Positions 1-63,615 of a stretch of DNA of 63,615 nt are shown one piece after another. The stretch's first letter is position 1. Each line of letters begins with the position of its first letter. The notes beneath the pieces were generated by a model. That model worked only from the letters and a program-made list of their open reading frames with translations. It was not told the origin of the DNA and searched no databases. The stretch covers positions 248,001 to 311,615 of the forward strand of contig CDROCS010001688.1 in assembly GCA_977020255.1 (NCBI GenBank), read 5' to 3'. Both the position numbers and the translations under genes were made by a program. This DNA is from Obrimoposthia wandeli (taxonomy: Eukaryota).

Positions 1-25
1 CTCCTGTTCCTAAAAAAGCATAATC

Positions 26-1132
26 ATGACTAACATTAACCAAGAAAGATTGATCGAACATTTCATCGAGCTTATTAAGATCAACAGTGAATCCCAAAAC
101 GAGAAAGCTATCGCTGAAACCCTTGCAGAACAACTGGGTGGCATTGGCTTCGACGTCACTAAATTACCAGTACCTGAAAATATTTCTAATGGCTTCAATA
201 TTTACGCAACTCTACCTGGCTCGCTTGAAGGGAGTATTGCACTGAGTTGTCACATGGATACCGTTACACCAGGTAATGACATAGAACCGATTATCGTCGA
301 TGGTATTATCAGTTCGAAGGGTGACACAATTCTTGGTGGTGATGATAAGTCAGGTATTGCCGCTATTATGGAAGCTGTTCGTTGTATCAAAGCTAACGAT
401 GTAGCCCATAAAACGATCGAAATTGCCTTCACCGTCTATGAAGAAGGTGGTTTACACGGTTCGAAGCACTTTGACATGTCATTCGTTAAATCGACAGAAG
501 CGATTGTACTTGATTCAGGCGGCCCTATTGGCACCATTATTACAACGGCACCGGGTCAACAGAACCTGAAGATCAATATCAAAGGTAAACCTGCCCACGC
601 TGGTTTAGCCCCTGAAACGGGAATCAATGCCCTAACCGTAGCTGCCGATGCAATTAGCCAGATGAAGCTATCTCGTATTGATGCAGAAACAACAGCAAAC
701 ATTGGTGTTGTTCAAGGTGGTCAAGCCACTAACATTGTAATGCCTGCTTTGTATATTGAAGCTGAAGCGCGTTCTTTGAATGATGTGAAATTAGCGAACC
801 AAGTTGAACACATGGTTACGACATTTGAAGCGGCAGCTGAAAAGCACGGTGCACAGATCGATATCGTATCAACTCGCGCATATAACGCTTATAACATTGA
901 TGATAACGACGTTTTTATTGATGGTATTAAAGCCGCTTTTTCAGCTAATGGTGTAGAGCCTAAAACCAATTCAACAGGTGGTGGCAGCGATGCAAATATC
1001 TTCAATGAAAAAGGCTTAAAAACAGTTAACCTTTCGACTGGTATGGCAAAAGTACATACTACTGAAGAATTTATCGCCATTGCTGATATGGTAAGCATCA
1101 CTGACTTTATGTATACCTATTTAACGCGCTAA
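26..1132 (+). CDS. M20 family metallopeptidase (peptidase T-like)
   Basis: 368 aa; M20 motifs CHMDTV, GGDDKSG, EEGGL, KPAHAG, HTTEE. Confidence 0.9.
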   Translation: MTNINQERLIEHFIELIKINSESQNEKAIAETLAEQLGGIGFDVTKLPVPENISNGFNIYATLPGSLEGSIALSCHMDTVTPGNDIEPIIVDGIISSKGDTILGGDDKSGIAAIMEAVRCIKANDVAHKTIEIAFTVYEEGGLHGSKHFDMSFVKSTEAIVLDSGGPIGTIITTAPGQQNLKINIKGKPAHAGLAPETGINALTVAADAISQMKLSRIDAETTANIGVVQGGQATNIVMPALYIEAEARSLNDVKLANQVEHMVTTFEAAAEKHGAQIDIVSTRAYNAYNIDDNDVFIDGIKAAFSANGVEPKTNSTGGGSDANIFNEKGLKTVNLSTGMAKVHTTEEFIAIADMVSITDFMYTYLTR

Positions 1133-1168
1133 TTCGCCGTTAAATCTACATAAGCAAACGAGATTAAT

Positions 1169-1212
1169 AAACCGGACAGGCTAGAATAAAACTCGGTGTC
1201 CGGTTTTTCTTT
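1169..1212. terminator. Putative intrinsic terminator between convergent genes
   Basis: Inverted repeat aaaccggaca/tgtccggttt followed by a T-rich run. Confidence 0.6.
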
Positions 1213-1245
1213 TCAATGAATATACGACTAATACATCTAATACAT

Positions 1246-1815
1246 CTAACCTTGCAACGTTTGCAGCTCGCGGTAAGAACGATGTTCAAGTTGTGTATCA
1301 TTCAACCCTAGCTTTGCCGCCAGATCGAGTAGTTCTTGCTTATATTGCGCTAACATTAATTCATCATCAGTCATGATAGCCAGTTCAGCAAAATCCCCCA
1401 GCCCTTCAAGGTGATCAACGGTTGCGTGAAATTTTCCGATAAAGTAGATGCTTCGCGTTTTCTTCAATTCTAAAACCAGATTAGAACCCATCGTTAACAG
1501 CATGCTTTTTGCTTTATCGCTATCAGAAATATCTACCGCTTCACACCGATCGGCTTCAGGGCCTTTTACAATCCACAATTTAATACCTGAAGGCTGCATA
1601 TTGCGAATACAAACACTCTTATTTTGGTCTTTTAGCGGGCTGCCTACAAAGTCAAAATAACAATCATGTTCAAGGTTATCTTCCAACATAACCTCTGGGT
1701 TCATGGCCTGTAAATAAGCTAAGAACTGATTTTTTGATGTTAATCGGTATTTTAGCTCGACTTCGTATTTGCCTTTAAAGTGTTCTGTCATGCTGCGATC
1801 CATTGAAAATAACAT
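1246..1815 (-). CDS. CYTH-domain protein (class IV adenylate cyclase / triphosphate tunnel metalloenzyme family)
   Basis: EVELKY N-terminal motif, KTRSIY, DHLEGLGDFAEL, SYREL. Confidence 0.88.
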   Translation of the reverse strand: MLFSMDRSMTEHFKGKYEVELKYRLTSKNQFLAYLQAMNPEVMLEDNLEHDCYFDFVGSPLKDQNKSVCIRNMQPSGIKLWIVKGPEADRCEAVDISDSDKAKSMLLTMGSNLVLELKKTRSIYFIGKFHATVDHLEGLGDFAELAIMTDDELMLAQYKQELLDLAAKLGLNDTQLEHRSYRELQTLQG

Positions 1816-1968
1816 TAGTAATATGGCGCGACGATTATAGCCTGAAATCTGATTTATAACGTAAAGCCAAATTGTGATACACGATATTACATCAGGACAT
1901 GATTAAAACTATATAGTGAATGGCTCTTTGTGTATTATCAGCAACTTTATATTTAAAGGATTAATATA

Positions 1969-2817
1969 ATGAAAGCCCTTATGGCTCTGTTTTTATTAGG
2001 CATCAGCTGTGTAAGCTATGCACAAACGTTTACATTTACCGCAATTCCTGATGAAGACGAAAACCGATTGCGAGAACGCTTTGATAAAGTAGCCGCCTAT
2101 TTAAGTGAAGAAACTGGTGTCGATGTTAAGTATGTTCCAGTCAAATCTTATGCTGCGGCTGTAACTGCCTTTAGAAACAACCAAGTACAACTGGCGTGGT
2201 TTGGTGGCCTTTCTGGTGTGCACGCTCGCCAACTCGTACCCGGTTCTGAAGCAATAGCACAAGGGTATGAAGATCAGTTTTTTAAAACATACTTCATTGC
2301 GCATACATCAACGGGGCTAAAAAAATCTGACGATTTCCCTGCAGATATCGCAAATAAAACCTTCACTTTTGGCTCTAAAGGTTCGACATCGGGTCGTTTG
2401 ATGCCTGAATATTACCTGCGTGAGTTTTTCAAAAAATCACCTCAAAAAGTATTTAAGCGTGTTGGTTTCTCTGGCGACCACAGTCGTACAATCGCCCAAG
2501 TACAATCTGGTGCTTACCTCGTTGGCGCTGTGAACTATAAAGTGTGGGAAAATGAACTGAAAGCTGGGAAAATAGATAGCAACAAAATCTCTATTATTTG
2601 GGAAACCCCTACTTATCCTGATTATCAGTGGACGATCAGAGGTGATGTTAACGAGCAGTTTGGTGCCGATTTCAAACAAAAAGTAACACAAGCATTACTT
2701 GAAATGAACGACCCAGAGTTACTGGCTAGCTTTCCTCGTCAAAGTTTCATTCCAGCAAGTAACAAAGATTTTGAACCCGTTGAAAATGTTGCGCGTTCTA
2801 TCGGTATTATTGATTAA
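1969..2817 (+). CDS. PhnD-like ABC substrate-binding protein (phosphonate / putative selenate subfamily)
   Basis: Signal peptide; [29 protein letters not shown] motifs. Confidence 0.85.
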
Positions 2818-3467
2818 TGGCGTTATTAGAACTTAAAAATGCAGAACTGGGTTATGATCATAACCCAGTTCTTCGTAATATCTCGTTATCCATTGAAAGC
2901 GGCGAAAAAGTTGCGCTTATCGGCCCTAGTGGTGCGGGTAAATCGACGTTACTCAATCAGTTACATTCTCTTATTCACGAAGAAACCGCCCTATGCCCGC
3001 AAAGCCATGGCCTAGTAGGACCACTAAGCCTCTATAACAATATTTATATGGCGCGGTTAGAACAATTCAACGTTTTCCAAAATGTATTAAACCTTATCAA
3101 GCCTCACCAATGGAACGAGGTCGCTGCAATTGCGGATACGTTAGGCTTGCGCGATAAAATGAAAACGTCAGTCGATAAACTATCAGGAGGTCAACGCCAG
3201 CGGGTCGCAATTGGTCGTGCTTTATACCGTAATAAGCCTGTATTTATGGGTGACGAACCCGTCTCAAGCCTTGACCCCTTACAAGCACAATCACTGCTTT
3301 CATATATTTGTGACTCTCACCATACCCTTATTGTCGCGATTCATGACAGGCACCTCGCACTAAGCTGTTTTGACCGTATTATTGGTCTTAAAAACGGTAG
3401 AATTGAATTTGATAAACCCAGTAATCAGCTCGATATTGCGGCACTCAATACCCTATACCGATCATAA
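2817..3467 (+). CDS. ABC transporter ATP-binding subunit (PhnC-like)
   Basis: Walker A GPSGAGKS, signature [13 protein letters not shown]; start overlaps the upstream stop. Confidence 0.92.
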
Positions 3468-4987
3468 TGAACAGTTCTGGTTATGCTCAGGGTAAACTGA
3501 GTTTCATCTTTGTTATTACCGCATTAGCATTGACCCTATCAGCCGATTTAGAAATCTCAACTATCGACCCATGGACAGAAATGGGCAGGATGTTTCTGGG
3601 TTTTGTCACTCCCGATTTCTTTGCCACCGAATATATCTTTGACGCGCTATGTTTTACAGTAAGCATCGCATTGCTGGGGGTTACATTTGGGGCTTTCTTT
3701 GGCTTTTTTCTTGCGTTGGTTTTCGAATACCGAATTGTACGGGTATTTTGTGCATTCTTTCGTTCCATTCATGAGTTGTTCTGGGCATTAATCTTTTTGC
3801 AACTGTTTGGATTAGACCCTCTAACAGCCTTATGTGCCATATCGCTTCCTTATGCTTGCACATTTGCCAAAGTCTACGCCGAGATATTTGAACAAGCGGA
3901 CACAACCCCAGCCAAAACCGTTTCCAAAAAAGCAGATATTCTCAGTGTATTTGTTTATACAAAGCTTTCACTGGTTAAAAACCAATTGATTAGCTATACC
4001 CGCTACCGTTTTGAATGTGCTTTGCGTTCTAGCACCATACTCGGATTCGTTGGCATACCGACTTTAGGCTTTCATTTAGAAAGTGCGTTCAGCCAAGGGA
4101 ATTATTCTCAAGCTGGTGCTTTGCTATTGCTATTCTACCTCTTAATTATCTCAATTAACGTCTGGTTAAAAGCAAAACTATTACCCATTTATATTGCCGC
4201 TGCATGGTTTTATCTACCGGCATTCGGACAAGTTAATTGGGATAACTTTACTCGGTTCTTTGGCTCAGATATTTGGCCATCGCCACTGCGCTATGCAGCA
4301 GATATTGATCTAAATGTGATAAACGAAACCCTGCATTGGTATTGGTCGTTATTAACCGGTGAAGTCTTTGAAGGTATCGTGAATACACTGATTCTGACGC
4401 AGCTTGCACTGGTTGTTACTGGCATTATCGCACTGCTCGTATTCCCTTTAACCGTCAATTTCTTTGTTGGATTTACCGGTCGAATAATGGGTAAAGGAAT
4501 CTTAGTTGTATTACGTTCGACGCCAGAAATGATCCTCGCGTTTATTTTCTTATTATTGCTCGGGCCTTCAATGCTACCTGCCGTATTAGCGCTCGCGATT
4601 CATAACGGTGGATTAATTGGTTTTTTACTTGCTGAACTTGCCAATGCCCTGAAATTACGCCCAGATTCCCCACTCCAACATAACGGAATCAATAGTGGCA
4701 GGGTCATCAAAGGGCACGCAATTTCACTGTATTTCTATGAAGTACTACCCAGAATATACAGTAGCTTTCTCGCTTTTATCTTCTATCGATGGGAAGTCAT
4801 CATGCGGGAAACTGCAATATTAGGGGTATTGGGGGTAACAACACTCGGTTTTTATATCGACTCGGCTTTTGAAGAGATGCGGTTTGATCGGGCTATCTTT
4901 TACATCATCATCACAGCATTACTCTGTATTGGTATTGATTCTCTTTCACGCCATATTCGTAAAAAGCTAAACGTAAAGGCAGCGTAA
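3467..4987 (+). CDS. ABC permease with two fused PhnE-like domains
   Basis: Duplicated EAA-type motifs (RFECALRSSTILGFVG and RWEVIMRETAILGVLG); multiple TM segments. Confidence 0.88.
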   Translation: MNSSGYAQGKLSFIFVITALALTLSADLEISTIDPWTEMGRMFLGFVTPDFFATEYIFDALCFTVSIALLGVTFGAFFGFFLALVFEYRIVRVFCAFFRSIHELFWALIFLQLFGLDPLTALCAISLPYACTFAKVYAEIFEQADTTPAKTVSKKADILSVFVYTKLSLVKNQLISYTRYRFECALRSSTILGFVGIPTLGFHLESAFSQGNYSQAGALLLLFYLLIISINVWLKAKLLPIYIAAAWFYLPAFGQVNWDNFTRFFGSDIWPSPLRYAADIDLNVINETLHWYWSLLTGEVFEGIVNTLILTQLALVVTGIIALLVFPLTVNFFVGFTGRIMGKGILVVLRSTPEMILAFIFLLLLGPSMLPAVLALAIHNGGLIGFLLAELANALKLRPDSPLQHNGINSGRVIKGHAISLYFYEVLPRIYSSFLAFIFYRWEVIMRETAILGVLGVTTLGFYIDSAFEEMRFDRAIFYIIITALLCIGIDSLSRHIRKKLNVKAA

Positions 4988-5028
4988 AAGTTACGAGATA
5001 AAATGTAAGCTAAATCTTATTAACAACA

Positions 5029-5058
5029 AATGGCGTAACCCTATAAGGTTACGCCATT
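5029..5058. terminator. Hairpin, probable bidirectional terminator
   Basis: aatggcgtaacc-ctataa-ggttacgccatt, perfect 12-bp stem between convergent operons. Confidence 0.7.
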
Positions 5059-5139
5059 ACTGTATGAACCAACTTTATATGACCATGTACAAGATTCGTC
5101 TAGTACATGGCTCACTCAGTTCAGTACACACTTAATCAC

Positions 5140-6546
5140 TTAACCCATTACAACGCCCAAGCTTAGTAACGCCATTACCATCAAACTCAGTATACCTATT
5201 AAAGGGCCTATGAATTTAAGCCAAGATGAATATGCTACACGGCCAATCGCTAAGCCCCCCATTACCACACCCGATGTTGGCGTCACTAAATTAGGTAAAC
5301 CAGATGCTGACTGAAAAGCCGTTACAACAAGCTCACGTCCCACCCCTGCAAAATCTGCTAACGGCGCAAGTACTGGCATAGAAAGAACAGCCAAACCAGA
5401 AGATGACGGAACAACAAGACAAAGTACCGCTTCAATCCAATAAATCGCATTAATGAAGGCGATTTCATGTAAACCACCTAAAAGACCTTCAGCATAATTC
5501 AAAATAGTGTGCGTGATATTGCCATTATCCATCACGACCACTAAACCGCGAGCAATGGCGATGATTAAGGCGACACCCAGTAAATCTCGTGCACCTTCAA
5601 TGAAACTATCGGTAATTTCAACTTCAGATAAACGACCAACAAAACCAACGATGATACTTGCACCAATAAATAGCGCAGATAGTTCAGCCATCCACCAGCC
5701 TGCGATAGAAACACCCCACATCATGACGGCAAACGTTAGACCGAATATGGCCAATACTGCTTTACGAATACCTGTAAGCTCTGGCGCTTGTTGTTCTTTA
5801 CTGTGTAAAAAATGGCGTTCATTGTCTTCTTTTTGATGAGCAACGAGTGACGCTGATGGGTCATGCTTTACCTTAGCGGCATAACGCATCACATAAACTA
5901 CACAAACGATCCAGCCTAATGCGAGAATAACGGCACGTAAAACAATGCCTTCCATAAAATTGATTTCAGCCGCATTCGATGCAATAACCGTTGCAAATGG
6001 GTTAATGGTTGAACCTAAGCAACCAATACCGGCTCCCACCATAATGATGGCGACACCGACGATACTGTCATAGCCCGCGGCAATCATGACTGGGATTAAC
6101 AAAGCATAGAAAGGAATAGTTTCTTCCGCCATACCATAAACCGTTCCACCCATTGCAAATAATCCCATAAGAATAGGAATCATCCACTTTTCACGTCCAC
6201 CTAAACGCGTCATTGTACCGGCAATACCCGCATCAATCGCACCTGTACGGGTAACTACGGCAAGGAATCCGCCAATGACCAATACAAATAATGCAACATC
6301 AACAGCACGCGCAGCGTAACTGGCAGGATCATAGAAACCTTGAATCGGTGCCATTAATACTTCAACAATACCCTGCGGATTAGCGGCAACTGTTTCAAAT
6401 GAACCGACTAACGGAACCATTTTACCGAGGGTTTCATTCATTACCATTTGGTATTGGCCAGCAGGAATGATCCAAGTTAGCGCGGCCATTAAAACGGTTA
6501 AAATCATTAAAATTGTGTAGGCAGAGGGAAACTTAAATTTCATCAT
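5140..6546 (-). CDS. YfcC/DcuC-family (ArcD-like basic amino acid) transporter
   Basis: KFPSAYTIL start, MAEETIPF, STINPFAT, PSSSG, TPTSGVVMGGL motifs. Confidence 0.88.
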   Translation of the reverse strand: MMKFKFPSAYTILMILTVLMAALTWIIPAGQYQMVMNETLGKMVPLVGSFETVAANPQGIVEVLMAPIQGFYDPASYAARAVDVALFVLVIGGFLAVVTRTGAIDAGIAGTMTRLGGREKWMIPILMGLFAMGGTVYGMAEETIPFYALLIPVMIAAGYDSIVGVAIIMVGAGIGCLGSTINPFATVIASNAAEINFMEGIVLRAVILALGWIVCVVYVMRYAAKVKHDPSASLVAHQKEDNERHFLHSKEQQAPELTGIRKAVLAIFGLTFAVMMWGVSIAGWWMAELSALFIGASIIVGFVGRLSEVEITDSFIEGARDLLGVALIIAIARGLVVVMDNGNITHTILNYAEGLLGGLHEIAFINAIYWIEAVLCLVVPSSSGLAVLSMPVLAPLADFAGVGRELVVTAFQSASGLPNLVTPTSGVVMGGLAIGRVAYSSWLKFIGPLIGILSLMVMALLSLGVVMG

Positions 6547-6609
6547 TAGGATGTCCTTATTTAATGGGGCTTAATGCCCCATAATGTGGGTGGTATTCCA
6601 CCTTCTTAT

Positions 6610-7722
6610 TTATGCAACAAAGTCCATAATTTCTTTTACTGACATATCTGCGAGCCCCATTTTTTCTAAGGTGCGACCCTCTTTAAAATAGTCAGTGTCG
6701 TTATAGGCATTATCGATATGCAGACATGATGTCACGAGCGGTGTATTTACTCCTGTTAGTTGTCCCAACTCGTAACAAGGCACTAAAAGATAAGCGGCAT
6801 CTTCCGTGATATAACGATTAGAGGCTGAATTAGGGGCACTATTCAGTTTTCCATGTGTTTCTGATGTACGGTTCACTTCATACACATTTTCACATTGCAT
6901 GGCATATAGCGCATTCATAGCATCAAGCTCAGGGATTAATTTAAGCCCTAGTGCCTTACCAATTTGGATGCGTTCACTTTCCATTACTGCTGCTGCCTTT
7001 GCCGTTGAAATAGAACAGCAATCTTTGTAATAGTTAAACTGACCATCAAAGTTTTCAAGCAATCCCATACTCAAAGTTGTAAGTAGTGGATGCCCGCCAA
7101 AGTTGATGTTTTCTAAACCCGCATTAATAACATTATCAAGTTTTTTTAATGGTAATGGCATCACAGGTTGTAGCTTAGCGATAGCCTCCTCGGTTTTAGA
7201 GGCAGGAAAAGCGGCAACAGGTAGAAACTCTTTCATTCCCAGAATTGCGAGCTCTGCAGGACCAACAATACGGGTCGCCCATGGAATTGAGATTGCATCC
7301 ACAAAGGTGATATCGAGATCACCATAACCCTGTTCTGCTTTAATACGATTAAGCACTAATGAACCATAATTACCCGGCATTAACATCACTACTTGACCGT
7401 CACGCAAATGCGGCAACATCTCAATGAATAACGGTTCTTGTGCAAATGATGGGACAGGTAAAATAAGTAAATCAGAATACGCAACGGTTTCAGCTAAATC
7501 ACGACTAATGGCATCAATTGCTTGGAAACCAGCATAAGCCAATGGCACATCATTAAATGCACTTAATGCTTCAATACCGCCACGTTGTTCGATATCAGTA
7601 AGCGGTTGATCAAAACCCACAGCACCGTATAAACACACCTTCGCGCCATGTAATGAAAAGTGATACGCCGCGGTTAACCCTGCATTACCAGACCCAATGA
7701 TAGAGACTCGATTGGACATCAT
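6610..7722 (-). CDS. NAD/NADP octopine/nopaline (opine) dehydrogenase family protein
   Basis: Rossmann GSGNAG, LPVPSFAQ, NINFGGHP, RYITED..YLLVP typical of opine dehydrogenases. Confidence 0.85.
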   Translation of the reverse strand: MMSNRVSIIGSGNAGLTAAYHFSLHGAKVCLYGAVGFDQPLTDIEQRGGIEALSAFNDVPLAYAGFQAIDAISRDLAETVAYSDLLILPVPSFAQEPLFIEMLPHLRDGQVVMLMPGNYGSLVLNRIKAEQGYGDLDITFVDAISIPWATRIVGPAELAILGMKEFLPVAAFPASKTEEAIAKLQPVMPLPLKKLDNVINAGLENINFGGHPLLTTLSMGLLENFDGQFNYYKDCCSISTAKAAAVMESERIQIGKALGLKLIPELDAMNALYAMQCENVYEVNRTSETHGKLNSAPNSASNRYITEDAAYLLVPCYELGQLTGVNTPLVTSCLHIDNAYNDTDYFKEGRTLEKMGLADMSVKEIMDFVA

Positions 7723-7807
7723 TCTTCCTTATATTCTTGTTTGTTTGATCTTGAAACCAGACTAAGAAATACAATGAATGTTGACCAATGCTGAACCCTT
7801 TCAGTAC

Positions 7808-7824
7808 TATGCAAAAATGTAATA
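7808..7824. promoter_or_regulatory. Possible LysR recognition box upstream of the opine dehydrogenase
   Basis: TATGCAAAAATGTAATA, a partial dyad containing a T-N11-A core. Confidence 0.3.
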
Positions 7825-7901
7825 CTCTATAAACATATTAAGCGTAATATCATGATAATTATCAGATTTAATAAGGCACACACCTAACACACAATGCACG
7901 C

Positions 7902-8849
7902 TTAACTGTGATGTATCTCCGTATCATCATCGTTTAAGTCACGCATAGAGCCTATTTTTAAATAGATATTCATTTCATCTGCTAGCAACATAAACTGTTC
8001 AATGAACAGTTCAGCATGGCGATGAATCGGTTTAAGGGCAGGATATAAAATATCGAATTCAAAAGGCAGTAAGAACGTTAGCGGACGCATTACAACATCA
8101 CAATGCTCGCTCGCCATATGAGCCGTAAAGGGATCTGTAATGGCAATACCGACACCTTCACGCACCAATGCAGCAGCGGTACTCGCTAATGACACCTCAA
8201 TATGCTCGATAGTCGATAAATTATAACGGTGTAACAACTGATCAATACGCCGCTGGGTAATATCTTTTTCATGACGGATAAGCACCTGATTGGCAATATC
8301 ATGAATATCGATCGACATTTTATTTGCTAATGGTGATGACGCCGGCAACAAACACACGCATTCACTTTCTACTTTTTGTGCTTTAACACCCGCTAACTGC
8401 TCATCAATAAATGCAAAGCCAATATCCGTTGTTTGACTTTGTACCCGACGAACCACATCTTCAGAACGATATGTTTTAAAACCGACTTTCATTCTTGACG
8501 ATTGCTTTAAAAAAATCGCTAAAATACGTGGAAGAAAAGCATTTGATAACAAGGGCATCGCAGCAATATTTAAGCTGCCAAAACGATGTGAACGAATAGA
8601 ATCAGCGGCGCTATCAAGACCTGACACAGCCTCAAATACTTTAGCGACTTCTAAATAAAACGCTTCACCTTCGTCACTCAAGACTAAACGGTTGCCCTTA
8701 CGGATGAATAAATTAAAACCTAAACGTTGTTCAAGCCCTGAAAGCAGACGGCTTACAGCAGGTTGGCTTAAATTGAGTCGCTCTGCAGCGGCAGTAACCG
8801 TTTGGCATTCAATAACGGCTTTAAATGCATTCAATTGCGTTAATTTCAT
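7902..8849 (-). CDS. LysR transcriptional regulator, OccR/NocR-like subfamily
   Basis: HTH TVTAAAERLNLSQPAVSR; GSLNIAAMPLLSNAFLPRIL resembles the OccR segment as I recall it. Confidence 0.88.
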   Translation of the reverse strand: MKLTQLNAFKAVIECQTVTAAAERLNLSQPAVSRLLSGLEQRLGFNLFIRKGNRLVLSDEGEAFYLEVAKVFEAVSGLDSAADSIRSHRFGSLNIAAMPLLSNAFLPRILAIFLKQSSRMKVGFKTYRSEDVVRRVQSQTTDIGFAFIDEQLAGVKAQKVESECVCLLPASSPLANKMSIDIHDIANQVLIRHEKDITQRRIDQLLHRYNLSTIEHIEVSLASTAAALVREGVGIAITDPFTAHMASEHCDVVMRPLTFLLPFEFDILYPALKPIHRHAELFIEQFMLLADEMNIYLKIGSMRDLNDDDTEIHHS

Positions 8850-9096
8850 AGGAAGCGGGCTGTAATTTTTAGGTGACTAACGCTAACAGAACGGAACTAT
8901 AATTACATTGAAACAACCAATATATTTAGCGTATTGATTGATTTATTAGTACTGAAAGAACTCGTCATAACCTACTTAAATTCAATGGCTGACGTATTCA
9001 GCTAAAGTCTAATAGTCAAGAATGGAAATAGTTGTATGATATATACCTAAGCAGATTTAAGGATCTGAATTACAATACTTCAATAAGGACGATACT

Positions 9097-9636
9097 ATGC
9101 TTGATGCTAACAATACCGCGTTCGTGATCATTGATGTTCAAGGCAAGCTAGCTCAAATAATGGCCGATAAAGATACCCTATTCAGTAATTTAGAAACCAT
9201 GGTGAAAGGTGCTGCTATTCTCGACCTACCCACTCTTTGGGTTGAACAGTTACCCGATAAGCTCGGTGGTACTATTGCAGAAATTTCAGATAACCTTCCC
9301 AATAAAGAACCGATTGTGAAAAATACATTCAGCGCATACCAAACAGCTGAATTTGTCTCTGCATTAGAAGCAACGGGTTGCAAAAACGTGCTGGTTGTCG
9401 GTATTGAAGCGCATATTTGTGTGTATCAAACGGTGATGAATTTATTAGATGCCGGTTATGGCGTAGAAGTGATTACTGATGCTGTATCGTCAAGAAATGT
9501 ACAAAATAAGACGATTGCATTGAACAAAATGCAGCAAGCTGGCGCGCAGCTATCTTGTACTGAAATGGTGTTATTTGAATTACAAGCAGTGGCACAAGGT
9601 GAGCGATTCAAGCAGATATTGAAGATTATAAAGTAA
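9097..9636 (+). CDS. Isochorismatase/cysteine hydrolase family protein
   Basis: IIDVQGKL, KNTFSA, GIEAHICVYQT. Confidence 0.9.
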   Translation: MLDANNTAFVIIDVQGKLAQIMADKDTLFSNLETMVKGAAILDLPTLWVEQLPDKLGGTIAEISDNLPNKEPIVKNTFSAYQTAEFVSALEATGCKNVLVVGIEAHICVYQTVMNLLDAGYGVEVITDAVSSRNVQNKTIALNKMQQAGAQLSCTEMVLFELQAVAQGERFKQILKIIK

Positions 9637-9729
9637 TACGCTATGGCGTCATTATATTTATTGAGTCTCATTAAAAACGACCGGTTCAACGTTAAGGTGA
9701 GCCGATCGTTAAGTCACTTATTTTCAGTA

Positions 9730-10515
9730 TTAAACCAGCGTATAACCTACTGCCGCTAAGTACGATGAAAATAGCATTAAGGTTAGTGCAAAGGTCATAA
9801 CGCCTAAAGCTGGCTTACTGCGTGTTAACAGCGGCATTAGCCATACACCCACTCCCGCTAATAGCAAACCTAAACTCAATACCTGTGCAATGAATGGTCC
9901 GAATTCATTGTGGCTGTCGACACGTGCTGCAAGCTCACCCACTTGTGGTAATCCTGTTAGTAAGCAAACCACCGCAATCAAAGCACCAATAATTGGAAGA
10001 TAGCGATTTACCTCTTCGACTTTATGTTCAGCTTTCACTAATAAGGTATGAGCAAATAGCGTTCCGCCACACAATGTCGTGGCAATAAAATGACTGGCAA
10101 TTAACCATTGATCAATTCTAACGATTAAACCGTGAGTTAGGTAAGCTAAACCACTTACTAAGGTAACAATCAGTAACAGAGTTCTAAATCGATCAGAGCC
10201 AAACAAGTTTTTTTCAGCAAACCAATACACATTGGCTAGCACAAAAAATACCGTCACCATGAGTACTTCAGTACCAAATGTATAAACTGAGTAAGCTTGG
10301 TCAACCATTAAGCTTGCTTCACGTAACGTTAAAGCGACAAACAATAGCAGCCAAAATACAGGCATGGTTTTATGTACACGATCGCTTTGCCCAAAGCATA
10401 ATTTTCCGCTAAGAATGACAAATGCCAAGACAATAAAAGCACCTATTGTTACTTGTGTTAACGCGCTAGATAAGAGAAACGGCCAATCAGACCAATACAT
10501 GACACACCTCGTCAT
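9730..10515 (-). CDS. DmsC-like (DMSO reductase anchor family) membrane protein
   Basis: N-terminal WPFLLSSALTQVTIGAF resembles the DmsC start motif; about 8 TM helices. Confidence 0.6.
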   Translation of the reverse strand: MTRCVMYWSDWPFLLSSALTQVTIGAFIVLAFVILSGKLCFGQSDRVHKTMPVFWLLLFVALTLREASLMVDQAYSVYTFGTEVLMVTVFFVLANVYWFAEKNLFGSDRFRTLLLIVTLVSGLAYLTHGLIVRIDQWLIASHFIATTLCGGTLFAHTLLVKAEHKVEEVNRYLPIIGALIAVVCLLTGLPQVGELAARVDSHNEFGPFIAQVLSLGLLLAGVGVWLMPLLTRSKPALGVMTFALTLMLFSSYLAAVGYTLV

Positions 10516-10693
10516 TGTGCTATAGGCTGTTCATTTCAATGTAAACATTAAGACGGCATACATTGAAAATGAGAACTAGAAATAAAGCCAAGCATTTTGC
10601 CTGATTATGATAAGAGAAGCGAGAACACTCATGACTTTTAAGCCATAAGTGATTACCCGTTATGCTGTAACATACAAGTCGTCGACTTTCAGG

Positions 10694-12091
10694 CTATTTG
10701 TCTTTTACTGCGTGTGGTTTTAGATCTGATGATAACGCTTGCCCTTTCATTGCAAACACAGCGAGCAGAAAAGCAATAACAGCAACAACAGCCATACCGG
10801 CATAGGTCATGCTAAAACCCTGTGCTAACGCCTCTGGATCAAAATGAGCAAGTGTGTTCTCGCTACCTTCTGCAACGACTACTGGCACTTGGCTATGGAA
10901 TATAGTGGCACAAATCGCAACACCTATAGCACCACCAAGCTCTCGCCCAAAGCCAAATAATGACATACCTATACCACGGTCTTCTGCTGGTAATACATTT
11001 TGCACAACAACACTTAATGCCGGTAGAGTTAGCCCTAAGCCAAGCCCCGCCGCAGCCAAGGAGGAAGATAAATACAGATCGAAGTGTAATAACCATAACG
11101 CAATGGCCGAGAGTAAAAATCCAACAACAACAAAGCGTTTATAGTAGCCTTTTCTAGCAATTTGCTTACCACCAAAATAAGCCCCTGTTGTGATGCTACA
11201 CATGAAGATCATCATCAACATACCACTGCCTGACGCAGTCATCCCTTTTTGCCATTGCATTTGAAGCGGAAGGTAAACCAATACTGCAAACATCAATAAC
11301 TGGGAACATAAAATTAAAAGCACGCTAATAACATACCCTGGTAGCGATACCAATCTTACCGGTAAAATAGGATCTGCCGCTTTTCGTTCAACCCATACTA
11401 ATAGCAGCATAACGGTAAATAACGCAATGCTAGCAATCGTTGCATCAAGGCTGGCTTCTGGTGATATTAATAACAGTAGCAAGGTAGTTGCTGTCATCAG
11501 TAAACCTGCGCCCTTCCAATCAAACTTCGATGCGCGTTTAACACTTAGGTGCCTTAGGTTTTTGTTTATCATCCATACTGCAAGAGCACCTAATGGAATA
11601 TTGATCCAGAAAATCCAACGCCATGATAGCTGCTCAGAAAAATACCCACCTAACAGAGGCCCTGCAATACTGGATACGGCATAAACGATTGAAATATAGC
11701 CTTGATATTTCCCTACCTCACGGGCAGGAATACTATCAGCGATCACAGTGAATGCTAAGGCAATCAAACCACCACCACCAATGCCTTGTAACACCCGTGA
11801 GGCAATTAACTGTGTTAAGTCTTGCGATAATGCACAAGCAACAGAGCCAATAATAAACAGTAAAATACTGATGTTCAGCATTTTTACTCGTCCAAAGATA
11901 TCACTTAATTTGCCATAAACAGGCAAAACAGCCGTCGCTGCAAGTAGATAAGCAGTAATCACCCATGTGAGTGCCTGCCCTGCATTTAATTCCGCCCCAA
12001 TAATAGGCAAAGGCGTGGTAACAATACTTTTTTCTAATGAACCCAATGCAATAACAAGTGCTACGCTGGTAAAAATTGTTTTAGGTGACAT
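10694..12091 (-). CDS. MFS drug-resistance transporter (DHA2, EmrB/QacA-like)
   Basis: WVITAYLLA, GKLSDIFGR, RVLQGIGGG, WRWIFWINIPLG; start placed at MSPKT. Confidence 0.9.
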   Translation of the reverse strand: MSPKTIFTSVALVIALGSLEKSIVTTPLPIIGAELNAGQALTWVITAYLLAATAVLPVYGKLSDIFGRVKMLNISILLFIIGSVACALSQDLTQLIASRVLQGIGGGGLIALAFTVIADSIPAREVGKYQGYISIVYAVSSIAGPLLGGYFSEQLSWRWIFWINIPLGALAVWMINKNLRHLSVKRASKFDWKGAGLLMTATTLLLLLISPEASLDATIASIALFTVMLLLVWVERKAADPILPVRLVSLPGYVISVLLILCSQLLMFAVLVYLPLQMQWQKGMTASGSGMLMMIFMCSITTGAYFGGKQIARKGYYKRFVVVGFLLSAIALWLLHFDLYLSSSLAAAGLGLGLTLPALSVVVQNVLPAEDRGIGMSLFGFGRELGGAIGVAICATIFHSQVPVVVAEGSENTLAHFDPEALAQGFSMTYAGMAVVAVIAFLLAVFAMKGQALSSDLKPHAVKDK

Positions 12092-12190
12092 ACATTCCCC
12101 CATAACTAAAACAGAGCCTAAAATAAAACAAGTTTGCCGTTACGAAAACAGGATATAATGAACCTCATCATTTCATAAATGGGATCTTGG

Positions 12191-13078
12191 ATGAAACTGG
12201 ATGATTTAGACCTTTTCCTTACTGTTGTAAAAGCAGGAAGTTTTGCCTCAGCGGCAAGACAAAGAGCAATGCCGACCAGCACCCTAAGCAGAAGAATCCA
12301 ACAACTTGAAACCGATACTGGCCGCAAGTTATTGGTACGTCATGCAAAAGATATGAGTTTAACGAAAGATGGGCAGCTACTTGTTCAGCAATTTTCGACG
12401 GTATTTGATGATATTCACCTTCGACTTGAAAGCGTCGATAAAGAAAAAGAAGACTTCTCTGGCGTTATTGTTATCAATGCCCCCATTATTCCACTCAAGC
12501 ACCAAATTGGCCCTTTAGCGTTAGAGTTTGCAAAGCTACATCCTAAAGTACAAATACGCTTCCAGTTAGGGAATCAAAATAATTACCATCTTCGCGGTGA
12601 TATTGACATTGCCTTACGCTTTGGTCATCAGCCTGCTTCTGATTGGGTCGCAAAACGTTTGTCACATAACCCATCAGTAATATGTACCACCCCTGACTAT
12701 CTAAATGATAAACCAGACCTAACCCACCCTAACCAATTAGTACGTTACGACCTGTTATCGCCAAGCCCTCAGCAACGATGGGTGTTCAACCATATTAGTG
12801 GCGAAAGTGTAAAGTTCATCCCGAATGCACGCATTCAATCTGATGAGCTAGATACTATCCATCGTGCTGCCGTTGCAGGATTGGGCATTGCACGCCTTCC
12901 AGAATGGTATACAAAAAAATCTTTTGAGAATGGCGAGTTGGTTCAATTATTTCCTGACTGGCAAATGGAAGGATCTGATGTTGCACTGCTATATCCACAA
13001 AGAAAGTTACTGTCAGAACGCACTCAAGCGCTGATTGACTTTATTTTCGAGCATTGGAAACCTTTTGAGTCACTATAG
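12191..13078 (+). CDS. LysR regulator (CrgA/DmlR-like), divergent from the MFS gene
   Basis: HTH GSFASAARQRAMPTSTLSRRI; DIDIALRFG, GLGIARLP. Confidence 0.9.
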   Translation: MKLDDLDLFLTVVKAGSFASAARQRAMPTSTLSRRIQQLETDTGRKLLVRHAKDMSLTKDGQLLVQQFSTVFDDIHLRLESVDKEKEDFSGVIVINAPIIPLKHQIGPLALEFAKLHPKVQIRFQLGNQNNYHLRGDIDIALRFGHQPASDWVAKRLSHNPSVICTTPDYLNDKPDLTHPNQLVRYDLLSPSPQQRWVFNHISGESVKFIPNARIQSDELDTIHRAAVAGLGIARLPEWYTKKSFENGELVQLFPDWQMEGSDVALLYPQRKLLSERTQALIDFIFEHWKPFESL

Positions 13079-13219
13079 AAACAAATAAAAAAATAATGAT
13101 CATAATTGCTGGCCAAACATGCGTAAAGTGACATTTTAGCACCAAAAGTTTGATATACAGCTAAATATATACCTTTAAATCAACTCGTATTATTGACTAA
13201 AGCGCCCTTTTTCATATAT

Positions 13220-13242
13220 CTTATTTTCTATCGATAATTAAG
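13220..13242. promoter_or_regulatory. Putative NagC operator
   Basis: CTTATTT-TCTATCGAT-AATTAAG matches the STTATTT-N9-AAATAAS consensus with one mismatch, upstream of nagA. Confidence 0.55.
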
Positions 13243-13413
13243 GTTCAACCTTAAATCTAACAAATTTGATCGGGCGTGCTGCTGTAACAATGCGATCCCA
13301 TCTTTAACTATAATTATGCGGAGTTCATCTTCAGCATATCGCTGCCACTGAGTGATTGCGTTTATTCACAATAACCAGAAGGCAGTTACTAAGCGGATAA
13401 TAACGAGATACTT

Positions 13414-14550
13414 ATGTTTGCACTAACGCATGTTAATGTTTTTGATGGTCAAACGACCCTTCTTGACCAAGCAATTATCATAGATCAAGACACAATAACG
13501 TCTATCGTTTCGATGAAAAATGCAACGTTACCTGAAAAAACCTTCAATGCTAATGGCTTATTAGCAACGGCTGGCTTTATTGATATTCAAGTAAATGGCT
13601 GTGGTGGCGTATTACTCAATACAGACATCAGAAAAGAAACACTTGATGTGATGAACGCAACCAACCTTAAAAATGGTACAACGCAATATTTACCGACCCT
13701 TATTACTAGCCAAGCTGAATCAATGAAGCAAGCTATTGATATGGTTGCTGATATTAATGAGCCAAGTAAAGAAGGCGTATTGGGTTTACACCTTGAAGGT
13801 CCCTTTATTAATAAAGCTAAAAAAGGCGCGCACCAAGAACACTTAATTCGTGAACTTGACGAAGTGACAGCGCACTACCTTGCTGATAACGCTAATAAAA
13901 TTAGCGTTATAACACTTGCACCAGAAAGCACATCACAGCACGTCATTGATATTTTGACACAGGCTGGCATTACAGTGTCACTTGGTCACACTAATTCGAC
14001 ATATGAAGAGCTTGCTGAAAAAGATGGCATCACAATGGCGACGCATTTATATAATGCGATGACGCCATTTGGCTCTCGCGAACCTGGCGCTGTCGGTTAT
14101 ATTTTCGATCAAAAACCACATGCTGGCATCATTGTTGATGGCATTCACTCTTCATACGCGTCTGTTCGCATTGCCCACCAGCTAATGGGTGAAAAGCTGT
14201 TTATGGTAACAGATGCTGTTAATCCAGCAGGCACAGACTTAACCGAATACGACATGGCAGGCACAACAGCTTATGTAACTGATGGAAAATGCCATTATGC
14301 CGACGGAACTATCGCAGGTGCTGCGATTACCATGATTGAGGGTGTAAGAAACCTTATTGATCAGGTTGGCCTTTCGCGTGATGAAGCATTGCGTATGGCT
14401 AGCCTCTACCCAGCAAAAGCATTAAAACTAGACCACGAATACGGTCAGTTAAAAGCAGGCTATAAAGCGAATATCACATTGCTAACTGATGATAATCAGG
14501 TGCAACATGTTATTCAAATGGGTACACAACACGACTTTACCGCTCGCTAA
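13414..14550 (+). CDS. nagA: N-acetylglucosamine-6-phosphate deacetylase
   Basis: GFIDIQVNGCGG, PTLITS, HLEGPF, THLYNAM, DGIH, VTDA, AGAA motifs. Confidence 0.93.
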   Translation: MFALTHVNVFDGQTTLLDQAIIIDQDTITSIVSMKNATLPEKTFNANGLLATAGFIDIQVNGCGGVLLNTDIRKETLDVMNATNLKNGTTQYLPTLITSQAESMKQAIDMVADINEPSKEGVLGLHLEGPFINKAKKGAHQEHLIRELDEVTAHYLADNANKISVITLAPESTSQHVIDILTQAGITVSLGHTNSTYEELAEKDGITMATHLYNAMTPFGSREPGAVGYIFDQKPHAGIIVDGIHSSYASVRIAHQLMGEKLFMVTDAVNPAGTDLTEYDMAGTTAYVTDGKCHYADGTIAGAAITMIEGVRNLIDQVGLSRDEALRMASLYPAKALKLDHEYGQLKAGYKANITLLTDDNQVQHVIQMGTQHDFTAR

Positions 14551-14576
14551 TCTCAAGACGAGATACACGCAAACAC

Positions 14577-14610
14577 AAAAAAGGGGCTGATAATTAATCA
14601 GCCCCTTTTC
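14577..14610. terminator. Bidirectional intrinsic terminator
   Basis: aaaaggggctga-taattaa-tcagcccctttt. Confidence 0.85.
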
Positions 14611-14674
14611 TATGGAATGTTTTTTAACTAACTGCGATTAAGATAACTCTTAGTTGTTATGTAACCTGTACTCA

Positions 14675-15046
14675 TTATACTGCCTGAGTTTCCAGTGCAT
14701 TCATTTTAGCAGTACGATTCATTTGGAATTCACGAAGCGTGAAATATAGGTAAGTCGCAACAATTGAGAAGAATAAATACGATAAAGAAAATACAAACGG
14801 TGAATTAATCAAGTTTGCTTCAAGGCTCCACATCACACCTACCACTGTCACACCCATTTTCGCCACCACTCCCATTAAAAGAAGTAAAGCCGCTAATTGA
14901 GGATAACGTGTCGAACGAAAAGCTAACCAGTAGCCTGTACCCACAGCGACTGCGGCAATTCCAAAGCCAACCATAAATGAATGGAAATGCTCACCTGAAA
15001 GCACACCCGCCACAATTGATAAAAGTATAATAAAACCAAATTTCAT
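14675..15046 (-). CDS. Conserved hypothetical membrane protein (about 4 TM)
   Basis: 123 aa hydrophobic ORF with SD GAGGT. Confidence 0.75.
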   Translation of the reverse strand: MKFGFIILLSIVAGVLSGEHFHSFMVGFGIAAVAVGTGYWLAFRSTRYPQLAALLLLMGVVAKMGVTVVGVMWSLEANLINSPFVFSLSYLFFSIVATYLYFTLREFQMNRTAKMNALETQAV

Positions 15047-15547
15047 AACAACCTCATTAATAGAAAGCGTCCCTTCAAGATAAAACCGCGTTGACAGGGG
15101 TATTTTCCCACTTCCTGATTCATTTTCATACTAAGACCCATGAAGGTTGTTACTCTTAATTACTTAATTTTTCACATTTTTACATTTAGTAACATTGTAA
15201 CCACCTGCAATATAGACACTTAACCCACAACTGTTAAATGATTGTTAATCAATATGTAAATTGTAAGAAATAGTTACAAAGTGAGCTTTTAGATTTAAAA
15301 ACTCTAATAGGGGGTTCTTTTATTCCTTTGCGCACTTTTATAGAGTGTGAAATTCTCCTTATTGCGCTATTAAATATGGAATTTAAGTTTTCAAATTCAA
15401 TTGAACAAAAAATGTACTATTTCATATTTCGCACAAAAAAAACCATCAACAGCGTATGCTATTGATGGTTCCAGATTCTCACTATATCTGTAATGCTAAA
15501 CCATTCATTAATGCATTGAATGATTTTTCAGCGACAGATTCAAAGCA

Positions 15548-18500
15548 TCAGCAGGTTTCGACTAACACTCGTACTTTTTCAATTTTAACCGCTGCCACTT
15601 TGAACTCGGGGATCTTCGCATGGGGATCCGTTGCAGTCGTCGTTAAACGGTTGGCAGGCGCTTCAGCAAAATGGAACGGTACAAATACCACACCTTCTTG
15701 CATACGCTTGGTAACAAACGCGGGGGTTTCAATGCTTCCACGACGCGTCGATACTTTAAGCATTTCACCATTACGCACACCAAGACGCTCTGCATCAACG
15801 ACCGAAATCATTGCACGAGGGCCAGCCAGGTTATCCAACCCTTTGGTTTTTCTTGTCATGGTGCCAGTGTGGAATTGTTCTAATAAACGCCCTGTTGTCA
15901 AAATAAGAGGATATTCTGCATCAGGCAATTCAGCCGCATAACGGAACGGGATTGCAGCCATCTCCCCTTTACCACGGGTAAACTGAGAAGTGTGCATAAC
16001 ACGCGTACCATCAGGTGCGTTGTCGTTACACGGCCATTGAAGGCCATCTCTACCGACACGGTCCCAGTGAATACCCGCATATTGTGGCGTTAACTGGGTG
16101 ATCTCTTCGGTAATGTCTTTTACCGATTGATACGACCAATCACTCCCCATTGCATTTGCAATGCTTTGAATGATCCACCAATCTTCCTTCGCCTCACCAG
16201 GAGGATTAACCGCACGTGTAATACGTTGAACGCGACGCTCAGTATTCGTGAAGTGACCTGATTTTTCTGCAAAAGAACACGATGGTAGAACAACATCAGC
16301 ATACTGTGCGGTTTCAGTTAAGAAAATATCTTGCACCACTAAGAAATCTAGCTTTTCCAGCCCTTCTATTACATGAGCTTGGTTTGGATCACTCAATACT
16401 GGGTTTTCACCCATTACATACAACCCTTTCACCTCATCATGGCACGCGGCATCGATAATCTCGGTTAGCGTTAACCCATCCTCTTTCGGTAAGTTGGGTT
16501 TATTCCATGCTTTGGCAAATTTGGCATGAATTTCTGGCACGTGTACTTTCTGGTAACCAGGGAAGTTGTTTGGTAGTGCGCCCATATCACAGGCACCTTG
16601 CACATTAGACTGACCACGTAGTGGATTAATACCACCACCTTCGATGCCAATGTTACCGCACAACATCTGCAAGTTAGCCACAGAACGTACATTATCATGG
16701 CCCGTTGTATGCTGCGTAATACCCATCGAGTAATACACGGCAGTACGATCTGCTGTACCAATCATCTGTGCCATTTTGATAACGTCTTGCGCTTTCACGC
16801 CCGTGACCAATTCAACTTTATCTGGTGCATAGCTATCAAGCATCACTTCTGCTTTTAATGCTTCAAAGCCTTCGGTTCGCTCATTGATATACGTTTTATC
16901 ATGCCAGTCGTTTTTGATGATTTGCTGCATGATGCCGTTCATTAGCATCACATCTGTTCCCGGACGGTGTGCAACATACAATTCGGAATGATCGGCAATA
17001 TCAATACGTTTAGGATCTGCCACGATTAAACGTGTTTTACCCGTACGAATCGCTTGCTTGATATGTGATGCAATGATCGGGTGCGCCGCGGTCGTATCGG
17101 AACCAATGATAAACACCACATCAGAGAATTTGATGCTTGGAATGTCATTGGTCATCGCGCCACTACCAATTGACGCTTCTAACCCTGTTACTGTTGATGC
17201 GTGACACAAACGAGCACAGTGGTCGACGTTATTCGTTTCTAATTCGCAACGAATAAACTTCTGGAATGCAAAGTTATCTTCGTTGGTGGTTTTCGCCGAT
17301 GAGAAACCCGCTAGCGCATTACCGCCTCTATCGGCTTTAATCGTATTGAATTTGTCAGCGACCAGCGATATAGCCTCTTCCCAACTGGCTGGCTGTAATT
17401 CACCATTTTTACGAATTAGCGGGGTTGTTAAACGCTCTTTGCTATTTACAAAATCAAAACCAAAGCGTCCTTTAACACATAACATACCTTGGTTTACTGG
17501 CGAATCTTTTACGCCTTGTACATAACGAATTTGGTTTAATGATTCATCGACATACATCGTCAGCTTACAACCCACACCACAATAGGTACAAATCGTCTCA
17601 ACGGGCTTTAGCATTTCGATTCGGCCTTGCGACTTATCTCGCTTATCGACCAGCGCACCAGTAGGACACACTTGAACACATGCCCCACATTGAACACAAT
17701 TCGAATCACCCATGCTATAACCTTTATCGAAGCCAGGGCGGCATTCAGGGCGGCTCGCGCTTGAGCCATCAGCATTTTTGGCAAAGCTTAATGTGCCGTG
17801 AACCGCTTTTTCATTACAGGCTTCAACACATTGACCACAACTAATGCAGCGGTTAGCGTCGAACACGATGAACTCAGAGCTATCATCCACATGGAATTTC
17901 TGGCAACTTTCATTAGTTAATTCGGTTTCTGCAACATCATATTCGGTCGCATAATCGCGTAACTTACAATCGGTATTTGCCTGACAGCCGCATTCTAAAC
18001 AACGTGCTGCTTCGCGCATTGCTTCGTCATTGTTAAAGCCCGTTTCTACTTCACTAAAGCTTAATTCTCGCTCTTTCGTGCTCAATTCAGGCATTACAGA
18101 GCGCATGGCTTTTTTAATCTCGATAAACTGCTCAGGAGCAACCTGCTTCAACTTACGTTCTTTTTGTGAATTAAAAAGCTTAACCGGAATATTTTCCATA
18201 TCACCATCAAAGAAGCGATCAATCGCCTCTGCAGCAATACGTCCATCTGCAACCGCTTCAATCGCGGTTGCGGGTCCACGACGGAAATCACCAATACTGA
18301 ATACATTACCTAGGCCAGAGTGCATGGTATTAGGGTTAGCATCTTGAGTATTCCAGCGCGTTAATGGCAGATCTAATTCTTCTTTTTCCATGAAGCTTAA
18401 ATCAGGCTTTTGCGAAACAGCTGCAATGACGGTATCAAACGCTTCGGTAAAGTATTTACCCGTTGGCTCAGGTCGACGACGACCTGATGCATCAGCGTCA

Positions 18501-19705
18501 CCCAGTGCCATTTTCTCTAACTTAACGTCACAAACGTGACCATTCGCGTCAGCAATATTTTCAACAGGGTTTGTCAAAAAATGAAATTTAACGCCTTCAT
18601 GCTCGGCTTCTACAATTTCATAATCTTCAGCAGGCATTTCATCACGCGTACGGCGGTAAATAAGCGTGGTATCAGCACCATCGCGTACGGCAGTACGGGC
18701 ACAGTCAATGGCTGTATTACCACCACCAATAACGGCTACTTTTTTACCCGTGGTATAACGACCTTCGGTGACATAATCTTTTAGGTAATCAACACCCAAA
18801 TAACAGCCATTAAGATCGCTTCCGGTGTAATTCATTTCTACGGCTTGCGAAGCACCAACCGCAAGGCATACCGCATCGTAATCTTCAGTGAGTTGTGTGA
18901 GAGTGAAATCATCACCTAACTTTTTAGAGGTCAACACTTGCATGCCATTTCGGCACATTAGCTCAATTTCTTTAGCTAAAATCGCTTTAGGCAAACGGTA
19001 TTCAGGTATACCGTAACGTAACCAACCACCCGCTTCGGGCATTGATTCAAAAACTGTTACATCGTAGCCTTCATTGGTTAAATAATAGCCACACGTTAAG
19101 CCACCCGGGCCACTACCGACAACAGCAATGGACATACCTTTTGATGCTTTCTTTGGCGGTACATAATTTTCTTGTGCAGCAAGATCAATATCAGCAGCAT
19201 GTCGCTTAAGCTGACGAATGGCTATCGGCTCATCGACTAACCCACGACGACATTCAGTTTCACAAAATGCCGGACATACACGACCAATGGATAACGGCAT
19301 AGGCAGTGTACGTTTAATCACTTCCACCGCTTTAACATGATCATCTTGAGAAATATGATAAAGATAAGATTGAATATCTACGCCTGCAGGACATGCCGTT
19401 TGGCACGGCGCTTCACAATCGGCATAGTGATCAGAAAGAATTCGGTTTAACGCTTTTTGACGAAGCGAAGACAGTTCATCAGAAACGGTTGTTACAGTCA
19501 TGTTTTCAACGGGTTGAATTTCACAAGCACGTTGAATACCTTGCCCTGCAACATCGACGACACAAAGTTCACAAGGTACTTTCTCGCCATTTTTATTAAG
19601 ACCACAAAGTGACGGTATTTCAATATTACAGTCAGCTGCAGCTTCAAGTAGGGTTTGTTGCGCATTTACGGGGAATACTTGTCCATCTATCGTGACATTT
19701 ATCAT
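15548..19705 (-). CDS. fdhF: Formate dehydrogenase alpha subunit fused to 2Fe-2S, GltD-like FAD/NAD(P)H and 2x[4Fe-4S] domains
   Basis: CELC/RAC 2Fe-2S; GSGPGG and GGGNTA flavoprotein motifs; CISCGQC and CVQCGAC; CTYCGVGC; DHCARLCH active site; RGQSNVQGACDMG. Confidence 0.92.
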   Translation of the reverse strand: MINVTIDGQVFPVNAQQTLLEAAADCNIEIPSLCGLNKNGEKVPCELCVVDVAGQGIQRACEIQPVENMTVTTVSDELSSLRQKALNRILSDHYADCEAPCQTACPAGVDIQSYLYHISQDDHVKAVEVIKRTLPMPLSIGRVCPAFCETECRRGLVDEPIAIRQLKRHAADIDLAAQENYVPPKKASKGMSIAVVGSGPGGLTCGYYLTNEGYDVTVFESMPEAGGWLRYGIPEYRLPKAILAKEIELMCRNGMQVLTSKKLGDDFTLTQLTEDYDAVCLAVGASQAVEMNYTGSDLNGCYLGVDYLKDYVTEGRYTTGKKVAVIGGGNTAIDCARTAVRDGADTTLIYRRTRDEMPAEDYEIVEAEHEGVKFHFLTNPVENIADANGHVCDVKLEKMALGDADASGRRRPEPTGKYFTEAFDTVIAAVSQKPDLSFMEKEELDLPLTRWNTQDANPNTMHSGLGNVFSIGDFRRGPATAIEAVADGRIAAEAIDRFFDGDMENIPVKLFNSQKERKLKQVAPEQFIEIKKAMRSVMPELSTKERELSFSEVETGFNNDEAMREAARCLECGCQANTDCKLRDYATEYDVAETELTNESCQKFHVDDSSEFIVFDANRCISCGQCVEACNEKAVHGTLSFAKNADGSSASRPECRPGFDKGYSMGDSNCVQCGACVQVCPTGALVDKRDKSQGRIEMLKPVETICTYCGVGCKLTMYVDESLNQIRYVQGVKDSPVNQGMLCVKGRFGFDFVNSKERLTTPLIRKNGELQPASWEEAISLVADKFNTIKADRGGNALAGFSSAKTTNEDNFAFQKFIRCELETNNVDHCARLCHASTVTGLEASIGSGAMTNDIPSIKFSDVVFIIGSDTTAAHPIIASHIKQAIRTGKTRLIVADPKRIDIADHSELYVAHRPGTDVMLMNGIMQQIIKNDWHDKTYINERTEGFEALKAEVMLDSYAPDKVELVTGVKAQDVIKMAQMIGTADRTAVYYSMGITQHTTGHDNVRSVANLQMLCGNIGIEGGGINPLRGQSNVQGACDMGALPNNFPGYQKVHVPEIHAKFAKAWNKPNLPKEDGLTLTEIIDAACHDEVKGLYVMGENPVLSDPNQAHVIEGLEKLDFLVVQDIFLTETAQYADVVLPSCSFAEKSGHFTNTERRVQRITRAVNPPGEAKEDWWIIQSIANAMGSDWSYQSVKDITEEITQLTPQYAGIHWDRVGRDGLQWPCNDNAPDGTRVMHTSQFTRGKGEMAAIPFRYAAELPDAEYPLILTTGRLLEQFHTGTMTRKTKGLDNLAGPRAMISVVDAERLGVRNGEMLKVSTRRGSIETPAFVTKRMQEGVVFVPFHFAEAPANRLTTTATDPHAKIPEFKVAAVKIEKVRVLVETC

Positions 19706-20105
19706 TGATTGCCTCTTTAGGGATCTCGGCGCTGCATCTCATTAACCATTGACTATAAATATAATTATCAAATTGATATGCTCTATAGTAATGACCGAAC
19801 ATTTCTTGTTCTTCGTATTCACGAATGGCAGTCGCTCGAGGATGATTGGAAAAAAATCATCAATTCTTACTTATTCTCTCAACGTATCAAAAGCAGGGGA
19901 AAATTCTTTGATTTGGAACACTATCAGCTTTTATATTTGTAGAATCATTTGTGTTAGCGCTATCTCTCGCTGATGCCTGTTCTCTTTTTATGGTTGTTGT
20001 CAACGTTGAACTCTTTATTTTTTTTCACATAGATCGTGACTTTTACCTAATCGCTACTTTATAATTTACTGATAAATTAGATAATTATTTGGATTAAAGC
20101 AAACT

Positions 20106-21068
20106 ATGGCCAATATTTTAGATTCAGTTGATCAACGCACTCAACTTGTTGGTCAAAACAGGCTTGAGCTTTTAATCTTTCAACTCAATACGTCTCAATT
20201 TTTTGCTATCAACGTCTTCAAGGTAAAAGAAGTCGTTAAACTTCCTCATCTGAATATTTTACCTGGGTCACATCCCAGCGTGTGCGGTGTTGCCAATATT
20301 CGAGGTACATCCATTCCCGTTATTGATCTACGCAGTTCAATTGGCATGCGTAGTATGGAAAAAAATGATGAGTGCAATATCATTATTACTGAGTACAACC
20401 GTACTATTCAGGCATTTCTTGTCGGTCAAGTAATGAATATTGTGAATATGACGTGGAAAGATATTCAAGCGCCACCAGAACAAGTCGGGCCTAATAATTA
20501 CTTAACAGCAATCACTAAAATTGAACGTGATGGTATGCAACGTTTGGTCAGTATTCTGGATGTCGAAAAAGTATTAGCAGAAATCATTGATTACAATATC
20601 CAAATATCGGATGAAGTCTTAGATAAAACCATTGTTAATCAACTTCATGGTCGCAAGATCTTGATTGTCGATGATTCATCTACCGCTCGAGGCCAAATTC
20701 GCGATACCTTGTCTCAACTGGGTATTGAGGTTATTGAAGCTAACGATGGTATGAAAGCCCTGACCTTATTAAAAGGTTGGTGTGATGAAGGTAAAACAGT
20801 CACAGACGAAATTCTAATGATGTTCACCGACGCCGAGATGCCAGAAATGGACGGCTATAAGCTAACGCATGAAGTGCGTAATGACCCGCGCATGAAGGAT
20901 TTATTTATTGCACTAAATACGTCGCTAAGTGGCAGCTTCAATGAAGCCATGGTCGAAAAAGTTGGTTGTAATCGCTTTATATCTAAATTCCAACCGGATG
21001 TGTTGGTCGATGTTGTTCAAGAACGTTTACGTGAAGTACTAGGCCATACACCTAGCCACTCAAGCTAA
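20106..21068 (+). CDS. cheV: Chemotaxis protein CheV (CheW + receiver)
   Basis: RTQLVGQNRLELL, FAINVFKVKEV, IVDDSSTAR, TDAEMPEMDG. Confidence 0.93.
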   Translation: MANILDSVDQRTQLVGQNRLELLIFQLNTSQFFAINVFKVKEVVKLPHLNILPGSHPSVCGVANIRGTSIPVIDLRSSIGMRSMEKNDECNIIITEYNRTIQAFLVGQVMNIVNMTWKDIQAPPEQVGPNNYLTAITKIERDGMQRLVSILDVEKVLAEIIDYNIQISDEVLDKTIVNQLHGRKILIVDDSSTARGQIRDTLSQLGIEVIEANDGMKALTLLKGWCDEGKTVTDEILMMFTDAEMPEMDGYKLTHEVRNDPRMKDLFIALNTSLSGSFNEAMVEKVGCNRFISKFQPDVLVDVVQERLREVLGHTPSHSS

Positions 21069-21175
21069 TTTTTTGTTTAAAAGCAACTTAATACCGTTCT
21101 GAATAAGTAGCTGATCAGGCATTTTCGCAGCAAAAGATGATTAGATACTTATTTAGATGGGTTTTAAATAATCGA

Positions 21176-21385
21176 TTAGCAGTAAATAACACTAAAATGC
21201 ACTACTGACAATTTCATAAAAGCCGACATTACTTGCCCCTCATCCACTTTCAAATAATGCCGACAAAATGCGATAGCCTTACACTCTGCAACGTAAGTCA
21301 TGCTTTCCAAATCATAAAACGGCTTACTTGCATTCAAACAGCTCAACATTTTAGTTACGTGGTCACTTATATTAACGACTTGCAT
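21176..21385 (-). CDS. Small hypothetical protein (69 aa), third gene of the pdsO unit
   Basis: SD-like AAGGGA upstream; same strand as pdsO. Confidence 0.5.
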   Translation of the reverse strand: MQVVNISDHVTKMLSCLNASKPFYDLESMTYVAECKAIAFCRHYLKVDEGQVMSAFMKLSVVHFSVIYC

Positions 21386-21407
21386 TGAGTAAATCCCTTT
21401 TCCAACA

Positions 21408-21647
21408 TTAAAAACGATGAACGTATACGTTATTTACCGCTAGTTGCTGCATCCCATCATATTCATGCCATTCAGGTGATACGTTCTCTTGAACTTGATT
21501 ATTAAACAGTTCTAATGTTTCACCGTAAGGCGTGTCTATTTGTGGTTCTCTTATATCTTCTGCTCTTACCGATAACTGCATGGTAAGCAGTAATAGAATA
21601 AGAGTTGGAAGCACCCAACTAGGTGCCTCCGGTTTGTTTGATTGCAT
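21408..21647 (-). CDS. Small exported/membrane hypothetical protein (79 aa)
   Basis: SD AGAGG; hydrophobic stretch VLPTLILLLLTMQL with a VRA cleavage-like site. Confidence 0.6.
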   Translation of the reverse strand: MQSNKPEAPSWVLPTLILLLLTMQLSVRAEDIREPQIDTPYGETLELFNNQVQENVSPEWHEYDGMQQLAVNNVYVHRF

Positions 21648-21699
21648 CTATATCGCCTCTGCCAATTCAATGAAATACACGATCTTTAATACAACCTCT

Positions 21700-22458
21700 T
21701 TATGGGTATGTATGTGCGGTATAGACATCATTTTGAGTGCTGCGAAGGGTTACACGGCGGTCAAAAAAGTCACTTTCAAAGTTTTGTTCCGATTTTAATG
21801 GCTCTAAATCACCGTAGGCATCAACAAGAAGCTGATCAGTATCAATACCTTGAGATTCTAGGTAATCACGAACGGCATCGACACGACGCATTGATAAATC
21901 AAAGTTCTTCTGGCTATCACCTCGGCGATCAGCATATCCAGCTAGCTGCCAACTCATTTCTGGTGATTGCTTCATCAGCCCAGCAATTTCATCAAGTTGC
22001 TGCTGAAAAAGCGGCTCGATATCTGATGAACCAGTACGGAAATGTACGTTCACTTCGAGCATTAATGCTTGGCGCTCTTCACTTTGTAATTGCAAGTTTT
22101 GCTGCAAACGGGCGATCTCAATTTGAGCTTGGTTATAGTTAATATCCATACGTTCAAGTTCAGTGTTGCGCGCAGTTAGCTCTACCATGTCTTCGTTTTG
22201 GGATTTTATCTGTTCATCTTGCCCAACGGCTGTACCTATAATTCCACCGACCATTGCGCCAATAATCGCGCCAACAGGCCCGCCTACTAATGCACCAACA
22301 GCTGCACCCGAACCTAATCCGATGAATTGCTCTTGTTCGCCAACGACATATGTCTCGTCTGCAGTTTGCAGGTCAGGCTGGTTAGCATAGGCTGTCGGTG
22401 CCATTGCTGAAGTAAGAAGTGCTGCTGTAACCAACGTCGTAATTAACTGCTTTTTCAT
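21700..22458 (-). CDS. pdsO: Sortase-associated OmpA-like protein PdsO
   Basis: Signal peptide, Gly zipper GAAVGALVGGPVGA, coiled coil, OmpA domain GYADRRG/LSMRRV/FFDRRV. Confidence 0.88.
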   Translation of the reverse strand: MKKQLITTLVTAALLTSAMAPTAYANQPDLQTADETYVVGEQEQFIGLGSGAAVGALVGGPVGAIIGAMVGGIIGTAVGQDEQIKSQNEDMVELTARNTELERMDINYNQAQIEIARLQQNLQLQSEERQALMLEVNVHFRTGSSDIEPLFQQQLDEIAGLMKQSPEMSWQLAGYADRRGDSQKNFDLSMRRVDAVRDYLESQGIDTDQLLVDAYGDLEPLKSEQNFESDFFDRRVTLRSTQNDVYTAHTYP

Positions 22459-22717
22459 GATGTATTCCTCATCGTCTTATTTATTATGAGTAACCTGCAA
22501 CGCGCATTTTAAATTGAAGTCATGTTTCAAAGCGGGTTGCCGTTTCGATGTAGTCATTAAAGCAAGTTGATCTGGCAATATTGGGGAAAGAAAATGGCAA
22601 TGCGGTGATCAAATGTGGCAAAAAAAAGGCAATGTGTTTTCACCCCTTTTTTAGTGCATTTTTTGTTGTATAGTCAGCACATAGAAACAATACATATAAA
22701 AGAGAAACAAGGCTCCC

Positions 22718-23404
22718 ATGAAAAGAATTGCGATCGTTGAAGATGAAGTCGCCATCCGTGAAAACTACACCGACGTATTGATAAAGCATGGCTATAGCGT
22801 TCAAGGGTACGATAACCGCCTAAGTGCATTAACCGCCTTTCAAGAACGTTTGCCCGATTTAGCAATCATAGACATCGGCTTACAAGATGAAATAGATGGC
22901 GGTTTTTCGCTATGCCAATCATTACGGGCAATGTCTTCAACAGTCCCTATTATCTTTTTAACCGCGAGAGACGGTGATTTTGATACAGTTTGTGGTTTAC
23001 GTATGGGTGCTGATGATTACCTCACCAAAGACATCAGCTTGCCGCATTTGATTGCTCGTATTGCAGCTTTATTTCGTCGCAGTGAAGTAATGGCAACCCC
23101 TACCGAGCAAGAATCGTTAATTGAACGAGATTCACTAACTATTGATCAAAACCGTATGCAAGTTTTTTGGAAGCAACAACCCATTGAATTAACAGTGACA
23201 GAATTTTGGATGATTTACGCATTAGCTAAACGCCCAGGTCATGTAAAAAGTCGTGATGACTTAATGCAGGCAGCACAAGTGGTCGTTGATGACAGCACAA
23301 TCACTTCTCATGTGAAGCGTATTCGCAAGAAATTTGTTCAATGCGACAGCGAGTTTGATTACATCCATACCGTTTACGGCATGGGCTACCGCTGGGGTGT
23401 ATAA
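22718..23404 (+). CDS. pdsR: Proteobacterial dedicated sortase system response regulator
   Basis: IAIVEDEVAIRENY, LTVTEFW, DDSTITSHVKRIRKKF. Confidence 0.9.
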   Translation: MKRIAIVEDEVAIRENYTDVLIKHGYSVQGYDNRLSALTAFQERLPDLAIIDIGLQDEIDGGFSLCQSLRAMSSTVPIIFLTARDGDFDTVCGLRMGADDYLTKDISLPHLIARIAALFRRSEVMATPTEQESLIERDSLTIDQNRMQVFWKQQPIELTVTEFWMIYALAKRPGHVKSRDDLMQAAQVVVDDSTITSHVKRIRKKFVQCDSEFDYIHTVYGMGYRWGV

Positions 23405-25666
23405 GTGCATATGAAAAATAGAATGATGAAATTCAAACCCCAATTACGTTTTGGTCTACGTACAAAAGTCATTCTAATATCAAGCTTTTTACTGCTACTT
23501 CCTTGGCTTGGGTATAAATATGTTTGGGAAATGGAAAAGCTGCTTCGTCAGGGTCAAGAGCAAACATTAATTGGCACCACGCGTGCTGTCGCAACCGCAT
23601 TAAATGAACGCCCTAATCTGTTTAATCTTCAAGCCAGTTTTCTTAAATCAGTCGAAAAAGGCAAAGATCTGTATGCTTACGACTTACAAAACCCGATCAA
23701 ACTAGATGGAAAACTGTCTGATTGGCACGATTACGATAACCAGATGATGAATTATGGTCGTGATTACGTGCAATTCAGCCGCCGTCCTTATTCCGCATCA
23801 AACAGCATTAACTTCAAACACATGGTAGGTAAATATCAAGGCTACCTTTACGCAGTATTCGAGGTAAATGATAAGTCGCCGATTATGCGCCGTAAAAATT
23901 CGACACGGGTTGATAGAAGCGATCACTTAATCATTGCGATGACATCGCCAAACGGTGAATTTCAACGTTATGTTATTTCACCTTACGAAAGTGGCTGGGT
24001 GAATGCATTTCGTATCACCGAACCTAACGATAATAATCAAGATTCAACTACCAGCGATAATACCAGCATGATCGATCCCGCTTCTTTAGTGGCAGCCAGT
24101 GATATTCAAGGTTTTTGGCAAAATACAGAAAGCGGCTATAACCTTGAGCTCCGTATTCCATTAACGATGCTCGGTAATAAACTTGGTTTTGCATTTTACG
24201 ATATAAACAATAGTCGTAATCGTATTATTGATACCATTATTGGTACATCCAATACATCTCACCTCAATCGATTGGGAACGGTATTGGTTCCATCGCCTGA
24301 AATAGATAAAATTTTAAAAGGTATGGGTCATAACAGTTCCCGTATCTCTGTTATCGATCGCCACCAACGAATATTGGCTCAAACTGGTGATATTCAAGAT
24401 TCTGATGGTGTGTGGTCTTCATCTGTAAAATACAGTGAAGATGACGATTCGTGGTGGTCGGTACTTGAACAGAATGTATTGCACCCCTTGTACTACAAGT
24501 TTCTTATTTCAGCACCACAACAATTTATCGACTCTCAACAGGATGCTGCAAACCTGAAAGGAGTACACATCTCGCAAGCATTACAAGGCAGAGGCTATTC
24601 ACAATGGCGACTTTCTGAAGATAAAAAAGCTATGATATTAGCGGCAGCCTACCCCATCTGGCTTGATAATAATGTAATGGGGGCCGTCGTTGCTGAAGAA
24701 TCGACGAATGGCATCCAAACATTGCGTAATCGTGCTTTAGAAAAGTTGTTTAATATTATTCTAGCCATTATGGCAATTGGAACCATTACCTTATTCTTAT
24801 TCGCTTCAAATATTTCATCGCGAATTCGACAGTTAAGGGATGAGGCCGAACAAGCAATCGATAGCCAAGGACGAATTCAGAAAACCATTTCTCCCGCCAA
24901 AGGCAGTGATGAGATTGCCGATCTTTCTCGAAGTTTAGCTTCTATAGTTGGGCGATTAGGGCAATATAATCATTATTTAGAGAACCTATCTTCACGCTTA
25001 TCACATGAATTACGTACCCCCGTAGCGGTAGTGCGTTCTTCAATTGAAAACCTTTCAATGCATAATCAAGATGAAGATTCACAGCGTTATATTGCACGGG
25101 CACAAGATGGTATTCACCGTTTGAGTACGATCTTGTCAAGTATGACGGAAGCTACACGTATCGAGCAGAGCCTACAAGGTGCTGAAAAAGAAAGATTCCC
25201 GCTGAATGAGCTAGTAACAGGCTGTATGCACGGTTATCAAATGGCATTTCCTGAGCAAAAATTTAAAGTGCAAGTACCCGAAACGAATGTGATGATCGAA
25301 GGTGCACCCGATTACCTTGCGCAGCTCTTGGATAAATTAATCGCGAATGCGGAAGATTTCAGCGACAACGAATCTGAAATTGAAGTCAGCCTTTCTAGTG
25401 AAACGATTCAAACACAAACATACGCTTCTATCATCGTCAGTAATCATGGCCCTTTACTGCCTGATAACATGACGGATCAATTACTAAACTCAATGATCTC
25501 AATTAGAACTCAAGACAAGCAAAATAAGCCACATTTAGGGTTAGGGTTGTTTATTGCGAGACTCATAAGCGAATATCATAATGGCACAATTATGCTTAGA
25601 AATAGAACAGATAATAAAGGTGTGGAAGTCATTGTTACCCTACCTTTAGGTACCAGCGAAAAATAA
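23405..25666 (+). CDS. pdsS: Proteobacterial dedicated sortase system histidine kinase
   Basis: PWLGYKYVWEMEKLLRQGQEQTL, HAMP, SHELRTP H-box, HLGLGLFI G-box. Confidence 0.9.
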   Translation: MHMKNRMMKFKPQLRFGLRTKVILISSFLLLLPWLGYKYVWEMEKLLRQGQEQTLIGTTRAVATALNERPNLFNLQASFLKSVEKGKDLYAYDLQNPIKLDGKLSDWHDYDNQMMNYGRDYVQFSRRPYSASNSINFKHMVGKYQGYLYAVFEVNDKSPIMRRKNSTRVDRSDHLIIAMTSPNGEFQRYVISPYESGWVNAFRITEPNDNNQDSTTSDNTSMIDPASLVAASDIQGFWQNTESGYNLELRIPLTMLGNKLGFAFYDINNSRNRIIDTIIGTSNTSHLNRLGTVLVPSPEIDKILKGMGHNSSRISVIDRHQRILAQTGDIQDSDGVWSSSVKYSEDDDSWWSVLEQNVLHPLYYKFLISAPQQFIDSQQDAANLKGVHISQALQGRGYSQWRLSEDKKAMILAAAYPIWLDNNVMGAVVAEESTNGIQTLRNRALEKLFNIILAIMAIGTITLFLFASNISSRIRQLRDEAEQAIDSQGRIQKTISPAKGSDEIADLSRSLASIVGRLGQYNHYLENLSSRLSHELRTPVAVVRSSIENLSMHNQDEDSQRYIARAQDGIHRLSTILSSMTEATRIEQSLQGAEKERFPLNELVTGCMHGYQMAFPEQKFKVQVPETNVMIEGAPDYLAQLLDKLIANAEDFSDNESEIEVSLSSETIQTQTYASIIVSNHGPLLPDNMTDQLLNSMISIRTQDKQNKPHLGLGLFIARLISEYHNGTIMLRNRTDNKGVEVIVTLPLGTSEK

Positions 25667-25863
25667 GGCTTAAGAAGGCTTGAATATATACCTGTGGTGA
25701 ATTTATTTCTAATAGAAACTAGAAAATGCAAATATAAAATAACGCCTAATACTTTAAGCTGGATTCAAGCAATAGGTATTGGCGTTATTTTAACATAAGA
25801 GATTTTGAGCTCGTAAATAATCTATACATCAGGTAATACACTCATATAATAATACATTTATCA

Positions 25864-25950
25864 CTAAGCCATTACCGCAGCAGAATACAAGCCAATTGCA
25901 ACTATGATAGCAGCAATGGCCAATAGAACCTCAAAAAGCATATTTGGCAT
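25864..25950 (-). CDS. Putative 28-aa membrane micro-protein MPNMLFEVLLAIAAIIVAIGLYSAAVMA
   Basis: Manual translation; GGA upstream; single hydrophobic helix. Confidence 0.45.
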   Translation of the reverse strand: MPNMLFEVLLAIAAIIVAIGLYSAAVMA

Positions 25951-26123
25951 AATTTATCCAACTAGTGACCACCAAGCCCAGCTTTCGGCGCCACTCATTA
26001 CCCAGCCTAATATCAACATTGAAAGCGTCATACCGTTATCTAATAACAATATATTTACTTAGTGCTTTCAATTCAGTGACTATAGCGGAAGGTTGTGCAT
26101 TTACAGACATATTCAATCCTCTA

Positions 26124-26297
26124 TTAGTTAATGAGTTTCGCTTTACTTGATGCAAGGAAATAGGTGCTATTAGGTTCAACAAGTACACCACCACTATTGG
26201 ATGTTGTTGTCGAATTGTTCACTGTAAATGAACGAAATACACGTACTGCGGTATACACGGTAAATAAAACAAACATTAAGCTAATAATTGTATTCAA
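26124..26297 (-). CDS. Putative 57-aa single-pass membrane protein (TTG start)
   Basis: Manual translation MNTIISLMFVLFTVYTAVRVFRSF...; SD GAGGT. Confidence 0.5.
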   Translation of the reverse strand: MNTIISLMFVLFTVYTAVRVFRSFTVNNSTTTSNSGGVLVEPNSTYFLASSKAKLIN

Positions 26298-26470
26298 TAT
26301 CTCTACCTCGTTATAAGTACAGGAACAATACTACGAGAAAGAGCTAAATCTAACCTGAACAACAGCCCGTAAAGTAACAACACGCCATAATAAATATCGG
26401 ACTATCTCTCTAGCTTTCAAAACAATCACACCGTACCACTACACACTCCCCTCTAGGCATTTTTATGTAT

Positions 26471-26525
26471 TACATCCAGCTACCTCAAGATGTAGGATTT
26501 AGCATCTTGAAGTAACTTGGGTATA
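26471..26525. repeat. Degenerate copy of TATA-ended palindromic miniature repeat (MITE/ERIC-like)
   Basis: ccagctacctcaagatg...catcttgaagtaacttgggtata. Confidence 0.75.
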
Positions 26526-26527
26526 AC

Positions 26528-26791
26528 CTATTCCACATTATCAATTGGTAAAGCTGAAGATGCCTCTTCAAAGCTAGATTCTTCCTGAGTTGTATCAATT
26601 TGAGCCATAAGCTGTAGCTCTTTTTTTTCAATATCTTGATATTGTTTTTCACAAACACGTTTCGTTAATGGATCTTCGCCAAAAGTACTCAGGCAACGTT
26701 CGATGTACATCTCATGCGACATTAACAATGTTTCAGCATACGCAGTGCTTACAATCGTACACATGACAATGACAGTAAATAGGCTTCTCAT
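26528..26791 (-). CDS. Small secreted hypothetical protein (87 aa)
   Basis: SD AGGAG before MRSLFTVIVMCTIVSTAYA signal peptide; two Cys in the mature part; the longer ORF-track start runs into the repeat. Confidence 0.7.
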   Translation of the reverse strand: MRSLFTVIVMCTIVSTAYAETLLMSHEMYIERCLSTFGEDPLTKRVCEKQYQDIEKKELQLMAQIDTTQEESSFEEASSALPIDNVE

Positions 26792-26863
26792 TTTAGCTCC
26801 TACAAGTAGGTTTACACTAATTGAAGTTGATATTGGCGAACACTGCCAGCTAAAAAATGAGAA

Positions 26864-26923
26864 TATACCCAAGCTACCTCAAGATGCAGGATTCAGCGAG
26901 CATCTTGAGGTAATTTGGGTATA
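26864..26923. repeat. TATA-ended palindromic miniature repeat (60 bp)
   Basis: tatacccaagctacctcaagatg-caggattcagcgag-catcttgaggtaatttgggtata. Confidence 0.85.
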
Positions 26924-26965
26924 AAACAAAAAAAATTGGAAGGCTAAAACAGAAAGAGAACATAT

Positions 26966-26992
26966 AAAAAAGCACAGGAAAGTCCTGTGCTT
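26966..26992 (-). terminator. Intrinsic terminator of the VOC gene
   Basis: aagcacagga-aag-tcctgtgctt with A-run on the plus strand. Confidence 0.7.
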
Positions 26993-27025
26993 ACGAAATC
27001 AGTTTAGTGCAGGTTAGATTTAACG

Positions 27026-27457
27026 TTAAAGAGCCCAATCTCTATTTTGAAGCACCAAGTGATAACCATCAACATCTTGGAAGGTTTTACCTACACCTTC
27101 CCAATAAGGGTTATTGTTTTCTACAACGCTAAAACCTTCATCAATCATGCTTCTGCATGCGCGCTCCCATTCACGGCTACACGCAATATAAAAGACTAAC
27201 TGATGATTCTGATTAGGTGCTTGCCCAACAGTAACACCGCGCTGGTGAGTAAATTCCAAATGATATGCGTGCTTCGGATGCCCTAATACAACGCCGTCAA
27301 AACCATCATGGTCATCAAACTGTTTCACCATTTCAAAACCAAGCGCTTTACTGTACATCAGCGCTATTTTTTTTAGGTTATCGGTCGGTCTTACGACACG
27401 GAGTGTTGAGTCTCTTGGTATCATTTTTATCGTCCTTTGATCTTTATTGCACCACAA
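27026..27457 (-). CDS. VOC/glyoxalase family protein (YycE-like)
   Basis: LRVVRPTDNL, FDGVVLG, YHLEFT, NPYW, FQDVDGY. Confidence 0.85.
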   Translation of the reverse strand: MWCNKDQRTIKMIPRDSTLRVVRPTDNLKKIALMYSKALGFEMVKQFDDHDGFDGVVLGHPKHAYHLEFTHQRGVTVGQAPNQNHQLVFYIACSREWERACRSMIDEGFSVVENNNPYWEGVGKTFQDVDGYHLVLQNRDWAL

Positions 27458-27705
27458 ATAGCTATACGTAGATTAAGTTCTTGGGGAAGATTAAGAACAT
27501 ATAGCGTGGTAAATTCAATTTCTTTATTACTGACTGAACAGGTAAATGCATTCAGTTGATTATGGCTATACTTTCACAGCTTGTCACAATACCGTCAAGT
27601 AATAACACAAGTTAACTGCCAGCTTTGTGAGCAAAGCACAAGAGATAAAAAAGAAGGCTCACAAAATCTGCGAGCCTTACATTTTACTAAAAATATTCAG
27701 GAAGC

Positions 27706-29208
27706 CTAGTTACCTACACCACCAATTTGTTCTGCTGGTGTTTCAGACGTTACAGGTGGCCACTCTTTAAAGGTTGCTAAGTGCTGTGCAACAGCGGCTT
27801 GCGCAGGACCAAATGCCCACATTTTTTGCCCCATCCATTTAAGATACATACCAGATTCTTCTGCTGCTCTCTCATATGGGTCTCGTCTTAAATTAAATAG
27901 TAGCGGCGCATTCAACTCTTCTTTTGCACCACTCCAACCATTGTTTTGAACAACGAAATGCGCTTTCCAATCACCAACACGAACCGCTTGGAGTTTATCC
28001 CTTTCGTAATAAAAAATTTCTTTACGATTAGATTCACCCTCTTTGGTCAGCATCTCCATTTGATTGTAACCATCTAGGTGGGCTTTACTGCCGTTATAAC
28101 CTTTTAGTAGTTGTTCTTTAATATCAGCCGGGCCACCTGCCGCTTCAACTAACGTTGGCAGTAAATCCATACCATCAAACATGCCATTGCTGACTGTTCC
28201 CGCAGGAACTTGGGCTGGCCATTTCACTAAGAAAGGAGCACGAACACCACCTTCCCAAGTTGTCCCTTTCTCTCCATGGAATGGTGTCATACCACCATCT
28301 GGCCAGGTCATAATTTCAGGGCCATTATCGGCAGTGAAAATAATAATCGTGTTGTCAGTTATTCCTAATTCTTCTATCTTGGCTAGCATTTCACCCACAT
28401 GGTCATCGAGATCTTTCATCACGACTTCTTGTAAACCCCAGCCATTAGTGCCTAACATTTTTTCATATTTAGGCGATAAATGACTCCAAACGTGTCCACG
28501 AGATGGGCAATACCAAGTAAAGAAAGGTTTATCATCTTTCACCGCTTTTTCGATGAAATTGATTGTATGCTTATTCACTTCATCATCGAGTGTTCTCATA
28601 CGCTCTATCGAAAGCTTGCCATCGTCTTTTATGGTTTGATTTCCTTTACCATCAGACGTTGCATGAATGACATTACGAGGAGCAAATTGTTGGAATGCCT
28701 CATCTTTCGGCCAATCAGGGTCTTCAGTATATTCCATCGCATTTAAGTGGTATAACCAGCCCCAATATTCATCAAAGCCATGCATTGTTGGTAAAAATTC
28801 GTCACGGTCGCCTAGATGGTTTTTACCAAACTGCCCAGTGGTATAACCAAGACCACGTAAAATTTCAGGTAATGTTGGTGTATCGAGGTTCAAGCCGACA
28901 GGTCCACCAGGTAAACCAACAGAATGCATCCCTGTTCTAACTGGTAACTGCCCTGTTAAAAATGCAGAACGTCCAGCAGTACAAGAAGGCTGTGCATAAT
29001 AATCGGTTAAAAGCATCCCCTTTTCGGCAATACTATCTATGTTAGGAGTTTCACTACTCATCACACCGTTGTGATAAGCACTCAGGTTTGAAATACCTAT
29101 ATCATCGGTGAAGATAACAAAAATATTGGGTTTATCTTGAGCAGCACTCACACTTACAGAGAGTATCAGAGTGCCTATAAACGCCAAAAGTTGAAATATC
29201 CTTTTCAT
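27706..29208 (-). CDS. Arylsulfatase (Cys-type, exported)
   Basis: Signal peptide, KPNI..IFTDD, SCTAGRSAFLTG (CxxxR), GKNHLG, ADNG, KGTTWEGG. Confidence 0.93.
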   Translation of the reverse strand: MKRIFQLLAFIGTLILSVSVSAAQDKPNIFVIFTDDIGISNLSAYHNGVMSSETPNIDSIAEKGMLLTDYYAQPSCTAGRSAFLTGQLPVRTGMHSVGLPGGPVGLNLDTPTLPEILRGLGYTTGQFGKNHLGDRDEFLPTMHGFDEYWGWLYHLNAMEYTEDPDWPKDEAFQQFAPRNVIHATSDGKGNQTIKDDGKLSIERMRTLDDEVNKHTINFIEKAVKDDKPFFTWYCPSRGHVWSHLSPKYEKMLGTNGWGLQEVVMKDLDDHVGEMLAKIEELGITDNTIIIFTADNGPEIMTWPDGGMTPFHGEKGTTWEGGVRAPFLVKWPAQVPAGTVSNGMFDGMDLLPTLVEAAGGPADIKEQLLKGYNGSKAHLDGYNQMEMLTKEGESNRKEIFYYERDKLQAVRVGDWKAHFVVQNNGWSGAKEELNAPLLFNLRRDPYERAAEESGMYLKWMGQKMWAFGPAQAAVAQHLATFKEWPPVTSETPAEQIGGVGN

Positions 29209-29218
29209 GCAGTTTTCC

Positions 29219-29594
29219 TTATTTGTCAGTCTTTCGAATCAAAATTAAGCCAATTGCGCCAAAGCCAAATTCCAACCCTAAATATATAACTAGCAACCAG
29301 TGAGGTGACCCATCTAACACTAAACTTAGGAATCACCCAAAAGCTAATCCGAACATAAAAACAGTTAAGCTATACAACGCAGGTAGTTGATGTTTTTCGC
29401 GAAAAGCGCCAGATACCCTACACAAGAGCAAGATAAAGCCCCATAATTGCGCGAAAAATATGAATGACATTCACAGCTCCTGCATCTATACCAAATAAAA
29501 AAGGCAGTGATATCGCAGGCATTAAGCCATAAGACAATGCAATAGGTGTTAACCCCACAGCTGCTGTCAACAAAAACACACCTTGAGCTTTCAT
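29219..29594 (-). pseudogene. DUF4345-like membrane protein pseudogene
   Basis: MKAQGVFLL...IFRAIMGLYLALV then TAG (29418-29420) plus frameshift; the other frame continues LPALYSLTVFMFGLAFG*FLSLVLDGSPHW...GLILIRKTDK with a second stop at 29333-29335. Confidence 0.7.
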
Positions 29595-29976
29595 TTGTAC
29601 TCATCATTTAGGCAAGATAAAATAAATAGTAGACCAATAAAATGAAGCTACAAATAATTCAACTATTAGTTAGCTTATAACAATTAGTTAGGTAACAGAT
29701 AAAACTCGTTAATAATATTCTATAAACGCCTCTAACAAGATCGAGATTGTGTGATTGAAATACCCACTAATTAGAATACTTCTATATTAAGCATCCGCTT
29801 TTTCTGCAGTACATTTATTAACGTCGATTCTGCCCAAATTTAATTGTTTTCCCATGAAAGTCACTTCATCAGAAATATCCCTCAGTTTTACTTCCATTTT
29901 TTGGATTTAAAAGATCCTTGAACTACGATTGGTATCAATTGGATTAAATCACTTGAACTTACACAGGATGTGATAG

Positions 29977-30738
29977 ATGAAACTCTCGACAAGCCTATTG
30001 GCACTCACTTTTCTAACCGCTCCTGCCATTGCTAATGATACGAATATTGACCAGTCAGGCTGGGCACATAGTATTGAACTTTATGCTCAAGCACTGAATA
30101 TTCGTGGCGATAGCACAATTGGCAATTTATCTACCGATGTCGATATCGATCCTCAATTCATCATGGATCATATCGATATGGGAGCGATGCTTCGTCTTGA
30201 AGGGATTTATAATAACCAATGGGGTTACTATATTGACTACAGCTATATGAAACTTAGTGGAAAATCTGATTCCGTACTCGATGCCAACCTTAATTTACTA
30301 AAAGGTGAACTAGAAATTCGACAAGGTGTTTTGGAAGCTAAAGGATTTAAACGCTACCAATATAGCTTTGGTTCAATTGATTATATGTTTGGTATTCGTT
30401 GGTGGGATAACGATATAGATGCCAAGTTATACACCAGTATTGGTGAGCTCAATACAAGTAAGAACCTCGATGAAGATTGGGTCGATTACTTAGTTGGTGC
30501 TCGATGGATTAACGATCTCACAGACAAATGGCAGTTTCACTTAAGCCTTGATGCAGGCTTAAGTGGTGACACCAACTTTACTAGTTCAATACTAACAGGA
30601 GTGCGCTATGAAATTAATGATTGGTCTGACGTAAATATCGCCTATAAATCCACTTGGGTTGATTATAATAATGAAAACAATTTCTCCTACAATACCGCGA
30701 CACAAGGCTTTCTTGTCGGCTTGGCTGTGAAATTTTAG
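29977..30738 (+). CDS. Putative outer-membrane beta-barrel protein
   Basis: Signal peptide, alternating aromatic/polar strands, C-terminal Phe (GLAVKF). Confidence 0.75.
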   Translation: MKLSTSLLALTFLTAPAIANDTNIDQSGWAHSIELYAQALNIRGDSTIGNLSTDVDIDPQFIMDHIDMGAMLRLEGIYNNQWGYYIDYSYMKLSGKSDSVLDANLNLLKGELEIRQGVLEAKGFKRYQYSFGSIDYMFGIRWWDNDIDAKLYTSIGELNTSKNLDEDWVDYLVGARWINDLTDKWQFHLSLDAGLSGDTNFTSSILTGVRYEINDWSDVNIAYKSTWVDYNNENNFSYNTATQGFLVGLAVKF

Positions 30739-30813
30739 CTGTAATTGCACGACTTTAATTGAAATAGACATCGTTATTCACAAGCCACATCAGCACCCTG
30801 CGAGTAAAAGAAC

Positions 30814-30839
30814 AAAAAGCCACTCATTGAGTGGCTTTT
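30814..30839. terminator. Bidirectional terminator
   Basis: aaaagccactc-att-gagtggctttt. Confidence 0.85.
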
Positions 30840-30899
30840 GGTGCTTATTGATAAAAATCCATTCGGCTAAAAAAGCGATCATACTTTCTTTATTGCTGA

Positions 30900-31808
30900 T
30901 TACTTTGCTTGACTCGTATTTAATTTTTTAAACTTGACGCTTCCAAATACATTGATAAAAGCACCAATAATAATCAGAGCTCCACCAGCCCAAGTCCATA
31001 TTGATGGGATCTCACTAAAGACTAACCATCCAAGAATGATTGAAAAAACCACCTGCACATAAGAATATGCCGTGGCTTTACTCGCAACTTCAGTTTTCAT
31101 CGCTTTTGTCAGTCCGACTTGCCCTACTTGAGTAAAAATACCAACAAATAGCAGTAGGAATAGCGCTTCTGTATTTGGCATTACAAAGTCATTGCCCAGT
31201 AATAACACAGATAGAGGCAACGCAATTAACGGAAAATAAAATATAATAACAGAACTATCTTCACTGCTACTTAACTGCTTTACAATGACATAAGCAATAG
31301 CACTTCCCAAAGCGCCCAATAAAGCAGCGGTTACACTTAGCCAAGGTAACGCTGTTGTGCTTTCCAATGTTAACCCAGGGCTAACCATTACAAGTAACCC
31401 TACGATACAAAAGACGATACAAATAATAGTTGAAATCTGAATTCGCTCTCTAAGAAACACTAACGCCAACAAAGCGGTAAACACAGGGTGTAGATATTGA
31501 AGAATAGTAGCTTCAGCTAAAGGTAAAGTAGCGATTGCGAAATAAACACATATTAAAGCCAGCGAACCTGCGACGCCTCTTGCTATCAGTAATTTCTTAT
31601 TATTACCCCAAACTGAAAGTCTTTTTCTTTTAATATCGGCATAGCTAATGACCAATGAAACAATTGCCCTAGCCGCTACAATTTCAAACACAGGTATGCC
31701 ATAAGTGCTGACCAATTTAACGCAGCTAGACATAAGTGCAAAAGCAAAAGCTGACATCAGCATATACCTAACACCGACAGGAACATGATTTATAAAGTGA
31801 GTAGGCAT
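30900..31808 (-). CDS. DMT/EamA family transporter
   Basis: 10 TM, LPLAEATILQYLHPVF, EIPSIWTWAGGALII. Confidence 0.9.
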   Translation of the reverse strand: MPTHFINHVPVGVRYMLMSAFAFALMSSCVKLVSTYGIPVFEIVAARAIVSLVISYADIKRKRLSVWGNNKKLLIARGVAGSLALICVYFAIATLPLAEATILQYLHPVFTALLALVFLRERIQISTIICIVFCIVGLLVMVSPGLTLESTTALPWLSVTAALLGALGSAIAYVIVKQLSSSEDSSVIIFYFPLIALPLSVLLLGNDFVMPNTEALFLLLFVGIFTQVGQVGLTKAMKTEVASKATAYSYVQVVFSIILGWLVFSEIPSIWTWAGGALIIIGAFINVFGSVKFKKLNTSQAK

Positions 31809-32075
31809 GAATACTTTTTATTTCAGTAAATTAGAGGCGTGATCTTATAAAAGAAATCACATAATTGGAAGTGATGATTTAAGGCAGTGAAAAAAACCAG
31901 TATTACTGGCCGCCTTCGCACATTGGCTTTATAGCAAGGGTAATCAACTGGAAATGAGGATGTTAAGAACGCCTCTTCTGGCTCAATTTGAAAGCAATTC
32001 ATGTACAACACAAACACTTGAGGCCGATAACTTTAACCTTTTTAGGGGGCAGTTTGATCTTAAGCATACAAGTAC

Positions 32076-32237
32076 ATGCAATTTTTTAGAACACTCAATT
32101 TAGAACATCACAAAATGAAGCGACTTGCTGATAAAACTGGCGAATAATTATTAGCACTACCTTATTACCCGAAACCTCTAACGGTTGCTGAGTTAAACAA
32201 TATTGCTGATTTTGATTCATGGGCTTGTGGCTATTAA
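32076..32237 (+). pseudogene. Interrupted ORF fragment, weakly YecA/UPF0149-like
   Basis: MQFFRTLNLEHHKMKRLADKTGE*LLALPYY...FDSWACGY*; family guess rests on the WxxGY motif only. Confidence 0.25.
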
Positions 32238-32263
32238 CTTATGCTGTAAGCTTATTTTTCAAC

Positions 32264-32632
32264 TCAAATCTTAGCTTTATACTCATAGCTTTTTATTTCA
32301 AATGGCGTTCCACCTGGATCATTAAAATACATCGACCAAAATAGATCATGCTCCATAAGCACATACTCGATGGAGTGTTCAAATAAATGCTTTTGCCAAT
32401 TGCTAAATTGGTTACTCGTTACGCTAAAAGCGACCGTTGTGCTGTGTATAGATTTTGATTCAAATAAACCGTGATGTTCACTGCCGTTGTCTACGGCGAA
32501 TGGAATACCTTCAATCCACAACCCAAGACTAGTCACACGAGTAAAGTCTAAATTTTCTAAGTATCTTTTTTGAACTAAAGCTCGATTATTTACATCCAAT
32601 TGGATGTGGTCTATTTGATCTAAATTAAGCAC
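32264..32632 (-). CDS. VOC family protein
   Basis: IDHIQLDV, VAFSV, SMYFNDPGG..FEI. Confidence 0.8.
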   Translation of the reverse strand: MLNLDQIDHIQLDVNNRALVQKRYLENLDFTRVTSLGLWIEGIPFAVDNGSEHHGLFESKSIHSTTVAFSVTSNQFSNWQKHLFEHSIEYVLMEHDLFWSMYFNDPGGTPFEIKSYEYKAKI

Positions 32633-32873
32633 AAAAATTCCTCCACTACATACAACCAGTATTAAACCAGATATTAAAAAAACAGCCTTTTCAATAATAT
32701 AGATTTATTTGTTTTGTGCAATCCGTCATAAAAAACACTCGTGTTTACAACATCGACGTTCAACACCCTCTATAGGTGATCATTAGCCCATTATTCGGCG
32801 CGTCGCGATAAATCAACCATGCATACACGCCAATAAATAAGTTATCGAATCGACAAAATATTGTTCTATATAC

Positions 32874-33299
32874 CTACACCTGAGAGGCAAAATAAGCCTT
32901 TACCTCAGCCTCGGTCATCTCTGCAGTTTGATTAGAAAAACAATAGTATTCAGGCCGTTGATCGCTGAAATATTGCATATTCATGATCAACCCCTCCAAC
33001 TGTGGAAACAAACCTACAGACATATTGTAACTTCCCGTTTTCTTTAAACGATAAAATAAATGCGTTCCGCATTCAGAGCAAAAACCACGAGATGCCCATG
33101 GTGAAGAATCGTATTCCTTCACATTTTTATAATTTTCAATAGTTACTTCTGTCCCACACTGTACAGCGAAGAAAGGGCCGCCACTCCAAGTCCGGCAGGT
33201 ATCACAATGACATACAGTAAATTTAGGGTTGACCGTGGCAACAGTTACTTTCACTGCACCGCACAAGCATTTTGCTACCTTTTCATGAGAATCTGACAT
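32874..33299 (-). CDS. GFA (glutathione-dependent formaldehyde-activating) family protein
   Basis: CLCGAV, CHCDTCR, RGFCSECGTHLF. Confidence 0.92.
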   Translation of the reverse strand: MSDSHEKVAKCLCGAVKVTVATVNPKFTVCHCDTCRTWSGGPFFAVQCGTEVTIENYKNVKEYDSSPWASRGFCSECGTHLFYRLKKTGSYNMSVGLFPQLEGLIMNMQYFSDQRPEYYCFSNQTAEMTEAEVKAYFASQV

Positions 33300-33424
33300 T
33301 ACAATATAACCTTATATTTTCGTGGATTAATTAGCTAAATGACTAACTAACTTAAGCCATGAATGCACAAAGAAAACGTACCTAAATAATGAATACTGAC
33401 ACAATGGCTATGCCAATCATTCTA

Positions 33425-33775
33425 TTATTCAAAAATGGGTTCATCGTAATTATAACCTTCATCTGAATAAGCCGTTACAATCGCATCTTCGACCAAGCCA
33501 GTTTCAGCTTTCACCTGTGTTTCAAAAAAGTGTTGGATTTGCTTTCTGCGTCCATGCGCCGCCCAACAGTCGGCATCTTCCCAAATTTCATTAAATACAA
33601 TGGGGTATTCATTTCGTGATGCACTAGGGTGATCAATCTGGCGAGTAAGCATATATTGGATGCAACCTTCTTCTCGGTAAGAATCTGGTTCAAGCGCTTT
33701 TAGAATTTCAAACAATTCTGCTTCTTTACCTGCTTTTGGCTTAAATTGAGCTAAAACATACACACGACTTGTCAT
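33425..33775 (-). CDS. Antibiotic biosynthesis monooxygenase family (putative quinol monooxygenase)
   Basis: KPKAGKE, REEGCIQY, FNEIWED..AAH. Confidence 0.85.
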   Translation of the reverse strand: MTSRVYVLAQFKPKAGKEAELFEILKALEPDSYREEGCIQYMLTRQIDHPSASRNEYPIVFNEIWEDADCWAAHGRRKQIQHFFETQVKAETGLVEDAIVTAYSDEGYNYDEPIFE

Positions 33776-34104
33776 GATACTTCCCTTTCATATAGATAAT
33801 TGAAATGATGATAACTGAGTTTGTTAAAAAAGGTAGCGACCCAATCGGGTGAGTATCACAGTAAGAGTATACAACGTCTGCAACTTATTAATTTCCAAAA
33901 AATTCTGTTGAAATTCAATGTGTAGATACTCAATTATGTCGGTTGGTCTTGAGCCAAGGCAGGTGTACGCTTCAATATAATCGCTTACCAACAATCATAC
34001 TTTACGTCTTTATAATATTTTCATAAGGTAAATCGGAGCTGGATTCAAGCAATAAGTTGAACACGTCGGATAGGTGTCAGTTTCGCGATACATGTCCTTA
34101 TCTG

Positions 34105-34477
34105 TTAGGTGATATTCCCACGTGTTTCATTGACTTGTTTGGCGAATACATCCATTTCCGATAATTTACTGCCTTGAAGGAACATAACTCCATTGTAGGC
34201 CCGTTTCATGTGTTGAACCTACTTGAAGTCATTGACTAGTCACGGCGAACAACACACCTAAAATCATCGCTATTGGAGCTAAAATGTACCCAAAACCTTC
34301 AGGACAAATAACCCAAACAATACTCGAAAAAAGTAATCCGTAACTAGTTACTCGTAGAGCATGTTTAATGAGATTATTTTGAACAACTCTAGCTTTTTTT
34401 ATTTTAGCTAAATCGTACTCATCAGATTTATACTGAAATTTATCACTGCTAACCATAAAATCTTTATTGCTTATCAT
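34105..34477 (-). pseudogene. DUF6232-like membrane protein pseudogene
   Basis: 82-aa ORF stops at TSQ*; downstream frames read LQVGSTHETGLQW and DVFAKQVNE, resembling the family C-terminus as I recall it. Confidence 0.5.
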
Positions 34478-34950
34478 ATAACCTCCCTATCATATAACGC
34501 CTACCACTTACGAATCTCCACAAAATACCTTTGCAGTTCGATAAGTAGACACACACCTTACCTTCTGATCTAATGAATTCACAAAAAACAAAAAAGATTG
34601 AAAGCAAGATGCGTGATATTCAAAGACTACACGAGTCGCTGGAAAATCAATGTCCTAACATTCAAAAAAAAAGACTCAAATCACTCATGGGTTTTGTGCA
34701 AGCATTACTTTGCAATAATGCACTTACGCAGATTTTTGTTAAACTCCAAACCATTACCCGTTTGATTAACCACTCTTTACTAATACACAGCCAACAGGAG
34801 GGTTAGGTCTAAAAACTCATTACGTGATCAACTAAAACGTTACCATCTTTGCGAACTCGTTAGAAAGAGCATAATTTAAGACTAAAAAACACGGTTCATT
34901 GATGTTAGATTCACTGAATAATTCACATTAATAAAAAAGGCCCCCTATGA

Positions 34951-36687
34951 CTAGAAGGCCTGTTTAAGCTTTTCGTTTATATAGAAGAAGACTCGCAAAT
35001 CTAATAAAACCATCACCACTGCAATGGTACCAACGATCGCCAGATAAAAGGTAGTCCAGAATTGAACGCCCTCATTGACCGACTTAGCAAACAAGCTCAA
35101 CTCCCTCGCGTTGGTCGGTACGGTAAAGCGTGAGTTGGCAAACTCATTACTGCAGGTCGCTTGTGCTTGGTCATAGCTCACCGCCTGGCTGGTAGCCTGA
35201 AGTTGACTTTCGCTGTCCATGCAGAGCGCAGGATACTGCTCGCTTTGACTTGCAGTGGCAAAATGGGCATAGCCATCAGAGCCCACCGACAACTTAACAT
35301 GCTGTCGACCAACGCTCGGTGTATCCAGACCGTTTCGCCAACTAAAGATGTGATTGGCAATATAGCCATCGGCATCATCGGGCAGGAACTGATCGCGACC
35401 GATAAAGTTGATACCGCACTCCAACGCCGGTCGCACTTGCGATACCGGCAGATAGTGATCCCAGGCCCAACCGCGTTTGTCTTCAACAATGGTACTGAAA
35501 CGACCCAACTCCCAAGCAGGCAGGCTTGATGGACAACCAGCAGCATAATCATGGTCATCACTGGTCTCGGGGCCCATTCGGTTCCAGATCACGCTACGGT
35601 AGTCGGTATTGTTACCGCAATCACCGTTAAAGGCGAAGAACATGATCTGCTTGCCGTCATCGAGTAACTCTTTGGTCGTCAAAGATTCCGGCGCATAGTT
35701 ACAGCCATTGCCTGCATCTCGAAAGACCATATTGCCGAAGGTTTCAATGATCTCTCGGGCTACATCCTGCTCATAGCCTTCATTCTTGCTAGAGTGCTCA
35801 AACTTGACATAGATAAACTGCCCGGAATTGACCCTCAGCCAATTTTTGATCTCAGACATGACCCGCACAAAACTGGTGCCGCTGGTATCGACCTTGTGTT
35901 TGAGTGTACGACCGACAACATCAATCTCAATCGTCCGCACTCCAGACTCCAACTGCTCGACAATAGAGGTGGACTGATTGGGTTTAGCACTAGCCCAGTA
36001 GTAATCGCCCGAGTTATAGGAGTTATGAGTACCCATCCAAGTAGCTTTGTAGATGGGTGAGTAGGTTACTAGCTCGTTCTGCGCCGCCATCTGCTCCTGT
36101 AGCGTTGAAGGCTGACGGGTATGAACCCTAAAACTGTCAGCCTCATCATTGAAGCCATGGTCTTTAAGGTTGCCGGATGAGCGCATCAGGGTTACGCTAT
36201 TATTATTGAAATTGGGGTAACTATACAAAGTCGCGCCAGCATTGCCGCTAAGAAACACTGAACTCATCTCGTTGGTTAGATCAGCTATCCCCATATCAGC
36301 GATCCCCTCTCCCGCCATCGTGCACATCGGAGTACCGGCATAGCCTGAATCTTGATAGAGGCAAGCAAAATCATTGGTGGTTCTTTCCAATAATTCGAAT
36401 GAGGAAATGCTGTCATTCAGTCTTTTAAACAGAAAAGTATCCTGCATCACCGTGGTGGACTTGCCCCGTTGGTTGCCATGTTCATAAACTTTGACATAGG
36501 CGTTGCCATAAAGTCGAATCGCCGTGACCTTATCGTTCATACTACTTGGCATATTCTGCTGGCCCAGCTGCTGAGTACACCATTTTTGCCCAAAAAAGTT
36601 TTCATCTTCGTAGAAGCACACTTTGGCATCCTCCGCCCAGGCGGTGCCAGATAACAATACAGATGCTATCAATATAGTTTTTTTCAT
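34951..36687 (-). CDS. Secreted PI-PLC X-domain phosphodiesterase with N-terminal beta/gamma-crystallin repeats
   Basis: Signal peptide MKKTILIASVLLSGTAWA; four crystallin Greek-key motifs; GTHNSYNS, QLESGVRTIEIDV. Confidence 0.82.
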   Translation of the reverse strand: MKKTILIASVLLSGTAWAEDAKVCFYEDENFFGQKWCTQQLGQQNMPSSMNDKVTAIRLYGNAYVKVYEHGNQRGKSTTVMQDTFLFKRLNDSISSFELLERTTNDFACLYQDSGYAGTPMCTMAGEGIADMGIADLTNEMSSVFLSGNAGATLYSYPNFNNNSVTLMRSSGNLKDHGFNDEADSFRVHTRQPSTLQEQMAAQNELVTYSPIYKATWMGTHNSYNSGDYYWASAKPNQSTSIVEQLESGVRTIEIDVVGRTLKHKVDTSGTSFVRVMSEIKNWLRVNSGQFIYVKFEHSSKNEGYEQDVAREIIETFGNMVFRDAGNGCNYAPESLTTKELLDDGKQIMFFAFNGDCGNNTDYRSVIWNRMGPETSDDHDYAAGCPSSLPAWELGRFSTIVEDKRGWAWDHYLPVSQVRPALECGINFIGRDQFLPDDADGYIANHIFSWRNGLDTPSVGRQHVKLSVGSDGYAHFATASQSEQYPALCMDSESQLQATSQAVSYDQAQATCSNEFANSRFTVPTNARELSLFAKSVNEGVQFWTTFYLAIVGTIAVVMVLLDLRVFFYINEKLKQAF

Positions 36688-37090
36688 CAGAGATCCTGCT
36701 CTTGTAGTTAATGAACAGAGTAACGACAACATACCCATTGCTTCAGCGCATTGCCGCAAGGTAGATATGAGAAAACACGCACCCTGGGTGCTGAATCTGA
36801 TCTTAGAGACACAATGTCGATGTGGCACCACGCAAGGTGCATGAACTTCCTGCTGTCACATTTGCAGCCAAGACATTCGCACGTCATTACAATCTTTTTC
36901 TGCGATGCCGAGCTCGGTTTGAGCCCAGCAGAGCAAGATGTACTGTACCTGCCATAGCTGAAAACAATCAAAAGTACGGCTCTCCAGCATTAGACTTAAT
37001 ATTTTCAGCAACTTGTAGGCAGGTAGCATCATTGTATTACTAACATGTTTAGTTACGGGGTTAATGTTGAACGCTTAAATACCATCAATA

Positions 37091-37951
37091 CTATTTTGGC
37101 TCGACATTTGAAATAACAGATAGATGATCAGAGGAATAAATCCCATCTTTCATGACATTGACATATTTAAATGTATTAACGCGCAATTGATCATTCACAA
37201 AGATATAATCAATGTCTTCGGTAGGCTCTTTAAAATAACCATGATATGTATATTCCTTACCGTCAATACCTTCAAATGGCTTTATAGTTGTAGACCTCGC
37301 ATCATTAAATAAACGGGTCAATGCTTCATATGAAGCAACGTCACTTCTTTCAAAGTTTAAGTCACCTAAAACAATAACTGCATCATTATCATCACCAATA
37401 ATTTCTTTGGCTTTCTTACTTAATAATTTAGCACTCTGCTGCCGTGCGACTTTACCAATATGATCAAAATGAGCATTAAATACGAGTACACGTTTACTTG
37501 ACTCTTTGTCTTCAAGTCTTACCCAGCTTGTAATACGAGTTAGATCTGCATCCCAACCAACACTCGCGACAACCTCTGGGGTTTCAGAAAGCCAAAATGT
37601 ACCACCACCAAGTTTTACATACTTATCAGCCCTGTAAAAAATTGGGACGGCCTCGCCTTTTGTTTTACCATCATCTCGCCCAACCCCAACCCAGCCATAG
37701 TTAGATAAATTTCTAGCTAAATAAATAATTTGATCATTAAAAGCTTCCTGTAAGCCAGCAATATCAATATTTTGTTCACTGAATATTGATGTCACTATTT
37801 CCTTACGATTTTCCCAAGTGTTATTTCCATCATATACACTGCCATCAACACTATCCTTACTATTTCTTATATTAAATGACATAACATTAAAGTCATCGGC
37901 AATTGCAGGTAGTGCCAGCGCAGCTAGCAGTAATATAGCTATCTTTTTCAT
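37091..37951 (-). CDS. Secreted endonuclease/exonuclease/phosphatase (EEP) family protein
   Basis: Signal peptide; MSFNIR, GLQEA, NAHFDH, LGDLN, IDYIFV, SDHLSV. Confidence 0.92.
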   Translation of the reverse strand: MKKIAILLLAALALPAIADDFNVMSFNIRNSKDSVDGSVYDGNNTWENRKEIVTSIFSEQNIDIAGLQEAFNDQIIYLARNLSNYGWVGVGRDDGKTKGEAVPIFYRADKYVKLGGGTFWLSETPEVVASVGWDADLTRITSWVRLEDKESSKRVLVFNAHFDHIGKVARQQSAKLLSKKAKEIIGDDNDAVIVLGDLNFERSDVASYEALTRLFNDARSTTIKPFEGIDGKEYTYHGYFKEPTEDIDYIFVNDQLRVNTFKYVNVMKDGIYSSDHLSVISNVEPK

Positions 37952-38091
37952 TAGTTAATTTCCTTATTTCAATTGAATTTTAAATATAAACACTCGAAAC
38001 ATAATGCTGTGCCCGCCTGAGCTGGTGAGCCGAAAATACGGCTCATAAGTAACTTAGCGGGCTTATAGGTCAATCAGTAAGTTCTGGCGGC

Positions 38092-40206
38092 TTAGTTGAT
38101 AGAATCTAAACGCTTCAGCTCAGGTGCCAGATCGGTCAGCTCGCCTTTTTCAAGATCGATCATAAAGTGACGGCTGGCATTACCGTTGGCAAACTTGGTC
38201 AAAATACCAAACAGGCTACCAAAACGCTGCTTAAAGACCTCGCCAAAAGCGCTGGAAGCATCAATTGGCTTTGAACGTAAATCTTTGGCCAGTGTTTGTG
38301 CCAACAGGCTGTACTGAGGAATGCGCTGCTTCTCGATATCTTTAAAAGCAAGCTCATCGGCATTTCTCAAGCGATAGAAATCAACCGCAAAATCAAAGCC
38401 GTTCCAGCGCGCAAAGTCGTCCAGAGTCAGGTTCGACTGTTTTGCCAGCTCAGATGCCTTAATGCTGGCTTGCTGCCAAGCTTGTGCAAACTCGGGATCA
38501 TTGATGTCTGCTGGTGCGAAGTAGGTTTCGCCCTCACCTTGCTGACAGATTTCAATAGCCTGTTGGCCTTTGGTCAGTGTTGCAATTTGCTCATTGCTAA
38601 TGGAACTGTCCAGCTGGCTTAAGATCAGCATGCTTTTACCATCCAAGGCAAACAGCATCTGTTTTAAGTCACAAGGCCACTCTTCGGGAAGGAAACGCAT
38701 CCGAGTAAGCTCGGTAATGTGCCAGTTAGTAAACTCATAATAATTTTTGGCACTGAGCACTTCTTTATTCCATATTTCATCGGCGTCAATCTGCTTAAGG
38801 TGATCCCACTCCTTTGCATAGTGTTCAAACAATTCGTTAAAGCGCGGAACTTCATCCAAAATCACGGTTTCCACTTCAACCTGCTGCTGATTTTTAAAAG
38901 TTAGGAGTTTATAAGCAGGCACATAAGCCGCCATTGACGGTGCCTGAACATTAAACAAGAAGGTGTTATCATCGTAGTACTTAACCCCGGTATCGTTAAA
39001 GTGCATGTGACCACCGACATGAAGCTTGATGCCGGTTTGTGCCAAAGCTTTACTGACATCTTCTCTCGGCGAGCGTTTCAGCTGGAAGTTACCTTGTCCG
39101 AAGATGTCTGCAATGGTTTCTGCGGCGCCGTTATAAAACTCGGTCATCGGGAAGTGACTGAACGTAACAAGGATCTTATCTTGATCTTCAGCTCGCTTGA
39201 CGACATCACGCATCCAGTCAATAACTTGCTGTTTATGGGTCAGCATTTTGTTATAGCCTGCATTGCCAGAACCTGAATAATTATCGCCCGCTTCGGGGTT
39301 GCTAGTATCAGCATTGGCTTTTGGTACATACACGTTGGCATCAATAGCAAGTAACCATAGGCCGGGGGTTGGCTCCACCAGATAACTGGTGTCTGGCACG
39401 CTCATGCATGAGGTGTAGCCCTCTTTTTTATATTTTCCCCCCGTACCCTGATTGCAAATTTCATACTGGCGCTTCTGGTAATCAGCCGCTTTGCTTGCTT
39501 TCGTAAAACTGTAGCTTTTTTGATTGTAGTCTGAATACGGCGTTTCCCAATATACATTGGACTTTTGTGGGGAAAAACCATAATCAGCTAATGATGACAT
39601 CAGGCCTTCATAACCTAATTCTCGGATCTCTTCACTACATACCGTCGGTAGTTCATACCCAGCATCAATCACGGCAGAAACACCGTCATACCCCAGACAC
39701 TCTTTTACCCCTTTGCTAAAGATCCGCTGAGTTTTTCCATCCTCGCCTAAGAAGTCAGATTTGCCACCAGGCCGCCCAAAAGGTCTAACCGGATCATGGT
39801 TACCCGGAGCGGCAAAGAACTCAATACCGTGTTCTTTATTGTAGCGCTCCAATATTTTCTGAAGTCCGCGTACATTGACTGGCTGACCGTCATCACTGAA
39901 ATCACCTGGCAAAGCAACGTACTTAACACCACGCGCAACAGCATCATCAAGAGCCGCGATTAACGCAAAGTAATTTTCATTAAACAACCGAGTCGATGTC
40001 AATTGAGCATGCATACTTCGAATGGTTGCATTCTTACCGCTTTTGCTGTTTTTAGGCCCTTGATATGAACCGTCTTCAAACGAGCCGTACACATCATGGA
40101 AGTGGATATCTGGCATAAATGCTACTTTCATTTCTTTCGCGACAGCAGAGGTACAGACCCCGCAGGCGATCATGACAGCCATGCTCAGTTTCGTTATATT
40201 TTTCAT
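38092..40206 (-). CDS. Secreted calcineurin-like metallophosphoesterase
   Basis: Signal peptide; PDIHFHD, PGDFSDDG, PGNHD, FSHFP, GGHMH. Confidence 0.88.
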   Translation of the reverse strand: MKNITKLSMAVMIACGVCTSAVAKEMKVAFMPDIHFHDVYGSFEDGSYQGPKNSKSGKNATIRSMHAQLTSTRLFNENYFALIAALDDAVARGVKYVALPGDFSDDGQPVNVRGLQKILERYNKEHGIEFFAAPGNHDPVRPFGRPGGKSDFLGEDGKTQRIFSKGVKECLGYDGVSAVIDAGYELPTVCSEEIRELGYEGLMSSLADYGFSPQKSNVYWETPYSDYNQKSYSFTKASKAADYQKRQYEICNQGTGGKYKKEGYTSCMSVPDTSYLVEPTPGLWLLAIDANVYVPKANADTSNPEAGDNYSGSGNAGYNKMLTHKQQVIDWMRDVVKRAEDQDKILVTFSHFPMTEFYNGAAETIADIFGQGNFQLKRSPREDVSKALAQTGIKLHVGGHMHFNDTGVKYYDDNTFLFNVQAPSMAAYVPAYKLLTFKNQQQVEVETVILDEVPRFNELFEHYAKEWDHLKQIDADEIWNKEVLSAKNYYEFTNWHITELTRMRFLPEEWPCDLKQMLFALDGKSMLILSQLDSSISNEQIATLTKGQQAIEICQQGEGETYFAPADINDPEFAQAWQQASIKASELAKQSNLTLDDFARWNGFDFAVDFYRLRNADELAFKDIEKQRIPQYSLLAQTLAKDLRSKPIDASSAFGEVFKQRFGSLFGILTKFANGNASRHFMIDLEKGELTDLAPELKRLDSIN

Positions 40207-40236
40207 TTTTAGTCCACATTATTGAATGAGTAAGAG

Positions 40237-41358
40237 TTAAGCTTTAGTGATATTAAAACTTGGCTTGTCCGACTTTTTTGTTATTTTTGTCGGCATTTCA
40301 CCTTTGAAAACTAACAATGAACCTAAGGTGACAATGGCCGACCCCACAGCAATTGCCACAACATAAGTCAACCAGTTTTCCACCGCCAGCCAGCCATAAA
40401 AACCAGAGATTGGAGCACGGTTAACCGCACCAAAACCAACAGCCATCGCCGAGCCCACAGCTGAGCCAATCACATTTATAATAATTATTTTTGGGTTTGC
40501 TAAGGCAAAAGGAATCGCACCTTCAGAGACACCAATAAGCCCCATAAGAGTGGACGCCTTGCCAGCTTCTTGTAATGACTCAGGAAAACGGGACTTCCAG
40601 ATCAAAGTAGCAACACCAATGCCGATAGGTGGGATAATAATGGCAACCTGTGCAGCTGTATTCGGGTCATAAATTCCGGAGGCCAGCATCGCCATTGCCG
40701 TAGTCACCGCCGCCTTGTTAATTGGACCACCCAGGTCAAACCCCACCATGCCGCCGATAATGGCTGCCAAAATAACTTTGTTGGTACCTGACATGCTGAG
40801 CAACCAAGCTTCTAGACCACGGTTCATTGCGGCAAGAGGGTCACCAATCACATACATCATGATGATACATGCCAATAATGTACCGCCGACTGGGATAATA
40901 AAAATGGGCCCTGCAGACGCCAGCGATTGCGGTAGCTTAATGCTTTTCGCAAGGTAGCGGACAATATAGCCAGCCACAAAACCTGCGGCTAATGCACCCA
41001 GGAAGCCTGTACCCAGATCTTTTGCCAACAAACCCGCAATCATACCTGGACCAATACCCGGCTTATCGGCTAACGAGTATGCGATATAACCCGCCACCAC
41101 GGGCAGCATTAAGCTAAGCGCCATTCCGCCGAATCCATCAAAGGCATGGAACATCCTGATCAGCGCATTACCCGCATCAGCATGACTGCCATCCCAGATA
41201 TTATCGATGCCATAAAATGAAGCGCCAATACGGGATATCCCCATAATTACGGCACCAGCAATGATAAAAGGCAGCATATAAGATACGCCTGTCATTATTG
41301 CTTGTTTTATTTCAACACCCGTTGAATTTCTTTTTTTATTTACATTAAACTTAACCAT
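40237..41358 (-). CDS. PTS fructose-family EIIC (cassette 2)
   Basis: MTGVSYMLPF, GFDLGGPINKAA, GVSEGAIPF. Confidence 0.92.
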   Translation of the reverse strand: MVKFNVNKKRNSTGVEIKQAIMTGVSYMLPFIIAGAVIMGISRIGASFYGIDNIWDGSHADAGNALIRMFHAFDGFGGMALSLMLPVVAGYIAYSLADKPGIGPGMIAGLLAKDLGTGFLGALAAGFVAGYIVRYLAKSIKLPQSLASAGPIFIIPVGGTLLACIIMMYVIGDPLAAMNRGLEAWLLSMSGTNKVILAAIIGGMVGFDLGGPINKAAVTTAMAMLASGIYDPNTAAQVAIIIPPIGIGVATLIWKSRFPESLQEAGKASTLMGLIGVSEGAIPFALANPKIIIINVIGSAVGSAMAVGFGAVNRAPISGFYGWLAVENWLTYVVAIAVGSAIVTLGSLLVFKGEMPTKITKKSDKPSFNITKA

Positions 41359-41665
41359 TATTAATCGCCTCACATAAAGCTTCAAAAACAGCCTCACCAT
41401 GTTTAATTGGATCCGATACTGCGCATTCTAATATCGGCAACCCAACAAACCTCCCTTTATCATTAATTGCCACTTCCGAAGCAATAATAATACCATCCGC
41501 ACGTTTCATATCCTCTTCAGTTATTACATTTTCAGCCCCCATACTACCCTGAGTTTCCACCTTAACCTCATGACCTAATGACTCACCAATTATTGATAGT
41601 GACTCGGCAGCCATATAAGTATGAGCTACGCCCGTCGGGCACGCAGCAACGCAAACAAAAAACAT
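41351..41665 (-). CDS. PTS fructose-family EIIB (cassette 2)
   Basis: ACPTGVAHTYMAAE, KVETQGS. Confidence 0.95.
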   Translation of the reverse strand: MFFVCVAACPTGVAHTYMAAESLSIIGESLGHEVKVETQGSMGAENVITEEDMKRADGIIIASEVAINDKGRFVGLPILECAVSDPIKHGEAVFEALCEAINNG

Positions 41666-41686
41666 AGTTCTTTCCTTATATTATTT

Positions 41687-42193
41687 TTATTTTTTCAACA
41701 AGACATAGAAAAAGCACAGCCGTAATATTACTGGCTGTGCTTTTGCATTTACTAATAATGATTTGATTAAAACGGTGACAGGGTAACAGTTAACAAAACA
41801 AGGTATAACACTATTATAAGCAGGTTCACCTGCATTACGATAACAAGTCAACATCTGACTTGAAGCCGCATTAATACAGGCGTGAGCCAATAAGGAGCGC
41901 CTTACAGCACAAAGCTTAACGACCATTACCTTTGAAGAAGTAACCAGATCAACTTTCTTTTTTTCAAACGGATAACGATATCGAGAAGATAATTGATGAC
42001 CAACACTACTCCACAACGACTCCCACAGAGCGCTTACCTCATCTAAGTCATTCTTTGTACTGTCAATATTACAATCAAGTTGAGGTGGTATAAATAAAAA
42101 TGCCATAACTTCTGAAAGCAGATATTGGCACACAGCTAGAAAACTAGCTAAATGCTTTTTGAGTGTTTTCAATACATAAAATGACATACTCAT
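41687..42193 (-). CDS. Unknown protein X2 (168 aa), first gene of PTS cassette 2
   Basis: Open frame in AT-rich DNA, SD-like GGTGGG, 21 nt before EIIB; shares motifs with 49382-49903. Confidence 0.6.
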   Translation of the reverse strand: MSMSFYVLKTLKKHLASFLAVCQYLLSEVMAFLFIPPQLDCNIDSTKNDLDEVSALWESLWSSVGHQLSSRYRYPFEKKKVDLVTSSKVMVVKLCAVRRSLLAHACINAASSQMLTCYRNAGEPAYNSVIPCFVNCYPVTVLIKSLLVNAKAQPVILRLCFFYVLLKK

Positions 42194-42423
42194 TAATATA
42201 CCCACCACTGCTGTTCAACTTATTAAAACAATAGTAACAAACATTTTTAACATATTACCCAACAACAGTCACATTTTTGATTTAATAAAGCCAACAAACA
42301 GATAAATATTTATTCATTAGCTAGCCGCATTATAAATGCCATGCATTAATCACAGCTTCAATAATCACCTTATTAATTTAATCGAAATTAGTTTTAGCCC
42401 ATTACTGTATTAATTTATTTTAA

Positions 42424-42666
42424 TTACACCGATGACTTAATTATTTCTTGATTTAAACCTTTCAACTTTAAAAATAATACAATAGTTGCCAAAAACAAAG
42501 TTACTCCATTTCCTATAATCAACGGAATATCTTTCGACATAACTCCGTATACCAACCAACAAAACACCCCAAATACAAACATCATATACATTGCCAGTGA
42601 AATACCCGTGGTGTCTTTTGTCTTTATTGTATGGATCACTTGCGGTAAAAGATTCTTCTGAATCAC
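42424..42666 (-). pseudogene. SemiSWEET (PQ-loop) sugar transporter lacking TM1
   Basis: LPQVIHTIKTKDTTGISLAMY...WLVYG...IIGNGVT; the PQ motif lies only 7 residues from a GTG start with no SD. Confidence 0.7.
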
Positions 42667-42672
42667 GATTAT

Positions 42673-45207
42673 TTATGCCATTTCTTTAAACAAACAACCT
42701 CTTAACAGTTCCATCGTTTGTTCAGTTTTTTCTGTTTCCTCCATGTCGGTTTGCATCAGCTGTTGTCTAAAATCGCTATGCATTAACTTTCGTGCCAATT
42801 TCGAAAAAATACTCATATGACTACCACCTTTATCATGACTGGACATTGTCAACATGATCACCGTCGATACACACTCGTTCTCAACGTCGTTCCATACGAT
42901 GGGTTCTGATAAATGAGCAATAGAGATGCTATTGTGCGTTACGTGTTCAGACTTACAATGTGGTATGGCGACACCAAATCCTAGTGATGTAGCAAAAATT
43001 TCTTCACGATCCCAAATGGCTTGCTCTGCCGCATCACCGCGAATCACCCGCCCTTGAATTTCCAAATTATCAGTCAACATTTTAATCACACTCGTTTTAT
43101 CTTTAGCTTCACAATGTATGACTAGGCGTTCATCCAATATTTCCGGCTGACTTTGTTGTTGCCAGAAAGCGTCAATACACTCTCTTACCTCATCAGCGGT
43201 TTCTTTACTCACCACCTCGACTAATAAGCATTGGCAGGCTTCACTGTCAAGAATGTGGAGTTGCGATCGTAACATTGCAATATTCGGAGAAGACAAGCTG
43301 ATTTCATCAAACCCCATTGCCATCAGTAATGGCAGAGCACGTCTGTCACTGGCCATTTCACCGCAAATGCCTAATTCAAGTCCGGAACGTTTAGCCGTTA
43401 CTGCAATATCCCGAAGAAAAGCAATAAATCCAGGATTCAAACTGTCATAAAGCAATTTGATTTTCGTATTTCCCCGATCACATGCCATAAAGTATTGAGT
43501 CAGGTCGTTACTACCGATGGAAACAAAGTCGATCCAACTAGAGATTTTTTCCAGAAAATACAGAGCTGATGGCACTTCAACCATGATCCCAAGCCGCCAC
43601 TTACCAATTGACTGGCCTTCCATCATTAACTGTTCGGCACATTGGTGGCATAGCTGATAAATCCACTTTACCTCTTCAACACAAGAGACCATCGGAATCA
43701 TGATATCGATGTCCCCCAATGCGGTAGCCCGTAGTAATGCACGCAACTGACTTTCAATCATAGCCTGATACTGTGGATACATACGCACTGCACGGTAGCC
43801 TAAGAACGGATTCTCTTCTTGTGGTAATTCCAGATATGCTAATGGCTTATCCCCGCCAATATCGAGTGTTCTTATAATGACTTGCTTCCCATTAGCGGCC
43901 TTTACAACTTCACTGTAAATCTCAAATTGTTCCTGCTCTGTGGGTGCTTGAGGGTGATCCATAAACAACATTTCAGTACGGAATAAGCCGATCCCTTCGG
44001 CTCCTCGACTAAAAGCCATTTCTGCTTCCAATCCAACAGCTATATTGGCGTACAAGGCCATTGACTGACCGTCTTTAGTTATTCCTTTAGTCGTCATAAA
44101 AGGAGCCAATAAGTCATTTTTGGCTACACACTTATGCGCTTCCAACTTATAGAACTCTGTAACACGATGATCTGGTTCGCGGATCAAGCAGCCGTATTGT
44201 GCATCCAGAACAATCCATTCAGAGCCATAAATAAACGATTGTAAATTTGGTATCCCCGTCAATACAGGAATACCAAATGAACGAGCCAAGATTACCGTAT
44301 GGGAAGTTTGCCCCGCATGGGCTAGAACGATCCCTTTTAGTAGTGACTTATCGAAACCCAGTAATTCACTCGGTGTTAGGTTCTCAGCAATCACTATACT
44401 ATTGGAAGTTAGCACCACTGGCTTTTTCAGCAACTCACCAACGACCAAACAGGCTAGCTGAGTACACAGGTCTTCAATATCTAATGCTCGCTCTTTCATA
44501 TAGCTACTTTGGCTATTAAGTAAAGGAGCTTTAAGCTCATCAGCTGCAACAGCAATAGCTTTAAGAGTGTTGGTTTGCTTAGCATGTTTTAACAAGGTTT
44601 CACTAAAAACGGTATCGTCAGCAATCTGCAAGTGAGCCTGCAAAATAGCGCGCTCTTCTTTTGCTTTCGAATCTACAGCTGCAAGAGCTGAAAACAACTG
44701 TTGTTGTAGTTTTTCCAGACCGACGAGTAAATGATCTTTAACGGTTTCGCTTAACTGCTGTTCGGCCTCATCGGCAAGTTGATGCAAGTTGATCTGACTG
44801 CAAATGATGGGCTTGCCTTGCCCAATCCCTTTTGACGCGATACTACCGCGTACATAACACGGATTTGACGCTTTTAATGAAACTGGGAGTGACAACAAGC
44901 CGTCATTAAGTTCAATACATTCAATCGGTTCGTCACAGTACGAAAATTCCTGAGTAATAAAATGATGAGTATGATCATAAGCGGCTAACTCATCCTTACC
45001 GTCAAAAATGAACTGACAAACATCATCCAACACTGCATCAACACCAATCAACGACAACACGCTTTTAGCATTAGCGGTTATCCCTTTAGTTCGATTAACC
45101 AAGGAAATTTGACACTGGAACGCCTTTGTACGGCTCTCTATTTCAGCGGCTGGTCTAGCATGAATACCATTTACTAATTCATTTTTAAATTCAAATTGTC
45201 TTGTCAT
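42673..45207 (-). CDS. ptsA: Multiphosphoryl transfer protein HPr-EI-EIIA(Fru) (PtsA/FrwA/FryA type)
   Basis: GIHARPA (HPr), TSHTVILARS (EI), GLFRTEMLF, SIGSNDLTQY, GVAIPHCK (EIIA). Confidence 0.9.
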   Translation of the reverse strand: MTRQFEFKNELVNGIHARPAAEIESRTKAFQCQISLVNRTKGITANAKSVLSLIGVDAVLDDVCQFIFDGKDELAAYDHTHHFITQEFSYCDEPIECIELNDGLLSLPVSLKASNPCYVRGSIASKGIGQGKPIICSQINLHQLADEAEQQLSETVKDHLLVGLEKLQQQLFSALAAVDSKAKEERAILQAHLQIADDTVFSETLLKHAKQTNTLKAIAVAADELKAPLLNSQSSYMKERALDIEDLCTQLACLVVGELLKKPVVLTSNSIVIAENLTPSELLGFDKSLLKGIVLAHAGQTSHTVILARSFGIPVLTGIPNLQSFIYGSEWIVLDAQYGCLIREPDHRVTEFYKLEAHKCVAKNDLLAPFMTTKGITKDGQSMALYANIAVGLEAEMAFSRGAEGIGLFRTEMLFMDHPQAPTEQEQFEIYSEVVKAANGKQVIIRTLDIGGDKPLAYLELPQEENPFLGYRAVRMYPQYQAMIESQLRALLRATALGDIDIMIPMVSCVEEVKWIYQLCHQCAEQLMMEGQSIGKWRLGIMVEVPSALYFLEKISSWIDFVSIGSNDLTQYFMACDRGNTKIKLLYDSLNPGFIAFLRDIAVTAKRSGLELGICGEMASDRRALPLLMAMGFDEISLSSPNIAMLRSQLHILDSEACQCLLVEVVSKETADEVRECIDAFWQQQSQPEILDERLVIHCEAKDKTSVIKMLTDNLEIQGRVIRGDAAEQAIWDREEIFATSLGFGVAIPHCKSEHVTHNSISIAHLSEPIVWNDVENECVSTVIMLTMSSHDKGGSHMSIFSKLARKLMHSDFRQQLMQTDMEETEKTEQTMELLRGCLFKEMA

Positions 45208-45298
45208 AGCAGTACCTAAATATTTCCGTTTACATAGTGACGAACAAAGCCGCTCACCATCAATCTGATGGTGAAGGCTTGGCGCTAACAGGGGGGAA

Positions 45299-47929
45299 TT
45301 ACTTACTTCGCGTTTTGCACATTCTCAGGGCAATCAACCCTTGAGGAGGAATTATGGAAGAGCTGGTTGCCTTACCGATTGGCTGTTCCATACCATTGGC
45401 AATCTCCACTTGCCAACCGGAAGGAAGATCACCCAGTTCAGTTGGCTGCATCCCGCTATTTAATAATCTAAAAATGACTGCATCAGTGTCATCCTCAGTG
45501 GTTTTGATGGCACTTACCGCTAATTCAGGATGATCAAAAACCATTAAGCTGAAGCATTCAGGAGCCTCAAACAAAGGTGGAGCAATCATGAACCGCTGCA
45601 CGATGCCATTATGTAAAGTTAGCGGCGCTGTTAGCCAATGTTTAGCCCGATAACACAAACCTGCTTCCATCGCTCTCCCCTTAAATGGGTACAAAGCCAA
45701 ACGGAATGATAATGGCTGCTTAAGCTGTGAATCTGGGCTTGCATCAGGCAAACCAGATAAACGACCCGGACGGTATTTCAACTCTGGCTTACCAACATAA
45801 CCAACGGCTCTGAACAAAGTGATGGCAATAGATTCATGGTACTGCTGATATTCACGGATCCCATCAGTTAAGATAGCGATACCACCCTGCTCAGTCTCAC
45901 CTGCCACCACACTTTGCATCGGGTAAATTGCTACTGGGCAAGATGTCCATTCCTGCTCTTGCCACACAGATAAAGCCTGCTCATCATTGCCGCGGCGGAT
46001 AAGGCCAATAGGCTGATCAGCGATGGTTTCTTGACCAAGAAAATTACCATTAACGTGTAATTGCAATCGATGATCATCAACCTGGTTGTCTAGATGGATA
46101 TGGATCTCGATTTGATCACTGCCCTTTTCAAGAGACAATTCCATCACCGCAGTTTGTTCTGTCGTGCACAGTTTATCAGCCCTCTCCTGTAGGTTATTAG
46201 GCAAGTTCACTTGATAGCTGATACGAATCGTGGAACGTAATTCCCCCTGTGACACCTTGATATCATTAAAGTTAGCCTGTAAAACAATTTGATAGTCTTT
46301 GTACGGTTCAGAGAAATCATAGTTGTCGCCATCATCCCCGCCATCAACCAGTGTGAGTAAATCTTCCCACTGCTCACCCGACACCGTATTAGTAAGAGAA
46401 ATTTTGCCAGCGGTATCAACATTGACAGACAGATACTCGTTTTGAATCATCTGTAACTGATTTTGATCTCTAGCGGATTCAGCATTCCCATCTATATCGG
46501 CCTCTTTATCAGCTAAACGTTCGACCATCAGGCTACGATAACCACATGCTGGCAACGCATGCAAAGAAGCAATCATGCGGTGTCGATACCACGATTTAAA
46601 GCGTTCATCACCCAGAATGGTTGGATCTTGGACAATCGCATTAATATCAACCAGCTGACAATCAATAGAGTGAACGTCTACCAGATCATCACCATCATGC
46701 AGCACGAACTGTCGAGTTGGTAGCACAAGATCTAGCTCGACCATCGCATCACGCTGGTAAGGTAGAGGATTAAAGGCAAGCACAAATTCCCCCTCAAGAC
46801 CTTTCGTAGACGCATCAGCCAGCTGCTTAAGAGTAATATCTTTTAAGCGTTCAGCATTTTCTCGAACAGCTTGTATTCGTGCCAGCACTTGTCGATTAAC
46901 AGAGTCCGTATTACATCCACCGATCGAATCATGGGCATGACTTTGCATAAGCTGCTTCCAATTCTTCTCCATCAGACCATAAGGGTATTTCATCCCTAAG
47001 CTATTCGCGACCGTTAGCAATGGCTCCAACTGATTAACTATCAAGCTTTCAACACTGCTATTTAGCTTTTTAATATCGTAACGAGTAGAATAAATTCCAC
47101 GGTGGATCCGGCTATATTTACCGTAAAGCATTTCACTTTCTACAACAGCCAATGGTTTATCAGTAGCCACAGAAAAATAGTCTTCAAAACTACACAGTTG
47201 ATAACTATATTGTCGTTCATCATTGGCATTGTGAATTGCAGCTACCGTTTCACTCTGCCATGGTTTCTGATCATGCCCCCCCATAAACAAGAAGTTTTCA
47301 CGTTCTCCAGGCCAGAAACGCTCAGTCATTTTCTGGTCAATTCCATCTAAATGACAATCTATAGGTTTCATGCCCTGAAAAGCGCTGTAACCAAACTCCA
47401 ATACTGCGGTTGTTACTTTACTGCCATTCGGAGCTCGCCAGATAAATTCAGTATTTTCAGTGATTCCTTCCCAGATCCCTCGCCAAAATACACATTTATC
47501 AATATCAAAATGCTGCAGGAGTTGTGGAAGCTGCTCGCTCTGACCAAACGAGTCTGGTACATAGCCCACTTTCATCACTGCACCGAAATGCTTTGCATCC
47601 CTACAACCCCAAAATAAGTTACGGAGCTGAGATTCACCATGAACAACACACTGGTCAGTTTGTGTATACCAAGGACCCACCAGCAATTTTCCGCGCTTAA
47701 CCAATTCAGTAACACGCGCTGTGTCTTCTGGTACTACGCTAAGATAATCTTCCAGCATTACCGACTGCCCATCCAGCACAAAGCAAGGCATGCCTTCATC
47801 TTGTTCAAGCTGTTCGAGAATCTGTTGCATGGTAAATACCAACAATACCTGAGACTCTTCAGTACTAAAGTACCACTCACGATCCCAGTGAGTATGTGGC
47901 ACAATATATGCTTTTTTATTCAATGACAT
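45299..47929 (-). CDS. mngB: GH38 alpha-mannosidase, MngB (mannosylglycerate-phosphate hydrolase)-like
   Basis: PHTHWDREWY, VLDGQ, GPWYTQTD, PDSFG nucleophile motif, AHDSIGGC; no signal peptide. Symbol denotes homology only; substrate unproven. Confidence 0.85.
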   Translation of the reverse strand: MSLNKKAYIVPHTHWDREWYFSTEESQVLLVFTMQQILEQLEQDEGMPCFVLDGQSVMLEDYLSVVPEDTARVTELVKRGKLLVGPWYTQTDQCVVHGESQLRNLFWGCRDAKHFGAVMKVGYVPDSFGQSEQLPQLLQHFDIDKCVFWRGIWEGITENTEFIWRAPNGSKVTTAVLEFGYSAFQGMKPIDCHLDGIDQKMTERFWPGERENFLFMGGHDQKPWQSETVAAIHNANDERQYSYQLCSFEDYFSVATDKPLAVVESEMLYGKYSRIHRGIYSTRYDIKKLNSSVESLIVNQLEPLLTVANSLGMKYPYGLMEKNWKQLMQSHAHDSIGGCNTDSVNRQVLARIQAVRENAERLKDITLKQLADASTKGLEGEFVLAFNPLPYQRDAMVELDLVLPTRQFVLHDGDDLVDVHSIDCQLVDINAIVQDPTILGDERFKSWYRHRMIASLHALPACGYRSLMVERLADKEADIDGNAESARDQNQLQMIQNEYLSVNVDTAGKISLTNTVSGEQWEDLLTLVDGGDDGDNYDFSEPYKDYQIVLQANFNDIKVSQGELRSTIRISYQVNLPNNLQERADKLCTTEQTAVMELSLEKGSDQIEIHIHLDNQVDDHRLQLHVNGNFLGQETIADQPIGLIRRGNDEQALSVWQEQEWTSCPVAIYPMQSVVAGETEQGGIAILTDGIREYQQYHESIAITLFRAVGYVGKPELKYRPGRLSGLPDASPDSQLKQPLSFRLALYPFKGRAMEAGLCYRAKHWLTAPLTLHNGIVQRFMIAPPLFEAPECFSLMVFDHPELAVSAIKTTEDDTDAVIFRLLNSGMQPTELGDLPSGWQVEIANGMEQPIGKATSSSIIPPQGLIALRMCKTRSK

Positions 47930-47940
47930 TGCTCGGTCCT

Positions 47941-49044
47941 CTATAGTGATTCTGTGTATTTGCTTTGGGTCTCTTCCATTGCCTGATTTTTCATATACTG
48001 GCGCTTCATGAGCACCGATGTCCCCAGCACGACGAAAACAACACCAGATGCAATTGAAAGCAGGTATAAGAAGAAGTTTGAAGATAAAACAAGAGCTAAA
48101 ATCCCCGCGGCAGGAGCCTCAACAATCGAATCAAACATGATAACCATCGAAGCTGCAATTGCGCTGCCAATAGTGTTAATCACAATTAATGCAGGATTGG
48201 CAAGAATGAATGGAATAGCCCCTTCACTGATTCCGACACAAGACATCATCATTGCCGCACGCCCATTATCTTGCAGCTCTTTGGTATAGTATTTTTTCGC
48301 CACAATTGTCGAAACACCAATACCAAACGGAGCAACCATAATCGCGATATGCGAAGCCGTTACAGGCTCATAAATCCCTTGGGCGAATAAGCCAAGACTC
48401 ACCGTAATCGCCGCTTTGTTTATCGGCCCACCCAAGTCAAAGCCAACCATGGCGCCAAGTACTGCCGCCATCAATATTTTGTTACCACCAGACATATCCA
48501 CCAACCAGTTTTCCAAACCTGTATTGAGTGCAATGAGCGGATAACCCACGATATATTTCATAACAAAAAGAACAATTGCAGTGCCTAATAGTGGAATTAT
48601 TACCATTGGCAATAAACTACGAAAATCTTTAGGTAATTTGATATTCGCTAGCATCCAGCGAACTAAATAACCAACCATCAAACCACCAAGTAATGCACCG
48701 AGAAATCCCATCTGCATATCGCGAGCTAACATCCCTGCCATTAACCCAGGTGCAATTGCTGGTTTTCCAGCTAAACCAAAACCAACAAAAGCGGCAATAA
48801 CTGGAAATAAGAGTGTTAATCCATATAAACCAAATATTTTCAAATCATTAATTATTTGGGCTAGAAAGGAATCACTTTCTTTTAAATCAACACCAATAAG
48901 CGTTTCAAATAAAGAACCAAATGCTAATAGCATGCCACCAGCAACAATAACAGGAATCATATATGACACTCCTGTCATCAAGGCTTCTCTTAACCTATCA
49001 ATTTCTGTTTTTTTCGTTTTTAATAGTAGGGCCATGGTATTCAT
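47941..49044 (-). CDS. PTS fructose-family EIIC (cassette 1)
   Basis: MTGVSYMIPV, GFDLGGPINKAA, GISEGAIPF. Confidence 0.92.
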   Translation of the reverse strand: MNTMALLLKTKKTEIDRLREALMTGVSYMIPVIVAGGMLLAFGSLFETLIGVDLKESDSFLAQIINDLKIFGLYGLTLLFPVIAAFVGFGLAGKPAIAPGLMAGMLARDMQMGFLGALLGGLMVGYLVRWMLANIKLPKDFRSLLPMVIIPLLGTAIVLFVMKYIVGYPLIALNTGLENWLVDMSGGNKILMAAVLGAMVGFDLGGPINKAAITVSLGLFAQGIYEPVTASHIAIMVAPFGIGVSTIVAKKYYTKELQDNGRAAMMMSCVGISEGAIPFILANPALIVINTIGSAIAASMVIMFDSIVEAPAAGILALVLSSNFFLYLLSIASGVVFVVLGTSVLMKRQYMKNQAMEETQSKYTESL

Positions 49045-49067
49045 CCTTTTTATTTTTATTATTATTA

Positions 49068-49379
49068 TTAATTATTTATTATATGTATCATGGTTTCATA
49101 TACTGCTGCTGATTGTTTAATTGGATCTGCTACAGAACATTCCAAAGTTTTTAAGTTTTCAAACCTCTCCATTCCATCGATGGCAATTTCAGCAGCGATT
49201 ATCGCGCCATCAGCCCGTTCGACATCTTCTAATGTGATCTCATTGTCGATTCCGGTACTACCTTGAGTCTCGACTTTCACTTCCCAGTTATGCTCTTTAC
49301 CAAGCACTTCCAACGCTTCTGCTGCCATATAAGTGTGGGCAATCCCTGTTGGACAAGCAGCGACACAAACAATAAACAT
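49068..49379 (-). CDS. PTS fructose-family EIIB (cassette 1)
   Basis: ACPTGIAHTYMAAE, KVETQGS. Confidence 0.95.
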   Translation of the reverse strand: MFIVCVAACPTGIAHTYMAAEALEVLGKEHNWEVKVETQGSTGIDNEITLEDVERADGAIIAAEIAIDGMERFENLKTLECSVADPIKQSAAVYETMIHIINN

Positions 49380-49381
49380 AT

Positions 49382-49903
49382 TTACCTCGTTAACAATCTA
49401 CTGACTGTTGATTTATTAAAAACAAAAAAAACAGCAGCCACCTTAAGATGACTGCTGTTCAAATGATTGATACTAAATGATTTTGCATTAAGAATATGAC
49501 TAAACAAATTAATAGACAAATTTCCTAACATCACGCTGTTTCCCGGCGCATAGCGATAGAATAGCACCATGGAACTCGCTGAAACTTGTTCTACGAAATG
49601 TAGATAAGTCAGTGATAGTACAGAAAGCAACGTTCTTACATTTGCTTGATAAGATAAGAAATTACGACTCCAGCGCAGAACGTTCTCACCATACCAGTGA
49701 TGTACTTTCTTGCCAATTAACTCACCAAGGTTGATATAAATCTGGTTGTAGTTTGAAGCTAATTCATCTAGCTCTTCTTCAGTATTAGTGATTAAGTTTT
49801 CATTGCTATGAATACATACACACGAATAAATAGCGTTGACCAGAACGTTTAATACGCTCTGGAAAAACACTTTTATATTTAATTCGCTTGAATTCATTTT
49901 CAT
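49382..49903 (-). CDS. Unknown protein X1 (173 aa), first gene of PTS cassette 1
   Basis: SD AGGGG; stop codon 2 nt before the EIIB start; motif similarity to X2. Confidence 0.65.
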   Translation of the reverse strand: MKMNSSELNIKVFFQSVLNVLVNAIYSCVCIHSNENLITNTEEELDELASNYNQIYINLGELIGKKVHHWYGENVLRWSRNFLSYQANVRTLLSVLSLTYLHFVEQVSASSMVLFYRYAPGNSVMLGNLSINLFSHILNAKSFSINHLNSSHLKVAAVFFVFNKSTVSRLLTR

Positions 49904-49950
49904 TAAAACCCCTATGAAGAATATTTATAATAAACAAAAAATAAAGACAT

Positions 49951-49972
49951 GTATGTGAAGTAATTCACATTT
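49951..49972. promoter_or_regulatory. CRP-cAMP binding site
   Basis: gtaTGTGA-agtaat-TCACAttt, perfect core upstream of the PTS operon. Confidence 0.85.
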
Positions 49973-50237
49973 AACACCCCGTTAACCTAATGTTTTTCAA
50001 CCATCTGATATAAGAAAGTAATTCTTATATTATAATTCATTAAAAAATTGAAATAGCGTTCAGCATTCTATTAACACTAAGAGCAATACATAAATAGCCT
50101 CTTCTATAAGACTAAGCGGCATCAACCAGAACTCAATCTTGTAGGTTATTTTGAATACGGTAATAGTTGCTCAGCCCTAGCAGGTGAATACCTTAATGAT
50201 GCTCTTTATTGCTAACGACGAAGCAAGCGATAAAGTA

Positions 50238-50308
50238 TATACCCAAGCTACCTCAATATGCAGGATTCAGAGTGATCTCAGCGAGCATCTTGAGATAACT
50301 TGGGTATA
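50238..50308. repeat. TATA-ended palindromic miniature repeat (71 bp)
   Basis: tatacccaagctacctcaatatg...catcttgagataacttgggtata. Confidence 0.85.
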
Positions 50309-50444
50309 ATGCCTATTTTTTAATGGCAGGTTGAGGCTTTGCCATTTAGAGGAGTAGGTAGACTACTCATGCTAGAATTTCCCCACGCGTTAGTAAATTT
50401 TTTTGATGCGAATTCTCATGATAAATTGGAGCTATTGGTAGTTA

Positions 50445-51228
50445 ATGTTAGAAAATAGAAATCAATTGAATAGCAATTATGAGGAACAAGGTTTCTTTGT
50501 CATAAGGGATTATTTTACGGCGTCTGAAATCTCGTCACTTAGAAACGTTGTCTTAAAATTTCATGAACTTTGGAAAGATGACAACGCGGATTTTTATCAA
50601 GATGAAGCTTTTAACTCTTCTTTGATCACTGGAAGTCAATATTTAGCGTTTGATGATCGTGTAAAGCTATTTAATTTTATTAGCTCAAAGAAAATAATGG
50701 CGCTTGTTGATTCAGTGATCCCAGTTAATCCCGCATTTATGAATACGCAATTATTTTTTAACCCTGTTAACCTTCAACAAAAAGATTTTTGGCATCGAGA
50801 CTGTCAATATGATCATGATCTTGACTCACAAAAAAGAGTCATAAAGGAGACGCAAGTATTACATCTTCGTGTACCTTTATTTGATGAACTAGGTATGGAG
50901 TTAGTTCCAGGGACACATAAGCGCTGGGATAATAATGAAGAGTTTGATGTCAGACAAAGAAGAGAACGGCAGAGTGAGCAGTGAGAATCTCTCAACGGGT
51001 AAGTCAATTGGGTTAGCCGCGGGTGACATATTAGTTTTTTCGGCAGATATGATTCACCGTGGTTTGTACGGATTGGATAGGCTGGCGTTAGATATCTTAG
51101 TTTTTGATTCATCAGCTGATTACATTGACTACGTTGACGACGATTGTTTACCAGATAGTTTAATGTTTGATAAAATTGACGATCCAAGGTTGTACAAGAA
51201 TACAATCCAGCTAAAGTCGCAGGGGTAA
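50445..51228 (+). pseudogene. Phytanoyl-CoA dioxygenase (PhyH) family gene split by a +1 frameshift
   Basis: WHRD in ORF1 and IHRG in ORF2; removing one A at 50956-50958 gives VRQEENGRVSS in frame. Confidence 0.8.
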
Positions 51229-51319
51229 TCTTTCAACGTGTCTAACTGTGCTGGTTAGACATCATCCTTTCCTTTTGCACTGAATCGCGTAGCTGAAACT
51301 GCTTACCTAAGGTTAACCA

Positions 51320-52174
51320 CTAAATAACGACGCTACGCCCTGTTGGTAAGTATTCAAGACTATCACCAAGTACACCTTTGAGTAATCCATACGCCTTCAT
51401 ACCAGTACAGTGCCCGGTATATAACTTATCTATTGGGTAACTTAATAATGTTTCCCCGATAGCCTCAATGTCTTTTTTGCTACCACCAATGCTGTTAAAT
51501 AGGGGGAGCCCAACTAAGTGAAAGCCACCTACAACGGCCTTAATTCTGGTATTGGGAAAAAGCTCAATCGCTGTCTCAACCATATTAAGCACCCCACTAT
51601 GTGCACAGCCTGTGAATACGATAAGACCATCACTTTCTTTGATAATCATAAGCAACTCATGGTCAAATGTATCTGGTTTACAGCCCCCCACCCCAGAGTC
51701 AGTGAAAAGGTATTGATTACCTTTCGGCTTTTTATACTTGCTACTTATTTTTGTAATAATAAAAATATTGGGGAGTATTTCTGTTGTCTTATTAACGAAG
51801 CTAAATCTTTCCTTGGCGTTATCTAGTAAGTTCTTATCAATACCTACATTAGTTTTAAAACCAAACGCTTTGAAACAATAGTCTGTTTCTTCGCATTCAC
51901 GAAAAAACACCTGTGCTTTAGAGTTACGATCAAGGAAATGACTAACACCATTACAATGATCATGATGTCGATGTGAGATAACAGCAGCATCTACATCTTG
52001 GATTTTAACATTTAATAACAATGCATTATCACAAAAAGCTTTACTACTTCCTGCATCAAATAACACCTGCCGACCCATTGTATTCACATGAAGAGAAAGG
52101 CCTCTTTCAACCTTAAGGTCTGTTCTATTATCCAAACGTGTATTATCAACTAAAGCTGTAAGTTTCATAGTCAC
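51320..52174 (-). CDS. MBL-fold metallo-hydrolase
   Basis: ERGLSL, SHRHHDHCNG, GCAHSG, GGFHL, GHCTG. Confidence 0.9.
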   Translation of the reverse strand: MTMKLTALVDNTRLDNRTDLKVERGLSLHVNTMGRQVLFDAGSSKAFCDNALLLNVKIQDVDAAVISHRHHDHCNGVSHFLDRNSKAQVFFRECEETDYCFKAFGFKTNVGIDKNLLDNAKERFSFVNKTTEILPNIFIITKISSKYKKPKGNQYLFTDSGVGGCKPDTFDHELLMIIKESDGLIVFTGCAHSGVLNMVETAIELFPNTRIKAVVGGFHLVGLPLFNSIGGSKKDIEAIGETLLSYPIDKLYTGHCTGMKAYGLLKGVLGDSLEYLPTGRSVVI

Positions 52175-52239
52175 CTAATGGGGATTGTCATTCATTGTCT
52201 GAACTAAATATGAGATGATCTTTTCGTAGTATATAAAAA

Positions 52240-52285
52240 AGCCCTATTCAATATCAGCTAGATTAAGCGGCTATTGAATAGGGCT
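52240..52285 (-). terminator. Terminator/RNase III-type hairpin enclosing the arfA stop codon
   Basis: 14-bp arms 52240-52253 and 52272-52285, U-tract after the stem on the minus strand. Confidence 0.8.
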
Positions 52286-52502
52286 CCTGCCCTTTATATT
52301 TGTCCTTTCGCTGAAAGCTTCCTTTTCCTTTTTTCGCTTTTACCACACGTGTTGCGAACAATTTACTGGTAACAACAGCTTTTAGTGCATTATCTCTAAT
52401 CGTTCCTCTACCAAACTCCGTATCTGTGATTTTTAGCTCTAACTGTGGAAAATCAACACTTTCTTTTTGTCTGTATTGCTTCAATTTACGTTTCTTAGGC
52501 AT
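52263..52502 (-). CDS. arfA: Alternative ribosome-rescue factor A
   Basis: GTIRDNALKA..LF.TRVVKAKKGKGSFQRK. Confidence 0.9.
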   Translation of the reverse strand: MPKKRKLKQYRQKESVDFPQLELKITDTEFGRGTIRDNALKAVVTSKLFATRVVKAKKGKGSFQRKDKYKGQEPYSIAA

Positions 52503-52565
52503 TTGCCATTCCTCATTGTTGGTGTATTTCCGTTGCTTATTTTAAAACAAAATACTATACCTCAG

Positions 52566-52642
52566 ACCCAAGTTACCTCAAAACGTTCGTTTCAGCGAGA
52601 ATTTGTTAAGCTCTAAGCAAGGCGCTTATTTATAAACCTAGG
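52566..52642. repeat. Left portion of a longer member of the same miniature repeat family
   Basis: acccaagttacctcaaaacg...ttcagcgag shared with the other copies; no matching right end. Confidence 0.6.
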
Positions 52643-52659
52643 TTGAAAATATGTGAAGT

Positions 52660-53946
52660 TTATTCATCGCTAGTCGCATCTATTGGTTTTTCACCGCTAT
52701 AAATATGTTTTTTATATAGCTGAAGAAAATCAATCACAATCTCTCGTGCAAATTTTGTTTCGCAATTTGTTAAAAAAACCATACCTGTTTGCGTTAAAGG
52801 GTTAAAAAGTATTTCAGTTCGTATTCCTTTTATCCAACCACCATGATGAACAAACCCCGTAATGCCTTGGTAATCGAATGTTCGCCAACCTAACCCGTAA
52901 TAAACATTACTCATCTTTGCTCTATATCGTGTTTGGTTCGCCCGAATGTGTGCTTTATGCATAATAGCTAACGATGAAGGGCGTAATACTGATGGATTAT
53001 GCCCTAAATGTGCCAATATCCACTTTGCAAGATCTTGAGCACTCGCATTTAGACCTGCCGCAGCAGGAACGCGATAATAATAAGGTTCTGGCTTCACGGC
53101 TGCCCAGCCTGATTTTACTTTAACATGTGGTTCAACACGATTTTTGCTGGCTTTAAATGCATCAAAACCAACAGAAGCATGATCCATATTTAACGGAATT
53201 AATAGTTGCTCTTTGACCAGTACGTCGTAATCATGCCCTGAAGCAAGTTCCACCATCTCTGCACTTAGGTTATAAACCACATTTTGATAACCATAACAAT
53301 CACCCGGTTGGCACACAAAATCAATCAGAGGAATCCTTTTCCTTATTTTTGCATAACTGACATTCTGCTCTAACAAATCAGAATAAGCTTGAGGCACTAA
53401 ACCTGTAGTATGTGACAAAACATGGCGCAGCGTAATAATGCTACCTTGTGCCGGGTCGCTAAATTCAATGCTTTCAAGATAAGGAACCACATAGGTATCC
53501 CAATCAATCATCCCTTTATCGACCAACACCGAAGTAACCGCTGAAGCAAATGTTTTCGAAATAGAAGCAAGCGGAAATACAGTGCCAGAAGTAACCCGAT
53601 TCTTCCCGCCGACTTTCTTTACGCCATAACCTCGAAGTAAGCGAATTCGCCCATCGATGATGATCGCAATAGCTGCACCGGGAATGTCTTTTTTTACCGC
53701 TTTAGTTACTGAATCATGCAGTGTGTAAACAAGCTTATCACCCGGAGCCGCGTCGCTATTCACCACAGTACATAGCGCCAGTAGCAGCACCAATCCCCTT
53801 CCTGCTGTACATACTTGTCTAGTAAACGCTTTTCTAGTAAACGTTATTCTCATACGAGTGGAGCTAATAAAAAAAGATATACAACGACTAGATAGTAACC
53901 GCAGCCCTTTGCCATACTGCGAAGTAAATCTGGGCACTGAACTCAC
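52660..53946 (-). CDS. Serine hydrolase (beta-lactamase class C-like); true start uncertain, possibly 53853
   Basis: FPLASISKT (SxxK), LLSHTTG-like VLSHTTG, YGYQN (YxN), HHGG. Confidence 0.85.
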   Translation of the reverse strand: MSSVPRFTSQYGKGLRLLSSRCISFFISSTRMRITFTRKAFTRQVCTAGRGLVLLLALCTVVNSDAAPGDKLVYTLHDSVTKAVKKDIPGAAIAIIIDGRIRLLRGYGVKKVGGKNRVTSGTVFPLASISKTFASAVTSVLVDKGMIDWDTYVVPYLESIEFSDPAQGSIITLRHVLSHTTGLVPQAYSDLLEQNVSYAKIRKRIPLIDFVCQPGDCYGYQNVVYNLSAEMVELASGHDYDVLVKEQLLIPLNMDHASVGFDAFKASKNRVEPHVKVKSGWAAVKPEPYYYRVPAAAGLNASAQDLAKWILAHLGHNPSVLRPSSLAIMHKAHIRANQTRYRAKMSNVYYGLGWRTFDYQGITGFVHHGGWIKGIRTEILFNPLTQTGMVFLTNCETKFAREIVIDFLQLYKKHIYSGEKPIDATSDE

Positions 53947-54792
53947 CTAAGACAATAAAAACGACGTCTTTATTTTAGTTGGAAAACGCGAAGTCTGTTT
54001 CGACGGTGAGTGTCTATTCTATGATTACTCAATCAATCTCAATATTGATTCAGTGGCTTGAGGTTAATACCAAATCCATCAATTATCTGTTCAGTTCAGC
54101 GAGAGTTAAAATACTTTTAGGCAAGGAGATAAATTGAGGATCTAGTGGCTCTAAATTGAAATTTATTAACGAAGTATAAAAGTATTTTAAGCTCGCCCAA
54201 AGGGAACACCACTGGAAGCCAACTTCCGTGTCTAGCGATTTCAAAAGAGAACCCTCTTCTATCAACCGCTATCCTTGAACTAGACTCCCAGTAGTGTTCT
54301 GAATGGTCAGATAATTGATGGAGTTGGTATAATTCGTTCATCAGCAAGTACGTGATATTTATAATCACATCAAGTTACATTCAAAAATAACAAAGAGATC
54401 CGACGTCCTCTACAGTTAATGAAGCTCAAGGTAGCTTCGTGTATGGTCAGTTAAGGACCGTCATTATTTTATACTGTAAGATTTACGTGTTGTTCCACAT
54501 TATAGAAAAATGATTTGTATTATCACCATACACTCTTGATAGTGTTGTTATTGACTGGTTTGTTAGCGGTATCATTTAGATACACATGCCAATTTGTTAC
54601 GATATAAATGATAAATATAGCTTTTAAATACTATTTTTAAAATTTTTATCTTTATGATTCCAAAGGGGTTAAACTCATCCGATGAGTTTGGAGTTGAGAC
54701 ATAAAGCACAAAAATATTTTTATTAAGGGCGAATATCGTTACAATACGCGCCCTCACTATTTAGTGAGACATTATTTAAAAAGGTCAGATCC

Positions 54793-55470
54793 ATGAAAGT
54801 AGTCGATTTTCTCAAGCAAAAGCGAGTTACGCTAGCGCAGCATCCATTTGAATTCAAAGACTGGCTATCACCCTCTATTCGCGATTACTGGATCGAGTTT
54901 TTAAGCAAAGCTAACAATAGTCAGCTTGCTACTTGGGTTAAAGAACAAAAAATCGCATCGACTGGAGAATCAATTGCCCAACCGGCACCGATTCAAATAC
55001 ACCCAGAAGCAGAAAAAATCCAAACTGAGCTTACCGCTACACTAGGGGAAGAAATTCACGTTGGCGATTGGCTGATTGTTGATCAATCTCGAATTAACAG
55101 CTTTGCAGCAGTTACAGAAGATCATCAATGGATTCACACTGACCAAGACCGTGCGGCAAATGAATCACCATTTAAAACAACCATTGCGCATGGCTTCTTA
55201 ACGTTATCTTTGCTATCAGTATTAACAGACAGTGTAAACCCTGACAACACCAAATTTCCTTCGGCTAAAATGACCGTTAATTACGGCCTGAACCAAGTTC
55301 GTTTTCCATATCCTGTTAAAGAAGGCAATCGCGTACGCGCACGTACAAAGATTCAGTCTGTAACACCCATCAAACGTGGGCTGGAAATTGTTCAAGAAAT
55401 ATCTGTAGAGATCGAAGGCTGTCGTCGACCAGGTTGTGTCGCAGAATCTGTTATTCGTTTGTATTTCTAA
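54793..55470 (+). CDS. MaoC-family dehydratase with N-terminal extension
   Basis: FAAVTEDHQWIHTD, TIAHGFLTLSL, NYGLNQVRF. Confidence 0.9.
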   Translation: MKVVDFLKQKRVTLAQHPFEFKDWLSPSIRDYWIEFLSKANNSQLATWVKEQKIASTGESIAQPAPIQIHPEAEKIQTELTATLGEEIHVGDWLIVDQSRINSFAAVTEDHQWIHTDQDRAANESPFKTTIAHGFLTLSLLSVLTDSVNPDNTKFPSAKMTVNYGLNQVRFPYPVKEGNRVRARTKIQSVTPIKRGLEIVQEISVEIEGCRRPGCVAESVIRLYF

Positions 55471-55502
55471 TATGATCTAATAGAGCATTTTAAACACCAA
55501 AC

Positions 55503-55530
55503 AAAAAAGCCATCTACAGATGGCTTTTTT
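55503..55530. terminator. Bidirectional terminator
   Basis: aaaaaagccatct-ac-agatggctttttt. Confidence 0.85.
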
Positions 55531-55568
55531 AGTTTAAGAGCAAAACATAAACACGCTATACAACGCTT

Positions 55569-56258
55569 TTACTCTTCTTTATTAATGACTTTTAACGCTT
55601 CTTTTTTGCTTAACTCTGACAACTGTTCATTGTGCTTCTCAACAAACTCAATAACATAATCAGGGTTTGTTTTAGAATATTCCCGCAACACCCAGCCTAT
55701 TGCTTTACGAATAAAGAACTCATTTTCATTCGCAAGCAATAAAATGGTTTCTTCAAGCAATGGGATATTCGTGTCATCTTTATGCTTTAAGTGTGCAAGT
55801 AATGATGCACGACGTAGCCACATATTATCAGATTGACGCCATTCAATAAGCTTCGCTTCAAATTCACGGTAATCTTTAACTAAGCCACCAATCAAATTTG
55901 ATGCTAGCTTATCAACGGTATCCCAATTATCTGCTGTTTCTAACATTTCTTCATAAATGCTGAATGCATCTGGTGTACGAAAAGCTTTGTAGTATTCTGC
56001 AACATCCATCGCTAAATACAATTCTTCACGATAAACACCAGACCATAACCATAATACCAATCGACGATACTGAACAAAGTCAGCAACATCGGTATGCTCA
56101 CGCGCTTTTTTGAATACAGTTTTACGCTCAGGTGCTTTTACCCCATAAAACGGTTGTTCCGTTTTCATATATTCTTGCATGGAAATAGCATCATCAGCAT
56201 TTGAAACTTCCACCAAATGCTGTTGCATATAAATAACCATGGGTATCATCAATGACAT
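55569..56258 (-). CDS. DNA alkylation repair protein (AlkD-like)
   Basis: NWDTVD, WLRRAS, EFFIRKAIGWVLREYSK. Confidence 0.9.
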   Translation of the reverse strand: MSLMIPMVIYMQQHLVEVSNADDAISMQEYMKTEQPFYGVKAPERKTVFKKAREHTDVADFVQYRRLVLWLWSGVYREELYLAMDVAEYYKAFRTPDAFSIYEEMLETADNWDTVDKLASNLIGGLVKDYREFEAKLIEWRQSDNMWLRRASLLAHLKHKDDTNIPLLEETILLLANENEFFIRKAIGWVLREYSKTNPDYVIEFVEKHNEQLSELSKKEALKVINKEE

Positions 56259-56443
56259 GACAATGACTTCCTTCTAAAACAGACTTATTGCTTATATTGG
56301 CTCGTATTTAGCGAACAACTAAAGCTTTATTATATTGGGCCGCATTTGAACATAAGTTACATCACTTTAACAATACATGATGTAACTTATTGTCCTTTCA
56401 AGTCTTTGAATCTTAGGGAGCAACACTTTCAATTTATAACCGA

Positions 56444-57265
56444 CTACTTTTCAATCACTTTACTGATCTTTCCTTGATAACTTAAATAATCAAGAATGGA
56501 ATCAATTTGTTCTGTCGACAAATCAAGGTGATCAGGCATTTGTGTATAGCGAAATTGAGAAGGCTGTCGAATATATTTACGTAACATTTCTTTCGAACGA
56601 TAAGACACAATACTCATTGGCGCATTCAAATCAGGCCCTAACTTTCCCCCTTGCTGATCCATCGAATGGCATTTAATGCAACGGTCTTTAAAGATTTCAA
56701 ACCCTTGATACACCGTTGAGGTTGGCTCAACACCTTCTGGATACACTAAAGGGTATTGATCTTTAAATTGCAGCATATTGACGCTAGCCAATTGGTAAGG
56801 CCAAGGGAAAGCTTGTTCTGGTGTTTGCTTCTCTCCTTTCCACACCATGTAAAAAGGACCAGGGTTGGCTTTGTGGTGCCCTATCGGCTGCCAACCTGCA
56901 TCTGCTTTATAAACAATATAACCGCCAGCTATTGATATTTTGTCAAAGGTTGAAACCGCTTGATAGCCATCTAGCGCTGTAAATTTAACATCGGTGTAGG
57001 GTTTATTTTTCCAGTCTTTCCCGTATGCCAATACCATGACATCATTAAGCAAAAACGCATCATAGGCTTTCTCTGCCTCATAATGGGGATCATAAATTGT
57101 AATTTGATGCGTTGGTAATTTGTCTTTCAATACACTTAATGAAAATGTTTGCTCGTTTTTATCTGACTCAGAAAACATCAGCGTTGCTTGTTCAGCATAA
57201 GCATCTAATGACACCATACAAATAGCTGATAATAAAATAGATTTCATGAACATCCTAATCATCAC
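56444..57265 (-). CDS. Periplasmic monoheme cytochrome c with N-terminal molybdopterin-oxidoreductase-like domain
   Basis: Signal peptide; ALDGY, PGPFYMVW, WPYQL; CIKCH heme site; GPDLN, MP distal Met. Confidence 0.78.
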   Translation of the reverse strand: MMIRMFMKSILLSAICMVSLDAYAEQATLMFSESDKNEQTFSLSVLKDKLPTHQITIYDPHYEAEKAYDAFLLNDVMVLAYGKDWKNKPYTDVKFTALDGYQAVSTFDKISIAGGYIVYKADAGWQPIGHHKANPGPFYMVWKGEKQTPEQAFPWPYQLASVNMLQFKDQYPLVYPEGVEPTSTVYQGFEIFKDRCIKCHSMDQQGGKLGPDLNAPMSIVSYRSKEMLRKYIRQPSQFRYTQMPDHLDLSTEQIDSILDYLSYQGKISKVIEK

Positions 57266-57583
57266 TCTTCCCTTAATGATTGATGCATTACCTAAAGATT
57301 TACAAAAATAACCCGCTTAGGTACTGCCTTTGATTTTCTAATTATCGATTTACTTCTTACACGTAAATTACAATACATTATCACTACAAGATTGGTAACA
57401 TCCATCGATCACAATACTGTCAATTAATTAACCATAATGTTCACCTTAAACCTAAACATTACAACATCCTGAAAGAACAGTATTTAGACCGATTTAATTG
57501 ACGGTTCAGCTTCTACTTTCTAGGGTGAATATAGGGAAATGTATAAACAATAGAAAACACCATGGCTGATTTAGGGAATAGAT

Positions 57584-58951
57584 ATGAATGCCAGAGATGT
57601 TAAAACGATCGATGATGTAAAAAAAATAATCACAGAACGTAAAATTACTCACGTAAAAGTCGGCTTATTCGATAACGATGGTGTCATGCGTGGAAAGTAC
57701 ATGTCTAAGTCTAAATTCTTTTCTTCTTTAGAACATGGCTTTGCTTTTTGTGATGTTGTTCTTGGTTGGGATGTTAAAGATCAGCTTTACGATAATGCGC
57801 AATATACGGGTTGGCACACGGGTTACCCTGATGCCCCCGTAAGAATCATTCCAGAAAGCTGCCGTGATGTACTTGATGAAGATGACATGCTGTTATTCAT
57901 TGCAGAGTTTACAGAAGACGCTGAAAAAGTGTGCCCACGAGCGACGCTTCGCCGTGTATTACGACTCGCCGATAAAATGGGATTCAATGTGCAAGCCGCT
58001 TTTGAATATGAATTTTTTCTTTTCAACGAGACCCCGCATTCAGCAAGAGAAAAAGGCTTTTGTAACCTCGAAACTATTACACCCGATTGGTTTGGTTATT
58101 CCATGATTCGTAATTCTACTTACTCGGGGCTCTACAAAAGTATTCTTGCCATGGGTGAAAAAATGGACTTCCCCATCGAAAGTATTCATTCCGAAACAGG
58201 CCCTGGAGTCATAGAAGCAGCGATCACTGTTGATCACGCCATCAATGCAGCAGATAAAGCGGCATTATTTAAAACCTATATGAAAGTATTAGCCCAAAAA
58301 AATGATCTACTCGCCACCTTCATGGCGAAATGGAGTAACGACTACCCCGGTCAGAGCGGGCATATTCATATTTCGTTGCAGAACAAAGACGGTTCTTCTG
58401 CTTTTTTTGAAACCAATAACGATCTCAATATGAGTGATATTCAGCGTCACTTTCTTGCTGGACAGCAACGGCTAATGCCAGAAATTTTGTGCATGATTGC
58501 GCCAACCATTAATAGCTATTCACGCATGATACCCGGCTTTTGGGCTCCTACAGAGGCAACTTGGGGCGTAGAAAACCGTACAACGGCATTGCGCTTAATT
58601 AAAGGTTCAGAAAAATCACAACGCGTGGAATATCGAATTGGTGCGGCAGATGCTAATCCCTACCTTGCTTTAGCAGCAGCACTCGCATCAGGGTTGTATG
58701 GGATCACTCAGCAATGGGAACCTTTCAACCAAGTTATAGGCAATGCTTACGATCAGCAACACCCGCAAGAATTACAGTTACCTCATACATTATGGGAAGC
58801 AGCCCAACGTTTTAAAGCATCAAACGCTGCACGTGAAATGTTTGGCGATGAATTTGTTGATCACTTTGCAGCATCACGAGAATGGGAAGAGCGTGAATTT
58901 AGGAAGCATGTCACTGATTGGGAATTAAATCGTTACTTTGAAATTATCTAA
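57584..58951 (+). CDS. Glutamine synthetase-like protein (gamma-glutamyl-amine ligase type)
   Basis: DGVMRGK, EYEFF, HSETGPG..E, SGHIH, NSYSR, RVEYR, NPYLA. Confidence 0.9.
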   Translation: MNARDVKTIDDVKKIITERKITHVKVGLFDNDGVMRGKYMSKSKFFSSLEHGFAFCDVVLGWDVKDQLYDNAQYTGWHTGYPDAPVRIIPESCRDVLDEDDMLLFIAEFTEDAEKVCPRATLRRVLRLADKMGFNVQAAFEYEFFLFNETPHSAREKGFCNLETITPDWFGYSMIRNSTYSGLYKSILAMGEKMDFPIESIHSETGPGVIEAAITVDHAINAADKAALFKTYMKVLAQKNDLLATFMAKWSNDYPGQSGHIHISLQNKDGSSAFFETNNDLNMSDIQRHFLAGQQRLMPEILCMIAPTINSYSRMIPGFWAPTEATWGVENRTTALRLIKGSEKSQRVEYRIGAADANPYLALAAALASGLYGITQQWEPFNQVIGNAYDQQHPQELQLPHTLWEAAQRFKASNAAREMFGDEFVDHFAASREWEEREFRKHVTDWELNRYFEII

Positions 58952-59009
58952 GCGCATTAAGAATAAGCCGCCGGCTAACGACTTAGCTAACTAGATAAAG
59001 GAGGGATAC

Positions 59010-60419
59010 ATGTCAGATATAAACTCGATGAATGCAGAAATTTCCGTTATCTCGCCGATTGATAATGATGTATATATCACTCGACCATTTGCATCGCTCA
59101 CTCACATTAGTACATCGTTGAAGCAAGCCAAACAGGCTCAAACACAATGGCAAGCAACACCATTGGCTGAACGTAAAATTCTGTGTAGCAAAGCCATAGA
59201 TTGGCTAGTCAATAACAAGCACCAACTCGCAGAAGAAATCACGTGGATGATGGGACGCCCGATCCAATATAGCCTAGGAGAAATCGCTGGTTTAGAAGAG
59301 CGTGCTCGGCACATGATTGCGATCAGTGATGACGCATTGGCAACGATCGAATTACCAGAAAAGCCTTACTTTACGCGCTATATAAAACGGGTTCCGTTAG
59401 GCACAGTATTTGTAATAGCACCGTGGAACTACCCGTACCTAACCGCAATCAATTCCATCATACCAGCATTGCTATCTGGCAATAGTGTTGTGCTTAAACA
59501 CTCGGTGCAAACACCTTTATGTGCAGAGCGTCTATTTCAAGCCTTCACAGAGGCAGGCTTACCTGACGGTGTGTTTCAGTATCTGCATCTAACGCATCAA
59601 GATACAGAACATGTTATTTCATCTGGTTGTATCAACCATGTCGCATTCACTGGCTCAGTTAAGGGCGGGAAAGCCATCGAACAATTCGCTGCTGGGCAGT
59701 TAATCAGTATTGGGTTAGAGCTCGGCGGTAAAGACCCTGCGTATGTGCGTTCGGATGCTAACCTACAAGACGCTGTTGATACTATTATTGACGGGGCTTT
59801 TTTCAATTCAGGACAATCTTGCTGCAGCATTGAACGTGCTTATGTTCATAGTAGTATTTATGATGCTTTTATTGAAAAAGCGGTGCGACTAATCAATCAA
59901 TATCAACTCGGTCGTTCTGATAACCCCATTACCACATTAGGCCCGCTTGTTAACGCGAAACATGATTTTGTACGAGAGCAAAAACACAAAAGCAAGGAGA
60001 TTCAACAAGGGGCAACCACATATTGATGGTACCATTTTACCAACTTGGCAGTTGGCAGCGCCTATCTTGCCCCTCAATTACTCACCAACGTGAATCATAC
60101 AATGCGGATCATGACAGAAGAAACCTTCGGCCCCGCCCTTGGTGTGCAAAAAGTCAATTCAGATCAAGAGGCTATTATACTAATGAATGATAGCGATTTT
60201 GGCCTTACCGCGTGCATTTTCACTCAAGACATAGACAAAGGCATCCATCTTGGGGATCAACTAGAAACAGGGACATTCTTCATTAATCGATGTGATTACC
60301 TAGATCCAGCACTTGCATGGGCGGGTATAAAGCAATCTGGTCGAGGCTGTACGCTATCTTCTATCGGGTTTGAACAATTAACACGTCCTAAGTCGTATCA
60401 TGTAAAGCGCCTAATATAG
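59010..60419 (+). pseudogene. Aldehyde dehydrogenase interrupted by an in-frame TGA (60024-60026)
   Basis: APWNYP, FTGS, LELGGKDP, GQSCC in the first part; EETFGP, FFINRCD in the same frame after the stop. Confidence 0.8.
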
Positions 60420-60473
60420 GCATTTTTAATGCCCTATTGAATCCACCGTTGGTTATTATGTAGAGGAACAACT

Positions 60474-61631
60474 ATGTTACAAGGTAACTGGAATTACCCC
60501 ACTTCAATGTCTGTTGGTGTCGGCTGTGTTAATGAAATCCCAAAAGTATGCCAAGAGCTAGGGATTCAATCGCCATTATTGGTAACCGATCCAGGATTAG
60601 CCCATTTACCTGTCATTCAAGCTATCTTAAAAGATTGCCATAATGCGGGGTTAACCATCCATTTGTTTAGCAAAGTACAAAGCAACCCAACAGGGAGCAA
60701 TGTAGACGATGGTGTTAAGGCATTTAATGCTGGGCGGCATGATGCTGTTATTGCTTTTGGGGGCGGTTCTAGTATCGATACCGCTAAAGCCATTGCCTTG
60801 GTCGCCAAACAAATTCATTCATTGTGGGACTTTGAAGATGTCGGTGATAACTGGAAGCGGGCCATTACAGAATTAATTGCTCCAATAATAGCGATACCAA
60901 CCACAGCTGGTACAGGTTCTGAAGTAGGTCGAGCCTCCGTTATTACCGATCAAGAAGAACAGGTTAAAAAGATAATATTTCACCCAAAGATGTTGCCATT
61001 AAAAGTGCTTTTAGACCCAAATGTCACTCTCACGCTTCCCGCTGAAATTACCGCCGCAACAGGAATGGATGCGCTGTCTCATAACCTTGAAGCACTGTGC
61101 TCGCCGTCGTATCACCCTATGGCAGAAGGTATTGCGCTGGAAGGTATACGTCTAATTAAAGAGTACCTACCTATTGCTTATCATAATGGCCTCGATATTG
61201 ATGCTCGAACTCAGATGCTAGTCGCATCCAGTATGGGAGCAACGTCGTTTCAAAAAGGCCTAGGAGGAATGCACGCCATCGCTCATACACTCGGGGCACT
61301 TTATAACAAACATCACGGGTTATTAAACGCCATCTTAATGCCTTACGTCATGGTCGCCAACCGCCAAGAAATCGAGCTAAAGATGACTCGTGTCGGTAGC
61401 TATATCGCACTCCGACAAGCTAACTTTGATGGTGTTTTAGAATGGATTTTACAACTACGTAAAGAATTAGGTATTCCGCACACATTAAGTGCAATTGGCA
61501 TAGATACCTTACAAAGCGACTTGGTTGGTAAGATGTCAGCATCAGATGCTGCAGCAAGCGGTAACCCGATTAAATTCAATGCAGAACAATACACCATTAT
61601 TTTTTCAAATGCTGTGAAAGGTATACTTTAG
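60474..61631 (+). CDS. Iron-containing alcohol dehydrogenase
   Basis: GGGSSID, PTTAGTGSE, TGMDALSH, HAIAH, HHG. Confidence 0.93.
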   Translation: MLQGNWNYPTSMSVGVGCVNEIPKVCQELGIQSPLLVTDPGLAHLPVIQAILKDCHNAGLTIHLFSKVQSNPTGSNVDDGVKAFNAGRHDAVIAFGGGSSIDTAKAIALVAKQIHSLWDFEDVGDNWKRAITELIAPIIAIPTTAGTGSEVGRASVITDQEEQVKKIIFHPKMLPLKVLLDPNVTLTLPAEITAATGMDALSHNLEALCSPSYHPMAEGIALEGIRLIKEYLPIAYHNGLDIDARTQMLVASSMGATSFQKGLGGMHAIAHTLGALYNKHHGLLNAILMPYVMVANRQEIELKMTRVGSYIALRQANFDGVLEWILQLRKELGIPHTLSAIGIDTLQSDLVGKMSASDAAASGNPIKFNAEQYTIIFSNAVKGIL

Positions 61632-61695
61632 GCGATGTTCGTATACACTTTTATTAGCGACATACTGATTCAGTAAACTGTATGGATATGAGTCG

Positions 61696-62442
61696 ATGAA
61701 ACTGGGTATTTTATTGTGTGACGATGTAAGATCTGAACTGCAAATCAGGCATAATAATTATCCTGAAATGTTCTCTGGTATATTTCTCGATGCAGACCCA
61801 ACGCTTGAGTTAATGTTTTATCGTGTTATGGATAATCAATTTCCAACATTACTCAGTGAATGCGATGCGTATATTGGTTCAGGCAGTAAATACAGTGTTT
61901 ATGATGATATTCCGTGGATCCATCACCTAGCTCAATTTGTTCGCGATCTTTATCAACACCAAATCCCTTTTGTTGGTGTCTGTTTTGGGCATCAAATGAT
62001 AGCGCACGCTTTAGGTGGCACTGTCATAAAATCTGACAATGGCTGGGGCGTTGGTTTAAAGACATGGTCTTTAGTCGCAAAAAAACAATGGATGCAATCC
62101 GATCAAAACGTGGAAGAAAAAAGCACATTTTCTCTTGCCGTCAGTCATCAAGATCAAATAATAGATCTACCTAACGATACAGAGATATTAGCAAGTAGTG
62201 ACTTTTGCCCACATGCAATGATCCAAGTTGGACAACATTTTCTTGGTATACAAGGACACCCTGAATTCACCAGCAATTACTCGCGAGATTTAATGATAGC
62301 CCGCCGTGGCGATATACCCGCTTACGTTATTGAAGCCGCTAAAGCCTCACTCGATCATTACAATGATCAAGGAGAGGTTACTCACTGGATGTTGGAATTT
62401 ATAAAAATACACATTGAACATCATAAGAGCATACCCTCTTAG
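61696..62442 (+). CDS. Class I glutamine amidotransferase-like protein (possible gamma-glutamyl hydrolase)
   Basis: GVCFGHQ nucleophile, SHQD, QGHPE. Confidence 0.9.
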   Translation: MKLGILLCDDVRSELQIRHNNYPEMFSGIFLDADPTLELMFYRVMDNQFPTLLSECDAYIGSGSKYSVYDDIPWIHHLAQFVRDLYQHQIPFVGVCFGHQMIAHALGGTVIKSDNGWGVGLKTWSLVAKKQWMQSDQNVEEKSTFSLAVSHQDQIIDLPNDTEILASSDFCPHAMIQVGQHFLGIQGHPEFTSNYSRDLMIARRGDIPAYVIEAAKASLDHYNDQGEVTHWMLEFIKIHIEHHKSIPS

Positions 62443-62598
62443 CATGACCCAAACCTCACTGATAACTATCAACCGCAGACATTTCACCTATTACCCATCG
62501 GTTGGTGACTCTGGCTCATCATTGCTTAATGCATTCAGTAGTGAACTATACTTAAAGCCATAATTATACTATGGCTAAATAGTATCGAGGGTAGTGTC

Positions 62599-62779
62599 AT
62601 GAAAGTTGTCTTTTATATCATTAGCAAAATGTACTTCAAAAAGGTGACAGTAACTACACCTGCTTTCCTACCCTGCTCAGTTGCAAGGTAAAGCCCCTAT
62701 GTGTATCGATAAATCATGGATGGAATGGGCTGACGCATGGATGAATAAGAAGCCTTTTACTGCAAAAATATGGCATTAA
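62599..62779 (+). pseudogene. Frameshifted remnant of a conserved hypothetical protein
   Basis: SD GAGGG + ATG; pieces KGDSNYTCFPT and APMCIDKSWMEWADAWMNKKPFTAK lie in different frames. Confidence 0.35.
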
Positions 62780-63467
62780 GCCGTAACAAAACGACACTCG
62801 ATTACATCGATGCGAGTGATCTTCGACACATATTTTTAATAAGAATTAAAATACACGTCAACAATCATAAAATCATGATTTAGAATAAGTTAACCGTAAA
62901 ACGATATGCCACCATAAGTGTATTGGCGCACATAATTTAATGCTTTAGGCTATTGATTACAAATTGATAAAGGGAGGAATCATGGGTAAGCGATGCACAT
63001 CAATCACCAGCAGTTATGAGGCACTCTGGAGTAAAGGATTAATTAATGACTTAAAACAAGCCGCAACGTGCGACATTAGGAATCTCTGTCGTATTCCTTG
63101 TGATAAGTGTCCCAATACGTCGAGTAAATTCAATTTCGAAAAAATAAAAATTTCAGGTTTAGACAATTACAACCTGCAAATTCACAAAATAAATACCAAC
63201 AATATATTTATAACCATTAATGCTGAAGGCATAAGTCACTGGGCACTACAGCATAACGTTAAGCGAAAGCTATAAACAAAACAAGCAATAGCGTTTTATG
63301 ACGTAAAACGACAACAAGTTAATGATAGAACCACTCTTTAGCAGCATTCTTCTCATAATCAAGTACACTATAGGTATGTAAGAATAGTTCGTGAACCTAC
63401 GCACTAACAGGCGCAGTTGAGCCTCCTATTGAATCAATGATCATTAGAAAAGAAAATACTAAGTATC

Positions 63468-63615
63468 ATGACGAATAATAAAATAACCAAAGCCAAACTA
63501 GGCAAATGTTTCACCTTTGATTGTTCAACAAAAGAACTAAAAGAAAATGAACGCTTCATTGAGTTAAACCGTGCTGAGAGGGAAATACTCTGCTATTTGA
63601 TCCAAAATGCTAATA
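63468..63615 (+). CDS. Partial N-terminus of a putative ToxR/CadC-like winged-helix regulator (cut by the window edge)
   Basis: MTNNKITKAKLGKCFTFD...IELNRAEREILCYLIQNAN. Confidence 0.55.
   Translation, partial: MTNNKITKAKLGKCFTFDCSTKELKENERFIELNRAEREILCYLIQNAN

Follow-up and report, generated by a model that had tools for sequence, protein, structure and literature searches.

X1 and X2, lead genes of twin PTS cassettes with terminators inside their reading frames, as candidate transcription gates of a mannoside island

Two ORFs, X1 and X2, each lead a cassette in the window, which is the whole 63,615-nt stretch of Obrimoposthia wandeli contig CDROCS010001688.1 (GCA_977020255.1, positions 248,001 to 311,615) that was analysed. 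On comparative sequence evidence X1 and X2 are protein-coding genes and distantly related paralogs, they belong to a small undescribed family of Vibrionaceae and Psychromonas, and both the predicted terminators in them and the ORF that reads through these are conserved. Since the terminators are strong and lie within the last codons, the X genes look like regulatory gate genes and not like transporter helpers. The reading that we tentatively favour as the most likely, at a little under an even chance, is that they are CRP-box-driven, promoter-proximal gate genes working by ribosome-dependent attenuation at the built-in terminator. The features are listed in Table 1.

Table 1. Features of the two cassettes and their surroundings (positions in the window)
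Feature	Position	Strand	Remarks
Perfect CRP box TGTGA-N6-TCACA, 5' of X1	49954-49969	.	exact match
Probable -10 (TATAAA) and transcription start, X1 operon	49917-49930	-	read from sequence
X1 ORF, 173 aa	49382-49903	-	AGGGG Shine-Dalgarno 5 nt 5' of ATG; TAA 2 nt before EIIB1 ATG
X1 conserved protein core, codons 1-120	49544-49903	-	ends F-Y-R-Y-A-P
Predicted intrinsic terminator in X1, codons ~148-162	49418-49460	-	11-14 bp stem, -20.6 kcal/mol, then T8-G-T5
EIIB1, Fru-type PTS IIB	49068-49379	-	PF02302, TIGR00829; GAGG Shine-Dalgarno within X1 3' end
EIIC1, Fru-type PTS IIC	47941-49044	-	PF02378, TIGR01427
GH38 alpha-mannosidase, MngB-like	45299-47929	-	PF01074, PF09261, PF07748
HPr-EI-EIIA(Fru) multiphosphoryl transfer protein	42673-45207	-	PF00381, PF05524, PF00391, PF02896, PF00359 in order
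SemiSWEET transporter, 80 aa	42424-42666	-	NF037968, PF03083; also in related loci
Imperfect CRP-like box TGTGA-N6-TTGGG, X2 promoter	42258-42273	-	TGTGATCTTTGTCTTA in other species
X2 ORF, 168 aa from ATG	41687-42193	-	alternative GTG at 42208 gives 173 aa
X2 conserved core, codons 1-124	41822-42193	-	ends C-Y-R-N-A-G-E-P
Predicted intrinsic terminator in X2, codons ~150-162	41709-41744	-	A-tract, GCACAGCC, loop, GGCTGTGC, T5; -19.3 kcal/mol
EIIB2, Fru-type PTS IIB	41351-41665	-	61% identical to EIIB1
EIIC2, Fru-type PTS IIC	40237-41400	-	42% identical to EIIC1; called start overlaps EIIB2 by 50 nt
Metallophosphoesterase, 704 aa	38092-40206	-	directly 3' of X2-type ORF in V. ponticus, Psychromonas; probably distal gene of X2 operon
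Endonuclease/exonuclease/phosphatase-family (EEP) protein	37091-37951	-	3' of metallophosphoesterase in all islands examined

X, EIIB and EIIC are present as paralogous triplets, with a single GH38 and a single HPr-EI-EIIA gene between the two cassettes. The preliminary description had given the coordinates and gene order of the cassettes correctly and had overlooked the SemiSWEET gene between HPr-EI-EIIA and X2. With an HPr-EI-EIIA protein of its own, the system may plausibly work independently of the general EI and HPr. No DNA-binding regulator was found at 27.7-57.3 kb of the window or within ~10 kb of the cassettes, in agreement with the earlier statement that the cluster holds no conventional regulator.

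Both X1 and X2 are translated, judging from dN/dS values below 1, in the purifying range, and from frames that remain open. X1 homologs across Photobacterium showed 45-95% identity, and syntenic X2-type ORFs were found in 10/10 genome loci (22-93% identity). For X1, dN/dS was 0.16-0.33 in informative pairs and 0.69 in the near-identical pair L004/L006; for X2 it was mostly 0.24-0.51, and for the EIIB genes 0.01-0.18. Third-position changes were in excess, good Shine-Dalgarno sequences precede the ORFs, and the frames are open over 159-227 codons in more than 20 to more than 25 loci of five genera. In the core blocks of X1, amino-acid identity was 0.8-0.9 while synonymous-codon identity was 0.45-0.7. 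X evolves 3-10 times faster than EIIB and EIIC (identity of 16-60% vs 79-89%), and its C-terminal third is unconstrained as protein, although the reading frame is kept. Between core and terminator lies a spacer that can hardly be aligned, with in-frame indels as long as ~25 codons; in every lineage it is nevertheless open, the probability of this by chance being 0.03-0.18 per lineage.

A BLASTP comparison of X1 with X2 gave no alignment at E<=100. When the two families were compared by hhalign, a score of 29.7 (P 7e-4) over ~120 collinear columns was obtained, which none of 300 column shuffles reached (mean 12.9, sd 2.4, max 21.5). The comparison without the tail encoded by the terminator gave 25.0 vs 11.7 +/- 2.1 (shuffle max 23.8, 0/300). 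The suggestion that X1 and X2 are distant paralogs is thus supported at profile level, invisible as the relationship is to BLASTP. Of the four shared motifs put forward to support it, the LDE-type and YR-x-A motifs are genuine protein motifs, best written ELD-x2-A-x2-[YW]-x3-[YW] and [FC]-[YQH]-R-x-A-P / R-x-x-G-[DE]-P, whereas 'NAK' and the 'late FF' arise where a conserved RNA hairpin is translated, from its 5' arm and its T-run. X1 types close the core with R-x-A-P and X2 types with R-x-x-G-[DE]-P; the R..P motif is missing from a third subtype. The two subfamilies share no conserved His or Cys.

The family was also described as unnamed and without a recognised domain, and searches of X1 and X2 against Pfam, NCBIfam, PDB and fold libraries indeed gave no match. 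In a profile search, 1.84 billion proteins yielded only 12 clusters, the named ones being from Photobacterium, Enterovibrio, Vibrio ponticus, Aliivibrio fischeri and Psychromonas; by these named matches the family occurs only in Vibrionaceae and Psychromonas, and it is confined to this PTS/GH38 island. In most loci, the window included, X lies directly 5' of EIIB, as had been expected of homologs, but not everywhere: in V. ponticus and Psychromonas ossibalaenae the X2-type gene lies directly 5' of the metallophosphoesterase and EEP genes, without EIIB or EIIC.

The hairpin in X1 encodes ...SSHLKVAAVFFVF... (the 'FF' motif) and that in X2 encodes ...NAKAQ...LCFFY (the 'NAK' and 'FF' motifs). 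All 22 X1 and X2 ORFs from loci L001-L010 and the window contain an in-frame hairpin followed by a T-run (-13.8 to -23.5 kcal/mol). The same embedded hairpin was found in P. obscurum (both ORFs), Enterovibrio, A. fischeri and two metagenome contigs, and at the X1 position in V. ponticus and, as two in tandem, in Psychromonas. The sole exception among X ORFs was the X2-type ORF of V. ponticus, which lacks the embedded hairpin and ends KPPP-stop. The X stop codon is always downstream, 13-135 nt from the T-run, and in L007-L010 and L014 the ORF even enters EIIB out of frame for ~30 codons; the terminator itself lies 35-45 nt 5' of the EIIB start. For the X1-type hairpin (11 sequences), 14/14 pairs were paired in 100% of cells, with compensatory changes at 4 pairs, and 0/500 shuffles reached the observed score. 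In the hairpin codons synonymous-codon identity was 0.76-0.89 vs an amino-acid identity of 0.5-0.6, the reverse of the core. The terminator sequence differs in type between the paralogs, GCACAG/CTGTGC in X2 types and AGCAGCAA/TTGCTGCT in X1 types, and is conserved far better than the protein. The outer stem of X2 was invariant in 9/10 aligned loci, while the inner stem has been rebuilt differently clade by clade. This arrangement of a terminator within an ORF is kept in two paralogs, three subtypes and five genera. Because the terminator is in frame and directly 5' of the next gene, it points to a transcription gate.

The CRP site reported in front of X1 was confirmed as perfect and is conserved in position, at -66 to -73 from the X1-position ATG in 14/15 loci and at -106 in L014; the Psychromonas variant is CGTGA-N6-TCACA. 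The half-site described for X2, TGTGA at 42269-42273, also stood, at -72 to -81 from the ATG in 14/14 X2-type loci. The X1 promoter would have class II CRP spacing and a leader of only ~15 nt. In three metatranscriptome runs X1 was covered from ~49904-49919 to ~49500 at a word depth of 5-27 and EIIB1 was not covered, although contigs stop ~80 nt before the T-run, strain variation may break contigs and DNA may be included. Contigs begin at 49904 and 49919, with zero depth farther upstream.

In the gate model, X would be the first cistron of a CRP-box-driven operon in a mannoside-PTS/phosphoesterase island, laid out as a helical core of ~120 aa, a spacer of free sequence, an in-frame terminator and a stop codon farther 3'. 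A ribosome close behind on X would block the hairpin, so that polymerase could reach EIIB-EIIC-GH38-PtsA or EIIB2-EIIC2-phosphoesterases. The conserved core may be a sugar-specific sensor, setting the pace of the ribosome as a nascent chain or acting back on the terminator as mature X, and read-through would be decided by X translation or by X protein accordingly. As no stop codon is present in transcripts cut short at the terminator, full-length X would come only from read-through mRNA. We infer that the hairpins terminate in vivo and do so under translation control, and likewise that a signal is sensed. Counted for this model were the covarying in-frame hairpins with their synonymous-codon constraint, the stop codon beyond the T-run, the spacer kept open, the first-cistron position of X, the conserved CRP box, the short leader, the lack of a nearby classical regulator, the X2 types heading a phosphoesterase operon without EIIB or EIIC in two genera, and the metatranscriptome depth over X1 with none over EIIB1. 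Counting against it, the stretch from core to hairpin showed no alternative (antiterminator) structure that is conserved, the V. ponticus X2-type ORF is without a hairpin, one subtype is without R..P, and the metatranscriptome contigs carry the caveats given above. To our knowledge, a 120-aa core under purifying selection far exceeds known leader peptides, and a trans-acting protein fits it equally well.

The E. coli pyrBI leader (pyrL) is similar in that a leader ORF spans an intrinsic terminator and a close ribosome stops the hairpin. The pyrL peptide is short and non-conserved, UTP being sensed through polymerase pausing. X differs in its 159-227 codons, conserved 120-aa core, paralogs and place at the head of sugar-PTS/phosphoesterase operons. 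Ribosomes suppress intragenic intrinsic terminators, which upstream stalling unmasks, and a pyrL reporter confirmed the principle of the ribosome over the terminator (PMC5021804). Ribosome arrest peptides and monitoring substrates include SecM, VemP, MifM, ApdA/ApdP and the RQH family (PMC10987492). By sequence, X resembles these as an upstream ORF of ~160-170 aa without annotated function, in a conserved stretch of ~33 aa ending at a near-invariant Pro that an Arg precedes by 3-5 residues, in its N-terminal hydrophobic helix and in the Pro-stop end of several members. However, X has no exact RAPP-like tetrapeptide, its motif lies ~40-60 codons before the stop, its downstream structure is a terminator and not a hairpin hiding a Shine-Dalgarno sequence, the genes are not sec/yidC, and the helix does not clearly qualify as a signal or transmembrane segment.

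Somewhat unlikely, but ahead of the other alternatives, is a role for X as a functional analog of BglG: a regulator with a new fold, specific to its operon and working in trans at its own terminator. Mature X would bind the nascent RNA or elongation complex and cause read-through, possibly under control of PTS phosphorylation, and the overlap of ORF and terminator would give positive autoregulation. The purifying selection on the core and the paralog-specific terminators, conserved far above the protein, agree with this, and, where other regulators are absent, X alone of the island-specific genes encodes neither an enzyme nor a transporter. In bgl, a system of BglG/SacY antitermination in PTS operons, the order is bglG, terminator t2, bglF; the X order of gene, terminator and EII may correspond to it, and both would be single-sugar operons without a DNA-binding regulator. 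But X lacks CAT, PRD and known RNA-binding domains as well as a His or Cys conserved across both subfamilies, no RAT-like element was identified, and the terminator lies inside the ORF and not past its stop. Structure confidence is low (AlphaFold predicted only helices for X1, mean pLDDT 42) with no fold match, and the frame open through the spacer and past the T-run in every lineage stays unexplained.

It is unlikely that X is an ordinary small pathway protein, such as a chaperone or membrane-associated accessory, and that the hairpin either stabilises the 3' end or acts as a leaky terminator that would keep X output high and EII output low. X is coding and island-specific, its N-terminal helix is borderline hydrophobic (Kyte-Doolittle 19-residue maximum 1.3-2.1) and long helices are predicted by AlphaFold, but a terminator 5' of the stop would leave most X mRNAs non-stop, which is costly. 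Nor does an ordinary protein account for a frame preserved through a C-terminal third that is free as protein, or for the arrangement being kept in two paralogs, three subtypes and five genera. The arfA mRNA likewise has a conserved hairpin/terminator in its coding region, giving truncated transcripts without a stop and tying protein output to RNA 3'-end formation; ArfA, however, rescues ribosomes and is under tmRNA regulation, and the X hairpin would also gate the downstream operon.

The proposal first made, that X helps to assemble or regulates the permease by binding its cognate EIIB/EIIC, now appears very unlikely. It agrees with the position of X beside EIIB in the window and most loci and with the paralogous triplets, but the X2-type genes before phosphoesterases in V. 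ponticus and Psychromonas argue against it, X evolves 3-10 times faster than its supposed partners, its C-terminal third is unconstrained, and structural support is lacking. That X1 and X2 are chance open frames on a long untranslated leader, as low recognition of X1 by a protein language model, the lack of a family or fold match and the low AlphaFold confidence might suggest, is refuted by the comparative data (159-227 codons open in >25 loci of five genera, dN/dS 0.16-0.4 with third-position change in excess, good Shine-Dalgarno sequences, amino-acid motifs kept while codons differ).

The E. coli mngAB, frw and fry systems have in common with the island the Fru-type EIIB/EIIC, GH38 (MngB-like) and FryA/PtsA-type HPr-EI-EIIA proteins, and mngAB has a GntR-type regulator, MngR. 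The island differs from them in its X family, found by named matches among 1.84 billion representatives only in Vibrionaceae and Psychromonas.

In textbook accounts, a PTS sugar operon is controlled by a repressor, a PRD activator or an antiterminator of the BglG type. The mannoside-PTS/GH38/phosphoesterase gene cluster of the window (the island), with two permeases, a GH38 enzyme, a private HPr-EI-EIIA protein (PtsA) and secreted phosphoesterases, has none of these. In their place are two paralogous long leader genes, X1 and X2, each heading an EIIB-EIIC cassette and each carrying an intrinsic terminator within its own coding region. This arrangement of leader gene and embedded terminator was conserved across five genera and, as judged from sequence, appears to be a new form of control by attenuation or antitermination, one that comes with a new protein family.

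Features of the island in the window.
Feature	Position	Strand	Basis or remark
X1	49382-49903	minus	ORF call
EIIB1, Fru-type	49068-49379	minus	TIGR00829
EIIC1	47941-49044	minus	TIGR01427
GH38 alpha-mannosidase	45299-47929	minus	
PtsA, HPr-EI-EIIA(Fru) domain order, 844 aa	42673-45207	minus	PF00381, PF02896, PF00359
SemiSWEET	42424-42666	minus	missing from the list in the preliminary description
X2	41687-42193	minus	ORF call
EIIB2	41351-41665	minus	
EIIC2 (longest ORF)	40237-41400	minus	
Metallophosphoesterase, 704 aa; EEP-family (endonuclease/exonuclease/phosphatase) phosphatase/nuclease; PI-PLC-X + beta/gamma-crystallin + lectin (C-type) protein, 626 aa	34951-40206	minus	past EIIC2
CRP box, perfect	49954-49969		before X1
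TGTGA half-site	42269-42273		before X2

With its Fru-type EIIB, EIIC and fused HPr-EI-EIIA(Fru), the island is a Fru-family PTS with a dedicated multiphosphoryl transfer protein. The stretch from 27.7 to 57.3 kb of the window lacks any gene for a DNA-binding regulator, in agreement with the preliminary description, which had reported no conventional regulator in the cluster and a perfect CRP site before X1; the latter was found as well. CRP boxes were perfect or near-perfect upstream of all genes in the X1 position (leading an EIIB-EIIC-GH38 cassette), and a conserved imperfect box preceded all X2 types. The SemiSWEET gene is kept in the island between the PtsA gene and the X2 promoter; in P. 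indicum just a weak partial match is left (40% identity). Since the longest EIIC2 ORF shares 50 nt with EIIB2, the real EIIC2 start is probably a downstream ATG. In P. obscurum, an NPP1 (Nep1-like) gene (locus L011, 12192-12986) was found at the site of the phosphoesterase and PI-PLC-X genes of the window. Together with GH38 and a mannoside-type PTS, the phosphoesterases, the PI-PLC-X protein and NPP1 invite the speculation that the island harvests the mannosyl-inositol-phosphate head group of a sphingolipid or phospholipid.

X1 and X2 are genes. Homologs of X1, 45-95% identical, occur in many Photobacterium species, every one annotated as hypothetical. Scanning one genome per species yielded ten Photobacterium loci (L001-L010), and all ten contained the complete nine-gene architecture with an X2-type ORF in the same place. 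Between clades the X2-type ORFs were merely 22-27% identical, whereas EIIB2 and EIIC2 were about 80% identical. The dN/dS ratios (Nei-Gojobori estimates) were 0.16-0.33 for X1 (0.69 in the near-identical pair L004/L006), mostly 0.24-0.51 for X2 and 0.01-0.18 for the EIIB genes. Both X1 and X2 showed an excess of third-position changes, and plausible Shine-Dalgarno sequences lie ahead of both. These features and the conserved loci bear out the earlier claim that both are translated. X ORFs are 159-227 codons long, and purifying selection acts on an N-terminal core of 120 aa. An origin of X DNA from some other gene of the window, by decay or frameshift, was rejected, since tblastn with 106 ORFs of the window returned nothing but noise in any frame; no third X copy was found in the window.

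BLASTP gave no match between X1 and X2. When the X1-family alignment was compared with the 11-member X2-family alignment by hhalign, the score was 29.7 (P 7e-4) over about 120 collinear columns, against a mean of 12.9 (sd 2.4) and a maximum of 21.5 in 300 column shuffles of the X2 alignment. With the C-terminal part cut off, the core scored 25.0 against 11.7 +/- 2.1 and 0 of 300 shuffles reached that value, confirming that X1 and X2 are distant paralogs, as had been proposed. A merged X profile searched against 1.84 billion representatives retrieved 12 clusters only, all of the X family and some of intermediate form; the named ones came from Photobacterium, Enterovibrio, Vibrio ponticus, Aliivibrio fischeri and Psychromonas ossibalaenae. 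The sole invariant residue in an alignment of 27 X sequences was the Pro of R-x-A-P (X1 types) or R-x-x-G-[DE]-P (X2 types) that closes the core, while the Asp of ELD, one Leu, the Arg and one Phe were nearly invariant.

Pfam and NCBIfam contained no match to X1, to X2 or to the 27 family members, a PDB profile search gave 0 matches at E<=10, and Foldseek of X models against PDB and AFDB clusters found nothing better than E about 7. ESM Atlas feature searches with X1 and one X2 type reached scores of <=0.77 only, which is chance level. The proposal of a new protein family is therefore supported, and the known families named in advance, MtlR and PRD, gave no match. AlphaFold2 predicted long helices and no confident fold for X1 (12 sequences, pLDDT 42) and X2 (27 sequences, pLDDT 63.5, pTM 0.33). 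The N-terminal helix is borderline hydrophobic (Kyte-Doolittle 19-residue maximum 1.3-2.1) and in X2 types includes Lys, Glu and Gln. Literature searches on the island and on leader genes of this kind, for Photobacterium or A. fischeri, turned up nothing relevant.

A pattern scan located a 14-pair hairpin followed by T8-G-T5 in X1 (49460-49418, within codons about 148-162). Its counterpart in X2 (41744-41709) consists of an A-tract, GCACAGCC, a loop, GGCTGTGC and T5. Each of the 22 X ORFs in the window and the ten Photobacterium loci contained a hairpin (-13.8 to -23.5 kcal/mol) followed by a T5-T9 run, 35-45 nt upstream of the EIIB ATG. For the X1 type, the 14 pairs formed in 100% of 154 cells (11 sequences) with compensatory changes at 4 pairs; 0 of 500 shuffles matched the observed score, and slid controls collapsed. 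The X2-type hairpin had an invariant outer stem and an inner stem remade differently clade by clade. Hairpin codons had the highest synonymous-codon identity (0.76-0.89) but an amino-acid identity of just 0.5-0.6, while the core codons showed the reverse (amino-acid identity 0.8-0.9, synonymous identity 0.45-0.7). Four collinear motifs had previously been described as shared by X1 and X2, and this observation was confirmed; however, two of them are RNA structure and not protein motifs, 'NAK' being the translated A-tract and 5' arm and 'late FF' the translated T-run, consistent with the synonymous-codon peak at the hairpin. This corrects an annotation trap in which RNA structure appears as C-terminal protein motifs. 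A small hairpin over the A-G-E-P-A codons was not kept in the L007-L010 clade, which indicates that this motif is protein-level.

The stop codon lay 13-135 nt past the T-run in every hairpin-bearing X ORF. In L007-L010 (about 18370-18520) and the metagenome contig L014 (1062-1102), the ORF runs 100-135 nt (~30 codons) into EIIB in another frame. The varying stop position and this out-of-frame run mean that the X tail is not conserved as protein, and because these ORFs overrun the EIIB start, ribosomes finishing X must cross the EIIB ribosome-binding site. The spacer between the invariant Pro and the hairpin is barely alignable, with in-frame insertions or deletions as long as about 25 codons, and it was open in every lineage (chance by shuffling 0.03-0.18 per lineage). 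The Pro codon lay 94-125 nt from the T-run in most X1 types and 65 nt from it in L014; for those X2 types where it could be measured, the distance was 108-171 nt. Since spacer and tail are free in sequence and always open, selection acts on translation continuing through the terminator and not on the amino acids encoded there.

The twin architecture of the window was also found in P. obscurum, together with the NPP1 gene. Enterovibrio has a single cassette without PtsA, and A. fischeri a single X-EIIB-EIIC-GH38-PtsA cassette. The expectation that homologs precede Fru-type EIIB thus held in Photobacterium and A. fischeri but failed for the X2 types of V. ponticus and Psychromonas, which lie directly before metallophosphoesterase-EEP genes without EIIB/EIIC. 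This speaks against the suggested role as an EIIB/EIIC-binding factor and ties X to the first-cistron place in island operons. Ahead of EIIB-EIIC-GH38-PtsA, V. ponticus and Psychromonas have a third, more divergent X subtype without the R..P motif. This subtype does carry an embedded hairpin plus T9, and Psychromonas has two copies of it in tandem. A hairpin was missing only from the V. ponticus X2 type, which ends in KPPP-stop 168 nt before the phosphoesterase gene; it may be a variant of the gate described below, e.g. with stalling at termination or Rho involvement.

The X genes have a common anatomy: a short leader, a good Shine-Dalgarno sequence, a long ORF, an in-frame terminator, a stop codon beyond it and the Shine-Dalgarno sequence of the next gene within the ORF end. 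A ribosome close behind RNA polymerase keeps intrinsic terminator hairpins from forming, as in the pyrL leader; when it stalls before reaching such a terminator, the terminator is unmasked (PMC5021804). From this anatomy and the suppression of terminators by ribosomes, X seems best explained as a translation-dependent gate. Like pyrL-type attenuators, X has an ORF extending through the hairpin and T-run, and its strong intrinsic terminator, which shows covariation in the X1 type, stands right before the genes to be regulated; unlike the short, sequence-unconstrained pyrL-type leader peptide, it is long and has a constrained core. If the gate works through translation, the principle of pyrL, a short leader peptide that senses UTP, would be extended to a conserved sensor of 120 aa, and the island would offer a natural system in which to study how transcription is coupled to translation and how non-stop mRNA is controlled. 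Termination inside the ORF would yield non-stop transcripts, so full-length X would be made solely from read-through mRNA. An arfA-like gene lies 2.3 kb upstream of X1 (52234-52502) and may be relevant because such transcripts would be ribosome-rescue substrates.

The main rival explanation is a gate working in trans, with X as an antiterminator of new fold. BglG/SacY antiterminators have an N-terminal CAT RNA-binding domain and two PRD domains with phosphorylatable histidines, and in their operons the regulator gene and the EII gene are separated by a terminator that a RAT element overlaps. A conserved terminator before EII is also present at X; no RAT-like conserved element was recognised, Rfam gave only sub-threshold matches caused by the hairpins themselves, and no conserved antiterminator structure was seen upstream of the hairpin. 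X has no CAT/PRD match in Pfam or NCBIfam and no family-wide conserved His. MtlR (PF05068) and other known PTS regulators were rejected, with no Pfam or NCBIfam match at E<=1 and an equally empty PDB search.

For the translation-dependent gate, one detailed mechanism, which we consider improbable, is that the X genes are a new class of nascent-chain-controlled transcription attenuators. About 85 aa of X would form a folded sensor once outside the ribosome, and the 33 conserved residues up to and including R-x-A-P (or G-[DE]-P), still in the exit tunnel, would pause translation; the pause would be released on binding of substrate or a transport-active PTS component. The freed ribosome would then catch RNA polymerase and suppress the in-frame terminator ~110-125 nt downstream, and X from non-stop terminated transcripts would be cleared by ribosome rescue. 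If true, ribosome arrest would be linked to intrinsic termination, giving sugar-specific induction without a DNA-binding regulator. Monitoring-substrate arrest peptides are encoded by upstream ORFs of unknown function, have an N-terminal signal or transmembrane segment and a conserved C-terminal motif of RAPP/RAGP/RAPG type, and are recognised by ribosome stalling in toeprints or by accumulation of peptidyl-tRNA (PMC10987492). X resembles them as an ORF of unknown function directly before the regulated gene, in the abrupt drop of conservation after a ~33-residue stretch ending in Pro and in the Pro-stop ends of several members, although its targets are PTS/phosphoesterase genes and not sec/yidC, and its motif, ~40-60 codons before the stop, is not C-terminal. 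Membership in the RAPP-like family was rejected, as R-[YHNF]-A-P-[GA] and R-x-x-G-[DE]-P differ from the listed tetrapeptides. The Pro-stop ends observed were KPPP, KYPP, TTVP and CFSP (L019 9001-9525; L013 389-928; L015 8001-8684; L012 8001-8480). Since X is single-copy in the genetically tractable A. fischeri, direct testing is possible.

In three metatranscriptome runs, assembled contigs spanned X1 from 49904-49919 to 49499-49515 with a word depth of 5-27, and EIIB1 had no depth; a fourth run showed low depth over X1 and EIIB1. The upper end of the contigs is the expected transcription start of a class II CRP promoter. Such depth would be expected if X1 RNA is short and abundant and attenuation takes place before EIIB1; it is a hint only, as the contigs are assemblies that end about 80 nt before the T-run and DNA may have been present in the libraries.

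A second small hairpin (49386-49412, with an equivalent in L004-L010) was observed between the T-run and the GAGG Shine-Dalgarno sequence of EIIB1; it has 8 bp in L007 and only about 4 bp in the window. The T7-T9 run (Phe-Phe codons; 49418-49431 in the window, and likewise the T-runs of all X ORFs) is also a U-UUU-UUU slippery heptamer sequence, and its length would suffice for transcriptional slippage.
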